DNA from: Eledone cirrhosa | Taxonomy: Eukaryota | Assembly (NCBI GenBank): GCA_964016885.1 | Contig: OZ024745.1 | Span: 80,724,001-80,788,000, forward strand | Length of the DNA: 64,000 nucleotides | Direction: 5' to 3' | In this document: piece by piece, positions 1-64,000 of the stretch | Layout: each line of letters opens with the position of its first letter | How positions within the stretch are numbered: the first letter of the stretch is position 1 | Translations under genes and position numbers: made by a program | The notes under the pieces: model-generated | What the model saw: only the letters and a program-made list of their open reading frames with translations | Told to the model about the DNA's origin: nothing | Database searches by the model: none

Positions 1-1780
1 ACAGTTTCGCATCTCGTTGCACACTCATCGTCCTATAGCATAACAATCTCCATCTTGTTACCTTACCCGACTCACTGGGAAAACAATAAATGGAACTAGA
101 CCTGTCAGCATTTCCAACCATTCGCCAGAATTATGGAATTACCATTTCAACTACTACCCACCTACAGATTCAACTTGCTTTTTTTTCTTTTCAAAGCAAC
201 CAGCCATTTTTTCCTGGCTGTCTAGCACTTCTGGCAATTCATCTGGAAGGCCGACATTTTCTCGCCTACCCATCATCTTCTTGCCAGCTTTGCTATAACA
301 TTTGCCATAACAGCCATATAGCTCTGGTAAAGCATGAACAGCACCATCATTGACAACAGCTACTGGTAAACTACCATAACAGCTTCATCCACAGCTCTGG
401 TACAGCACTTACCATAACAGCTAGCATTTAATGCAAGAACAGCAACTTCGCCCATGTCAGACTTTATCCGTTTTCTGTTAGACTCCTGGTGGTCACGTAT
501 AAATAGTAAAACAGCTAGTCATTTGACACAGCGGCTCAACACGGCCCTTAGCGCCTCATTTTTCTTCTTGCATGCATTCTTTTGTTCAATTTTTTTTTTC
601 ATTGATGTGCTCTTTCAGCATTTTTCCCTGCTGATTCAATAATCTGTATCGTCTTGCGACTAGGAAGGGGGTATTGTAGTGACCTACATTCCGCGGGCTC
701 ATATACATTCTCTGTGCGTTGTTTAGGTAGCCAATCGCCGCCAGCGTAGGAGAGTGTATCTCTACACACGCCCTGAGGGAAAAATTCCCGCGTCAATTCA
801 GAAATCTCTCTCTTGCAGCTTTGACCGTGGAAAGGTAAACAACTATTTTTCTTTCGCCGTGAAATCATTAGCCAATATGTAACACAACAATTTAACCACG
901 GGCCTGGCAAACACTTCAGCCAGTAGACCGTGCCTTCTGAAATCTGCTTCTTGCAGCTTGACCATGCTAAGTAAGCACAAACAACATGTAACGGTGAGAT
1001 TTGAACTTTGGCCTGTCGGCCTTCCTTGGGCCTGGCACAATGCCACATTCCTTTTGTAACCCTTTTATGTTTAACTTCAACTATACAACTATACAACTAA
1101 ACAAACATTACTTTGTGCTACAACAAATAAACATACATTTCATCTCTAATTTCTGCTGTTGACATCATTATTATGTTACTCGTGCCCCATTTACATTTAT
1201 ATACTTCGCTGCTAAAAATGTCGAGGCTGCATTATGTGAGATCTGCCTATTGCTCGCCTATGGCAGACAATAGATATACCCAGGACACTATAGTGAAATA
1301 CCAATATATGGAACATTACATTCATGTAACCTTCTTTCTTTACTTTAATTCATATTCATTTTGAAGTTCCAATGAGCTGCTCCAATTTTACCTAAGTTAA
1401 TTATCTTCAACTGAACCAGATCAATAATGATTTATAATCATTTGATCCAGAAACATTATATGGAGTAGCGAAACAATTGTAAACGGACATTATTAGTATT
1501 AGCATTATTATTCTTTACATTCCTTACATTAAACTAAAAATATGTTGACAATCTTTTAATAATGTCTTCCTTGTGAAATTTGTGGTCTTGTTTTGCTTAA
1601 CTAATGAATATCTCCAGCTCTGTGCACCTAACCTCTGCATGAACCCAGCCACCTAGCTGCCTTCCACAGCATATTGCACATTGAGCACATGCCTTTACGC
1701 TTTGGCTTCTAACGAATTCACCAATCTCTCTTCTCCTCTCCTATCTCCATCTCTCTCTTTAAGATTGGTTACTCTTGAAC

Positions 1781-1827
<47 letters not shown>

Positions 1828-1834
1828 TCTTGAA

Positions 1835-1911
<77 letters not shown>

Positions 1912-1922
1912 TAACAGATTAA

Positions 1923-1973
1923 AGTTTAAGCAAAGAATCGCTGCTTTCACCCTTAACGGGATCTTCTGAAACT
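1923..1973 (-). ncRNA. Degenerate hammerhead ribozyme (U4>A)
   Basis: - strand reads AGTTT CAGAAGA TCCC GTTAA GGGT GAA AGCA gcgattctt TGCT T AAACT. All three stems pair; one core substitution; embedded between (TA)n tracts. Confidence 0.6.
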
Positions 1974-2023
1974 AAAAAAATCAATCTGTGAACGCAGAAG
2001 TAAATATTTCGAAAATCGTTACA

Positions 2024-2067
<44 letters not shown>

Positions 2068-2927
2068 TTAGTGAATTGACCACGGGGGTCACCATTTTAG
2101 TAAATTGGCCATAGGGTTATTTACTCCAGTAAATACCACTACATGCCAACCACTAATTTTATTTGTTTAGAAGATGTAAAAGAAATGGCGATGTAGTAAT
2201 TGAAACATGACGAATACTTCGGAAAAGTGTATCAGTAACGATTTGCATTTATTGAAGTAGCTTGTTACAATTTTGGTAGTGAAACGTACCTCGTGCCATG
2301 ATGTGGTGTAATCCTGAGGTATAGGATACGATTAGAAAAAGTTTAGCATCTGTGCTTGGTGTGGTCAGTTCTAGAGCCGTTGGTGAAAAAGAGGTAGATT
2401 GTCCTTTGCTCCTTCTTTTATAATCTCTGAAACGGAAGTTCAAGGAGTATTCTAGAAATTCTACGGGAAGTAACTTTGGCTACTTCCCTTTGTCTAGAGA
2501 GCGCTATATATATATATATATATATACATATACACACTAAATATACATATATACATACACACAGATAGCGACGTCATAATGTCGTAATGCAGACAGCCAG
2601 ACATACAGCCAGATATTATAAGGACTCAACGTTATATCTATGTATCTATCTAAAAAGAAAGACTAAGAATTATAGAGAGAGATTGCTAAATCGCCTAATG
2701 CAGTCCTAGAGCATTGAAAATTTGAAATAATTGTTTGCTCAAAACACTCACAGGACCATAAGTATTACATGTGTAAAGTTTGAAAACAATCGGATGGGTG
2801 GTTCTCGAGTTTTAGGGAGTCAGACAGACATTCTGTTTTAGATATATAGATATGTGTGCGTGTGCATACCATTTTTAAAAATCCATTTGACGGTTATTTT
2901 CTGTTCCATTCAAATCTCATTAATTTA

Positions 2928-2995
<68 letters not shown>

Positions 2996-3130
2996 TATAG
3001 GATTATCCTAGATGTAGTAATGGTTTATTACTACACTGGATATGGTTGACGTACGGTGAGAGGTTACTCTACGAGTTATGGAAGAATTGTTGAAGAAACT
3101 TAGTTCCTGATCCTTCTGTATTCCGGAGTG

Positions 3131-5201
3131 TATATAAAGAATGAATAATAACAGGTAGACATCATAAAAAGGTCATTTATTCCGTGTGCTTACAAATGTT
3201 TCCACGGTGGTACTACAGCCTAGTTATGCTATGTGGAAATTTACAACTATTTGAAGAACTCAAATATCCAATGCTGTGACCACTGTATCCTCAGAGCAGA
3301 ATGGTTAAAATGTACAATGTAAATACCCTTAAGTGGGGTTGTTGGAGAAGATAGAGTAGAAAAGGAAGAGAGAAAAGTAGGGGAGAGGGAGAGAGAGAAA
3401 GATATGCAGGTGTTGGAGAAATAGGAGAGAGTGGTTTGTAGATATCTTAATCAAAATGTTATGGTAGGGGTTTTATTATACTGGTTACTTTAGGAGAGAT
3501 GCGTTGATAGTTAAGGTCGGAATTATTTATTGCCCCAGAGGGCAGGTTCATAGATGTGGAGAGGGACGGAGGTAGGCCAAAGGCGAGAGAGAGAGAGAGA
3601 GAGAGAGTAATGGATGTAGAGAGAGAGAGAGAGATAGAGAGGGGACCGACGAAGTCTATGTGGTGAGTGAACTTTGGGTTCGTAGTAGTAATCTGCGAAT
3701 TGCACTGAGTTACCATTTATAGTGATAAGCAGTGTATTGTCTTGTAGTGTGGGGGAAGAGAAGGTGGTTAGCTAGAAAGCGATGTTATAGTTACGGGTTC
3801 GAATGTTAAGTTATTTTATAGTGAGAGAATTTAGCTTTTAGTTCGTGGTTGCCGTATAATGATCGTTCAATTCTAACGTTAAGTAGTTTGTTTTTGGATT
3901 TTAATATGTAAAAGAGTTCAAGGTTACATAACCTACAGTACTTCAATCCACTCAGATATGCACTTGCGCTGGAAAGTATATCCCATTTTAAGGTGAACTG
4001 TTGGTTGCGTTCACGGAGTTGCCAGGTCTTGTTGGCGAGCGTGGTCACAAAACGGTGATTAGGATGTTTGATTGAGAATCGATGACGGTACCAGCGAGAT
4101 TTAAACGAGGTGGTGGTAGACCCGATATAATACCATTTCTGGTCGTTCGATTCAACCGTGCATTGGTAAACAATGTTGGACTTTAGGCATTCATTCTTCA
4201 ATGGACATCTTTCAGGTAGATGGCAGTTACATTCTTTGTTGTGGGTAGCGGGTATACCATGGATAGGTTGTGATAGCAGTACAGGTGGATTGTGTAATAC
4301 CCGTCTCCCATTTAGTGGTTGGGAAGCAGATATTACGTTCTGCCCATCTGTTACTAAAATATTTTGTTTTGTAGTGTTGTTTAATTGCTTTAAGTTAAGT
4401 TTTTTTTATGTATGCTTCAAGGTTTGGTGCCGTGGTGTATGATAGTCTAATAGTTTTAGAGTTCAGAATTTTGCTGTATTTATGGGAACTAGGGAAATGT
4501 TTGTTGATTAACTTAAAGAATGAAAGAGATAGTTTTGTACTAATCGAGGCATTAAAAATAGGATTATACCAGATATACTTTCTACAACGTGATTTATTTG
4601 GTGGTGATTTTCTATTATTAGTATGTCTGGTGGTACCGTGTGTGTGCGCTTGTATTTTAGTCCCCCAGTTACGTATTCCTTGATTTCGTGTAGAGCTATG
4701 TGTGTTATGGAGATTCCTATCAATGTATTCTATTGTATCCCGGTGGTCGGCATTCCTTAATGCATTATTATAGTATTCAGCGTGTTCACTAAAAATATCA
4801 GAGTTAGACGATAGACGAGACATTCTAAGAGAAATACTCCGGGGAACTGATTTGATCATGGAGAGTGGGTGGTTTGAGTTAAATTTAATATACGTAAGGT
4901 TCTCATTCATCTTGTGGAAGGGTCGTATCTGTCCGGTATTTAAATTAAGAGTTACGTCCAGAAAGTTTACTACTTTAAGATTGTATTCGTATGTTATTTT
5001 TTAATATTTTTCCGTAGCCTTTCAAGATTTTGGTTAATAAGAGCCCGTCATCTCTGCATATCCCCCCCCCCCCCCCTGTAGATTACTAAATTTACTATGT
5101 AGTATGTGGGCTATGTAAATTCCCACAAGATCCGTGACCTCCGCTGAGTCGTTGGAACCCATGGTAATGTCTTTATGGTGTCTACCTGTTATTATTCATT
5201 C

Positions 5202-5210
<9 letters not shown>
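3131..5210 (-). mobile_element. Penelope-like retroelement (Naiad-like), 5'-truncated and frameshifted
   Basis: RT remnants (ITMGS..SAEV.DLVG, FLDV), thumb (SNHP..MIKSVP), IWYNP..LINKHFP, linker CNC..RCPL..EC and GIY-YIG endonuclease (NIVYQC..YYIGST..FKSRW..H; CRLC). Hammerhead in the 3' pseudo-LTR; inverted copy of the 3' end at the 5' truncation. Confidence 0.88.
3187..3298 (-). ncRNA. Type I hammerhead ribozyme with extended stem/loop II
   Basis: - strand reads TGCT CTGAGGA TACAGTGGT..(~65 nt)..ACCACCGTG GAAAC ATTT GTA AGCA: stem I TGCT/AGCA, intact core, GUA cleavage triplet. Confidence 0.8.
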
Positions 5211-5240
<30 letters not shown>

Positions 5241-5248
5241 GTGTGTGT

Positions 5249-5279
<31 letters not shown>

Positions 5280-5659
5280 CAAGCGTAAGTGAACGTCTCT
5301 CTCTCTGTATCTGTGTGTGTATGCGTGTATCAGTGTGTTTATAGCAACCAGTTTGTTTATATAAAAACAGCTGGGCGTTGTTCCAAGGTTCACCTAAAAG
5401 GTTAAAGCTAATATACATATTCACAGACACAGTCAAGGCTATTATTATTCATTCATATTACAGGGCCATTATGTCTCACTACTTCTTTTCCTCTCAACAC
5501 TATCATGCCCAACAACAGCTTGTAAAACTAGTTACCAGCTATCTTTAAAACAAAGAAAAATTATCGTTTGCTTCTCGGGAAGTATTCTCTGAGGAGATTT
5601 ATATATTTATATATTTATTTCTCATGGTACAGGCTATGATATTGTAAGTCTAAAATATG

Positions 5660-5920
5660 TCTCAAGCCAGGGGTCTCATTAGGTCAGTGCTTATCCCGTT
5701 TTCCTTGGCGTTAAGCGACTGAGAATATAAGAGAGCCCTTCGACAGGACAGCAGTCCATCGGAGAGTAAAATTAAGCCCTCAGCTACAGCTGGTATTTTA
5801 ACTGAGTATACTGGATCAACGTGAAATGAAGTGTATTGCTCAAGAACTAAACACACAACCCTGTCGAGGAATCGAACCTACGGGCATTATGATCGTAAGT
5901 CCAACACCCTAACCACTATC
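5660..5920 (-). mobile_element. Second tRNA-derived SINE family; other copies at about 22260-22520, 41110-41300 and 49500-49620
   Basis: Head tagtggttagggtgttggact..ggttcgattcct followed by a shared body. Confidence 0.7.
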
Positions 5921-6469
5921 ATTCATGCTTGCTTTTTTCAGGACATTATCAACACATATGAGGTGAGTGGGTGCGTTCGGGTGGTCTTTTTGAAAAATAA
6001 AAAATAAATAAAAAGTGCCGGACTACATAAATGTCAAAAAATGTTTAAATTCGTTCTCTATCCAAAACTGAAATTTTGACAAATTTATGTTTCTGCTAAC
6101 GACAATGCATATTCCTTGCAATACGTTCAAGGTTATATATAGCAAGATGTGGGTGGTTGTGCACTTCAGTGTGTATTTGTCATGATTGAGGCTAAACGGG
6201 GAGGGGGCAGGATAAGAGAGAGGTAAAATAGTAGTACCAATTAAAAATAAATTTCTGTTAGTTTTTTTTCTTAGATTTTTTTCTTTCTTTTGATAGTAAT
6301 ATAAAGACAGCGACTAAGAGAGCTGTTAGAACGTCGGATAGAATACTCTGAAGTGTTAGTTACAATCCTCTGCGCTCTGAGTTCAAATTCCGCCGAGGTC
6401 AACTTTGCCTTTTTATCTTTTCGAGGTCGATAAATAAAAATACCAGTATTGGAGTCAATCACCCACTCA

Positions 6470-6563
<94 letters not shown>

Positions 6564-8078
6564 CGGTACCATCCAGTTCCGGGCTCCAAAACCATTGGTT
6601 TCACTCTGAGATGCGTTCGGCGCGGCGGCGATCTGGCCTGCCCCTCCTCATAACGGTGCCATCCAGTTCCACACTGTTAATGTGGTTGGTGTTAGGAAGG
6701 ACATCCAGCTGTAAAATCACCGACCAAATTTACAGTCCTGTCGGAGCAAGGTACGGCGTGGCCAATCTGACCAGACTTGTCTTGTCTCCCGACAATCTGA
6801 CCAGACTTGTAACCTATGCAAGCATGGAAAATGGACACTAAACGGTGATGATGATATAGATATATATCCTTTAGAAGAAATCTGTTGTGTTCGGTCAGAT
6901 TTCTAGAGTAGATTAATTCCGCCAAGAAACTCCGTACGACACTACGGTGTCATTTCGACTCAAGCAGGAGTTATGGATCCATACATAATATAACGACAGG
7001 ATCTCTTTTACGACAAGGTCTGGAGTTTTCAAAATGTATTTTAATACAGGGGGGGGGGGGGCTCCTTGCCAGCTATTTTGACCCTTTTATAAAATAGATA
7101 TCCATTGAAAATAGACACCAAAATTGTCCATGTTATATTTCCACAAGCACATTCACTGAAACTAGAAGGGTCTGGTTTTGTCTGAGCTTTACAAGATTCT
7201 GTGGAAATGCTCACTTCAGGGCAGAGTTGGTCACCCGCAGGAGCGAGTCCCATTAGTTGGAATGTTATTCCTCCTCGTCCCTCTCACCATTCTCCGGGGC
7301 AATGTTTTCTCCATTCTGTTATCCGCTGGGACCACGAAGCAGCCTGCGCATGGGCTCCCACATACCAAAGAATGCTCTCCCACTCCGTCTGGGCCCGCAT
7401 CACTGGAATAGCAATGCTGGGTTGTACCGTTATTTGTTGACCAAAAGAATTCAAGCAGCCGAAATGGGGTTCCTCCGAGGGGTCTTTGGAATAACGTTAC
7501 ACAACAGGGTGTGCCCGGAGATCAAAAAGTCGCTCTAGGTAGAGCCACTACTTCTCTAAATTGAGAGATTACAGTTCCGACATGTGGTTAGAATATCTTA
7601 AGAAAGAATCGATAGAATTTACGTACGTTTCGCGGATGATTGATTCAAGGTCCATTGGATGTGATAGAAGAAAAGTGAAAGTTTGTTGTATTTAACTATG
7701 TATATATATGTATGTGTGTGTATGTTTAACTTTAAAAACACATACTTAAATGCAGTCTGAGTTCAAATCCCTCCGAGGTTAACTTTGTCTTTCATCTCTA
7801 TTGGGTTGATAAAATAAAGTACCAATAATGCGCTGGGATAATTTCTGGCCTTGTGCTAAAAGTAGAAACAATTATTTAATCGATGTTCGTTCAATAAATC
7901 TGTTGTAAGTTTAAAAAATACTATCATTTCATTTCACTGTATCTGTGACGGGGGTGTTCCAGAAATTTACTGTTCCTTATTTTATTGAGCCTTCTCCATT
8001 CCCACCCCACTCATCGACCATCCTCGGGGAATGAATAACATTGTTGGCCCTGGCAAAAATTGAAATGAGTTTGTAATG

Positions 8079-8423
8079 CAGCGGTCTCAAACTCAATGAC
8101 TCAAAAGGGCCATTACGTCCTGAGGAAGAGACACAGCAAGCCAAAAGTGAAATGGGGGTGGGTGTGAGTTCCGCCAGTTATAATGCTAATCTGTAATACA
8201 GTTGGTAAGCTACTAATTATTTCCACCATCAAAATTAATATATGGGATATGTGAATTAGTAGAAAATGTAGGGGGACAAAGTTTCCGTTTCCAATTTTCC
8301 CCGATTCCGTTATTTTAGTAAATTTCTATTATAAATATTATTAAAACATGACAAATTATAACAAATTTTAGGAAATTATTGGTCACGAAAATTGTGCCGC
8401 GAGCCACGTGTTTGAGACATCTG
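8079..8423. mobile_element. hAT-like MITE
   Basis: Termini cagcggtctcaaac / gtttgagacatctg; related pieces at about 42610-42885 and 54080-54155. Confidence 0.6.
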
Positions 8424-9060
8424 GTGTAAAAGCACAGTAACAACTGATCTAACGCAGGACATATTCTCTCACATTCTACTCCTGTCATTTACCTCCATAA
8501 GTTTCTTTAATGCTCCACGCACGCGCGCGCCCGCGCACACACACACGCACACAAAAAAGCTGACTGACAAAATCTGAGCTATCAAAGCAATCAACATAAT
8601 ATGATGAATAGCTTGTCAAACCAGATAGTGTAACGTGTAATAAATTGCCAGATTTGTCAAACATACCGTGTATAATAAGGCTATTATTTAAACACTGAAT
8701 GAAATATAACCTTTCACCTTAAAAAACAATAACAACAACTATGGTCTTTTGAAAACTTGCCAATATCTAAAAAACAACAGATAAGCAAAATTGGTAAACA
8801 AAATAGAGTAGTTTGTGGTATTCAGTTTTCATCCTTTACATTCTGAGTTCAAATTCCGCTGAATTAACCATTAGCTTTTATCCTTTTATGGTTAAGATTA
8901 AAAACCAATACATTGGGATTGTTATAAACGACTTTAACCCTCTCCCCAAATTCATAGTTATAAATCATTATATACATATCAGTTTTTGTAAAAAAAATGA
9001 ATTATGTAGACATAAAATAAAATAAAAATGGGACCAGTTTTGATGGAGTCACCCGATATG

Positions 9061-9580
9061 TACAGGGTAACTAAAAAAAAACCGGCACCATTTTTGTTTT
9101 TCTCGGCATAATACATTTTTTGAGATAACTGAGAAAATCCGAATATATTTAATCCAAACAATTAAAAACAAAACATCAAAACTTCACTATCGTTTGTTGT
9201 TTCTGTCCAGAGTTACAACACATGTCCCAAGAGATTCCCATTTGAATCCATGCATTTTTTAAGCGCATGGTAAAGTCTAGCATAGGGTATTTACAAACAG
9301 ACATAGGGATAGCACTGATCTCCTCCCTGACGTTTTCCTTTAGTTCAGTGATGGTCCTGTGTTCGTTGACATATACTCTATCTTTCAGATAGCCCCAAAG
9401 AAAGAAATCTGGCAGCTATAAAGGCTGTAAACTTATCACACAATTTTCTAAGTTATTTTTTAGTAATTCTCGCAACTGATTAGAGGTATGAGGGCTTACT
9501 CTGTCTGGCTGGAACTAGAAATTCTTCGTTAGGGATGGGTATGAAGCGAATCTAAGTAGAAAGAATTGAACTATTATTCC
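9061..9580 (-). mobile_element. Tc1/mariner transposon remnant
   Basis: - strand encodes PDFFLWGYLKDRVYVNEHRTITELKENVREEI; terminus TA|CAGGGT at 9061. Confidence 0.75.
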
Positions 9581-9961
9581 TCTGGTTGGTGAAATAAATC
9601 ATGCGACCACTCATGCCGACCTTTGGCCTCATAGATAAACGATTTCCTTCGTTTTGTTTTGGGGGTTCACGTAGCCAAAGTTTTCTTGAGGCGACCTACT
9701 TACTGTCAACGACACAGAATTCTCATAAACAGTCTGCTTTCTGCTATCTAGCGGTCAGTTCGGTTCAGTTCACAATAGAGATCAGAACGATGTAGTTTAC
9801 CAACAGAATGTTTCAAAAGTGAAGAATGGTCTGACTTATTCTTCAGTTTTGAAACTGCAGTAAGTGAACTTAGTGAAGCCTCCTATCTTTAGGTTGCTTG
9901 ACTGAGAATATGTCCATAGGAAAATATGCTTCTGAATAAGATGTTCTATATGTATATGAAT

Positions 9962-10155
9962 ATAGGAAAAAGTATGACCCCGACGGCAGAGCTCAAGCCG
10001 TTTCGACGGCTATTTCTGTTCAGAAGTAGCCGTCGAAACGGCTTGAGCTCTGTCGTCGGGGTCATACTTTTTCCTATTACCCACTCTACTACCCTAAGTA
10101 TTGAGTACTTTGGTGCGTTATGGTCCATCTGGTTCCTTACCACAATTCCTTCGTT
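9962..10155 (+). repeat. Hairpin-headed ~190-bp repeat, copy 1
   Basis: 57-bp palindromic arms (9962-10018/10021-10077) plus a unique ~75-bp tail; homologous to 17860-18056 and 63161-63296. Confidence 0.9.
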
Positions 10156-10285
10156 GTATATGAATATATATATATAACGGGGGAAAGAGAGAGCGAGAGA
10201 GAGAGAGAGTAACTCATGCAAAGTTACCAACAGGTAGAGTACTAGTAAAGGCAACTAATACAATAAAACTTCACTCACATCTAGT

Positions 10286-10376
10286 CCGTAACTGCAGTTT
10301 CTAGAATCAAGAAACAATATTGACCGTCTTAATAATTCAAGACAAGCAATACAAGAAGAAGATTCTGTCATCAGGG
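10286..10376 (-). ncRNA. Hammerhead ribozyme motif with long loop II and palindromic stem III
   Basis: - strand reads CC CTGATGA C AGAATC..(~50 nt)..GATTCT A GAAAC TGCA GTT; stem I is only partly recoverable. Confidence 0.6.
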
Positions 10377-10702
10377 TGTTTAAGGGGAAAGTATAAAACC
10401 ACAAACAATATCTACCTGTGAGTAAACGGAGTTTATCCTTACTAATCCAGCGTGGTGTATAGATCGACTAAGTAAATATCTGTACATCAAGAACAATACA
10501 ATTAACGCTAGAAATAGCACTGATAAAACTCGTCCAGCAACTTAACAATTAAGGTGTAATAAATATCGCACAAGGTAATTTGCGACTAATATACTGAACA
10601 TCTCAATGAAAAGATAGCCAACATATATCCAAATATCCAAACCAGAGAAGCATGTAAATATTGAATAACTTATGCAAAGTTACCGACGGGTAGAGTACTA
10701 GT

Positions 10703-13700
10703 TGTGGCTACCTTGAGTCTCTCTGGTCCACGTGGGGTACTTTCCGCTCGCGTCTGTCTTCACACGTCCGTCACCTTGCAGGGCGTATAGCTAAGAGGGC
10801 TCTGTTCACGGCCTGATCCCTCGAGTCGCCCCCCGTCCTGCTGCTTCTGGTCAGGCGTCCCTCAACTTCCGGAAATCCTCCTCCCGCGGCAGCTCTACAC
10901 CCCCTCTATCTCGCGGCAGCCCACACACGCCCCCCTGATCTCAAGGATCAAACCCCCCCCCCATCACACTGCTCCATCTCAAAATCCGCCATCCACCTAA
11001 GTTGGCTGCAGATCCGTTCCAATCTCCGCACTGTTGGGGCGGCTCTTTCATTTTCCTCTTCCTCGGAGTCCGTCACCATAACGACTCTATGGACGTCCAA
11101 GACGTGACGTGGAATTCCGTCCACAGACACGTTGTTTTGGGAATTTACGACGGTTACCATTCCCTTTCTCCATTGAGATGTGCAACGCGCGTTCGGGGGC
11201 TGGACCCATACCTCTTCGCCCACTTGTACGAATGCGCTCTCTCTCTCTCTCCACCGGCTGCTGTGGTACCATGCACGGGTGCCGCCATTCATATCTATAT
11301 ATTGCCCTGTGCGGCACCGACTCCTCGGCCTGTCCCCCCCCCCCCCCCCCGCGGAGACATGTTGTACCAGAACACTGCCTCCATTGGCGAAATGTGCCCC
11401 CTTTCCGCCATGGCCTTGATCGTGCGATGGTGTCTCTCCACGATCCCATTTCCGCTTGGCCTGTATGCCGCTCTGAAGAAGCGGTTCACCTTCCATTTGT
11501 CAAGCATTTCCCTCAGCGCCTCCGAGCGAAACGCCGTGCTGTTGTCCATCAGTAGTTTATCCACAAGGCCCCGCTCCAAGAATATCTCTCTCAGCGTCCG
11601 CACGATTTCCTCTGCAGTCCCTGTCTTCATTTCCCTCCATACCGCCATCCGTCCCGGCCCACAATCGACCATCAAAAGATACGTTCCTTGTCGGTAGTGT
11701 GTCACGTCCACCGTTAATCGCTTCCAGTTGTGCTCCACCGGGATGCTTCCTGTCTCGTGCACACCCGGGGCAGGGTCGATAGACTGGCATCTGTCGCAAC
11801 CTCCGACCACTCTCTGGACACTCTGCTAACATCAAAGTCGATTCCCCTGGCTAGGAACAGGGTCCTATCCACCCCTATGTGGTGCATGGCGTGCAGTCTC
11901 CTCAACTCCGAATCCCTCAGCCGACACACTGCCGCTATCGCTTTCTCTGCGTCCCCTGGCGTTTCCAGCCAGGCTTTCTTCACCTGGTTAATACGTCTGC
12001 CCTGTTTTTCTCTGAGGGTACAAAACTACACTTAACTCCAGGCTGAACTTAGTGGACAGCTCTCCCAGAGTTCCCAGGCGGCGCTTTATCAACATTTCTG
12101 CTGCCCCTCTCGTTCGCACCCTCCTCTCACTGGTAAGCACTGATCTCACCCATCCAAGTACAGTGGCCGAGTCAATGCGAATTTCTATGGTGCGCAGCCC
12201 CCATCTCAGGGCGAGATTCACCCCTCTCAGCATAGCATCCAGTTCGGCCACGTTGATATGGTTGTAGTCCTCCTTCTTCCTGAGCCAGGCTGCGTCCTCG
12301 AGACCTCGACGCCCCCCTATCTCCAGAGTGACCCCTAGTGCTATGCTGCTGGCATCACACCATACGATCCCCTCTCCGATTTGGGGACGTACCAGCGTCC
12401 CCTCACTGGGTCATCCGCCTTTACCCTCTCCACGATTTCCTGCATCATGGCCACTGTCCTCTCGCCAACCCCGTCAGCCCAGCTCATTCTGCTCGTGTCT
12501 TGACATAGCTGCATGCCGTCCGAAACCACCCTGCGATCGGATAGTGGCCCACCAATTTACCACACATTGAGAAGAGTTCCCGTCTATTCACATCGGGGCC
12601 CAATTCCGGGACTTCGTTACCCCTCCGAAACACGAGTGTGCCCGTCTTATCCCTTTGCAGCTTGAGTCCTAGCGCGGCTCCTCCTTCCATCGCCTCCAGC
12701 GGTTTCGCGGTCAGCCCGAACCTTCCCAAGAGGCCTGAGACTTCTGCTGCTGACACCACCGTCTCGTCCACCAAGATGACGTCGATGTAGGAATTGGTGG
12801 CCCTCTTCACCTTGTCTGCTTTCCCCCGAATGGTCTTGAGGACCGTCGCCATGATTTTTGGTGCAGAGTTCAACCCAAAGCCAAGCCTGGTCAGGCAGTA
12901 TGTCTGGCCCTTATACCTGACCAGCTGATATTTCCACAGCTTCTCATCCACGTGTAACTGCAGATATGCCGACTTTAAGTCGACAATCGTGGAGGCCCCC
13001 GTCATTCGTCTCCACTCTCGCAAAGTTTCCCCCCAAACATCTGTGACCTCACCACCTGTGTGGCATGACACGTGTTCGTTCAGCTCACGAAAGTCCAGCA
13101 CCGGCCTAACCTTGTCCTTCGTGGGCTGCACCACTGCCATCAGCGGCAACACTCCACACTTCACCTCCTCCTTCCAAGGAAGCAGTATACCCTCCCCGAT
13201 CCATCTCTGTACCTCTCCCTCAGACTTGCTTCTGGCATTTCCTTTTAGGGTATGCTGATAGCAGCCTACTCTATTCTTCAGCGTTGGTGGATCTTCTTTC
13301 CAGTACCACTCAACTACCCACCGCTGCCCATCGAACACCACCCTGAAATCCTTGTCCTGTGTGGTATTTTCTTCGTGGACTCTCCCAGCACGCTCACAGC
13401 CCATGATGTCCTCTCGCTACCAAACGTCACCCCGACTTCACTCACTGTAACACCTCCAAGGCAGCCAATCGCGTCCATGCCCATAACTACATTGATTCTG
13501 GCCACCACCTGGTCAATCACGATCGCCCGAAGCCTAATTTTTTCCCCGTACCACCATCGACACCTCGCTGGTACCTCTGCATCTAATCTCCCTGCCGTCG
13601 ACTGCCCTTATACTGTTCATCCCGCTCCACTTTTTAACCACCTCCGTGGTCACTAGTGTTGTCGTGCAACCCGTTTCCATGAGTGCTCATGATGCCCCCC

Positions 13701-13790
13701 CCCCCCCCCCTCACCAAAACTTCCACTACGAGCAGCGACTACAAAGACGTCTCTACTTGCTTCCAGGGGTGACTACCGGCACAGTAACGA
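10703..13790 (-). mobile_element. Gypsy/Ty3 LTR retrotransposon, 5'-truncated, with disrupted pol and a probable 3' LTR
   Basis: Order protease (ALMETG, degenerate DTG), RT (RPVLDFRELN, DLKSAYLQ, RLGFGL, YIDV), RNase H (CDASS), integrase (H-H/C-C, D..DN..E). Polypurine tract at about 10952-10962; TG..CA LTR candidate 10950 to 10703. Confidence 0.9.
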
Positions 13791-14143
13791 AATGATCTGT
13801 TGCTGAGGTCGCCTTTCGTTTCTCCATACAAGGATGAGAAGGAGCCGTCCTTTATTGTGTATGCAGACGTGTGCATTTAATAATCTGAGTTAAACTTTTA
13901 CCTTTTCAACTGACATCACTGATCAAACATCAGAAGAGATTCATGTCAAATGTAACAAATCATTTAACATCATTCTTTAATCACTTTATTTTCGTCTATG
14001 TATAGTTTTCTAAAATAAATATATTAATAACTAACAGAAATACTCCCTGATCGGGCAGATTTTCTGCTAGCGTGACCATGTATGTGTCTATGTGTTTGTG
14101 TGTAAAGATAGGAAAGACATACACACATCCATTGTTATACACG

Positions 14144-14245
<102 letters not shown>

Positions 14246-14365
14246 TATATACGGTATGTTTATGAATAAACATTAGAAAGCCATAGCTATGAATTTTGGA
14301 AGCTGTTTTACACCATGTTGATGGTGTAGGGAAGAACAAAGGTGAGACACAAAATACAAAACCCA

Positions 14366-14408
14366 GTCACTGAGGAAGTCACAGAATGTGCGACAAAAGA
14401 GCTTTGAC
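14366..14408 (+). ncRNA. Degenerate minimal hammerhead (G12>A), paralogue of 17133..17175
   Basis: GTCA CTGAGGA A GTCACAGAATGTGCGAC AAAA GAGCTT TGAC, inside a diverged direct-repeat copy (about 14330-14560) of the pseudo-LTR at about 17090-17315. Confidence 0.55.
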
Positions 14409-14609
14409 AATATGTAAACAACCATCCAGTTATCGAACCAACCAACCAGCCAACCAGCCAACCAGCCAACCAGCCAACCGGGAATTTATAATAAATTGAA
14501 GTGAAAACCAATATGTGTGTATGTTTTTATTAGCAACATGACCCTCCCAAAGTATAACAATATCTGTTTCAACACACGTTTTCAGATAAGAAATCTTGCA
14601 AAACAAATT

Positions 14610-15026
<417 letters not shown>

Positions 15027-15189
15027 CAATGATATTAAATAAATGGAAACTATATTTATAAAACACACTTTGTATTTTATCTGTATTTTATCTGATGAAA
15101 GCGTACCAAAGTTTTTGGTACCCTTGAAATATATATAATAGAATAAATATGGTTTTATAAATATAGTTTCCATTTATTTAATATCATTG
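15027..15189. mobile_element. Mini-element: 38-bp inverted arms enclosing a hammerhead
   Basis: caatgatattaaataaatggaaactatatttataaaac (15027-15064) and its reverse complement (15152-15189). Confidence 0.75.
15085..15144 (+). ncRNA. Minimal type I hammerhead ribozyme
   Basis: ATTTTAT CTGATGA AAGCGTACC aaagttttt GGTACCCTT GAA ATATATAT A ATAGAAT: 7-bp stem I, intact core, palindromic stem III, AUA cleavage site. Confidence 0.8.
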
Positions 15190-15444
15190 AATATTATACT
15201 GAAGAAAACTTGTCGAGTGCTCTGAATCAGTTATAAACATTTATATTTGTTGAATAAACCAAAAAATTGAATATCCCTTCTGTTTATATACACACACACA
15301 CACACATATATATATATACATATACATATATATATATATAAATAGAATAGCTTTCACCGTATTTTTTACTAAAGAAATTTTAGCCTGATAATGGGGTTTA
15401 GAACCCTCAGATAAATAGAAAAAGATGAGTATTGTTGTACAACA

Positions 15445-15515
15445 CATGTGTTGGTGTAATGGTAGCACAGTGGTCTGGATAACCAAAGATGTGGGTTCGA
15501 CTCCCATGTACGTCA
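15445..15515 (+). tRNA. tRNA pseudogene or tRNA-derived head (anticodon-loop triplet GGA)
   Basis: CATGTGT TG GTGT AATGGTA GCAC A GTGGT CTGGATA ACCAA AGAT GTGGG TTCGACT CCCAT GTACGTC A folds as a 71-nt cloverleaf with a wobble-rich acceptor stem. Confidence 0.55.
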
Positions 15516-15632
15516 ATACTCATCGTTTTCCATGTATTGGTTATATATATATGAAAGACGTAAAATAAGAAAATTATAAAAATTAACTTACTTACTAAAA
15601 TTTCACTGCAACTAATTAGTTTCTGAAAGGGA

Positions 15633-15683
15633 ATAAACATGGTTTCCGAATGGAACATAGAGAATACCTTTCGTCATCAAGAA
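15633..15683 (-). ncRNA. Degenerate hammerhead-like motif
   Basis: - strand reads TTGATGA CGAA..TTCG GAAAC CATG TTT; C3>U and poor stem I. Confidence 0.35.
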
Positions 15684-16244
15684 GTCAATTCTCAGCTAAG
15701 TTCCTAGGCGATGCGTGGACACAGGGAACTTATACAAAAATAATTCAGTGGATGGAAAAAAGCAAGCGAGGACTAAATTCCAAGACATTGAAAAAATCAC
15801 TGCCTACTTGGTCGGTGGCAAATTCAAAAGAATCAATCACGTGACATAGAGGTTAATCAGTGAGGAGTGGGGTGTTAAGAAGACAGTAGCCGGACTATTA
15901 CTATGAACTATAGTAGTAGTTTTGGCAAATTTTTGCTCAACAAAATAATTTGGAGATAATTATAAAGAATTAGTATATCTACTAACATATATATACAGAT
16001 GCATACCTCTGACCTCTATAAAAGTTGACCATTTAGTTACCTACCTAGCTATGTGTGGTTACACACTTGTAAAAATTATCTCCTGTGATTATTCATGTTT
16101 ATTTATATGTTAATCAATCTCTAGTTATTATAAAATGCTCGTTAGAATCTTAGAGCTTATTTTGCGGGTGATATGGCGCATGTCTTTCTGGCATGACACC
16201 CATAATTTTGATTTAGATTAAATTCATTTGATTTATCTTAATTT

Positions 16245-16278
<34 letters not shown>

Positions 16279-16342
16279 AAGAAATTAAAAGATGGTTAAA
16301 AAAGTTCTATGTATTTTATTATGCGCATTTCAAAAACAAATA

Positions 16343-17320
16343 TGTCTCATCTATGTACACTATATTCTTATCTTTACATTGTCCTTCAGTACATCTTATG
16401 CTATATACTATGTTTCTAGTTTTACAGTTAATATGGGGGCTTAGTTTACAGATTATGCATTTCTTATCTATACAGGGAGGTCTTTGAAAAGGGTATGTAT
16501 TACTAATAGTAATACATACCCCTATTAATAATACACACCCTTTTCAAAGACCTCCCTGTATAGATAAGAAATGCATAATCTGTAAACTAAGCCCCCATAT
16601 TAACTGTAAAACTAGAAACATAGTATATAGCATAAGATGTACTGAAGGACAATGTAAAGATAAGAATATAGTGTACATAGGTGAGACAGCTCGTAGTATA
16701 GGAGAACGGTTAAATGAACACTGGCGAGAGCTTCAAGATAAAAAAGAATCATCAGTACTCCACCATGCTAAAATAGAACATAAGGGCAAATTAAAGAACA
16801 TAGAAATAAAAACAAATCTACACACAGAAAAAACGCAATGTTTAGACAAATCACGGAGGCAATAAACATAAATGAACTCCAACCAAAATTAAATAGAAAA
16901 CATGAATGGAATAGCAACATCACAACTTACAATTAAGAACAAAATGAAAACACACACACACAGAACAAACAACCAACCAGTAACATGTAAATAAACAAAT
17001 AAATAAACAAATAAAAACACACATAGACACCCGGATGTAACACATGCGCAAACTAAGCACACAACACACACAAAAACAAGATGGCGCAGGACAGAACAAA
17101 GGAGAGGCACAAAACAAAGAAAAGAATCCCCAGTCACTGAAGAGGTCACAGAATGTGTGACGAAAGAACTTTGACAACATATGAACAACCGTCCGGTTGT
17201 GGAACCAACCAACCAACCGGAAATTTATAAATTTAATTTATAATAAATTGGAGTGAAAGCAACTGGTGCGTGTGTTTCTTATTGGCAACATGACCCTCCC
17301 AAAGTATAACAATATATATA
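16343..17320 (+). mobile_element. Penelope-like element 3' fragment (Neptune-like Cys-rich linker plus GIY-YIG) with 5' fold-back inversion
   Basis: PCIDKKCIICK..NCKTRNIVYSIRC..C..VYIGETARSIGERLNEH; the first ~167 bp are an inverted copy of the start of this fragment; pseudo-LTR with hammerhead downstream. Confidence 0.85.
17133..17175 (+). ncRNA. Minimal hammerhead in the Penelope pseudo-LTR
   Basis: GTCA CTGAAGA G GTCAC agaatgt GTGAC GAAA G AA CT T TGAC, about 230 nt downstream of the GIY-YIG remnant. Confidence 0.7.
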
Positions 17321-17703
17321 TAGTTATGTAATAAACAACATAAGATAATTATTTCATTTACCAGTGGTTTCTTGAAGGCAGATGTTGTGTCTGTCTTCAG
17401 TCGTCAGAATGAATAAATAACATAGTGTTTTTATTAATTATGGATTTGAAAACAAAATTTAGGAAATATGAAAGTGAGGCTGAAAAAAACGGGCGAAAAG
17501 GAAATAGCGAAAATAAATAAATAAATAAATATAAAAAATATATATATAAAAAAATAAATATCCAGAACATATCTGCGTCTAAATAGAAATACAGACAGGA
17601 ACATAAATACATACACATGATGACTGAAGACAGACACAACATCTGCCTTCAAGAAACCACTGATAAATGAAATAATTATCTTATGTTGTTTATTACATAA
17701 CTA
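17321..17703. mobile_element. Non-coding mini-element with 86-bp inverted arms that carry a hammerhead
   Basis: Arms 17321-17406 and 17618-17703 are near-perfect reverse complements. Confidence 0.75.
17353..17413 (-). ncRNA. Type I hammerhead ribozyme
   Basis: - strand reads TTCATT CTGACGA CTGAAGACAGA cacaaca TCTGCCTTCAA GAAAC CACTG GTA AATGAA: 6-bp stem I, intact core, GUA site. Confidence 0.82.
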
Positions 17704-17768
17704 ATAAGCTCTGTAGCCTACATAGAGCACTCTTTTTTCCTGTACCTTTCCGACGGAAATACTTCATT

Positions 17769-17859
<91 letters not shown>

Positions 17860-17862
<3 letters not shown>

Positions 17863-18053
17863 GGAACCAGTAAGACCCCGACAGCTGAGCTCAAGCCGTT
17901 TCGACGGCTAATTCTGGACTCAGAATTAGCCGTCGAAACGGCTTGAGCTCAGCTGTCGGGGTCTTACTGGTTCCTATTACCCACTCTACTACCTCAAGTA
18001 TTGAGTACTTTGGTGCGTTATGGTCCACCTGGTTCCTTACCACATTTCCTTCG

Positions 18054-18056
<3 letters not shown>
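17860..18056 (+). repeat. Hairpin-headed ~190-bp repeat, copy 2
   Basis: Perfect 57-bp arms (17860-17916/17921-17977) with the same tail, flanked by (TA)n. Confidence 0.9.
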
Positions 18057-18096
<40 letters not shown>

Positions 18097-18218
18097 TATA
18101 TATATACATATATACCTACATACACACATACATACACATATATATATACACATACACACACACATATATATATATACATATACAAGCACATACATGTATA
18201 TACTAACGCAAACACACA

Positions 18219-18309
<91 letters not shown>

Positions 18310-18621
18310 ATTCTTCTATAGAATGTGCATTTAGTATATACACAATAAACCAATATATGGCTCCTTCCTTCTCAATGTAAACACACATGAATGTAAACAA
18401 AAGTATACATACGTACACATACAAACTAACTGATACACACAGCCGTACATAAACCCATACACACACATATATAACCTATATATACTCACATACACATATA
18501 ATATATCCGTATTTCAACATATATATATATACACACATATACATACACAAACACATACATATATAGGAAAAGAGTCAGGACCCCGACGGCTGAGCTACAG
18601 TCGTTTCGACAGCAAGTTTCT

Positions 18622-20530
18622 GCTTCAGCTGTTAAATGCTGCGGTCGAAAGAGGCTTGGTGCGGTGCCGGATGGCTTGAAGATCCCTTGGTTCAATCAAG
18701 TGGTCAATATGCAATCCGAGCAAAGAAAGAGGCTTACAAAGGTTAGCTTGGAAATAAGTCCTCCTTCTTGCACATACGGTACAAGCAGGCACGAAGAATC
18801 GTAGCAGAAACAGTAAAGATATGGGAGGACTTTGAGGTTAAGCTGGAATCCGACTTCAGATCAACAAATAAAGTCTTCTGGCAGACCATCAGCCGACTTC
18901 GTAATAAGAAGTCCTCCTCTCCACATGCTATCAAGAACGCGTCTGGGATTCTCTTCTTTTCAGAGAGGTGCACCCTCGCAAGGTGGAGAGAATACTTTGC
19001 TGATATCTTAAACCTGATCACAACAGCATATTCAGGTGTACACGAGGTGCATCTGGGAGCGGTGATTAATCTCTCAGAGGCTGAGGTCACAAGAGCAGTT
19101 AAAGAGCTGAAATGTGGCAAGGCCGCTGGGGACGATGAAATCCGACCCGAGATATTAAAAACCTTAAATAGAGAAGGTATTCTCTGGCTGACGCGTATAT
19201 GCCGGGTGGCCTGGTTCTCTGGAAATGCACCTAAGCAATAGCAATCGGGAGTGATAATCCCAATTTTCTAAAAGGGGGACAAGATATATTGTTCCAATTA
19301 TTGAGGAATCTCCTACTTAAGCCTCCCTGGTAAAGTCTATGTTAAGTGTCTGGCAAAGAGATGCAGGGAGGTTGTCGAGTCCAAGCTAGCTTATGAACAG
19401 TACGATTTTCGTCCCGGACGCAGCACAGACGACCAAATATTCATACTGCAGCAGATATTCGAGAAATCGTGGGAGTATTGCTAAGAGGTATATTCTTGTT
19501 TTGTCGACTTTGAAAAGGCATATGATCGCGACCTTCGGGATATACTGTGGAAGGTTGTGCAGGAGTATGGGACTGATGGTCAGGTTCTTGCAGCTCTGAT
19601 GTCTCTATACGAATGCCCGATTATTTATGTTCGGATAAATGGTGTTAAATCGAAACCATTCAATGTGGGAGTCAGACTCTGCCAAGGGTGTGTACTGCCA
19701 TCTCTCCTGTTCATGGTTGACTTTGCCTTTCATCCTTACGGGGTCGATAAAATAAAGTACCAGTAATGCACTGGGTAATTGCTGGCCTTGTGCCTAAAGT
19801 AGAAACAATTATTTACATGAACAGGATTGATATGCGTAACCGGGTTGGAAGTGGTATCACGACTGGCGGGTGTAAAATGAGTCGGCTGGAATTTGCAGAC
19901 AAGATGTTACTTAATTCGGCAGAAGGTGATCTCCGACTTGCACTTGATAGGTTTGATGAGTGTTAAATGGCTGGAATGAAAAACAGTGCGGCAAAAACTG
20001 AGACACTCGTCCTCTCAAGGAAGCTTGCGCAGTGAACTCTATATGTGGCTCCCACATACCAGAGAACGCTCCTCCACTCTAATAGGGCCCGCATCAGTGT
20101 GGTAGCGAATGCTGAGTTGTGTTGTTACTTGTGGACCGAAAAAATACAAGCAGCCGAAAGGGGTTCCTCCGAAGGGTCTTTGGAGAAGCATTATTCGATA
20201 GAGTGCGCAGTTAGGAGATCAGAGAGTCGCCCCAGCTAGAGCTGCTACTTCTCCGAATTGAGAGATCACAGCTCTAGTATTATGGGCATGTGGTTAGAAT
20301 GTCTTAGGTAAGAATCGCCGGAAAGATTTTACGGGAAAAAACAACCGACAGGAAACCCAATGGTAGACCCCGAGAAAGATGGTTGGATAACATCTATGAG
20401 CTCGGCTGATCTCACTTGGGGATCCAGCCGGATCAGTTGGAGGCGGTTGCTTGTGATAGGACTCGCTGGAAGGAGTGTTTGAGGACTCCGCCGCCACGAC
20501 CTTCCAGAGGAATAAGTGGATGAAGAAGAA
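18622..20530 (+). mobile_element. RTE-clade LINE, 5'-truncated pseudogene with an internal SINE insertion (about 19717-19812)
   Basis: GKAAGDDEIRPEILK, FVDFEKAYDR, GVRLCQGCVL, EFADK; many stops; 3' (GAA)n tail. Confidence 0.88.
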
Positions 20531-23500
20531 GGCTTGTTTTCATGTCTATATACTAAAAATGTGTAAATAAAATACATATTTACGCATTGTATTCTGTATA
20601 AATACAGGTATATAACTTTATGAGTGTCTTTATGTATGTCTGTGTATCTGTGTGTTTGTGTGTGTATGTGTGAGTGTCAGGGTGTATATGCGTGTGTATG
20701 TGTGTATATGCGTCTGCATGAGCGTGTGTACCCACTTGATACTGATATAGGCTGACTTCTCAATAAATTTGGTAATGATGAAAGGTAATATTCGGAAATA
20801 ACAGATAAGGGTGAGTCATGTTTCAGTCTTCTCCCTTGTCGAAAAAAATGACGTCATACTACATGAGATGACGTCGACGAGTATGTTATTTGTTGTTTAA
20901 CATATATAGCTGTCACTCCTTTGAGTGGAATCTCATGCTCAGACGTGTTGACATTCAACTATTTTGACATAGGAATAAACAAAAAACAAAAAAACACAAC
21001 GTATTATTTTGGGGGCAGTGGATTGTCAGATTCGCTCGAGAATCATCCTTAAGGGGTCGATAAAATAAAATACCAGTAAAATACTAGAGTCGATATGATC
21101 AATTTTCATTTCTGCTGGTCTTGTACCTAAATTATTTGAGCCCTCTCTATGTGGTGGTGGGAAAATGCTAGAAATAGCATCCGAATCAGCCTCACTAAAG
21201 ACATAGAAGGAAGGACACCATTGGATAATGTAGTCCAAAATAAACAATATCCGAATAAAAGACGAGATGGTCACGGAATGAATATCTTTAATCTGTCAGA
21301 TCAAGGCAAACGAACTACCTCATCCTAGCATGCGAGTCAACATCGAGCATCTATCTTGTAGCACATAGCTACTAAAAATAGAAACCAAATCTCCTTCAAA
21401 TCACACATTAGAAGACATGTCGGTCATAGTTGGAAAGTCTTGGATCAAAAGTCAGTTCAATTAACATTAAGCGGAATTAAAAACAATGATAGGATGTGGG
21501 GCTTTCATATTAGTAAGTAATGGTAAATAACAATAAATAGTTACTAGTGAAAGGTTTAAATGTTGGGCAAAATATGTTATAATAAAAGATGTTGACCATG
21601 ATTTCAATTCTTGCCTGTGTCAGAGTTTATTCAATATGTAAATAGGAAGAAAATAGCCTTTTTACCAATATATTAATCTGGCAAAAGATTGCTTCTCTTA
21701 TAATTGTTTCTACTTTTGGCACAAGGTCAGCAATTACCCAGTACATTACTGGTACTTTATTTTATCGACTCCGTAAGGATGAAAGGCAAAGTTAACCTCG
21801 ACGGGATTTGAACTCAGACCGTAAAGGGACGTAAATATGATGGAAAGCATCGCGTCCGACTCCATGCTTCTCTTATAATGAGAATTGTAAGGTTTATTTG
21901 TAATTGGAAAGTAATGACAGATCTATGACTCACCACTACTGATAACTAACAATACTTATCTGTGATTGGGAAATAATCAGAAATCAATGACTCACAGCTA
22001 CTGATGACTAACAATTATTACAGGATTTCAGCAAAGCTAGGAAAATATCAGTCACTTCCTATGAAATAACTCAAATGATTAATACTGAATATATATCAGT
22101 CACTTCCTGTGAGCCAACTCAAATGACTAATATTGAATAATCTGGTTAACAAGTGATTGATAGGTCTTTTGGTAGATTTTGCTTAGTTTTTTTTAATTTG
22201 TTTCATTTTAAGGGATAAATGATTGTTGTTGTTTAGTGCCTATTTTATTTTATTCCTTCCTAGTAGTTAGGGTGTTGCACTTAGGATCATAATGTTGTGG
22301 ATTGAATTCCTGGATTGGGTTGTGTGCTGTGTTCTCGAGCAAAACACTTCCTTTCGTGTTGCTCCAGTATACTCAGTTGAAAATGAGTACTAGCAGTAGC
22401 TGGAGGCTTAACCTTTTGATAGACTGTCATCCTGTCCAGGGAGTAGTGTTGTACTCCCAGTCACTTAATGCCAATGAAACCAGGATAAGCACTAGCCTAA
22501 AGAACATCCGGGCTTGAGACAGACGTGTGTCTCATCCATCACCCTTAAACATGTTCAACAGAGCAACATCTTTTCCTCATCAAATATTCTAATGTTTCTC
22601 TTTCTTTATTGTTAATATGCAACAGTGTGTTCCATTTCCAAAGAATTTTTGAGAAAGCAATATGGATATCAACAAATTCTTAAATAATGCCTGGCTCTTC
22701 TTCATGCAGTGCATTAATTAAATTGCTCCCTCCACAGTGCCTCTTCTGCCATACTCTTAATCCCAATGGCCCACAAGTCCCCTCCAACATACCTGCACTC
22801 TCCCACTCCACATCCACCCCATGCCAACATGGAAAATGAACATAAAATGATCATTATGACGATATACATTTGTACCATGTTATTGCTGGCAGTTAAAAAA
22901 ACAAAACAAAAAACAAAAACCATTGTTATTTTATAATAGCGTCAGGTTGGTCAATGTCTCGTGAGTGAAATTTGGTAGATGGGGACTCTACGGAAGCCTG
23001 CAATGTGTGAATGCATGTGTGTATGTATCTGAATCTGTGTTTTCGTTCACTGCTTTTTTTATGTCCTATTATAGAACGATTACGACTAACGCTATTGATC
23101 GTAAATCAATCAAGGCCGGCCTGGAGCTAAACAACGTCATCATCACTAACACCATAACTCATCAAAATAATGATAACAACAATAATAATAAAGAATTTAT
23201 TTTAAGTCAGATTAAATGAACTAGATAAAAGCAGACTTTCCACTTCTCCTCGTCCGGCGGGGAGATCTCCCAACCACTTTGGGGTGGGTAAGAGATGCCT
23301 TCTCTTGTGAAAATGGGTATAGCTTTCATTATGTAAAATCTCCCCATTTTGCCTCATTTTTCCGTTTTGGGGCACTTCCTTTCATGGTACTCCCCATTTG
23401 GGTTTTTAGAGGTTGGCAGGTCTGTAAAAGTAACAATTATCATATATACGAATGGTGTACTTGTCTTATTACTTTTATTAAGGCATAACCTTCAACATAA

Positions 23501-23599
23501 TATTACAAATAGAAAGAGAAGAAGAAAAGAAAGAAAAGGGAAAGGAAAAAAGAAAGAGAAAAAAACGCACTAGCAGGTAATACACACATCTAGGACCAC

Positions 23600-24156
23600 A
23601 TACAATAAAAGGCAGGCGAAAGGGGTGTACAAAGGAACCGCTGCCAAAGCAAAAGATAACAATAATGGGAGGAGCACTGGGAAACCTCTAATAATTTTTG
23701 AGGCAAGCCAACACGCTCGCTGCGTTACCTCGGGTGATGGCAAGGCTGATGCGCTGGAACAACCAAGCGCGCTCCTGAGCATCACCAGTTACCTCGTTTA
23801 GGCGAGTCGCCAGTGAAGACAAGAACCTCGCAGTTTGCAACCCCACTCGCCAAACGCCTGGAACGCCACAGACTGGAAAATGTAGTTAGCCGACAGATCA
23901 CGGTATTTTAGGATTTTGTTCCGTTCGACTGCGGAAGCTGTAGCTCTCGCCCTAACTGCAACATCCAGGATGTGGAAAGAAGCAAGAGTCACTAACTGTG
24001 ACGTCCAAGATAAGACACCGGCCTCTTAACCAGGGGCACAGGGTAAAATCGTCTGGTCTTTCCCCATCAATTCTGAACAACCTAGACGGTTCCAAAATTG
24101 AGGGATGTTTGCCCGGGCCAAAGCTCTCTTGATGATAAGGTTTAGTTCAGTGTGGC
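23600..24156 (-). mobile_element. CRE-like non-LTR element 3' fragment (restriction-like endonuclease)
   Basis: HTELNLIIKRAL..LEPSRLFRIDGERPDD..PW..WD.T..TLAS..ERNKILKY..FQSVAF. Confidence 0.7.
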
Positions 24157-25380
24157 TGCTATAATATTTGTGTATAAAATAATTACATTTAATTTTCTGT
24201 AATCATATTAGATTCATTTATTCGTTAACAATATAATTTACAAAAGTAAATAAACAATAATAAATTAGAATGGGAACATGTTAATTGTTTAAAGAAACTA
24301 ATAGAAAGGATGGCATAAAAAAATTGCATACAGCTTTGGTACGAAGCAACGTAATTTTAATTCATAAGAATGTGTGTAGAAATATGTTTCTATTTTTGTA
24401 AACATTAAATAAACATATTGCTAAACGGGAAAGAATTCAGAACAGTGTGGAGTAAGTAGAGTAGAAAAATAAATCCTGACACTATTATACAAAAAAATAA
24501 TCATAAATTTAGGGTTTGAATTCGGAATTAATTTGGTACAGATTGTAATTGTTAATATCACCGATTTCCCACTCATATTTATCAATTTATTTGCCATCAT
24601 TTTTTAACACCATCCTCCGTTAAAAAGAATACATTAAGGTGCACTCAAAATTCTATAGATATATAGCCATTAAGTTTTATAAACAAATATTTAAATATTT
24701 TTATAAACAAAAATTTAAAATTCTATTTGGACGATTAAGAAAGATGATTTTTTAGAGAAATATTTAACTGTCATAGTGTGAAATGTGAAAATTTAGTAAC
24801 TTTAGGATATTTAACGTAAATAGCAAATTCTAATAATTTTCCTAAATTATCGGCCTTAGATCATGTAGCCATAACACTACTCAAGTAAAGTTTTGACGTA
24901 GAGTTGTGATGTTCAATTATATCTAATAAATTAGATTTTTTTTTTTCTTTTTCATATAATTTAATGTTGCAGCGTTACAAGGAATTTATCATATAAGGAA
25001 ATTGTACTTGAAATTTCTCATCTAGGCAAAAAATTGTGGGGAGGCGAAAGTCGATTATATAAATTCCAGTATTTGACTGGTACTTTGTTTTATCGACCCC
25101 TGAAGGGTGAAAGGCAAAGTTGATCTCAACAGGAATTAAATTCAATATGTAAAAATCATGAATAAATGCCACAAAGCAACGCTCTAACTATTCAGTCAAT
25201 CCACACCATACAAACGGAATTTAGAATAACGCAATTTAAAGATCATTAAAAATATAATATTATCTTCACACCAATTATTGTAAAATTACACGCTTAGAAT
25301 ATTTAATTAAAACCACATAACAGAATGAATGTAATGAACAGAAAAGATTATAGTTTGGGAATATTTCAAGAAACGAGGAA

Positions 25381-25530
25381 AACGTCACTCATTCGCGTTT
25401 TTTTAAATTTTCGGTTGATTTGATTGGTTCATATTAGTCACATGATACTAACGGCCCGCCAAAATACGAAAATTTATGATAGTAGGCGGTATCATTTGTT
25501 GATATTGATATACCCACATATAAAACCTAG
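25381..25530 (+). promoter_or_regulatory. Putative wee1 promoter (inverted CCAAT box, E2F site, TATA-like box)
   Basis: ATTGG at 25423-25427, CCCGCCAAAA (TTTTGGCGGG on the - strand) at 25455-25464 and TATAAAA at 25519-25525, about 500 bp upstream of the ATG. Possible non-coding exon donor gtaag at 25682 and acceptor at 25908. Confidence 0.55.
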
Positions 25531-25978
25531 TTTAATTATTTTAATAATACAATACATGGTTGACTACTCTAATTTACAGTGACTTTTGGGAACTTCTTCA
25601 TATTTATCAGGTTGTTGTATCTGACTTTTCAAACAGAATCTATAACGAAACAAAATATTTTCATTGAAGTTTCGACCGCGTGTAAGCCCTATCTTTACTT
25701 CTCGTTAAACCATGACGATCATTCTATATTACAACTTGTGACTTAAACAGAAACAAGAAAGTATTCTACCTATCTACTCCAATTTATCAGGAATACCTTA
25801 CACCATCATTTGCTTTGTTACTTTTTAATTATTATCAAATTTTAGTATATTTCTTTTAGTTTTCGCCTGTATTTATTATATATATATATATATATATATA
25901 TTGTTTAGCCTACGGTACTTCTCGTTTGGATTTGGTCATATAGAAATATTGAATTTGGAAAACGCCAAATTGTTTCCA

Positions 25979-26790
25979 ATGTCTCTAACCAGCCAAAGAG
26001 AATCTGCCCCTCGGCGCTGTTTTTCAAGGTTAACTGGTGTTTCATTGAGACCCACACAGGACTTTAACAGCAGTGGCAGTGCTGAAGATGTGATGGAAGA
26101 CGAAGATGACGACGATTCCTTCTCAATGAAACTTGATAAACAACACGACGACTCTGATAACTGTTCTTTGCATCGAATGGTTTTTGACCTGTGTAATGAT
26201 TCTGCTATTGTTGCTGACATACACGAAGACGACGATGATGTTTTGGCCACGAAATCACCTTCAAAGCAGACTCCCAATAGAAAGATATACAACTCTAACC
26301 GTAACAGTCCCTTTCGATGGAGACGTGCTGTTACTACTGGTGGTCGTACAACGAGGTCTAAAATTGGATCGAATGGTACAATCCCCTTTCATCCAGAGAT
26401 GGAGATTTCTGCTATCGTTGATTTCAATAGTAGTCAAGAAAATTTAAATACATCTCAACTTGATGTCAGCAACTGTGATACACCATCAACGGGAATGTCT
26501 CCGTTAAGTTGTAAATTGACATCTACATCTCAATCACCCCAGCAAATATTATCGTGTATATCTCCTCCTCATCGTAAATTTCGAGCTCTACGATTATTCG
26601 ATACCCCACACACTCCGCATACTCTGTTATTAAATGTAAGAAAGAAGGATCAATATTCCACTGATCGAACGAAAGGGAAATGTCTACGAAAGAAAAAAAT
26701 CGAAAGACTCGAGGCTAATATTAATCCATTCACTACATCTGTAACTTGTCGAACATCTGGAGAAAAGCGGACTCGATCCCAATGTGAAAA
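25979..26790 (+). CDS. wee1: wee1 coding exon 1 (N-terminal regulatory domain)
   Basis: First ATG (MSLTSQ) after the acceptor ttgtttag at 25908; encodes RxL/TPHTP and NINPFT; donor AA|gtaaat, phase 2. Confidence 0.88.
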
Positions 26791-29700
26791 GTAAATATTG
26801 TTTTTTATAATTATATATTCTTCACTTTTTCTAATTCTTATATTAAATGCATTGAGTTAACTACTAAAATGATAGTCTTGCTAACGGTAATTCGAAGTTT
26901 TTTTTTCATTATTATAAATAAGCCTAGTTTTGATAGAAAATGTATTTATTATTTCCTAACACATTAAAAAAATTGCTTTCCAAGTATTCTTGGGTAATGT
27001 TTTGACATCAGACCTTAATTATAGTGAAGGAAATAAGATGTATAAGTTTTATGTAATAGCTATACATTTCGAAAATATCCATATGAAGTTGTTTGTTAAT
27101 TATTTCGAAATGGTTATGACGTTAGTTCCCTACATTCAATTCGGTTTATGAAATTAACGACACTTTATAGACTCAAGAAGCGAAGAATCATTAACAATTA
27201 AATTGTCATTAATTTAAAAACCTTAAAAAAGAACACACAGCGAGCCAACTTTTCTTGCTTATTTGTTTTGTTTTTGTGTAAAAAACAAACAAAAAAAAAC
27301 CGTTATGTCTACGTTTTTTTTAATTGAGATATTTTTACCAAAATGGATTTTATTAGTTCAGGTATAAAAGGGGTAAATTTATAGATACACCCGTCTTACA
27401 TTCGACGGGAATTTATTTATTTTTCGTGTTTTCAAAGAATCTAACTCCGCAAACTGTCGAAAATTACTAGATTTTAGGTAAAGAGACTGGTGCAGATGTA
27501 TGAATTTACTTTTAAAAGTTATTACATACTTTAAACTGTTTTACAAACAACTCACTGGTTATCTAGGTCTGTATAAAAATTGAAACTATTTGTTTTCAAT
27601 AATGCTGGAATTTCTAAAGCTATCACGTAACATCATAGTTATATTTGTTTTGGGTGGTTTCCTATTGAGGCCTACATTATAAGTTGTATTCTAATAGAAA
27701 TATTTCAGTTTCTTCACGTAGCAAAAAATTCTATGTTGTTATATATTTGATTAAATTATGTTATATATTATTTAATTATTGTTTGTTATATATTTACTAA
27801 ACAAAATATAAAAAAAAACTATATAACATGAATGATTAACTCCAGCTTTAACATATTTCACTACGTTTCAATGAAAAAAAAAATCCCAATACTGATCATC
27901 GATAAAATATATATTTAATAATAATTTAAGGACAAAGCTAATTTGATAAAGTAGTATTGTATATTGTATTGATCCCAGTGTATTATTTCTTTTGTCATAG
28001 CTAAAGTTAGATGGGTTAAAAAATAACATTACTTCAGCAAGGGTGGTGGACAAAATACTTTTACTGAGTTCAAATCAAATCCCGACGAGGTCAACTTTGC
28101 CTTTCATTCTTTCGGGGTCGATAAAATAGAGTATCAGTCAATAACGTAAAGACCCGTTAAGTACTGGGTCCGCTGTAATCAACTTTCCCCCTCTCTTAAA
28201 TTGCTGGCTTTTTGCTTAAATTAGAAATAATTATCACCTGAACAGCAAATAATATCAGTTTTCTAATTGCCAAGTTTACAAGAATAGTGTCATCTTCATT
28301 GAACTTATATTCTGGCTATAGGGTTTATTATACATAGCCATCTTCACCCGATATAGTTTATTTACCTGTAATAAACAACAGCAAATAATTGTTTCTACTT
28401 TTGGCACAAGGCCAGCAATTATCTCAGTGTATTACTGGTACTTTATTTTATCGACCCCGTAAAGATGAAAGGCAAAGATAACCTTGGCGGGATTTGAACT
28501 CAATTGCCAAGTTTACAAGAATAGTGCCATCTTCATTGAACTTATACTCTGGCTGTAGGGTTTATTATACATAGTCATCTTCACCCGATACAGTTTATTT
28601 ACCTGTAATAAACATGGAGATGTGTTTCTTATTTTTACACTACACAGAGTCAAGGTGAGGACAACTTTGCCTGTAATAACATGGACGCGGAGAGTGGGGG
28701 GAGGGGGCTTCCCTTCCGATATTAGTGGTGATGTACAGTTGACTAAAAGAAAATGAATAATTACCAACGGTTTTTGAAAGTCAGATTCGACGAAAAATAA
28801 AAGCGGAAAAAATTATTCATAAAGAAAACTCCGAGGATGCGTAACTCCAATGATGTTCTCATCTTTTCTCCTCGTTTTATCTCTCCTTAAGCTAGTCGTG
28901 GTCAGATTCGTTGAAAACCCGAAAAAAAAAAAAAAAAAATAATGGGGGGAAAAAATAATTGCAAAGAAAACTCCAAGGGTGTTCTCCCGTCGTCCCTCTT
29001 TCGTTTTCTAAAAAAGAAAATCAATCATTCATAGGTCACATTCGTTGAAAACGTAAAAACTAAGGAAAATAAAATTCCCATCGAACGCGAGATGGATGTA
29101 GATCGATAAATTCACCAACCTTTCTTTCTATCTGATTGTGTTTTCACAAACCGGCATGGCTAGATAATTATCTGTATATGGGGAACATTTCTGAAATCGC
29201 TGGACCTTCTGAGACTGTCACATTAGATAATATATATATATATAATGTACACATCATACAGAAAGTACTCTCAGTACAATTTAAATAACACTAATAACAA
29301 ATACTGCACATGTAGTTCTTCGCACACTTATTCCTGAGAGGGTTGTGGCGGCTCAGGGTCTTCAAATACTCCTTCCAGCTGGTCCTGTCAGAAGCGACCG
29401 TATCCAACTGAGCCGGCTGGATCCCCAAGCGAGACCAGTCGAGCTCAGGGATGTTATCAAATCATCTGGCTCAGGGTCTGCCCCTGTGTTTCCTGCAGGT
29501 TGGTTTAGCCCGTAAAATCTGTCCAGCGATTCTTTCATGAGATATCCTAAACACATGCCCATAGTATCGGGGCTGTGATCTCTCAATTCTGAGATATTGC
29601 GAGTCTACCTGGAGAGATTCTCTGATCTCCGAGCTACGCACTCTATCGAGTAACGTTACTCCAAAGACCTTTTTGGAGGAACTCCATTTCAGCCGTTTGT

Positions 29701-32700
29701 ATTCGCGATCGTATTCTTTCGGTCATTACCCAAGTTTCATGACTTTAAGTAAGGGTTGGTATGAATACCGAATTGAAGATAGCCAGTTTGGCTTTTACAC
29801 ATACCACCCTTTTTCCGATAACCGAATGCTGAAGCTGGCGCATTACTGTATCAGCTCCTGCAACTCTTGCACTTAATTCAGCCTCCAGTATTCCATCACT
29901 CGTGAACACGGCTCCGAGATACTTGAACTTCTCCACCTGCCTCAGTGGAACTCTATTCACATATAGAGTTCACTGCGCAGCCTTCCTTGAGATGACGAGT
30001 AGCACTGATTTCATTGCATCCATGCAGCACTCGGCATCAAACCTATCGAGTGCAAGTCAGAGATCACCTTCTGTCGAGTTAAATAAACACCGTTGTCGTC
30101 TGCAAATTTCAGCCGTGATACCACTTCCAATCCGGCTCTGCATGTCAATCCTGTTCATGAAAATAGTGGATGGTTTCGATTGAGCACCATTTATTCGAAC
30201 ACAAATACATCCGTATAGAGACACCAGGCCAGCATCTGACCATCGATCCCATACTCCTGCACACTGAATTGTACTTAGGAATGCTGCGACGGCACTAAAT
30301 AATAATCTATCGAAATGAAAAAAAAAAATGTTTATAGGCGCCCTATTAAGGTAACATTAGATAATATAGTTCTAGATCATTTGAAATGTCCAAGGACAGG
30401 ATGGTTATAGAAATTTATAGTGTGAAATAATTTTTCCATATTATTTCATGTTTTCAACGATTCTAACTTCGAAATCACGCGAAAACGACTCCTTTTCTTG
30501 AACACGGAAAGATTTGGCTGCTATTTCTAGCACGTCGAGCTACCACATGACAGCTTTATTTTAAAAAATTACTCGTTTCTAATTCTGTTAGAAATTTATT
30601 TCCCCATTTCTTTTTTCATGTGCTTTCAACTGATCTGACCTCCAAAAGGAGGTAACCCTAATACTACGACGAAATAACTTTAAAAAAAAAAAAATCTCCC
30701 GAAAGAAAACTCCGAACATCTCTTCTCACTTTTTTTTTTTTCTTTCGAAAAAAAAAAGCCGTTTGCTATGCTCAAAAAAAGGTGGGAGTTCTAACAGTAA
30801 CAGAGATGGGTGTTTTATCAAAAATTTACCCAAAACCAAAGCAAGACGGACGAAATAGTACTATTTAACTTTTTCTTTTCTTTCGCTAGCATAGAATATC
30901 ACCTACTTTAAATGAATTACTGCTGAATTTTAAAAAACTTGTTGCAACTGACAGATCTAAGCTTACTCGCATCTTGTTTATAATTAACGTTAACAATTGT
31001 TATTATAACATGCTCATCCTGTCAAACTTATGCTGTCAGGTTTTCAATAAAATGTTTTAAATATCATAACACACTTTATACAAAAATAATTTTTTAAACG
31101 GTAATTATATTTATGTATCCGTATGTAGATTTTATTAGTGTCAGTTTGAATTTCTGAAGTGTGGAAATTGTCCCCCCCCCTCCCTCCCTTTTTTCCCCCT
31201 TTTCTTTCGTTGTTTAATTTCTTTTTTCTTATTGTCATATACTTTTTGATCACATTTTCTCTTTAATTTAATAATTAACTGTAAGATATTTAATATATAA
31301 CTGTAAGATGTTAATTCTATGACATCAATCAATAACGGTCTTAAATTCAAGCACAAATTGTTGTGTGGAATGAGGTTAGACTGCTAGCTAATGCTAAAAT
31401 AGCGGCCAAGGACAGGCCAATTGGCAGATTGATAGAATGCTTTGTGGTATTGGTTTCGGCTCTCTTATGTTCAAATCCCACCGATGTCGATAAAAAAGAG
31501 AATATTTACAATCAAGAGATAGGATGTGATGAGCAATAACAGTTGAAGGTTTATTAGTTTGTTTAGCCGCTGTAGAAGTCCTTTCCGGTCAGCTTAGTTT
31601 GCTCATGGGATATTTTGGGAGTGGGTGTGCAACAGACGAACTTTTTGACATATTTAGAATGTTTTATTTTCGGTAAGACAAAATGTACAACTTTTTATGA
31701 AGTAAAATAATAAATTATTGCACAATTGTTCATTATCTAATACTTTCGTTCTTTAAATCTTGTAACAAAAGCATTTTAAACTAAAAAAAACAAAACACTT
31801 GAACAGGGTCAACGAAGGTAACTGTTAGAAATAGCAACCAAATCTCTGCCAAGTCTCTCTTTAGCGTCATAAAAAGAAGAATTCATTGGAAAATGTAGTT
31901 CTAGATATATTAGGTACAAAGAGAAAAAAAAAACGACGATTATGCTTGGAAGCTGTTTGATGTTAAGTCCTACCCTAAACGCAAACCATACACACATAGA
32001 CTCTGATCAGAAATTCTCTGGCCTCCTAAGGGCTCATCAAGATATGTCTACATCCTATAGTAACCAGCCAAGAAAGAGACCCTCTGCTATGCCAGTAGAG
32101 TGGAGGATAATCTAATGACATTGTCTGAGGTGGTAGAGAGCAAAATAATGTTAATGAGAGTGAAAAAAACTAGAATTAAATTGGGTGCTTTTCTTTTCCA
32201 GTTTCTCTGTTATTCAACATGATGTAGTGAGTGTCACTGCAGCATCATGGAAGAGAGAATTTGAATGAATTGCAACCTCTCTCTATTTAATGTGTACCTG
32301 TGGGTAGATCTCTAGCACAGTGAATCACCAGTCATCATAATCCTGTCGTTCTGTTTCTTGAGGCCAGTTTCCACCATTTCATCCCATGACTTCCTTAGGT
32401 CTGCCTCATACAGATTTCATCCAGTTTTAGTGCCTTGATTTGCAGCTAGTTCTCATCTTTTTACATTTGAAGTTATTAAATATAATCGTAAATTGTATTT
32501 AGATATTCATCAATGACAACTGTACATCCAGTGCATGTTGTAAAGTGGTTGATGATAGGAAGGGCATCCAGCTGTTGAAAGCTTCCCAAACAAAAGGTTG
32601 GAAGGACCCTTCAGTAATGTCAAAGGCATGACAATCTCTCCTGTGCTGATGCACTTGGTAAGATGTGGGACCGTATATAAGCAAGATATGAGCCCCCCAT

Positions 32701-35700
32701 CCCCGGCCTGTCTTTGAGGCCAGTACACCGCTTCAGGGCAAACTGTGACTTGAAGGCCCATCCAGGCTAACAGGGATGTAAATGATGATGATAACAATTC
32801 TGTTGTTAATACCAACCTAAAGTATTTTATCAATGACGAATCTGTTGTTAAGACCAATTAACTAACACAACTCTACTGTACTTGTTTTATTGACCTTGCA
32901 AAGGTAGAAAACAATGTTAAATATGCCATGATTTGAACTCAGAAATATAAAGCATTCAATGAGAATATTATTGAGTCACTAATATAAGACATTGAACTAC
33001 AATACTATATGTGATTGGTGCTGTCACTAATATGTTTTTCTATTATACCAATTAACTTTTACTCTTTATCATCATTATCTATAAAAGGCAGATTGTTGTT
33101 GTTGTGTGTGCATGTTCCATGTTTATACATTTGCACAATTTCAAACCGATTCGACTTAAAGTCTGTAAGAATGTTGTAAATGGTCTAACTTAGGTCAACG
33201 ACTATTTATTTCATTCAAACTCCCCCACAATTATGGAAATAATCGATAAAACTAAATACAATCTAATACAATCAGTTTACCTCTCTCTACTCCTCTTAAA
33301 ATTCGATAAAACTACATACATGCTGCAACTTTCTCTGATATACAATTAAACTTACAAACTTTAAGAGAGAGAGAGAGGGAACGTTTGTTTTTGAGTGTGG
33401 AACGGTCAAACATTTATTTATTTCAATAACAAAGAGAACTTATTACATTTCATACGAAACAACAATTATTCAACAACAAAAAAAATAGCGATAAATCTTT
33501 TTTAAAACATCTATCAACGAACGTGGAAGAAAGAAGTATCAGTTCATTTACTATACACAATAATATCCTCTATGAGGTCACTAAACCTGCTAGAAACAGC
33601 AGCTAACTCTCGCCCATATCACACTACTCCCGGCTGTCTTAAATTTAGAAAACATATCCTCTATGAGGTCACTAAACCTGCTAGAAACAGCAGCTAACTC
33701 TCCCCCATATCACACCCCTCCCTACTGTCTTAAATTTAGAAAACACATTAGACAACCATGCAGAACAACTCCATCGCAACTCTGTTGTTCGGGTGGCATC
33801 GTCTGCGCGCGTGTTGCGCAAGTACTGTGAAACAATAAATTTTAACACTTCTTTGCACAGAGATAATATCCATAGGCGAAACTACAATTGCCACTGCTGA
33901 CGCAGCTCCTGCTTCGGCAGTCCAGGTCTGCAATTCATTCACCCAGTGCCTGGCAGACAAAAAAGTGCTGCCATAAAATGGGTGGTGCAACCTAACTTTG
34001 GTAACTTACTGACCCCGAGCAACGCCGGGCTTTAATGCTAGTTTAGTAATAAAAAGAAAACATTTTTCTATATTGATTTATATAATTTGAAGCACATATT
34101 ACAACAATTGAGGCCAACTTTGCCTTTCATCCTTTTGAGGTTGATAAAAAAAGTACCAGTCTGATACTGGATTTTTTTTCCTCTATATCTCTTTCTCACT
34201 TTCTATCCTTCTCTGGAAGAAATTTGTTGTGTTCAGACCTGGAGAGGGAAGGACTCTGCCAGGTTTAAAATGCCCAATAAATACCGTTTATTACTAAGGC
34301 GCTCCTACAACTCCATCAGGAGTTATGGAACCATACTATTAGAATAATTATTTCTTAAATAATTTTCTCTAACCTGTAACTCCTAGTGGAGTTGTAGTGC
34401 ATCTTGGATATCTTTTTAAACCTGGTGCATCCCAGGTCTGATTTCTCCCAGAGAAGGATAGAGAGTGAGAAAGAGATACAGAGGAAGAATTCACCCCAGC
34501 AGTAGACTGGTACTTTTTTTTTTTTTTTTTTTTTTTTTACCTTGAAAGGATGATTAAGTTGACCATGGCAAGTTTTGAACCCAGAGTGCAATGAGCTGGA
34601 ATGAATACCTGCAAAGCATTCTATCTGCCATTCTTAATGACTTCGCCAATTCAACACCTTTCTTCGGAGAAGTAGTGGCTCTACCTGGAGTGACTCTGGT
34701 CTCAAATCTACACACTCTATCGAGTAACGTTACTCCAAAGACCCTTCGAAGGAACCCCATTTCAGCCACTTGTTTTCGCGATTGTATTCATTCGATCATT
34801 ACCGATTAGCTTGTGAATTTTTAAATACTAATATTGATTTATCAATTGTTTGTTTAAACTAAATATTTTTCCTGATATTCCACATATAATCAAAATTACT
34901 GTCTATTTAACTACTAATGTTTCGAATAAAATTAGATTATTTTGAATTTTTCTACCATAAACTGTAGTACTAAAAAAGTAAAATTTAACCCTTTTACCCT
35001 TTACTCTATATATGCTATCGTATTTTCACGGTAAAGGCTTTATCTCATGTAATATCAAATATATGCGATTTTGATGTTATTTATTTTGAGAACAATACCT
35101 TAACATCAGCATGAGCAGCCAGTTTAATGCTAAAGGGTTAAAAAAAAGCTTATAATATGAAATTCTTCTGAAAGTAATTTTATCGTTTTAACAAAAAATT
35201 CAAACTTCAAACTTTTTGTAGGCAATGTGACATTTTGAATGTTGTTGAAGAAGTTGACTGTCCTCAACCAAAGGTAAGATCATGTTTACCAAAATAAAAA
35301 TTGGAACAAAATTTCCATGTGTATTTGTCATTAAAAGTATTTGCATGTATTCAGCTTATTTACTATTTTTCTGTTGCTTGTGTTTTCAAGAAATTGGCTT
35401 TACGAGAAATTTGTACATCAAGATATAAAGAAGAATTTTTTGAAGTTTGTAAATTGGGTGATGGAGAATTTGGTAGTGCCTATAAATGTGTTAATAGGCT
35501 TGATGGTTGTGTGTATGCAATTAAAAAATCCAAGATGCCAGTTGCTGGCAGCCAATATGAGTAAGTATTTAAATATATTATTATAAATAATTATTAAGAT
35601 AATAATTTTTGATATCTAGCCATAGGAAAACCTGCCAAACAAAGTGTCGGGAGGACTCTTCAGTTGTGTCAAAGACATCACAACCCCTCTTGTGCTAGTG

Positions 35701-38700
35701 CTATAATAAAATGCACCTGATACACTCATTTACACTAGAGTGTAAATGAGATGTAAACCCCCTCCCCCAGTCTGAGAGGTCAATAGTTCTAAGTTTTCAT
35801 GTGGTCTGTAATGGCTTGTCCAACCTTTGCTACCAGGGAAAACAGATATTAATGATGATAATGATGAGTCTTTACACTAATTAAACTAGACGAAAGCTGA
35901 AAACAGTATCACCTCTCAGAAGCTCACACTGAACACTTCACTAGGTCCTTCTCAAAGCTGCAACTCTCTGGAATTCCTTAGTTATCTGTCTTTCTTGCAG
36001 AATTGGAATGAATTAAGAATATGACCACTCAGTATTAAATATATTGGTGTTAACAGAGTTAAGTGGCTTATCTAAGGTTACAATATTAACTTCTTTAAAG
36101 GTTTTGTTAACAAAGATTATATTCATGCAGCCACGGTTGGCTAAGTTGGTGATGTTGAACCCTCCATCTTAGACTAAGTACTTCATACTTTTCTCAACAT
36201 AGAAATACCAAGTTTTGTTGAGGCCAGATATCAAATGAAGAATATATTAAAAAGAAAAACTATTATCTAGATTGTTTCAGTTCAAGTTGTTGGAGATGGT
36301 CAATAGTTAACGGATCACATGAGAGTGTTAGTTGCTATAAGGATATTGTGATTTTATCTTTTTCATCCATAAAACCAGGGATAATCCCCAGTCTTGCAAA
36401 GTTTTTGTGAGCTTCAGAACCACTTTCATTATATTTACAAAACAGTATCCACTACCTCCCAAGAAATTTTTTTAATTAATGAAGCTGCATTAGCAAAACA
36501 TTCTTAAAATATAAAAAAATGTTTGGTCTCTTCCCAACCTCATTACTGAGGATCAGGGACCATGGTCAATATATATATATATGTGTATGATTATCATGGG
36601 GTGGGGGACATTGGTGAATCCCGAATCCTTAACCGACATTTACTTGGAAACTGGCTACCAAGCCACAGCCCATCCAACTTCATCACAAGAATGAAGCTGT
36701 TGGCCACTTGAAAGGGCGTCACTTAGGTGACCAAGAAGTCCAGTCCAATCTAGCCAGGTTTTGAAATAATTGATCCTTCTTTTAGACAGACTACCAACCA
36801 AGGTTAACAAACTCTGTCTACTCATATTGGATGGCCTTTGACTCTCCTGAGTTACTCCAACCTTTGACCAGTTTTGTTTTTCATCCTGTAGGGTGTCCAA
36901 ATATTACCTTCCTCATCAAGCAAGCTTGGTTGGGTTGCCCACAACCAGACCATGTGACAGGTTGTACTGGTATTACCAGTATGTGATTGAAATAAAGATG
37001 AAGTATTTACTTTAGTCTAATACTGGTAACATTTAAATTAAGAAATTCGTTTATAGACATTTTCTGCTAAATCATTACAGGGTGTTAAGATTTAATACAT
37101 TAATTTCACTTAATTGATGGACATCTAATTTAAATGGACATTAAACATAGATATATCTGTTAATATCTTAATTATTTAATTTTACAGACGTGTTGCTTTG
37201 AATGAAGTTTATGCACATGCAGTGTTGGGACAGCATCGTCATGTGGTCCGCTACTATTCAGCTTGGGCAGAAGACGACCATATGTATATACAAAACGAAT
37301 TTTGCAATGGTAAGTGAGTACTAGTTTTATTTCATAAAAGCAGCAGTTGTGGTACTGCTTTCATTAATGGTGTTGTTAATGTTGTCATTGATGTTATCCT
37401 TAATGGTGTCATTGATTGTGTTGTTAGTAGTTTTGTTTATAATGATCATCATTAAGCATTATTTACTAGAGAGCTCCTACAAAATTGTTTAACCTGATAG
37501 ATTTAGTAACCAGATTATTGTTATTGTCAAATAAGAGCAATTTTGTTATTCTATTTCCAATAAAATACACTGTCAATGCGCTTCAATTAATTTCGGAGAA
37601 ATTTAATAAAATAACCAAATTTTTTATTATTAGGCTAGCAGAAAAACCACCCTTCGGGTGGTTTTCTGCGAGCATGTGTAGTGTGTATATTGATATTATA
37701 CACAAGTATATATACATGTAGATATGATACATCAAATAAAATCGTAATTGACAATATAAACAGAAATTGAACGAAGACGTTGTTATACTGCCTTATGTAA
37801 TCAGTAACGTAATCCATGATACATTAAAAAAAGACGATATTATATATAAACTGCATTAGGAGAAAATTAGTATGTTTATTTAAGTGATCGCCACTGGAAG
37901 TGTTGCCATCACACACTCTCTCTTTCTATATATATATGGTAGTTGAAGTGGTGGTGGTAACGACATACGGGAAGTGCAACTTTGAAAAGAAGTCAATTTT
38001 AAATTATTTATTTTTACGAAATTTAGTAGATAAATTATATAATATTCATTCATTATTTATTCAAAGGGCGGTGGATTGGCAGTATCGGTAAAGAGTCGGA
38101 CGCCATGCTTTCCAACATAGTTACGTCCCTTTGCGGTCTGAGTTCAAATCCCGCCGAGGTTAACTTTGCCTTTCATCCTTACGGGGTCGATAAAATAAAG
38201 TACCAGTAATGTACTGGGTAATTGCTGGCCTTGTGCCAAAAGTAGAAACAATTATTTATTCAAAGTAATCCAACTTATTTTACTAACGGGATAAAAAAAA
38301 AATAAACCGTACGCAGTCCCGCAGACCTTCCTTTATTATAGTTTAGATGATTGGAACATAACTTAATTAACCCTTTAGTGTTCAAACCGCCCGAAATTAT
38401 TTCCCCTTCATTTGTTCAAACCGGCCGATAACACCCACACTAAAATATTGTTCTAAAAATAAACAAACCACATCAAAATCTCGTCAATTCGATAATTACT
38501 GCGAGATTAGGCCCTTACCACGAAAATTAACATTTAATATAGTGAAACATGTGTTTTTTTAACATTGAAAGTAGAACAAATTTTTTGTGTATCAACATGG
38601 CTTGTGAAAGTAGCGATACCGACTTTGAAGGTTTTACACACAATGACATTCAGAATGAACAAGAAACAAAAGATAATATTAGTGATTTATCTTCAAATGA

Positions 38701-41700
38701 ATCAGATGTTTACATTTCTGAAATTTCATCCGACGATGATTGTTGTTGTTTTGAAAGTGAAAACGAAGGAGATCTCCAGGACGCCATTGAAAATATTACA
38801 GCAACATGATTGAAAAATACCACACCAATATATGTTCCCGATTTTATTCAAAATACTGGTCCACAACACACATTAGCTCCCGATACTAAAGCACTGGATT
38901 ATTTCTTTTTGTTTTTACCACAAACTTTCTTTGAAGTTGTGGCAGAAGAGATTAATCGATATGCCCAACAATAGATTTCAAATCGAGGAAAACCCGATCT
39001 GTTTGGCGACCGACAGATGCTGCGGAAATGCAAGCATTTTTTACTGTAAATATTATGTTCAGTATAAAACAATCTCCAAGACTGTGGAATTACTGGAGCA
39101 CTGATATAAGGTTTAATGATCCTTATCAAGTATTATGCCGAAAACAACGTATTTAAAATTAAACCAGTATTTGCACCTGGTTGATACTTCAAATGCCCCT
39201 ATTAATTAATTTCACCTGCCCATAAAAGTCAAATTTAACCAAAAAAAATCAGGTAAAATTATATAATTGTAAATTATTGATATTTAAACACCTACTGACA
39301 AAATTTCAAGCCTGCACATAGAAAATTAAGAAAATTACAAACAAATAAAATTGATAACCCTCTTGAGTATGATTAATTCAAAATAATTGTTTTTACTTTT
39401 GGCACAAGGCCAGCAAATACCCAGTGCATTACTGGTACTTTATTTTATCGACCCCGTAAGGATGAAAGGCAAAGTTAACCTCGGCGGGATTTGAACTCAG
39501 AATGGCAAGGGCCGTAACTCTATGCGTCAAAGCATGGCGTCCGACCCTCTACCGATACTGCTAATCCACCGCCCTTTGTGATTAATTCAAAATAATGCGA
39601 ACAGATAAGCAGGACATTTGAAAATTAATGCGAAGGGTTAAAGGTCCTTACATAAAATGATGCTGGGAAGTTGTAATAGTATAAACTTATTTATACTATT
39701 ATTAATGAAAGCATTAACACTAGGGGTGGTTTCAAGGAGTGTGGCCTATACACAAGCATAATCCACATGTTAACAGACATATAGGACCAGTGCTACAATT
39801 AAGCCAACTTGGCAGTCGCTTATGGCACATAACTCAGAGATTCAATACAGAATCTTAACAGATCAAAATACAATGTGTCTGAAAACAAAAAGGACTGGAA
39901 TGTCTGATCAAGGCTGATCTATGGTTAAACAACCATTACAGCCATCTTATTTTATAAATACTTCCCATTTTTTCATGCTCACATTTGCTATATTGAGAAG
40001 TTATATGTTAGAGTGTGTGTGTATGTTCAGGTAACAAGTTTTTCCATGCTAACATGGGTTGTTACTGCTAATTTCACCATCATCATCGTTTTAATGTCCT
40101 CTCTTCCTGTTGGCAAGAGTTGGACAGATCTATATTTGTATCTAGATATTGAGATAAACAGTCAAACACTTTCATCTCTCTTCATTGTGCCTTAAATTGG
40201 GAGCTAATTTGTGTCTATTGAGGTAAACATAGGCATGTTTGTTTTGTGTTTGATCTTACAGCTTGGCACATTGGGACTTCTTCAGCCTCAGGCTTCCCAA
40301 TGCTTCGTGAGTGAAATTTGGAACACAGAAATTGTGTGGAAGCCCATTATATGTGTTTGTGTTCATACTGCTTCAACAACCAGTGTCGTTTACTTACATC
40401 TCGGTGTGTAAAGACCAGTAGAATTAACCCTCTAGCATTTAAACATGCTGTATCTATCTACAATTAATTCACCTCTTTCTGTTCAAACCGGCTGTAACTA
40501 GCCACTCATACTTATATTAAGGCATTGTTCTCAAAATAAATAATATCAAAATCTCAGATTCAATATTATGTGAGATAAAGCCTTTACTGTGAAAATACAA
40601 TAGTATATATAGAACAATGTAAATGCTAAAGGGTTAAGTAACAAACTTAAAAATAAAGGTTGACATCTGGTCATAGAATACTGCCTCCAGCATTGAAAGC
40701 AGGCTTGAATACGACAGTAATTATAAATTTTAGCCAGGAATGTTCAAGGGTTTCTTCTTTTCTTTTTTTTTTATACATCTGATTGTATCACTAAAGGAAA
40801 ATTGTGTATTTTTACTATTTTTAATTTATTTTCCATAGGTGGCAACTTAGCAGAAGCTGTTCAGATACCAGTGTCAATCAGAAATTTAAAGCACATCATA
40901 TTTCAGATTGCTAATGGACTTAAATACATACATTCTAAAGGTTTAGTCCACCTTGACATAAAACCAGGTATGCATGAATAATTGTTTTTGTTTTTTGAGT
41001 GAGTGATAGATGTTAGTGAAGAAAGACATTGTGGAGAGAAAGTGATGGCCAGCAGTAAAGAAAGAGCTGTAGTGGGTACTAAATATGGATAAATTTGATT
41101 CTATCCTTCACCGATTCCTGAACCATGTCACGTGTAGTGTCCTTGAGCAAAACACTATTGTTTCAATATACTCAGCTGAAAATGAGTACCATCTGAGCTG
41201 GACTGGCATCTTGTCTAGGAGGGAAGGGCTCTTGTACTCTCGGTCGCTTAATGCCAATGACAACCAGGATAAGCACTAGTCAAATGATCCTCCAGACTTG
41301 AGACTAATTTTAGACTTTTAGATTCACTGAATATGTCATGGTGGAGGAGATTGCAAACAGACAAATCAAGTGCCACCCATCATTACACAAATGACACATT
41401 ACAGTGGAGAGGAAAGAGGGTGGGAGTAGTAAATGAAAAACTTAACAGGAATATAGTTAGTGAGAGATCCAATATAAATAAACATCCCAACCTCAGTTTT
41501 AATATCTGCTTTGCCATGTTTGCACTGGTAAGCAGCTTTTCTCCAGCACCACATGTCAGTACCCAATGGAGTGTTTTGTCATTTTCAGTTCTGTCTTCAC
41601 CATTTTATCCCATGTTTATCTAGTTCTCCCTCTTCCACAGGTACGATACACTTCTTTACATAGATGACGTCCTCCATATGTATCATATGCCTGTATCAGC

Positions 41701-44700
41701 AAAGTTTTCTCTCTTACACATTATATTTGATTACTCTTATAGCCAGTCTTTCTCTCAGATCATTTGTGGTTTGTTCATGCATTCTAATTTTACACACCCA
41801 GCAGTGTGTGCTTCATTTCTTTCTAGCTGTCCCAACTCTTATGTATTCAGTACCTACATCTTGCTACTGTGCAGCATTACAATTTATATACAAACATCAT
41901 ACTATGTGCTGTCCTAACTCTTATGTATTCAGTGCTACTGTGCACATATTGCAGTTTATATACAGACATCATTCAACTATCTGATGTCTAAACTCTTCAG
42001 TTTATATGCAAACATCATACAATCTGTTTTTGCCTAGAGAGAGAAACTGTTTTACATCAGATGTAATAATTTCCCTCAACATATTCCATCCCATTCTTAT
42101 TCTGGCTTCTTATGTTTTTGGAATACTCATCTTTACATTAGATCACCTTGGTAACAAAAGCCATCAGCTACTTCTGAAGAATCTTTCAAGCATTGGAGAG
42201 AACATATTTCATGTGTACTCTTACTAACTACACTTGTGTATCTGCCACATAAATCTACTAGCCATCTTTTGATACACTCTATGGAATTCCTACATCGCTT
42301 GTACACCCATATATTATATTAGATACGCTCCTTTTCTGCATATCAACCATTTCCCTGATGGGGACAACTGGTCTTAAGCACACTATTCTCTTTTATATCG
42401 TTATTATCAGAATTTTTAATGGTTTTACTCTTATTTATTTGAAGGTAACATTTTTGTTTACAAAGAAGAGACAGTTGAAAGCGGCACAGAATCATGTGGT
42501 GAAGATGACCCTGATTTTTCCCCTCAAATCACGTACAAAATAGGTTGGTACAATTGAATTCTAGCAAAATATCATTAATAAATATTTTGTAGAGTATGTA
42601 TCTGGTTATGGAGTCTCAAACATACGGCATGCAAACTACTTTTCTTTGGCCCATGGCAGAACATTTGAAACGGAAAGTTTTCTTCCCTAAATTTTGTACT
42701 TATTCACATATACTTGCTATATAATGCTTATTCATTTTGATGAAAAAAAATATCAGCTGTATTGCAGATTAAGATTATAACTAATGGAAACCAGGTACCA
42801 CCTACCCCATTTCACTTTTTGGCCTGCTGTACCTCTTCCCCCCAGGATGTAATGGCCCTTTTGTGTCCTTGAGTTTGCGACCCTCTAGCATTTACATTAC
42901 TCTATATTTACTATTGTATTTTCACAGTAAACACTTTACCTCACATAATATTGAATCTATGAGATTTTGATATCTATTTTGAGAACAATACCTTAACATC
43001 AGTATGAGGGGCTGTTTTGAACAGAAAGAGGTGAGAGATTTCTGGCTGGATACAGCTGGCTTAAATGCTAAATGGGTTAAAAGCTGAACTTTTCTGAATC
43101 TAGACAAGATTCATGAGCAGGTACTTATCTCCAACTTCCTGTATTGTTAAACAGATGAGAGGCAAATCACTTGAAAAAGATATCAGGTCAGTCTATTATA
43201 ATGGGCTTGACTATTAAGATGTCATCTCCTTTGTTGTGGGTGTAAAACTGTGGTAGTTTGTTGTCTGGTAGACTATTAACCCTGTAATCAACACACTCTC
43301 TCATTGGACCACCAGTCATGGGTTGTTTCAAATTTCCTGGATATTCCATCATGTTCTTGAGCAGGTTAGTCTACTGAACAATCTACAGATCAGCTGTAGA
43401 TCAGAATGTATGCATTGCTATGTGCTCAAGAAGTTTACTTTGCTATTACCTGGTTTCTTGTTTTGTCTTCAACCATAACCTAGTTGTTTAGATAGGAACC
43501 ATGTTGAAGCCCATTAAAAGAATTGTTCTTGCTCTTGGAGGGGAGACATAAGCCATCACTCAATTTAACATCATCACTTGGTCCTTTGATGCCTTTAGTG
43601 CAGTCTATATATTAGTGTTGCATATATTCTATTGTCATGTATATACCATTGTGTTGTATACTGTTCTATCATATATATATTTTGTTGTTGTCTATTCCAG
43701 GTGATCTGGGACATGTGACAAAAGTTTCTAACCCCAGAGTTGAAGAAGGAGACTGTCACTATCTCCCTAAAGAAATTCTAATTGAAGATTTTAGAAATTT
43801 ATACAAAGCTGACATCTTCTCATTGGGGCTCACTGCTTATGAAATGGTAAGTGATGTTGATTCCTTCCTTCTTTTACCATAATAAAAGGAATCAATCAAC
43901 AAGATCTCAGGCCTCATTCGGGTAACCGAGTGGGGTGGAAGTCATCAAATCGGACCAAAGAAACAATGTTTCCATCAGTTTTTTCATTGCTGATACTATC
44001 TAATGGTCACCACTCCTGACAGAAAGAGCAACATAAAATAAAGTGTCTTGTTCAAGAACACAACATATCATCCTATCTATGTGTTAATTTTGTGTATAAT
44101 AATACTATTTGATGTAGCAGAGAACTTGGTGTATTTATTATAAGAACTACAACATTATCCACTCTATAAAGTTTAGGAGTCTACTAGGTTCACCTGTGGG
44201 GGCTAAGTGGGTAATTATATTGTTTTAAAGTAATACAGTCAAGAAAAACAAAGTTTGACCCTTTTGTTAAAATATTCTTTAAAAACACTGCTGTCGATTT
44301 TGAAGGGATTTAGTATAATAACTTACTCATGATGGAAAATTTTTTAAATAAATATAAACACTTGCTCCCCCTGTTATTGGTGACTGCTTATGGTTTCCAA
44401 AGCACTAGTGTGGCCAGCAAATCTTACTCTCCTTTTACATACAATGCCAGATATGTGTGGGAGGATGGCATATATTTCTTTCAAAGTCAGATGTCGCCAG
44501 CTTATGTTCTGAATGTGTCAAAGTAGGCATAGGTTATGATGTGTAATTAAGAATGTATTGGGAAAGTCAGTATAATGTAAATTATATTTCCTATTCACAT
44601 TGTATCTTCTTTCCCAGTGTATTCCTAAAAAACTTTCTGTTGTAGAACCAGGCATGGTTTGGTATCAAAAGGATCAATTAGTAAGAAATGAGATTCAGTA

Positions 44701-47700
44701 GTTTTGTGGGATAGAATTGGAAGAATTTGCATTTTTGCTTTTCGTAACTTCAACCAAGAGTTTTAAAAAAACACTTCAGATTGCTGGGAGATTGGTAACA
44801 GGAAAGATATTTATTCCCCACCCAGGGAATGAGGGAGAGTCTCTCTCTTCTGCAATTTCCAGCTCTACTAAATTCACTTTCAATGTATTTGGCAACCCAA
44901 ATCTACAGTAGAATACACTCACCCAAGTTACCACATTGTGGAATCAAACACTAACAGTGTGGTTTGGAAGCAGACTTTTTAACCAGAGAGCCATGCTCAT
45001 CCTTCTCTGTTGAAATATTACTTGAGTTTAAAAAATATGTACCACTAATTGATTAAGGCGAATTTGATTGGAAATATGTCTTGTATCTGATTGGGAGAAG
45101 TAATATATTGTGGGAGGTGTAAAGATATGAAATATTTCAAGTCATATTACTTTTGTTGTTATCGTTTTGTGTATTTTTTATTCCAGGGTGGCGGTGGTCC
45201 TTTAACGAAAAATGGTGATCTTTGGCACAGTATTCGAGAAGATGGCTTACCATATTTATCACATTACTCTGCTGAATTTAATAAACTGCTAAATGTAAGT
45301 GACTCTTCTATTATTTGCCCCCTCAACTCTGTATATTTATTATATTCTTCTCTTATAACAATCGGTTGTTTCGCCATTCTTGTTTTACAATAAAGATGGC
45401 TTATCACTTCAAGCACATGCTCACACACTGTCCTTTGATTTGATATTCAGATGGCATTTTAAAAAAAAAATATAATTTTAAATAATAAAACATTAACTCT
45501 TTAACATTTAAACCTAGGTCTTCCTATTTATTCCATAGCTTCCATCAACTTTGAGTGCTCTGCATCTTTTTATACAGCTATCATCCTTCATACACATCAC
45601 ATGTCTACCAATGCAATCTCTTGAGCGCACTACATCTGATCCCTCTTATGCGTACTTTCTCTCTCAGTTCATTTATGCTTTGCTGTTCATGTATTACACA
45701 TCCATCAAAAGCATGGAAGCTTCATTTCTGTCCAATTTTCGCAAGTCCTCTGCACACAGTGCCTAGGTCTCACTACCATGCAGCATTGTTGTTCGTATAC
45801 ATGCATCATACAATCTGCCCTTCATTTTGAAGGGAAAAACTTTTGTAGTTAGCAGTGGTAGTAATTCCCTGAACTTTTTTCAACCCGTTATCACTCTGGA
45901 TACTGTGCTTTCGGAACTCCCTCCTCCATTGCTAATTTGGTCACCCAGGTAACAGAGTCCTCTGGGCATTTGAAAGAGCTTGTATCCTGTGGGCTCTTGC
46001 TACTTACTGCATCTGTGCATCAACCACATGTAAAAATCTACATTTTGCTAGCCTGCCTGAGATCCTACTACACCTCTTGTGTACCCATAGTTTGCATTTT
46101 TGACATAGGATGGAATTTCTACCTACTCCTTTTTTGCACACTAAGCGAGGCCATTTCCCTGAGGTGATCTGGACCCTGTTTTCCTTTCTACATACTAGAA
46201 CTTTGGTCTTTGACAAGTTAACTTTAAGACCTTTTGATTCTAGGCCATGCTTCCAGGTTTGGAATTTCTTCTCTAATTCTGTCGTAGATTCAGCTATAAA
46301 GGTTAGGTGATCTGCATGTAGAAGTTCCCATGAGCAGCCAGTCTTAAATGCCTGTTAGAGCCTGCAAGACAATAACAGGAGAGGGCTAACGACTAAGCCC
46401 TGATTGACCCCAACCTGCACGCTAAATTCCTCACTATAGTCATTAATTATGACCTTGCTGACTGTTCCTCTATATATGGCTTATACTGCCCTTACTAGCC
46501 ACTCGTATACTCCTAATTTTCTAAGTGCCCACCAGATAATGGAATGGGGAACTGTCAAAAGTTTTCTCCAGGTAAAGGGTTTACATTTAGTTAGGTACTT
46601 TAGTAGTTGCCTCACAAGGAAGAGGGCATCATTGGTACTTTTATCTGGCACAAATCCAAACTATCTTGTCTAGGTTAACTCGGTCCCTAATCAGTTGTGC
46701 TATAACTCTTTCTGTGACCTTCATAACCTGGTCAACCAACTCAACGCCTCTATAGTTTTCTGTCTAGAATATCTCCTTTGCTCTTGTAACTGTTGACGAT
46801 GATGTTGCTATGCCTGTCATTGGGTATGACACCATTTTGTACTACTTGATTTACAATATGGGTGACTGGTGAGAGCCACCATTCCTGATGCTTTCAGCAT
46901 CTTGGCAACTATTCCCAAAGGTCCAGCTGCCTTACCTGTCTTCTTATCCTTGATTGCCTTACAATACTACAGCTGGCCTCTCTGCTGGGTCTACTTGGGA
47001 CACTCTCTTTCTCCCATGCATTCTCCTCATTTAGTAGTTTTTCATAGTTGCGCTTTCTTTTCAGCATCTGTGAAGGCAAGTTTGCCATTATTATCTTGGA
47101 CACACTTCTCCCCACCAACATCACAGTTTTCCCTGACACGTTATCTTGCAATCCTGAACACCTGATACTTTTGGTCGCAAAACACACTTAATTTTTTTTA
47201 TTTTCTATTTCCCTTGCAAGGTATACTTGTCGCCTAGCTTCTCTACTAACCCTATTTTGCCATTCCTTCCAAGCCTGTCTTTTGGCCTTAATTGTCTCAT
47301 CTATCCTACTATTTCACTACCAAGTCACTTTCCTGATCCAACCACAGATTTCGTTTGTTGCTTTTAGTAGGTTATCTTTCAGGAGCTCTCACTGTTCCTC
47401 TATATCGTATGTCTCTATTTGCTTTTCCTTACTATTGAAGGCACCAATCAACATACTTCAAATTTGTTACTTGCTGATGGGTCCTTTGACTTCCATATTC
47501 TCCTCCAGGTTGTCCTCTGTTGCCAAGTTCTTCTAACCCTAACTATAAGGTTGCTAACTACTAGGTAATGTTGGGAGGTACATTCTTCACCAGGAAGGGG
47601 GCTTAGTGTTTGCAATTGTCACTCTGTCTTGTCTTCTGGTAAGCATAAAATTTATCTGGCTGGCATGCTCACCTATAGGTGATTAAGTGGTTGTCTCTTT

Positions 47701-50597
47701 TTTTGAAGTTCATGTTACAGATAGATAGCTCATTAGTGTGACAGGATTCCAGGAAACTGAAACATTCCTCATTACCAGCTCCAAACCCACAACCTCCGTG
47801 GATCCTGTTGAAGCCATTGCAGTATTGCCCGACATGCCCATTAAAGTCACTGTTGCTTATTTGGGAAGTAGTGCGCATTAGGGACTTGCAGACTGTAAAG
47901 TGGTATTTCTGATGGTTGGTTATGATTGGCTTCTGGCTGTAGAAACCATACCAAGGATGATTGGATGCTTGAGCAAAGCGTGGTGTCTCATTAGGTCTAG
48001 TGTCAGACAGTTCCAATTTGTCTAACCAATGCTGTCATGTAAAACACATAAAATGATGATATAAGTATGTGTGTGGGTAAAGAAGTGCCAAGAAATCCTA
48101 GTAGAAGGAAGATGCAGTAGAGGAAGATCACGAAAAACATGGGTGGAAGTGGTGAGAGCAGACCTCAGATCGCTAGATCTCAAGGAAGAGATGACGAAGG
48201 ACCGTGACAAGTGGAGAGATGCTGTGCTGAATAGGACCTGTCCCACCCTTGCAAGCAGGGAAAAGCGGACATAAAATGATGATGATGTATGTATGTAGCC
48301 AGCATATCATGGATAGTGTTGGTGTCATGAAAAATTCACCCAGTACAACCAGTTGTTGGTGCTATGATAATATGCACCCAATACACTCTGTCGGTGCTCA
48401 GTTAGAGAAAACTTGCCAAAGAAAGAGTTAAAAAGACTCTTCAGCTGTGTCAAAGACATGACAAGATCCCTACTGCAGGTGCCACTGTAAAAAACTCCCT
48501 GTAAAGTGTGGAAATAGGACTTTCTAATGACCTTATATATGTCAAATAGCATATAACCTTAATGTTTATTTAATTCCCTTCTTTGTCAATTATTCTTGAT
48601 GGAATTGTAGCGGCACGGCCCTAACACATGGTGTGTCTAGGGCATTTAAAACTTGGCAGGGTTTATCCTTCTACTAGTTGGAGTACAAACAATTTCTTCA
48701 TGAGAGAGAGATAGATAGAAAGAAAGTGGGAGAGAAGAAGAAGAATCAATCTCAGTACTGGACTGGTACTTTATTTATGGACCTTAAAAGGAAAAAAGAC
48801 AAAAGTTTACCTCAACAGAGTGCAGTGAGCTAGAACAAATACTGAAGCATTTGTAGTCCAGCATCCTAATGATGAAAGAGAATGAAATGACACTGTTCGT
48901 TTTCTCTTCTACATTATCTGTTGTTGGTTTTCAATTAATAGTAATAATTGGTATAGATGTTTGTTTTCTCCTTTCTATGACTATGGAAGATTAAATGGTT
49001 GATGAGTGTAATATTTTCTATTCTCAGAACATGGTCCATGTAAACCCAGAATGTCGTCCAACTGCTTTTGCTCTCACCAAAAGCCAAATTTTGTGTCCAC
49101 AAGCAATGAAAAGTAAAACCCAACTTTGCAAAGAATTAAATGAGGAAAAACTCAGGAATTGGTTACTTTCTAAGTAAGTGTGGTATAAAAAAACCTGTTT
49201 ATTAAAGCACCTAATTTTCATTACATCATCATATTGTACATAAATAAACAAATGTATTCTATCTGTTCTTTTATTTTGTGTGTGTCTGAGAATTACCGTT
49301 TTACGTCCGTTCTTCCACGCTAGCATGGGTTAGACGGGTTGTCCTGTTGTGGGCAGTGTCCGGTTGGCTGATCTTGTCTTGCTCATACGGGAACTGATTC
49401 TGTATATATATATACACATACAGTCAATCAACTTTCATCAAATCGGACTGAGGAAACAATGTTTCCATTGGTCTTTCCAATCTATTGGTTGCAAATCCAA
49501 GTAGAAGTAGCAACGTGAAGTAAAGTGTCTTGCTCAAGGACATAGTGCATTGTCCGGTTCAGGAATCAAACTCACAACCTCATGATTGCCAATCCAATTC
49601 TCTAACCACTCAGATATGATTTAGATAGGACTTCTGCCTGGCATTCTTCTATTTGTCTCGATTCTGTGTCATTTTGTTTTGAGAAACTTAGAATTTTAAA
49701 AACATATCAAACCTTAGACCTAGTGATATGATAAAAACAAATAAGTTGCTGTAAGCAGCACAGAAAATAAGTTAAGGATTCTTTCTTCAACTTCCTAAAT
49801 AAAGGTTCTGTTGGAACTATTCATTTATAGCTAATTCACTCAGTAAGAATCTTTAACTTTTTCATTACTATATTTCTAATGAAAGATGCTGCCTATAACT
49901 TTCAAAAATAATTTCTAAGTAAACAAGAATTTGAAGGGATTTACTAATGTAACTAATTTTGGTATTTGAAACATAGCTTAACAAAAGTTTTTTTAAAAAT
50001 TATTTTTAGAATAAACAACCTTGCATCATACAACCAATGGTAGTTTCAGCTGGGTTTGTATTAAAATGATTAATTTGGTGATTGGTTCTTTGATAAACAG
50101 TAATAAATACCTGCTCATGGATCACAAGTTCTGTATAACCCACTCCAATTTCATTTGTATACTCATTTTTGTTGTTGCAAATTTGCTAGTATGGAAAAAT
50201 GGATGTAGATCAATTAAAACAATGTTCAGCCTTTATGAAAACTAAAAAATAATTTATTATATATATATATATATATATATAATAAATTTTTTAGTTTTCA
50301 TAAAAGTTCTTGATTGATGGTGCATGTGAGATTAATGTATTGACATCATGAAACTACCTACAAAAACATGTTTAGTTGTTATGTATTTTTAGTATTATAT
50401 ATTTATAGATACTATGGTAATTGGTGTACATTTTTGTTTTTATTTCTTACTGGTATTTTTTTCTTCTCTGCAGGAAACTAGAATCCAAAAAGTGTTGCTG
50501 TAAAATTCCAACAGATAAATGTTCACGACAGAAGTGTAAATCTTCAAGACTAATAGGCCATGGCATTAAACGGAGTTTTAGTTTGTCAGACATTTGA
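25979..50597 (+). CDS. wee1: Wee1-like protein kinase, 10 coding exons: join(25979..26790,35222..35273,35391..35560,37188..37309,40839..40967,42445..42543,43701..43846,45187..45294,49028..49173,50474..50597), 635 aa
   Basis: The spliced translation is open, with GT-AG introns in consistent phase and 1908 nt in total. Wee1 motifs: [24 protein letters not shown] (Wee box), [75 protein letters not shown]-terminal SRLIG..RSFSL. Confidence 0.96.
29325..30265 (-). mobile_element. RTE LINE 3' fragment, same family (wee1 intron 1)
   Basis: [22 protein letters not shown]; shares the 3' end with 18622-20530. Further fragments at about 7440-7615, 34660-34805, 60290-60890 and 61620-61830. Confidence 0.85.
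33077..34041 (+). mobile_element. Non-autonomous Helitron/Helentron-like element
   Basis: 5' TC start; 3' hairpin cccgagcaacgccggg followed by CTAG|T. Confidence 0.55.
33563..33745. repeat. ~91-bp tandem duplication of a SINE-like fragment
   Basis: atatcctctatgaggtcactaaacctgctagaaacagcagc... present twice. Confidence 0.9.
35222..35273 (+). CDS. wee1: wee1 coding exon 2 (52-nt small exon, not in the ORF track)
   Basis: tttttgtag|G CAA TGT GAC ... CCA AAG|gtaaga; bridges phase 2 to phase 0 as required. Confidence 0.82.
35391..35560 (+). CDS. wee1: wee1 coding exon 3 (kinase subdomains I-II)
   Basis: ttttcaag|[16 protein letters not shown]...LGDGEFGS...YAIKKSK..GSQY GA|gtaagt. Confidence 0.95.
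37188..37309 (+). CDS. wee1: wee1 coding exon 4
   Basis: tttacag|...[41 protein letters not shown]|gtaagt. Confidence 0.96.
37635..38348 (-). mobile_element. Helitron-like fragment with terminal hairpin, interrupted by a SINE
   Basis: CTAG at 37635 adjoining the hairpin gcagaaaaaccaccc-ttc-gggtggttttctgc. Confidence 0.45.
38067..38250 (+). mobile_element. Full-length tRNA-derived SINE (octopod-type)
   Basis: A box, B box GAGTTCAAATCC and core ctttgcctttcatccttacggggtcgataaaataaagtaccag; 15-bp target duplication attatttattcaaag. More than 10 partial copies in the window. Confidence 0.9.
38371..39637 (+). mobile_element. Internally deleted piggyBac transposon (wee1 intron 4)
   Basis: TTAA|CCC...GGG|TTAA ends; decayed transposase N-terminus ([13 protein letters not shown] acidic start; [20 protein letters not shown]; EMQAF; NYWSTD). 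Confidence 0.85.
39388..39578 (-). mobile_element. Full-length SINE, same family, nested in the piggyBac
   Basis: 18-bp target duplication tgattaattcaaaataat (39370-39387/39579-39596). Confidence 0.9.
40428..40633 (+). mobile_element. piggyBac-derived MITE; other copies at 34989-35137, 42881-43076, 51240-51427 and about 52944-53113
   Basis: TTAA target duplication; terminal inverted repeats CCCT(C/T)TAGCATTTA / TAAATGCTAAAGGG; interior similar to the 5' end of 38371-39637. Confidence 0.85.
40839..40967 (+). CDS. wee1: wee1 coding exon 5 (catalytic loop)
   Basis: ccatag|..GNLAEAV...[18 protein letters not shown]|gtatgc. Confidence 0.95.
42445..42543 (+). CDS. wee1: wee1 coding exon 6 (kinase insert)
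   Basis: tttgaag|..[33 protein letters not shown]|gttggt. Confidence 0.92.
   Translation, partial: VTFLFTKKRQLKAAQNHVVKMTLIFPLKSRTK
43701..43846 (+). CDS. wee1: wee1 coding exon 7 (DLG motif, activation segment)
   Basis: ttccag|..[26 protein letters not shown]...[14 protein letters not shown]|gtaagt. Confidence 0.96.
45187..45294 (+). CDS. wee1: wee1 coding exon 8
   Basis: ttccag|[36 protein letters not shown]|gtaagt. Confidence 0.94.
45515..47905 (-). mobile_element. Second RTE-clade LINE (APE endonuclease plus RT), degenerate, in wee1 intron 8
   Basis: [19 protein letters not shown] (APE), VGVNQG..SPLL, SKTKVL, CxxC..WVHKRCS; related 3' fragments at about 48060-48290 and 54580-54830. 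Confidence 0.85.
49028..49173 (+). CDS. wee1: wee1 coding exon 9 (subdomain XI and coiled coil)
   Basis: ttctcag|[13 protein letters not shown]...[23 protein letters not shown]|gtaagt. Confidence 0.94.
50474..50597 (+). CDS. wee1: wee1 terminal coding exon (14-3-3 type site RSFSL)
   Basis: ctctgcag|G AAA CTA GAA ... [21 protein letters not shown]; matches the conserved Wee1 C-terminus. Confidence 0.9.
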
Positions 50598-53500
50598 ATA
50601 AAGAATCTTGCAGACCAGGCAATTTTCTTGAATTCATCCCTTCTCTCTTGAATAATTTAGTAATAATGTTTTAGTTTGTAAATAATCTATTATATGCAAT
50701 GTCCATGAGTGACAAATATTTGCATTTAGAAGCAATCTATAATTTTTCTTTTTCAATTGTCAATTCAATATTTTCATTGAATATTTCTACACCTATGGCA
50801 TTGTACTACATAAAAACTAAGTCTATAAATTACAACTCTATTATGTTTTTAAAATTCTATCAATTTTTACTCTTCGTTTTGTGTGATAATTCTATTCTTA
50901 TTCTCTCCCCCTTTCAGTGAATCTCAAAATACAAATATTACAGGCTCTCAATTTCATTTTCAAAGGAAAACATCTTCCCCACCTTTAAGTTTGAATGGAA
51001 ATTATTAAACCATTTCAGGTTTAAAATTTGTACAAGACCAATTTATATTCATCGATAGGTATGGAAAAGTGGATGTAAGGAGGATGATGTTGAGATGGCT
51101 TCACATAAAGATGTAATACTCACAAGTTACATTGTGATCCAATTGAATTCATTAAGACATCTGTTTTGGACAGCTTATTCTAATTAATTTTAAACAATTT
51201 AAAAAAAGTGTATGCTATTGATCTCAAAGTTTCTCTTACCCCTTTAGCATTTACATTACTCTCTATATATACTAGTATTTTTGTGGTAAAGGATTTATCT
51301 CGCATCAACGAGATTTTGATGTTATTTATTTTGAGAACACTACCTTAACGCTAGTATGAGTGGCTGGTTTGAACAGAAAGAGGTGAGAGAATTCTGACCG
51401 GATATGGCCGGTTTAAATGCAAAAGGGTAAAGTAAGAATTGTAGTTAATTCTAAGGTTATATTTAATGCAGTAGACTATTTCTATATTATGTATGTAGTT
51501 CTTAGTAACTTTTAACTTATCGATAATAACTAAGGTGTCAGTACTAAGTGTATGTCTGAAGTTTACCTTTTTTTTTTTTTTACTAGATGCCAAGAAAGGT
51601 TTTATATTTAAAAAAATCTTTTCCTGGGTCTGTATATGTATATATAAACGTCTGCAATTTGAGTTTTTCTTTCTTTTTCTGTATATATAAATATGTAAAA
51701 CATTAAAATATGTATAGATTAAATGATACAAATTTCTCAATATTCGCTTTGTCTAATACATTAAATTGGTAATTAAGTTTACGGAGAATTCCACTTTCAT
51801 TTTATAGACAATTTCTTTCATATGCAAAAATCTCAATTTTATTTTCCTGCCCAAATATGACAATCTTATCAAACTCCCAGAGCTAAATTTATACCTTTTA
51901 ATGCTCTGTTTTTTTTTTGTTTTTTTTTTTTTACTCTATTTTTATATATATATATATATAAAAAAAAAAAAAAATCACCATGTGGCCTAAAATATTTGGA
52001 TCCTTTGACTCCCAGAAAAAAAAATTGGTTAAATTGTAAATAAAATACAGGCTCTGAAATTGTGTATTTTCGTCTATTTTCTGATAATTTTAGAAGCCAA
52101 AAATTAAATAAGGTAATGACAAAAAATTCAATTAATTTTTTTAAAGGAAAAGTCTTTTAACACTGGTATGACATTACTTGGTGAAATGATTGAAATTGTT
52201 CAATGAATTAAGAGAAACCTTCAATTGTGTTAGACATGACAGACTTCCTAATGCTGGCACCACAATAAAATACATATGGTAGAGCATGGAACTATGTAAG
52301 CAAGAGGCCAGTAGAACTGCTTCAATACTAATTAGGTCTGAAGATTCATCCAACCCTTGGAAAAACAGATGTTAAATGATGGTGGTGATGAAAGCCATCC
52401 GACCTATACTACAATGAGAAAGTAGATATATATAATAAAAGATGTTAATATCTGGAAATGTCTCAACAAAATAAATCCGCACTTTAATTGCTGCCATCTC
52501 ACAGACTAAATAGTCTTGTGGTTAAAGTTTGATTTGGAAAATGTTAAGATATACCATATTTCACAGCTTATAATTTCTTTACTTTTTTAATTTGTGTCCC
52601 TAAATTTCCAGTTAAAACATTTAAAAATTGCAGGGCAATGTCTAGAGTGTTGACCTTGGAGTGGCTAAATTATGTCTCGCATTTAATATCTTTAGATTTT
52701 ATTTTTTGCAAGAAATTTTTTCTTCAAATTGAAAGTGTGTATTATACATACATACATATTATATGCCATGAAATTTGGAATGGCTATTCTTTGTTCGTTG
52801 AATAATGACTAAATAGTCCATAGTCTTATTATTAATTCCTCCTCTGCCAATATTTCATTCATATGCAACAATCAAACTAACCTAGTTATCCTTATTCTTC
52901 AGGTTAACACTGTAGACATTGTCCTGCTTGAAATTATTTTTTAGTACTCTATATTTTCGTGGTAAAAGCTTTACCTTACATAATATTGAATCTATGAGAC
53001 TTTGATATTATTTATTTTGAGAACAATACCTTAACATTGGCATGAGTGGCCTGTTGGAACAAAAAGAGCTGAGAGAATTCTGGCTGGATACAGCTGGTTT
53101 AAATGCTAAAGGATTAAGAAAAATGAGAAAACAAGCCCCCAAAACTTCCAGAAGTGTCAGTTTATTTATAAAATTTTAGAAAAAGTTTTGTTCTGGTTTG
53201 GCTAATATATACAATTTTTTTGCCCAGATTTTGTCAGTTATTCTTTTCTCTCAGCGTGAAGTTCTGAAATGCTTTCTTTAAAACCAAGTTTTGAGAAATC
53301 TTCTTTAGTCATTAGATTTCTGTAACAGAAATAAGATGATAATTTTTCATATTTGCATAAAGTCAGAATTATAAGTGAAATAGTACGGCAATGAAATTGA
53401 GCTGTAAAATATCTAGCTAAATATAGATTCCTACACATCTTCAGCAGGAATCTCAAACATGTGAACAATTTTGTCTTGATATTTATAGTACAACTTATTT

Positions 53501-55759
53501 GGTCACATTCCATGAGAGTATCTTGGAGAGGCATTGTACGAGGGTTTGCAGATTCAGAAGTAGCTAGAAATTAGGAGTCTCAAAGATGTGGTGGCTTGTG
53601 TTGGGAATAATTTTCGTGGTTGATATTTTTCTAAAACTTGGTCATGTGTGTAGGGAACTCTTGGGTCTCGAATAATGTCCCCTCCCCACTTAACAACTTT
53701 TGTAAATCTATCTCCAGCGAAATTTATATTTTAAGTGGTAGTATTTTCTTGAGACATTGAAAAACGTTATACATGACACAGAAAAAGAACATTACAAGAA
53801 ATCCCATACATTATAGAATGGGTTGGGGTCTTCAATATGTAAACAAAACGACTGATTCTGGTTTTTAAAAAATAAAGGGAGACAACCTAGAAAAATTATC
53901 AGCCCCCCTCCATTATTTGGGACCTGAGAGTGAATTGATATAAAATGTTGCCCTAAATTTTGTAATAGATTACACCCCATTTACTATCATGTGTATTCAT
54001 TTTGATTTTTAAAAAAATAGCAACCTGTCAGCTATATTGTAGATTAGCATTATAACTGGTGGAACACCCCCCCCCCCCCCCGCATCTCACTTTTGGCTTG
54101 CTGTTCTTCCTCAAGATATAATGGCCCTTTTGACTCCTTGAGTTTGAGAACCCTACTACAAATGGACACATAATTCTAATACATATAAATAGTATATTTC
54201 ACAATTTAAATGTTATGCTAATTCAAGCATATTTGATAATTTAGTGAAAATAGTTTTAAATTAATTTGAAAGTATAGAACAGATATATTCTTTCTTCATT
54301 AATTAGTCAAACTGGAGACCTAATAGGCTGCTGCATGATTCGAACTTGGAATACAAAGAGTCAGTTCTATTGACCTAAGGCTTCCTTGACCAACACTAAC
54401 AATTCTGCCAGACCACTGCTCTGTGACAATGTTATTCTACTAACTCCCAAACAACAAAAAAGTTCATTTTAGCAGGATTTAAACTGAGAGTTGGAACACA
54501 TGCTTGCAAGGCAATCCACCCTATGCTCTAACAACTACCAATTTGTAACATACTTCTGCCATTTAAAAATAAGTAGAAATTGGAGAGTCAACGCCCCATA
54601 GAAATGACATTTTTATGCCTTGACTGCAGATTTATGAAGTATGAACAGGTGAAGTGTATGGAAGATGACAGCTGTATAAAGAAGTTCAGAGAAATCTCTC
54701 TGGAGGGAACACATGGAAAAGGTAGAGCCAGAAAGACAGATGAAGTAGTGAGGGCTGACCTTGGAAAGCTAAACTTCACAAAGGACTATCAAGTTTGCTG
54801 ACATGCAGTACTGAGGAAGAGCTACCTAGCTGCTTAAAATTTAATCCGACCCTTTCATGTTCCACTACCACCCCATATTGCTAAACATGACCTGACCTCA
54901 TCCACATGCCCCTTCCTCATAGCTATCCTCACCATCACGAGGGGGGGGGTCCTTTTTCATGTCCCCACCCACCCCACCCAAACTGCCACATGCAGCATTA
55001 CTACATCTACATACCTACCCTATCCAGGGTCACTATCTAATGTAACCCCGACACACCAGTCATAGCCCTTAGTAACTATTATCACCAAAGTGTCTTCCTG
55101 CACTGCTGGAGGTCACCTCTACCCATGACACACCCCCACCACTGTCCATAAGAGAGGGCTCTTCAAATGAGTCAATAACCAACAACCTTTCTAGTGTCAG
55201 CACCATAAAAATGCACCCAGAACACCCTGTAAGGTGGTCAGCGATAGGAAGGACAATCCTTTGTAGAAACAACACCAAAAGGTTCAAGAGGACTCTTCGG
55301 GTTTGTTCAAGGCACAACCTCTCTAGTGTTGGTGATAGGCAGGGCATCCAGCCACAGAAAACTTGCCAAACTAGGTATCATTCATAATTGTCAAGTATAG
55401 AGTTCAGTCTAATTTAAATCCCAAAAGGGTGTTCAAACATTACTACCCCAATGATACAAGCCTAGACAGTGTGCTCTGGCTTGCAGGAACCCCAAGGTGC
55501 TGGTTGCCTTGTAGTCTCAGTGAGCAGAATGGAGAAAGTAAAACATTAATTGAGCACCATGATGGCAATGAGGAGCAGTTTATAGTTACAGCTAAGTGTA
55601 CTATACAATTAGATAAACAAATACCAGGGCTGGTCCGACTGATTCCTTTTTGTACCAGTCACTATTGGGACCTCTCGTGTCCTTGGTCCCTGAACTGCAA
55701 AATTAGAAAGACAGCAGCCTACCTGAGGAAGAAGCCCTGTGAGGTCTTGCTGGTCATTC

Positions 55760-57640
55760 TCCATGACAGTGCCTTTGCCATTCTGTTTGCGTGGCATGGC
55801 TGAATCATCACTCGGACTGGTGTGTAGAGTCTGTCCCTCTTTCTCTTTCCTTGGAAATATGTACATTCGAAGCAGAGACCTCACTCTCCAGTTGGTCCTC
55901 TTCACAATCCTCACACAAGCCAGATTACTGACAATCCCAAAGAATGCGCAGAACTCATTGCTGAATGCTATGCAGGCATTTTTACTGTTGAAAACCAAAA
56001 CGTACCATCTCCACCATCTCTGACATCATCAAATTCTATAACAACTATGGAATTTACACCTGCAATGCTGCAATGTCACCTTAAGAATAAGCAAAACTAC
56101 ACTTCTTCTGGTCTTGATGGCGTTACGTACCTGCTTCTCAAACGTGGTGGACACTTCCTTCTGCACCAGCTATCACGCTTCTTCCAATTCTGTCTGAACA
56201 ACGGTGCTACTCTGGAGCAGTGGGAAACTGCCAGTGTCATTCCTCTGTTCAAAAAGGGTGACTGCATGTCACCTGTCAACTATCGTCCAGTCAGTCTTAC
56301 TAGCTGCATTGCCAAACTGATGGAATCCTGTGTCAGAGAAACACTCTGGAATTCTCAGTCTTATCCGGCCTTCGCAATTTGGATTTAACCCTAACTCCAG
56401 CTGCTATGATCAACTTATCGAGTTTCTTGAAGACATCACCTGGATCACTGATGGTCGCTCATGGGTGGATGTTGTTTACCTTGACTTTGCTAAAGCTTTT
56501 AATTCTGTGCCACACAAAAGACTTAACTTGTTGAAGTCCTTCATTCTCAGTTGAAAAGAGGTAGTCACAGTTCTAGGACAGCATTCTTCACCATATGAGA
56601 TGCCATGTGGTGTACCACAGGTGTCTGTTCTTGGTCCCCTTTTGTTTGTTGCATATAGTAATGACATAGTACTGAAATATGCAGATAACATCAAGCTCTA
56701 CCTTGAAATAAAAAGGACAGATCCTGAACACTATAGATCTTTCTTGCAATCAGACCTGGACCCAATGCAGCAATTGATCACAGACTGGCAACTCAAGCTG
56801 GCTGTGGACAAGTGTACCACCATGCATTTTGGGAGGAAAATCCCAGCGTTCATATACTCCCTCCACAACACTAATATCAAGAAGTCTTCTTGTGAACATG
56901 ACCTGGGCATTACTGTCCGCAGCAAATTGTGTTGGACAAAGCACATCTCTAAAATTGTCAAGAAGGCCGAGGGTGTCTTGGCATCACTCAGCAAGACTTT
57001 TGTCAGCTGCTCTCCAGCTATCTATTTAAAGCTGTATATAGCTATCTATGGTGCGGCCACACTTAGAATTTGCATCACCAGTCTGGAACCCCTATTTTGC
57101 TCAGAACATTGACCTCCTGGAAACTGTTCAGAGACGTGCAACCAAGCAAATACCCTCCATCAGGCATCTACCATACTCTGAATGCCTTGCTTCCCTGGGT
57201 ATGGATACATTGAAGCTCTGACGTCTGGCAAATGACTTAGTAAACACACACAAAATTATTAACCAACAACAACCCTGAGCACCTTTTTGAATTTCATGTG
57301 TCTAACACATGCTTACAAAGTCAGAAAACAGCACAGCTCCCATGACTTTCGGAAACATTTTTTCCCGTCCAGAGTTGCTGAAGCATGGAACAAATTTCCT
57401 GCATCAGTTGTTAGCTGCCGAGACACTGCAACCTTTAAAACCTCCATGCTTCCTGAAATTCGCCAACACTACACCTGATATCCCTCCTCCATACACACGC
57501 ACACTTGTATATCATGACTCATATACTGTTCACTTTTCTGACATTTGTACATTATTTTATGTACTATACATTCACCTTTGATGAGTTGTAGTGCACCTGA
57601 GCACTGTACACAATCATTTCATTATTATTATTATTTTAAT
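55760..57640 (+). mobile_element. CR1-clade LINE remnant
   Basis: PLFKKG..NYRPVSLTS, DVVYLDFAKAFNSVPH, GVPQVSVLGPLLF, KYADN; 3' (ATT)n tail. Confidence 0.88.
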
Positions 57641-57836
57641 TATTTTCCTTTTTTTATGTTATCTTACAATAATCAACAAACATATTTGACGGGTGCTCGG
57701 GAAATATGTACAAAAAAATTAGGAGGTATGTGTTTCATAGACAATACGGTACTGAACAGGACACATGAACTGTAGTCAACCGTAGCCTGTAATTTGACAC
57801 CTTATCAATTGGCTTGTTGCCCTTTACAAGCATTGC

Positions 57837-57920
57837 CTGATGACACATGAGGCTGGTGCTTCAGCTAACTGCAGTACAATGTCTGAAACCAGTGAAAAAA
57901 TAACCCAAATCGACTGGGTA
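57837..57920 (+). ncRNA. Degenerate hammerhead-like motif
   Basis: CTGATGA c ACAT..ATGT ct GAAA CCAGT..ACTGG GTA followed by (TA)n; stem I not recoverable. Confidence 0.4.
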
Positions 57921-58813
57921 TATATATTTTTTTTATCTAAGCAGGATATTTGTATTTGATTTCCTTTAGAAAGAAACAAACCATCTTTGTTTTGTGTAAA
58001 TGTAAAATTTCTATGACAGTAAGGTATTGGGGGGGGGGGGGGGGGTAAATTTGTGACTCATGGAATTGAATTAAAAGAATCCCAACTACTTTGTATTATT
58101 CAGATGTTGTCATAACTTAAAAATATACAAAAGAGAAAACTATAATGTAAGGAAATAAATAAAACACGAATATTCATTGAAAGCTATTTTACATCCAGAA
58201 TTATGAAAACATAAACACTCCTTAGCCTTTCTGTTATATTATGCAAAGACGAGAGCTTGTTTTTATTTACAATAACATTTCAACTTTGTTCTGAAAAGAA
58301 AGAGCTTGCAAACACATAACTAATAGTATACTATTTTTTACATTGAACATAACATACTTTGAAACGAAGGATATGCAAGATTTTTCTTAACTCCTGATTG
58401 GATTAACCATTGCAAACAAGAAGTATAAAAGAATGAGCGATAAGGAGTACAAAGAAGAAGAAAATAATTAAAACTTAAAAAAAAAATAGAAAGTAAAGCA
58501 GCCAGAAAGACAGGACTTTTTTTTTTACACTAGGTAAATATATAGATATACATAACTTTCTCTTACTATGCCTTAAATGTATAGATATAAACAAATTTAT
58601 ATTCCTTCCTTATACGAGTCACTGTTCTCTTAGTCACAAGGCCAGCAATTTGTGGAGAAGGGAAAGTCGATTTAATCGACCTCAGTACTTTACTGGTACT
58701 TTATTTAATCAACCCCGGAGGAACAAAAGGCGAGATTTGAAGTGTTCTCTCAGAATTATCGATATCTAATCTACAGCCTTCAGTCTGAAGCACAACACAA
58801 ATTTGGGGTAAAT

Positions 58814-59845
58814 TTATAGAACATCCCCACTTGATTTCAGTGGGAAAAAATTTTTCCTGTTTTTTTTTTGTTTTTTTTTTTCGTGTGCTATCATTGACAT
58901 TTTCCCCGAAGAACGGGGGGGGGGGAATGGGGCAATCCCCACTCCTCAGAGTTTTCTCTCCATTCTTTTTTTAGTTTGTTACCAACGTGTATCAAAACCA
59001 GTCGGAAACGACTAGATTTGTAGAAAAAGGGAGCGAAAAGACCATCGGAGTTTCGCAGATCTACACACCTTTCGCGTTTGGTAAGAAATAATTATATTTC
59101 CTTGTTTTTTCTGTACCTTTTAGATACTTGCAATCGACATTTTCCCCGGAAAACGGAAACTCTAAACCGGTAAAAAAGTCTATTGAAGAGGTTAAAAAAA
59201 AATGAGGAAAGGTAATTATTTCCTACCAAACGCGAGAGGTGTATAGATCTGTGGAACTCCGATGGTCTTTTCGCCCCCTTTCACCTCACTTTTTCTATAA
59301 ATATAGACGGTTCCGATTGGTTTGGAGGTCATATTCGTTGATAACACCAGAAAAAAATCGTTGGGAAAACTCAGAGCGGGAGGAGGGGTGTTCCCTCCAA
59401 CCCTTTGTTCTCCGGGGGAAAAGTTGATGGTCAGAATCTTGGGGGTTAGATTAGTTCAGGGGCGTGCAACAGGCGGCCCGCGGGCCACAATCCAGCCCGC
59501 CAGACCAGTCAGAGTGGCCCGTGATGACTGTTTTTAATTTTTACTTTGTAGGCTTATATAGAATTTTTTTCGTAGCCGTAATACAATTTTCTGTCAGTTG
59601 ACCTATAGTAAAGGGCTTCACCGATAGGGTTATGTGTTATAATTTCCAAGTTCCATGTTATGGAAAGAAGTTGTGGTGAATCTTTGGAATAATGCTTAAA
59701 AAATGTTAATGGCTGTAATAGTTCCAATATTCAAAAGTGGTCCGCCAATGGAATATGTTGTACACCCCTGGATTAGTTGATAGCACACGAAAAGACCAAG
59801 GAAAAATGTTTTTCCTCCACCGAAACCGAGTGGGGTGTTCTATAA
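58814..59845. mobile_element. Fold-back (long inverted repeat) element hosting the hAT MITE
   Basis: Left arm (about 58814-59170) is the diverged reverse complement of about 59200-59456 plus 59779-59845. Confidence 0.7.
59457..59770. mobile_element. hAT MITE with 8-bp target duplication
   Basis: gattagtt|caggggcgtgcaac ... gttgtacacccctg|gattagtt. Confidence 0.85.
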
Positions 59846-62800
59846 TAATACCAATTTTTTTTTATTTTTTTTTATTCAATCAAAGTATGAAATGAAAGAC
59901 AAAACAATGGTGTAGGAAATGTCTCAAATACCACGTTCAGAATTACAAACCGTATTTTTTAAAATGAGAAAAATTCTTATAAACAAAACAGTTAACTGAA
60001 AAACATTGGGTAATTTTGAAATTTGAAATGTGTGCGTCCCAACGCAAATGACTGTAATAATAGTCAATCATTATAAATAATACCTTGCAGCATAGAGTTA
60101 CAGCCCTTTATGGTCTGAGTTCAAATCCCGTCGAGGTTAACTTTACCTTTCATCCTTACGGGGGTCGATAAAATAAAGTATCAGTAATACACTGGGATAA
60201 TTGCTGGCCTTGTGCCAAAAGTATAAATAATTATAAATACCCCCCCCCCCCCACACACACGTATCCCAAAGTCCCAAAGAGGGTCCATAAGGATCAAACC
60301 ATATCAATTGGCAACTGGAACGTTGCAACTCTTACAGGTAACGACAAGAACTAGTGGAGGAAGTCAAATGCTACCAGCTAGATATAGTTGGGGTTTTCTC
60401 AACAAAGCTCTGTGAGCCTGTAGATTTGGATGGAAACTCCATTATACAGGGTGGTGTCAGAAAAGACTACCCAGCCCTTACCTATTGTCATGAATCTTGG
60501 GTAATGACCAAAAGAATATAAGCAGCCGAAATGGAATTCCTGCGAAGGGTATTTGGAGTAACGTTACACAATAAAGTAGCTCGAAGATCAGAGAATCGCT
60601 CTAGGTAGAGCTGATACTTCTCCGAATTGAGAGATTACAGCTCCGATACAACAGACATGTGGTCAGAAATTCTAAGAAAAAGTCGCTGGAGAGATTTTAT
60701 GGGCAAAATTAACTAGCGGAGACCTAGGAGTAGGCCCCAAGTAAAATGGTTTTATAACATGCACGAGTTTAGCTGGTCTTGCTTGGGGATCCAGCCGGAT
60801 CAATTGGAGACTTCTGACAGGACCCAATAGAAGTGCATAATGACTCTGCCCCAACGACCATTCCAGGAATAAGTGGGCAAAGAAGGAGGAGATTATAAAT
60901 AATTGTTTCTACATTTGGCACAAGGCCAGCAAATAACCAGTGCATTACTGGTACTCAGGCAAAGTACACTTAGAGACGGAAAAAAAGTGGAGAGAGGCAT
61001 CTACAAGGAATCAAACTTCGCATCTCACGGCTATCGGGCGAATGCATTAACAGATCTTCTCAACTATTATTATGGTTATTTGAGTTGGGAGGCTTACATT
61101 TCAAATTTTTCCAACCGTTTTATTTTCACTTCTAACTACAGGATTAAATTCTTCAATTTAACTCACTTCTCCATCCGGCATTCTAAATAATCTTTGGACT
61201 CTTGGCGACATTTCGTATTTTCATTATTGTTTACATTCAAACATTTCATGTATTTGATCATGAACATCTTACATTGGCCTGAAATTGAAATTAAGCAAAT
61301 TTCAGATTTAACGACTTAACTAATTACTGAACCTTAAAGTATCACAATTTTATACAAATTTGTACAACTTTACAGAGTGTACTAAGTGTATGTGTTTTTT
61401 TTTTAAATTTTTTTTTTTTTATTGCACTAATTAGCTTGCCCTGGAGCTTGCAAGACTGACTAAAAAGTACTCACTACGCTTGAGGTGTTAAAATATCAAA
61501 CATTTTCGATATTAAAATTCAATACAGGGAATTTTGTGATGCTGGTAGCTGGCACTGATACCAGAATTTTAATAATATATTTGCTTTTGTCACTTGAGTC
61601 ATAAAAAATTAAACTATTAAGTCTGTGGTCAGAAAGAATCGGGGAGATTTTACGGGCAAAACCAATTGGGAGGGACCGAGAGGTAGACCTCCAGCAAGAT
61701 GGTTGGATAACATCCATAAGCTCGGTTGGGGATCCAGCCGGATCAAATGGAGACAGTTGCTTCTGACAGGACTTTCTGGAAGGCATGCTTGAGAACTCTG
61801 TAACCTCCCGCCTCCACCAAAAAGAATGAGAAGAAAACAACAACAGTTGCATATAATTAAACAATGATGTTTTTTTTCTTGTCAGATATTTACTTAGGGT
61901 AACTAACAGTTTTGCTGTTCTGTGCTGTGTTAGGTTTATATAGCTATCATCCAACATTTTTTATTATCTTTAGCCGCTAAGGCGAATCGAACTCCGTAAC
62001 TCAAGATCCTAGCAAGATTAAAGATTCAATAACAGAAACCTTTAGCTGCTCTTTGTTTTTCACCTTTTTGAAAATCTTATTTATGCTTCTTTTGTCTCCC
62101 TTTGTCCTTCTCTTTCTTTTTTTTTTTTTCACTCTCTGTCTATTTTGTTTTTGTAAAGGGTACTAGACACATCTCCTAGTCTGTCGTGGCTTACTAGCTC
62201 TATAGAAACATCCCGTAACTCTTCATAGAGTCGTAGGGGCATTTTAAAGCCTGGCAGAGCCCACCCTTCTCCAGGTCTGAGCACTGCAGATTTAGAAGGA
62301 TAGAAAGAGGGAGAAAGTGATAGAAAGATACACAGAGGAAGGATCGACCCCAGTACAGGACTGGAATGGATGAAAGGCAAAGTTGACAGCAGAGAGCTGG
62401 AACGCTTTATCCGATGTTCTAATTCGCCGCCTATACGGACATATAAATTATTTGATTAAAAAAATATTATTAACTAATGAATTTGTCACAGTTTACATTG
62501 AGTACATGGGTGAGTATTAATGACTAAAGTAAAAACAATCAAGATAAGTAAACAACCTGAGATACACTACCTTCATGGTCTAACGGAAAACTGCCTTTCT
62601 CTGGAGGACGTACAGTCTGTCTTCCTACAAATGTCATAGTAGTAGACATGATTGAAAAGAAATGTTAACAGATGCAGGGACTTGAGAAATCTTTCTAATA
62701 TTATCGACTTAACATGCTGTAAAGCGAGATTTGATTGGTTAGAAAGAATTACTTCCGACCAATGAAATATAATGACAAAATAATCGGTTCATTGAAAGTC

Positions 62801-62921
62801 ATGCTGTTACAATATGGGAAAATATTTACAATGGCAGCACATATTATTTCTTCAGTACAGCGGTAATTATATTTCTTTATAAAACCACTGTAGAACCTAA
62901 TATTGGGTGATAGTATATATA

Positions 62922-62956
<35 letters not shown>

Positions 62957-63106
62957 CTGTCTGTGTGTGTCTCTCTCTCTATATATATGTATATATATAT
63001 ATACAATATTAAATATATTGTAAATATACTCCAAATATTTGTCGAGTGCTTTTATATCAGTTATAAATATTTACTAGTTGTAACCCAACAATTTTAAATA
63101 TAACTT

Positions 63107-63144
<38 letters not shown>

Positions 63145-63160
63145 ACACATATATATTTGT

Positions 63161-63294
63161 CCAGAATTAGCCGTCGAAACGGCTTGAGCTCAGCCGTCGG
63201 GGTCTTACTGGTTCCTATTACCCACTCTACTACCCTAAGTATTGAGTACTTTGGTGCGTTATGGTCCACCTGGTTCCTTACCACATTTCCTTCG

Positions 63295-63296
<2 letters not shown>
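63161..63296 (+). repeat. Same repeat family, copy 3 (right arm and tail only)
   Basis: Starts at ccagaattagccgtcgaaac, i.e. at the hairpin loop; flanked by (TA)n. Confidence 0.9.
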
Positions 63297-63334
<38 letters not shown>

Positions 63335-63481
63335 TTTCCACAAAACACTGAGCAAGTACTCTAAACCTGTATTCATGACACCTGCTAAACCAACCCGCGA
63401 CCCACCCTTCCAAACTCGGCAATATATATTGTACATGATCTTATCTATAAATTCACCTTTCTAAGAACTCGTATAATTATG

Positions 63482-63516
<35 letters not shown>

Positions 63517-63619
63517 ACACACATACACTCTTGTGTTAAGCGTACTAGGATTTTTAGAAATGTTAAAATACTTATGCCACTTTTCATATTCCACCACTTT
63601 TAGTTTCGGTTTCAAATGC

Positions 63620-64000
63620 TGCCATTACTGACATTCAACTAATTCCTTCACAGTCAGAACGAACTCCGCATCTCCATTGCACTTCGAGTAGGAGCCGACG
63701 TCTGCGGGGGTCTGAGATGCTGTCGTGGTAGATCCCTCAAATCCACAGGTTTACATGGTTTGTCCTCCCACCTGAATGCTGGTCGTTTTGCCCGTCACAT
63801 CGAGTTAAACCTAATCATCAAATGGGCCCTGGTTCGGGTAAATACCCACAGTTCTGGAGCCGGCTGGTTTATTCAGAAGTGATGGAAAGAGACCAGGCGG
63901 TCTTACCCTTCTTCCATGGGTGAGAGGCAGTGACTCTTTTGCTCCCTCCCACATCGTGGACGCCGCGGTAAATGTGGAAGTCACTGCTTCCGTTGCCGAA
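63620..64000 (+). mobile_element. CRE-like non-LTR fragment, same family, cut by the window edge
   Basis: HGLS..AGRFARHIELNLIIKWAL..RSDGKRPG..PW; homologous to 23600-24156. Confidence 0.65.

What the first reader, a model, noticed from the sequence alone, without database searches (positions are those of the whole stretch)
9962..10155. Hairpin-headed repeat family that looks like a hammerhead folded back on its own stem II
Seen: copies at 9962 and 17860 begin with 57-bp palindromes; 63161 has only the right arm, starting at the loop; 18562-18620 has only a variant left arm. The right arm reads ..AGCCGTC GAAAC GGCT tgagctc AGCC GTC GGGG in the 63161 copy, i.e. hammerhead GAAA, stem III and a GUC site. 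Copy-specific variants (AAAAGTAT vs CCAGTAA) are mirrored in both arms of each copy, and both left arms end at the same TAT next to TA-rich sequence. Inference: cDNA snaps back at stem II and self-primes second-strand synthesis, deleting the CUGANGA half. The ribozyme hairpin would then double as a replication or integration primer.
Basis: partly seen in the sequence, partly recalled or inferred. Interest (0 to 1): 0.75.

Follow-up and report, generated by a model that had tools for sequence, protein, structure and literature searches.

The report
Penelope stubs with a split hammerhead
These 200-base hairpins are two head-to-head end pieces of an abundant Penelope-like jumping gene inserted in TA repeats, and they likely form when the element's RNA is copied from both sides of a DNA cut until each copy runs off the RNA's predicted capped start, which lies inside its predicted hammerhead ribozyme.

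Summary
Observation real. The hairpins are the shortest insertions of a Penelope-like element (PLE) with Hydra-clade protein motifs (3.53-kb unit, 717-aa RT + GIY-YIG ORF, tandem arrays); window copy 17921-18060 matches its end at 139/140 bases. Parents carry the missing hammerhead half, mostly as a U3-A8 core (3,552 motif hits). Both arms stop at one point inside loop II (133/144 short arms within -4..+8), often with an untemplated G/C (522/950), and template-jump concatemers restart there. Best reading: two internal priming sites on a (TA)n double cut, with run-off at a capped transcription start that splits the hammerhead. No RNA reads were available to confirm it. The architecture is published; I did not find the run-off reading in print, but this scan reached it before on other DNA of this genome and of another.

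The parts
9952..9963 (+). Left copy of a 12-bp direct repeat flanking copy A (likely target-site duplication; overlaps the first 2 bases of the arm)
9962..10018 (-). Copy A, inverted tail-less arm (PLE positions +5 to +61; ends at priming site 1)
10021..10077 (+). Copy A, forward arm (+5 to +61) with the 3' half of the hammerhead
   Evidence: 91% to the B-type unit end
10078..10155 (+). Copy A, tail = start of the element's 5' UTR, ends at priming site 2
10156..10167 (+). Right copy of the 12-bp direct repeat flanking copy A
17860..17920 (-). Copy B, inverted tail-less arm, complete to +1 (61 nt)
   Evidence: (61/61)
17921..17977 (+). Copy B, forward arm (+5 to +61); the C at 17921 also fits an extra G in front of the inverted arm's +1
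   Evidence: (139/140 with tail)
17927..17962 (+). 3' half of a type I hammerhead: stem II 3' strand, GAAA, 6-bp stem III, GUC site (predicted cut after 17957), stem I 3' strand
17978..18056 (+). Copy B, tail (5' UTR start), ends at priming site 2 in (TA)n
17983..18006 (+). Predicted bulged hairpin (4+4 bp, 2-nt bulge) 5 nt after site 1; a twin lies 4 nt after site 2 in full-length units
18563..18613 (-). Copy D, tail-less arm of an older subfamily, joined by microhomology to an RTE-type LINE
   Evidence: L098; L106
18610..20530 (+). 5'-truncated, decayed RTE-type LINE (clade label recalled, not tested) that takes the place of copy D's second arm
63159..63218 (+). Copy C, single forward arm starting at +2, no inverted partner
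63219..63297 (+). Copy C, tail

Best explanation
The hairpins are head-to-head pairs of 5'-truncated end pieces of a Penelope-like retrotransposon with Hydra-clade motifs, likely made when its endonuclease cuts both strands of a (TA)n target and each DNA end primes reverse transcription at one of two internal sites of the RNA, both copies running off at a predicted capped transcription start inside hammerhead loop II. Shown: parent element, two fixed 3' ends 61 and 140 nt from position +1, one sharp 5' boundary at +1 for both arms, varied end-joining-like centres, an untemplated C:G pair at many centres. Inferred: +1 is the RNA 5' end (about 0.75); the extra base is the copied cap (about 0.6); the two cDNA ends are joined by blunt or 1-2-nt microhomology repair; stubs outnumber long copies because the priming sites occur twice on the RNA and the 5' pair lies only 61/140 nt from the start, while hammerhead cleavage in the 3' repeat (cut 20 nt before site 1) would remove the 3' pair (speculative).
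For: Parent: 3,552 hits of the stem I/core/stem II motif, 0 for the reversed control; 19 of 20 fetched inverted pairs show a tail on one arm only and one is ambiguous; tandem 3.53-kb units with a 717-aa ORF; nearest Atlas clusters carry GIY-YIG/RVT_1/HTH_animal. Boundary: 133 of 144 short arms end at -4..+8, 3 at -7..-38, 10 of 154 are long; summed contig depth in a DNA run rises about tenfold at +1. Symmetry 27:26:14 and 56 centres in 67 hairpins. Extra base: 522 of 950 complete-complete loci have one C:G pair; first 50 loci: 28 C/G, 13 none, 3 A/T, 2 CG, 4 other two-base; 6 of the 28 and both CG loci belong to the subfamily whose 13 of 13 long arms have T at -1; in 13 longer spacers the base before +1 was T 14, G 7, A 3, C 2 (both C templated). 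Concatemers whose successive pieces each restart at +1 to +12 (5 of 11 distinct 5'-UTR-bearing loci plus L127). Mixed partners: one hairpin with arms of two subfamilies (L241) and three loci where the partner is the inverted end of another hammerhead-bearing repeat (L091, L107, L113). Literature: a PLE protein cuts and extends both strands and starts at two adjacent internal sites that define the tail (PMC11167929); untemplated G marks capped RNA in L1/SVA (PMC4859970).
Against: No RNA start or cap was observed: only contigs were available and the one RNA run covered 87 bases elsewhere. Ends at +2 (27) are as frequent as at +1 (23), 22 arms run 1-4 bases beyond +1, and a second cluster at +5..+7 (42 arms) coincides with the foot of a predicted hairpin in loop II. 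The base before +1 was C 11, G 9, A 3, and a single C:G pair does not say which strand got the extra base; 2 of 50 centres (GT/AC) fit the opposite polarity. Arms nearly always share a subfamily (57 of 83 identical in the diagnostic segment, most others one private change), which two primings on one RNA explain but copy-back would too. In PAc, priming was at a site not homologous to the cut DNA, and hammerhead cleavage was not needed for insertion in vitro (PMC11167929). Samples come from the first listed hits on contig C1 only.
Confidence: 0.72

Rival explanations
1. Same element and two-ended priming, but both cDNAs stop because reverse transcriptase stalls at the folded hammerhead (a hairpin in loop II, or protein bound there) on a longer RNA; +1 is a pause site, not the RNA end.
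For: The predicted loop II hairpin has its 3' strand at -4..+5 with the +1 A bulged; 42 of 144 short arms end at +5..+7; long copies exist, so some RNAs do extend upstream.
Against: Untemplated C:G outnumbers templated A:T 28 to 3 between complete arms; long A/T runs are added right at +1 (L121, L182, L257, L395, L404); concatemer pieces restart at +1 repeatedly; +1 sits in a YYANWYY initiator-like context (consensus recalled).
Confidence: 0.17
2. One reading: one cDNA folds back on its own hairpin (stem II or a short microhomology) and self-primes the second arm. PMC3846280 also reads PLE junction palindromes as self-priming, on an antisense template.
For: Arms usually share a subfamily; many centres have 1-2-nt overlaps; the parent has stem II as predicted.
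Against: Loop II not retained; no arm-length polarity (27:26); 950 loci with 0-2-base centres; mixed-subfamily and foreign partners; single arms without a partner start at the same point (63159).
Confidence: 0.06
3. The 197-bp hairpin is a separate non-autonomous element (MITE- or SINE-like master) copied as a unit.
For: 26 of the 40 best hits are identical over all 197 bases including the centre; fixed ends in (TA)n in 30 of 30 loci.
Against: Those hits were ranked by likeness to the query; unselected copies have 56 centres in 67 hairpins; the diagnostic variants also occur in full-length coding units, so no short master is needed.
Confidence: 0.05

Closest known systems
Hydra clade of C-terminal EN+ Penelope-like elements (PMC8557442; passages, section 11, two supplement look-ups), e.g. 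Hydra-1_Obim
   Same: RW(K/R), DKT, CxCX5C linker, CxxC and CxH around the conserved E and N, (TA)n targets, hammerhead near the 3' end.
   Different: 3.53 kb with a 1.1-kb 3' UTR (described Hydras are generally under 3 kb); U3-A8 core, 36-39-nt loop II and 6-bp stem III, unlike the listed Hydra-1_Obim hammerhead; two motifs of this family were not found in the supplement text held.
Canonical PLE insertion unit: pLTR tandem, adjacent inverted 5'-truncated copy, tail at one end (PMC8557442 Fig. 2 legend; PMC3846280 passages and Discussion; PMC2377424 passages)
   Same: Partial and full tandems, head-to-head inverted copy, tail on one arm only, palindromic junction.
   Different: Tail is 79 nt, not 30-40; most insertions are reduced to two stubs that stop at one fixed point; the data argue against the self-priming reading given in PMC3846280.
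Poseidon_Ac (PAc) in vitro system (PMC11167929; parts 1-2 of 4 of the text)
   Same: Both strands cut and extended; two internal start sites bound the tail; start sites lie next to a stem-loop; AT-rich targets.
   Different: Other clade; there the start sites lie in the ORF and show no homology to the target, here they lie in the 5' UTR and end in TAT/TTA beside (TA)n; a fixed cDNA stop is not described in the parts read.
PLE hammerhead variants (PMC4209133; part 1 of 4)
   Same: Type I topology, short stem I, long stem II with an unpaired base at its 5' side, U3-A8 covariant reported for a schistosome PLE.
   Different: Stable 6-bp stem III instead of a minimal one; long loop II that holds the inferred transcription start.
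LINE-1 twin priming and cap-derived untemplated G (PMC4859970, passages; twin-priming mechanism itself recalled)
   Same: Two primers on one insertion give an inversion; extra G marks a capped 5' end.
   Different: In L1 the two cDNAs cover different parts of the RNA; here both cover the same 61 nt, giving a palindrome.

Membership tests
EN+ Penelope-like element | Single ORF with RT and C-terminal GIY-YIG endonuclease | tested here: met
   717-aa ORF with RT catalytic and GIY-YIG-type motifs read by eye; Atlas neighbours at 0.96-0.99 with GIY-YIG, RVT_1, HTH_animal; 2,049 relatives at E<=1e-20. Direct Pfam, NCBIfam and PDB scans gave nothing.
EN+ Penelope-like element | Tandem or partial-tandem units (pLTR), inverted 5'-truncated copy, tail at one end | tested here: met
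Hydra clade | RWK and DKT motifs, CxCX5C linker, CxxC/CxH around E and N | tested here: met
   P0002 has RWR (one conservative change), DKT, CxCX5C, CxxC and CxH
Hydra clade | Insertion in (TA)n | tested here: met
   30 of 30 loci; 26 perfect plus 4 near-perfect copies
Hydra clade | Phylogenetic placement with reference Hydra proteins | not tested
   No reference Hydra protein was fetched
Type I hammerhead ribozyme | Three stems around the conserved core with an NUH site | tested here: met
   Parent folds into the three-way junction as MFE; 43 distinct long arms keep it, core U3-A8 in 31, C3.A8 in 11, U3.G8 in 1. No Rfam match and fold z only -0.59. The window stubs hold the 3' half only.
Type I hammerhead ribozyme | Self-cleavage | not testable with these tools
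   No assay; no raw RNA reads
Non-LTR retrozyme | Short non-coding tandem repeats each with a whole hammerhead | tested here: not met
   Stubs lack the core half; tandem units with whole hammerheads are 3.5 kb and coding; definition from 10.64898/2026.07.22.740005, part 1 of 5
MITE / fixed-hairpin non-autonomous element | One fixed internal structure copied as a unit | tested here: not met
   56 centres in 67 hairpins

The most novel reading that the evidence does not exclude
The element's promoter starts transcription inside its own hammerhead, so a unit-length mRNA carries the ribozyme's 3' half at its capped front and the 5' half plus a whole copy at its back. Cleavage of the back copy would strip the 3' priming sites and divert reverse transcription to the front pair, mass-producing harmless 200-bp hairpins; uncleaved or read-through RNA would give long copies. 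The ribozyme would then be a switch between productive and abortive retrotransposition, and PLE inverted ends in general would be double-primed run-off products, not self-primed ones.
Probability: 0.3. Interest if true: 0.78.

Novelty: new member of a known kind. Interest (0 to 1): 0.48.

Why it matters
How PLEs build their inverted ends and what their hammerheads do are stated as open in PMC8557442 and PMC11167929. This family supplies tens of thousands of natural junctions (27,871 arms with one exact 25-mer) that argue against self-priming and for two-ended priming with a fixed stop, and it gives exact coordinates for a test: a predicted start (+1), a predicted cut (+41), two priming sites (+61, +140) and intact ORFs. 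The family itself is an ordinary member of a described clade, and the scan has noted the same mechanism before.

Tried and rejected
Rfam found no hammerhead in the window or the parent. A search for the canonical CUGANGA core upstream of the right arm gave 36 hits, none a parent; the parent was found from a longer palindrome among them. I first suspected the arm was antisense RTE coding sequence; 29 of 29 other RTE copies lack it. Reverse-complement loop pairs suggested flip-flop hairpin replication; independent junction formation explains them. An arm mismatch seen in most top hits for copy A was query selection (1 of 100 listed arms). A short master for subfamily B was rejected when its variants appeared in coding units. 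RNA evidence: no raw reads; one RNA contig of 87 aligned bases, uninformative. One search used a wrong offset (labels two too low; redone); the column count part 2 and the tail-variation count failed and are not used. Paper searches: 'octopus'+'Twhin' 0 papers; Penelope + non-templated + cap + transcription start site + truncat gave one unrelated paper; some searches gave the papers cited. The held library lacks most subscription journals, and consensus sequence files of PMC8557442 may not be in the supplement text searched.

Full report
1. Observation. The window lies at G000:C5:80724001-80788000 in a 3.0-Gb genome; I did not identify the organism (earlier scan notes call it octopus-type, untested). 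Copy B is a perfect 57-bp inverted repeat, copy A 57 bp with two G-T mismatches. Copy C is a single arm plus tail from 63159. Copy D (18563-18613) is an arm of an older subfamily fused by microhomology to a decayed RTE-type LINE; 29 of 29 other copies of that LINE lack the arm. Copy A is flanked by a 12-bp direct repeat. The family is large: 27,871 arms carry one exact 25-mer, and two subfamily 33-mers hit 5,914 and 13,596 times; reversed controls gave 0.

2. The parent. A canonical-core search gave 36 hits and no parent. A longer palindrome (L125) showed the upstream sequence, and a motif built on it hit 3,552 places (it misses one stem II variant, so this is a floor). All 30 loci read from that search continue into the right arm. 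The parent folds into a type I hammerhead as its minimum-energy structure: 5-bp stem I, 8-bp bulged stem II, 36-39-nt loop II, 6-bp stem III, GUC site. Of 43 distinct long arms matching my full pattern, 31 have U3-A8, 11 a C3.A8 mismatch, 1 U3.G8; U3-A8 is reported in a PLE in PMC4209133 (part 1 of 4). Rfam gave no match and the fold is not more stable than shuffles, so the ribozyme call rests on motif and topology; cleavage is untested. Twenty fetched pairs of hits are inverted repeats of 0.2-1.9 kb around RT/endonuclease coding DNA, with the tail on one arm. The tail continues in 354 places into a 5' UTR; head-to-tail arrays with a 3.53-3.55-kb period carry a 717-aa ORF. Copy B matches the unit end at 139 of 140 bases and its inverted arm at 61 of 61. 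Pfam, NCBIfam and PDB scans of the ORF were blank; Atlas neighbours and homologues carry GIY-YIG, RVT_1 or HTH_animal. My first label was Neptune; an earlier scan note pointed to the Hydra clade, and the protein has the motifs listed in PMC8557442 section 11. No tree was built. The hammerhead listed for Hydra-1_Obim differs.

3. Geometry. Numbering from the A of the AGTCC boundary (+1, L319:4726): predicted cut after +41, tail-less arms end at +61, tail-bearing arms at +140, ATG at +232. A bulged hairpin starts 5 nt after the first end and a twin 4 nt after the second (lead from earlier notes; conservation not tested). The sample for 5' ends was the first-listed hits on contig C1: about all 100 and 45 regions's 100. 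Of 154 arms with an intact anchor, 10 are long, 3 end at -7 to -38, 133 at -4 to +8 and 8 at +12/+13; arms cut inside the anchor are not counted. Tail-bearing and tail-less arms have the same distribution. In a DNA run, summed contig depth is about 0.3 million just before +1, 3-3.8 million over the stub and about 0.01 million in the ORF (not a copy number, and possibly the assembly's own sample).

4. Test of snap-back. In 67 hairpins the tail arm is longer in 27, the other in 26, equal in 14; centres are blunt (20), overlap 1-4 nt (23) or hold inserts (24); 56 are distinct (part of this sample was chosen for one arm complete to +1). No centre of 30-45 nt keeps loop II (9 distinct loci). Genome-wide, 950 loci have both arms complete with 0-2 bases between. 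Arm-to-arm identity is 0.969 against 0.904 between copies, but 0.992 between copies of one subfamily; 4 departures are shared by both arms and 39 are not. One of 83 hairpins clearly joins two subfamilies, and three selected loci join an arm to the inverted end of another hammerhead-bearing repeat. These fit two separate cDNAs joined end to end.

5. Why +1. Of the 950 loci, 522 have a single C:G pair. The first 50 listed: 28 C/G, 13 none, 3 A/T, 2 CG, 1 CT, 2 GT/AC, 1 TT. Only 2 of the 28 are in the subfamily whose parent has C at -1; 6 of the 28 and both CG loci are in subfamily B, where 13 of 13 long arms have T; for A-type copies the parent base is less sure. In 13 longer spacers the 26 bases before +1 were T 14, G 7, A 3, C 2. 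Runs of A/T are added at +1 in several copies. Of 11 distinct 5'-UTR-bearing loci, 6 are tandems and 5 are concatemers whose pieces restart at +1 to +12, one with three pieces, as expected if the enzyme jumps to a new RNA on reaching a 5' end. An untemplated G is taken as a cap mark for L1 and SVA (PMC4859970, passages), and D. virilis Penelope has an internal promoter with an initiator (PMC2377424, passages). Against: +2 ends are as common as +1, C preceded +1 as often as G (11 vs 9; several explained by the partner arm), and a hairpin in loop II could stall the enzyme near the same place. No RNA reads could be had.

6. Mechanism, with status. Shown: parent, two 3' ends, one 5' boundary, symmetric variable junctions. 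Established for another PLE in vitro: both strands cut and extended, two internal starts bound the tail (PMC11167929, parts 1-2 of 4). Inferred: two-ended priming in (TA)n; run-off at a capped start; end-joining of the cDNAs. Speculative: hammerhead cleavage in the 3' repeat removes the 3' priming sites and so favours stubs; in PAc cleavage was not needed for insertion.

7. Novelty. Inverted 5'-truncated copies, tails, (TA)n targets and hammerheads are published for PLEs (PMC8557442; PMC3846280, which reads the palindromes as self-priming). My searches found no paper stating cap run-off for PLE stubs, within a library that lacks most subscription journals. The scan's own notes hold the same reading for this genome (e1-10353012, e1-9550100) and another (e1-8622314); I wrote the idea down before seeing them, but they are not independent support. 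Verdict: new member of a known kind with a useful, testable mechanistic signal; interest 0.48.

Noticed in passing
window 3000-5190 (-): 5'-truncated, frameshifted copy of another PLE family in (TA)n, 37% amino-acid identity to P0002, weak GIY-YIG hit.
   Followed up: partly
window about 10900-13420 (-): GC-rich element with RT and integrase frames (RVT_1, rve, DUF7047), next to copy A.
   Followed up: partly
window 25829-26794 (+): 321-aa open frame that recalls the N-terminal part of Wee1-type kinases (recalled; Pfam gave nothing).
   Followed up: no
window 6358, 7738, 8824, 19713, 21043, 21700, 25028, 28050, 28386, 38119, 39383, 60096 and others: Dispersed 90-140-bp SINE-like family in both orientations; one copy interrupts the RTE-type LINE at about 19713-19815.
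   Followed up: no
window 15445-15515 (+): tRNA-like sequence, 42.6 bits; possibly a SINE head.
   Followed up: no
L309 / L300 (G000:C1:27009450-27010170): Three head-to-tail pieces, +1..254, +1..254, +1..144, behind an inverted arm; L127 breaks at nearly the same place (+258), about 25 nt into the ORF, suggesting a preferred RNA end or third start.
   Followed up: partly
L007, L083, L093, L270, L283: Arms starting at +2 are repeatedly preceded by GC, as if +1 were misread after an extra G; unexplained.
   Followed up: no
L100, L106, L113, L125: Other unrelated palindromes, some with their own hammerhead-like motifs, are fused to arms of this family at or near +1, so several PLE families seem to share one insertion event or site.
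   Followed up: partly
L018 flanks: The host sequence on the two sides of the insertion is itself an inverted duplication of about 35 bp.
   Followed up: no
G000:C1:437195500-437215300 and C1:91471500-91491300: Arrays of four to five near-identical full-length units with open ORFs: a young family.
   Followed up: partly

What the first reader, a model, noticed from the sequence alone, without database searches (positions are those of the whole stretch)
15027..15189. 163-bp cassette: a complete minimal hammerhead between 38-bp inverted arms
A textbook CTGATGA/GAAA hammerhead with a self-complementary ATATATAT stem III (able to dimerise) is enclosed by perfect 38-bp inverted repeats, directly at the end of a 410-bp (TA)n tract. 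It would be misannotated as a MITE. Perfect arms imply a recent insertion.
Basis: partly seen in the sequence, partly recalled or inferred. Interest (0 to 1): 0.7.

Follow-up and report, generated by a model that had tools for sequence, protein, structure and literature searches.

The report
Inverted stub of a Penelope retrotransposon
This is not a free-standing ribozyme cassette but part of a 262-base back-to-back stub of a very common Penelope-type jumping gene; the pattern is already known, though such stubs likely record two copying enzymes starting at two fixed points on one RNA.

Summary
The 38-bp perfect arms, the hammerhead (HHR) motif and the (TA)n tract are real. The boundary is wrong. 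The insertion runs on to about 15288 and is a head-to-head pair of end fragments (pLTR) of a Hydra-type Penelope-like element (PLE) of 3.4-3.8 kb.

The family is abundant: 4,033 exact hits for a 36-nt motif and 30,958 for the wider HHR motif. Copies have two fixed 3' ends, 52 and about 150 nt past the predicted cut. In 51 of 56 classifiable inverted pairs one arm has each end. The window copy is one such pair, joined at the element's own 11-nt inverted repeat. All 9 exact junction matches carry the tail on one side, so no free 163-bp unit was seen.

Perfect arms are common (13 of 33 pairs), so they are weak evidence of recency. An 11-nt duplication is predicted to misfold this copy's HHR. Cleavage was not tested.

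The likely mechanism is twin priming on one uncut RNA. The scan has reported similar PLE stubs on other DNA. Verdict: a new family member showing a known footprint; low to modest interest.

The parts
14614..15026 (.). (TA)n microsatellite, 413 bp; left flank and likely target of the insertion
   Evidence: TA runs at both outer ends in 41 of 51 pairs
15027..15064 (-). Inverted arm: reverse complement of element positions +15..+52 (counted from the predicted cut), ending at the short 3' end
15054..15064 (.). 11-nt junction overlap: the element's native inverted repeat, shared by both arms
   Evidence: overlap 11; helix 1
15054..15288 (+). Sense arm: 5'-truncated pLTR from about -73 to the long 3' end (about +150)
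   Evidence: BLAST to L046 and L058 elements
15073..15094 (+). 11-nt tandem duplication private to this copy among those aligned; predicted to shift stem I out of register
15084..15145 (+). Type I hammerhead motif: core 15092-98 and 15126-29, palindromic stem III 15129-36, predicted cut after 15137
15152..15189 (+). Internal stretch +15..+52; 15189 is the short 3' end (inferred reverse-transcription start site 1)
15190..15288 (+).

Best explanation
Window 15027-15288 is one insertion of two back-to-back end fragments of a Penelope-like retrotransposon with Hydra-clade motifs, sitting in a (TA)n repeat, and it likely arose by twin priming on a single uncut RNA. Shown: the parent element (HHR, tail, ORF, 3' UTR, HHR, tail, all in sense), two fixed 3' ends, one arm of each kind in inverted pairs, (TA)n flanks, and an 11-nt native overlap at this junction. 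Inferred: the endonuclease cuts both strands in (TA)n. One strand primes reverse transcription at about +150 and the other at +52. Both copies run toward the RNA 5' end, which is inferred to be an initiator-like TCACT at about -125. They stop early and are joined, here through the native inverted repeat that closes the hammerhead. The ribozyme is a passenger from the pLTR and likely has no role at this locus.
For: Parent: in 13 of 20 fetched loci the HHR and tail lie in sense directly before the ORF start (4 of them truncated inside the HHR part); L046, L051 and L058 have a second HHR 3.4-3.8 kb downstream. Related subfamilies have uninterrupted 743-aa frames (L240, L242). The model of L242 has pLDDT 86.5 and its top fold match is telomerase TERT, E 4.3e-9. 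Two 3' end clusters appear. Long plus short in 51 of 56 classifiable pairs, p 5e-11. In 32 of 51 pairs the short arm reaches further 5' than the long arm, and in 13 the arms share almost no sequence, so neither arm was copied from the other. Arms within a locus differ by 2.9% against 7.8% between loci, n=25. 5' ends: 13 of 100 fall in 4 nt at the TCACT adenine and 2 of 100 in the 49 nt upstream. 59 of 61 short ends run into TA. Literature: two internal start sites and both-strand extension in vitro (PMC11167929); inverted copy with one-sided tail (PMC8557442, PMC3846280).
Against: For the window copy alone fold-back cannot be excluded, because its short arm lies wholly inside its long arm (19 of 51 pairs are like this). 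20 of 76 pairs could not be classified and were left out. Microhomology is not the rule: 10 of 56 junctions overlap by 4 nt or more (null 3.5%), while 29 have a gap or filler. The own partner is the nearest arm in only 14 of 25 pairs, and gene conversion between arms could also make them alike. The RNA 5' end is inferred from DNA only. Pfam did not recognise the parent's RT or endonuclease. No intact ORF of the window's own subfamily was seen among 116 scored of 44,327 candidates. The survey samples come from contig C1 only.
Confidence: 0.85

Rival explanations
1. Same parent element, but this copy formed by fold-back: one cDNA from the long end folded at the native 11-nt inverted repeat, primed on itself, and was resolved at +52.
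For: The window's junction sits exactly at the native inverted repeat and its short arm lies inside its long arm. Self-priming was proposed for PLE palindromes in PMC3846280 (passage).
Against: It cannot explain 32 of 51 pairs in which the short arm reaches further 5', nor the 13 with non-overlapping arms.
Confidence: 0.1
2. An independent non-autonomous mini-element (MITE-like or retrozyme-like) of 163 bp that moves as a unit.
For: The same junction recurs 9 times exactly, and the unit folds into a stable rod.
Against: 9 hits against more than 4,000 family hits. All 9 carry the tail on one side (5 as in the window, 4 on the inverted arm) and have differing subfamily variants. Junction positions vary widely. 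The window copy is single, not tandem as non-LTR retrozymes are (bioRxiv 10.64898/2026.07.22.740005).
Confidence: 0.03
3. The left arm arose after insertion, by repair or template switching at the hairpin beside the long (TA)n tract.
For: It lies next to a 413-bp hairpin-prone tract.
Against: The arm ends at +52, the family's fixed short end, which a random repair event would not be expected to hit.
Confidence: 0.02

Closest known systems
Hydra clade of C-terminal-endonuclease Penelope-like elements, e.g. Hydra-1_Obim (Craig et al. 2021, PMC8557442)
   Same: DKT motif, CxCX5C linker, CxxC and CxH motifs, (TA)n targets, HHR in the pLTR. By eye the parent's RT motifs line up with Hydra-1_Obim in the supplement.
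   Different: A different family: the HHR sequence differs and a 13-nt motif of ours had 0 hits in the supplement. RWR in place of RWK; unit 3.4-3.8 kb against usually under 3 kb; tail about 99 nt against 30-40 nt.
Inverted pLTR with one-sided tail (Adineta Pen2a, PMC3846280; Fig. 2 legend of PMC8557442)
   Same: Head-to-head 5'-truncated copy, tail on one arm only, an Inr-like TCACT in the pLTR.
   Different: Here it is shrunk to 262 bp with one arm only 38 bp long, so it mimics a MITE; the one-long-one-short rule is counted (51 of 56).
Poseidon PAc of Anolis (Frangieh et al. 2024, PMC11167929)
   Same: Two internal start sites bounding the tail, AT-rich targets, uncut RNA as the main template.
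   Different: Another clade; there the HHR overlaps the ORF start, here the ATG lies about 200 nt past the cut.
Non-LTR retrozymes (PMC7761336; bioRxiv 10.64898/2026.07.22.740005)
   Same: Short, non-coding, type I HHR, related to PLE pLTRs.
   Different: Those are tandem 150-300-nt repeats that yield circular RNA; this is a single inverted stub with one HHR.

Membership tests
EN+ Penelope-like element insertion | Sequence is the pLTR of an element encoding a telomerase-like RT | tested here: met
   top fold match TERT
EN+ Penelope-like element insertion | C-terminal GIY-YIG endonuclease | tested here: inconclusive
   VVY..YVG-type motifs by eye; Pfam GIY-YIG hit in 2 of 35 aligned homologues but not the parent; fold search rows were RT or polymerase matches
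EN+ Penelope-like element insertion | Optional tail with two fixed 3' ends, present on one arm of an inverted pair | tested here: met
   51 of 56 classifiable pairs
Hydra clade | DKT motif, CxCX5C linker, CxxC and CxH motifs, no CCHH | tested here: met
   read by eye in L239, L240, L242, L235 against the text
Hydra clade | RWK motif | tested here: inconclusive
   RWR variant at that place
Hydra clade | (TA)n insertion and HHR | tested here: met
Hydra clade | Generally under 3 kb (a tendency in the paper, not a strict criterion) | tested here: not met
   HHR-to-HHR 3.4-3.8 kb, owing to a long 3' UTR
Hydra clade | Groups with Hydra in an RT tree | not tested
   reference proteins seen only in a supplement; compared by eye
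Type I hammerhead ribozyme | Core nucleotides and stems I-III | tested here: met
   96.7% of cells paired, 3 stem II pairs with changes on both sides, 9 hand-picked sequences
Type I hammerhead ribozyme | Self-cleavage as monomer or dimer | not testable with these tools
   folding predicts stem I out of register in this copy
MITE | Inverted repeats are the termini and copies share both ends | tested here: not met
   right arm is internal; ends vary
Non-LTR retrozyme | Tandem HHR-bearing units | tested here: not met
   one HHR of this family in the window; no such array

The most novel reading that the evidence does not exclude
The thousands of inverted stubs of this family are a genomic record of the Penelope mechanism: both strands of one (TA)n cut prime on one uncut RNA, one always at +52 and the other at about +150, and the copies run off at a TCACT start site about 125 nt before the ribozyme cut. 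That would explain the one-sided tail and the head-to-head inversion together, and would rule out self-priming as the general cause.
Probability: 0.55. Interest if true: 0.5.

Novelty: new member of a known kind. Interest (0 to 1): 0.25.

Why it matters
The locus itself is ordinary retrotransposon debris, one of thousands. Two things are useful. First, such stubs look like MITEs or free ribozyme cassettes and would be misannotated; about 31,000 motif hits in this genome belong to this HHR type. Second, how PLEs make inverted copies with a one-sided tail is still open (PMC8557442). The arm statistics give a quantitative prediction (twin priming at two fixed sites on one RNA) that can be tested with an uninterrupted related ORF such as L242.

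Tried and rejected
Rfam scan of the window: no hammerhead at gathering score. Pfam on parent ORF pieces: nothing. PDB sequence searches: nothing. The single-sequence fold failed, pLDDT 32. No RNA holder listed. The four contig runs laid (one study) could not span the locus, so insertion polymorphism was not testable. I first suspected the ORF was antisense to the HHR (L008); one search showed this was an inversion. I first guessed Naiad; rejected because the endonuclease-like region is C-terminal. Pile-up of 5' ends at the ribozyme cut: none exactly at it among 100 aligned pieces, but TA-rich sequence blurs this. Genome-wide counts were 63 at +1, 32 at -1 and 43 at +2, of which 23 look like internal deletions. 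17 of 20 inspected +1 rows were real breaks, and 2 of the first 50 of 140 nearby junctions were perfect +1 palindromes. So at most about a 2-3-fold excess; inconclusive. One search's pair table was polluted by TA-repeat hits and was redone. In one search, four 5' ends were alignment artefacts and were dropped. A bacterial promoter scan was irrelevant and gave nothing above chance. Lunse et al. 2017 was not held.

Full report
Observation. The arms 15027-15064 and 15152-15189 pair perfectly over exactly 38 bp. Between them lies a type I hammerhead: stem I 15084-91 with 15138-45, core CTGATGA 15092-98, long stem II, GAAA 15126-29, palindromic ATATATAT 15129-36, predicted cut after A15137. The (TA)n tract is 14614-15026. 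Rfam gives no hammerhead hit. Pair 10.1-11.1 is A-U, whereas PMC4209133 notes G-C as highly conserved, and the short palindromic helix III matches what that paper calls the canonical, dimer-dependent form (passages).

The boundary is wrong. A search of the window's genome (G000, 3.0 Gb) gave 966 candidates, 40 scored. Exact patterns give 4,033 and 5,379 hits; a wider HHR pattern gives 30,958 against 3 for the control. The window sequence continues as element to about 15288. Copies end at one of two places, 52 nt or about 150 nt after the predicted cut, and 59 of 61 short ends run into TA.

The parent. In 13 of 20 loci fetched around the ORF start, HHR (4 truncated) and tail lie in sense directly before the ORF; L046, L051 and L058 repeat the HHR 3.4-3.8 kb downstream, followed by the tail in L046 and L058. 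Related subfamilies have uninterrupted 743-aa frames. With a 35-sequence alignment the L242 protein folds at pLDDT 86.5 and its best match is TERT. Pfam misses the parent; 2 of 35 members hit RVT_1 and 2 hit GIY-YIG. The motifs DKT, CxCX5C, CxxC and CxH, with no CCHH seen, fit the Hydra clade; RWK reads RWR and the element is longer than typical. Hydra-1_Obim in the supplement has matching RT motifs by eye but is another family. No tree was built. The best protein relative with a source name is from a cephalopod, 40% identical.

How the stub is built. Of 146 loci on contig C1 (known duplicates removed), 73 hold a head-to-head pair, 76 pairs in all. 56 could be classified: 51 long plus short, 4 short-short, 1 long-long, p 5e-11. 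The window copy has a 38-nt short-end arm inverted on the left and a long-end arm on the right. They overlap by 11 nt at the element's native inverted repeat that closes the hammerhead, so only about 27 bases are new. The exact junction recurs 9 times; all 9 have the tail on one side and differ in subfamily letters, which points to independent events, not a mobile cassette. Overlaps of 4 nt or more occur in 10 of 56 junctions (null 3.5%), but 29 have gaps or filler, so microhomology is not required.

Mechanism (inferred). In 32 of 51 pairs the short arm reaches over 10 nt further 5' than the long arm, and in 13 the long arm starts at or after +45, so neither arm was copied from the other. Arms within a locus are closer than between loci, 2.9% against 7.8%, n=25. 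This fits two primers from one cut using one RNA, in line with the two internal start sites and both-strand extension shown in vitro for an anole PLE. Among 100 pieces chosen by a motif 3' of the cut, 13 begin within 4 nt at the A of a TCACT-like motif near -125, 2 in the 49 nt upstream, and 30 run on further upstream. The motif persists in diverged subfamilies, and an Inr-like TCACT was noted in an Adineta pLTR. I read it as the RNA start; no RNA data were available. For the window copy itself fold-back remains possible.

The ribozyme. Across 9 hand-picked subfamily sequences the core is invariant apart from the variable N7, 96.7% of cells pair and 3 stem II pairs change on both sides; the sequences are related, so this is supportive only. 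A common stem III variant keeps self-pairing through G-U. Among genomic copies, 54 of 82 pass a strict core-and-register pattern, as expected for decaying copies. The window copy has an 11-nt duplication; predicted in-register stem I probability is 0.0 against 0.03-0.58 in five other copies. Most templates were uncut: 82 of 100 pieces extend well past the cut. Any excess of ends at the cut is at most about 2-3-fold and unresolved.

Age. Identical arms occur in 13 of 33 pairs, and the window copy differs from the majority of 28 tail-bearing copies at 7 of 186 sites, against a median of 5.3%. It is not shown to be recent.

Literature seen. PMC11167929 parts 1-2 of 4; PMC8557442 passages, section 11 and supplement searches; passages of PMC3846280, PMC4209133 and PMC7761336; bioRxiv 10.64898/2026.07.22.740005 part 1 of 5 (supplements not seen); Lunse 2017 title only. 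Searches listed no paper whose title or abstract start describes this family or twin priming in PLEs; apart from the papers named above I saw listings only, and the library lacks most subscription journals. Scan notes on other genomes reach the same twin-priming reading; my counts came before I read them, and they are not independent support.

Verdict. A real feature with a wrong boundary: a known PLE footprint from an apparently unrecorded Hydra-type family. Interest 0.25.

Noticed in passing
window 16343-17315 and 14320-14563: A second, unrelated PLE stub: GIY-YIG frame at 16488-16862 (Pfam E 3.8e-5), a 346-bp inverted arm and an HHR-like motif at 17137-17165; a 74% identical pLTR-like copy at 14320-14563.
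   Followed up: partly
window 15350-15600: High-copy tRNA-related repeat, likely a SINE, just right of the stub (Rfam tRNA 15445-15515, 42.6 bits; high depth).
   Followed up: no
window 62990-63118: Tail fragment of a diverged subfamily of the same Hydra-type family between TA repeats (73% identity).
   Followed up: partly
L092 about 1632-1646: Telomere-type CCCTAA repeats as filler at the junction of an inverted pair.
   Followed up: no
window 17321-17406 and 17618-17703: Inverted pair, 97.7% identical, each with a CTGAAGA..GAAA match; probably another small retroelement.
   Followed up: no
window 17860-18083, 9947-10176, 63162-63324: A repeat family beside (TA)n with an internal inversion at 17860-17977; it also flanks several fetched loci.
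   Followed up: no
L239, L242, about 125 nt before the cut: The TCACTATCC motif is kept in diverged subfamilies although the neighbouring sequence has changed.
   Followed up: partly
L240 1482-3710; L242 1472-3700: Uninterrupted 743-aa frames of related subfamilies with the upstream HHR.
   Followed up: partly
L147-L149; L136 and L143: Near-identical junctions; the flanks shown for L147-L149 are also alike, so likely local duplications; counted once.
   Followed up: partly
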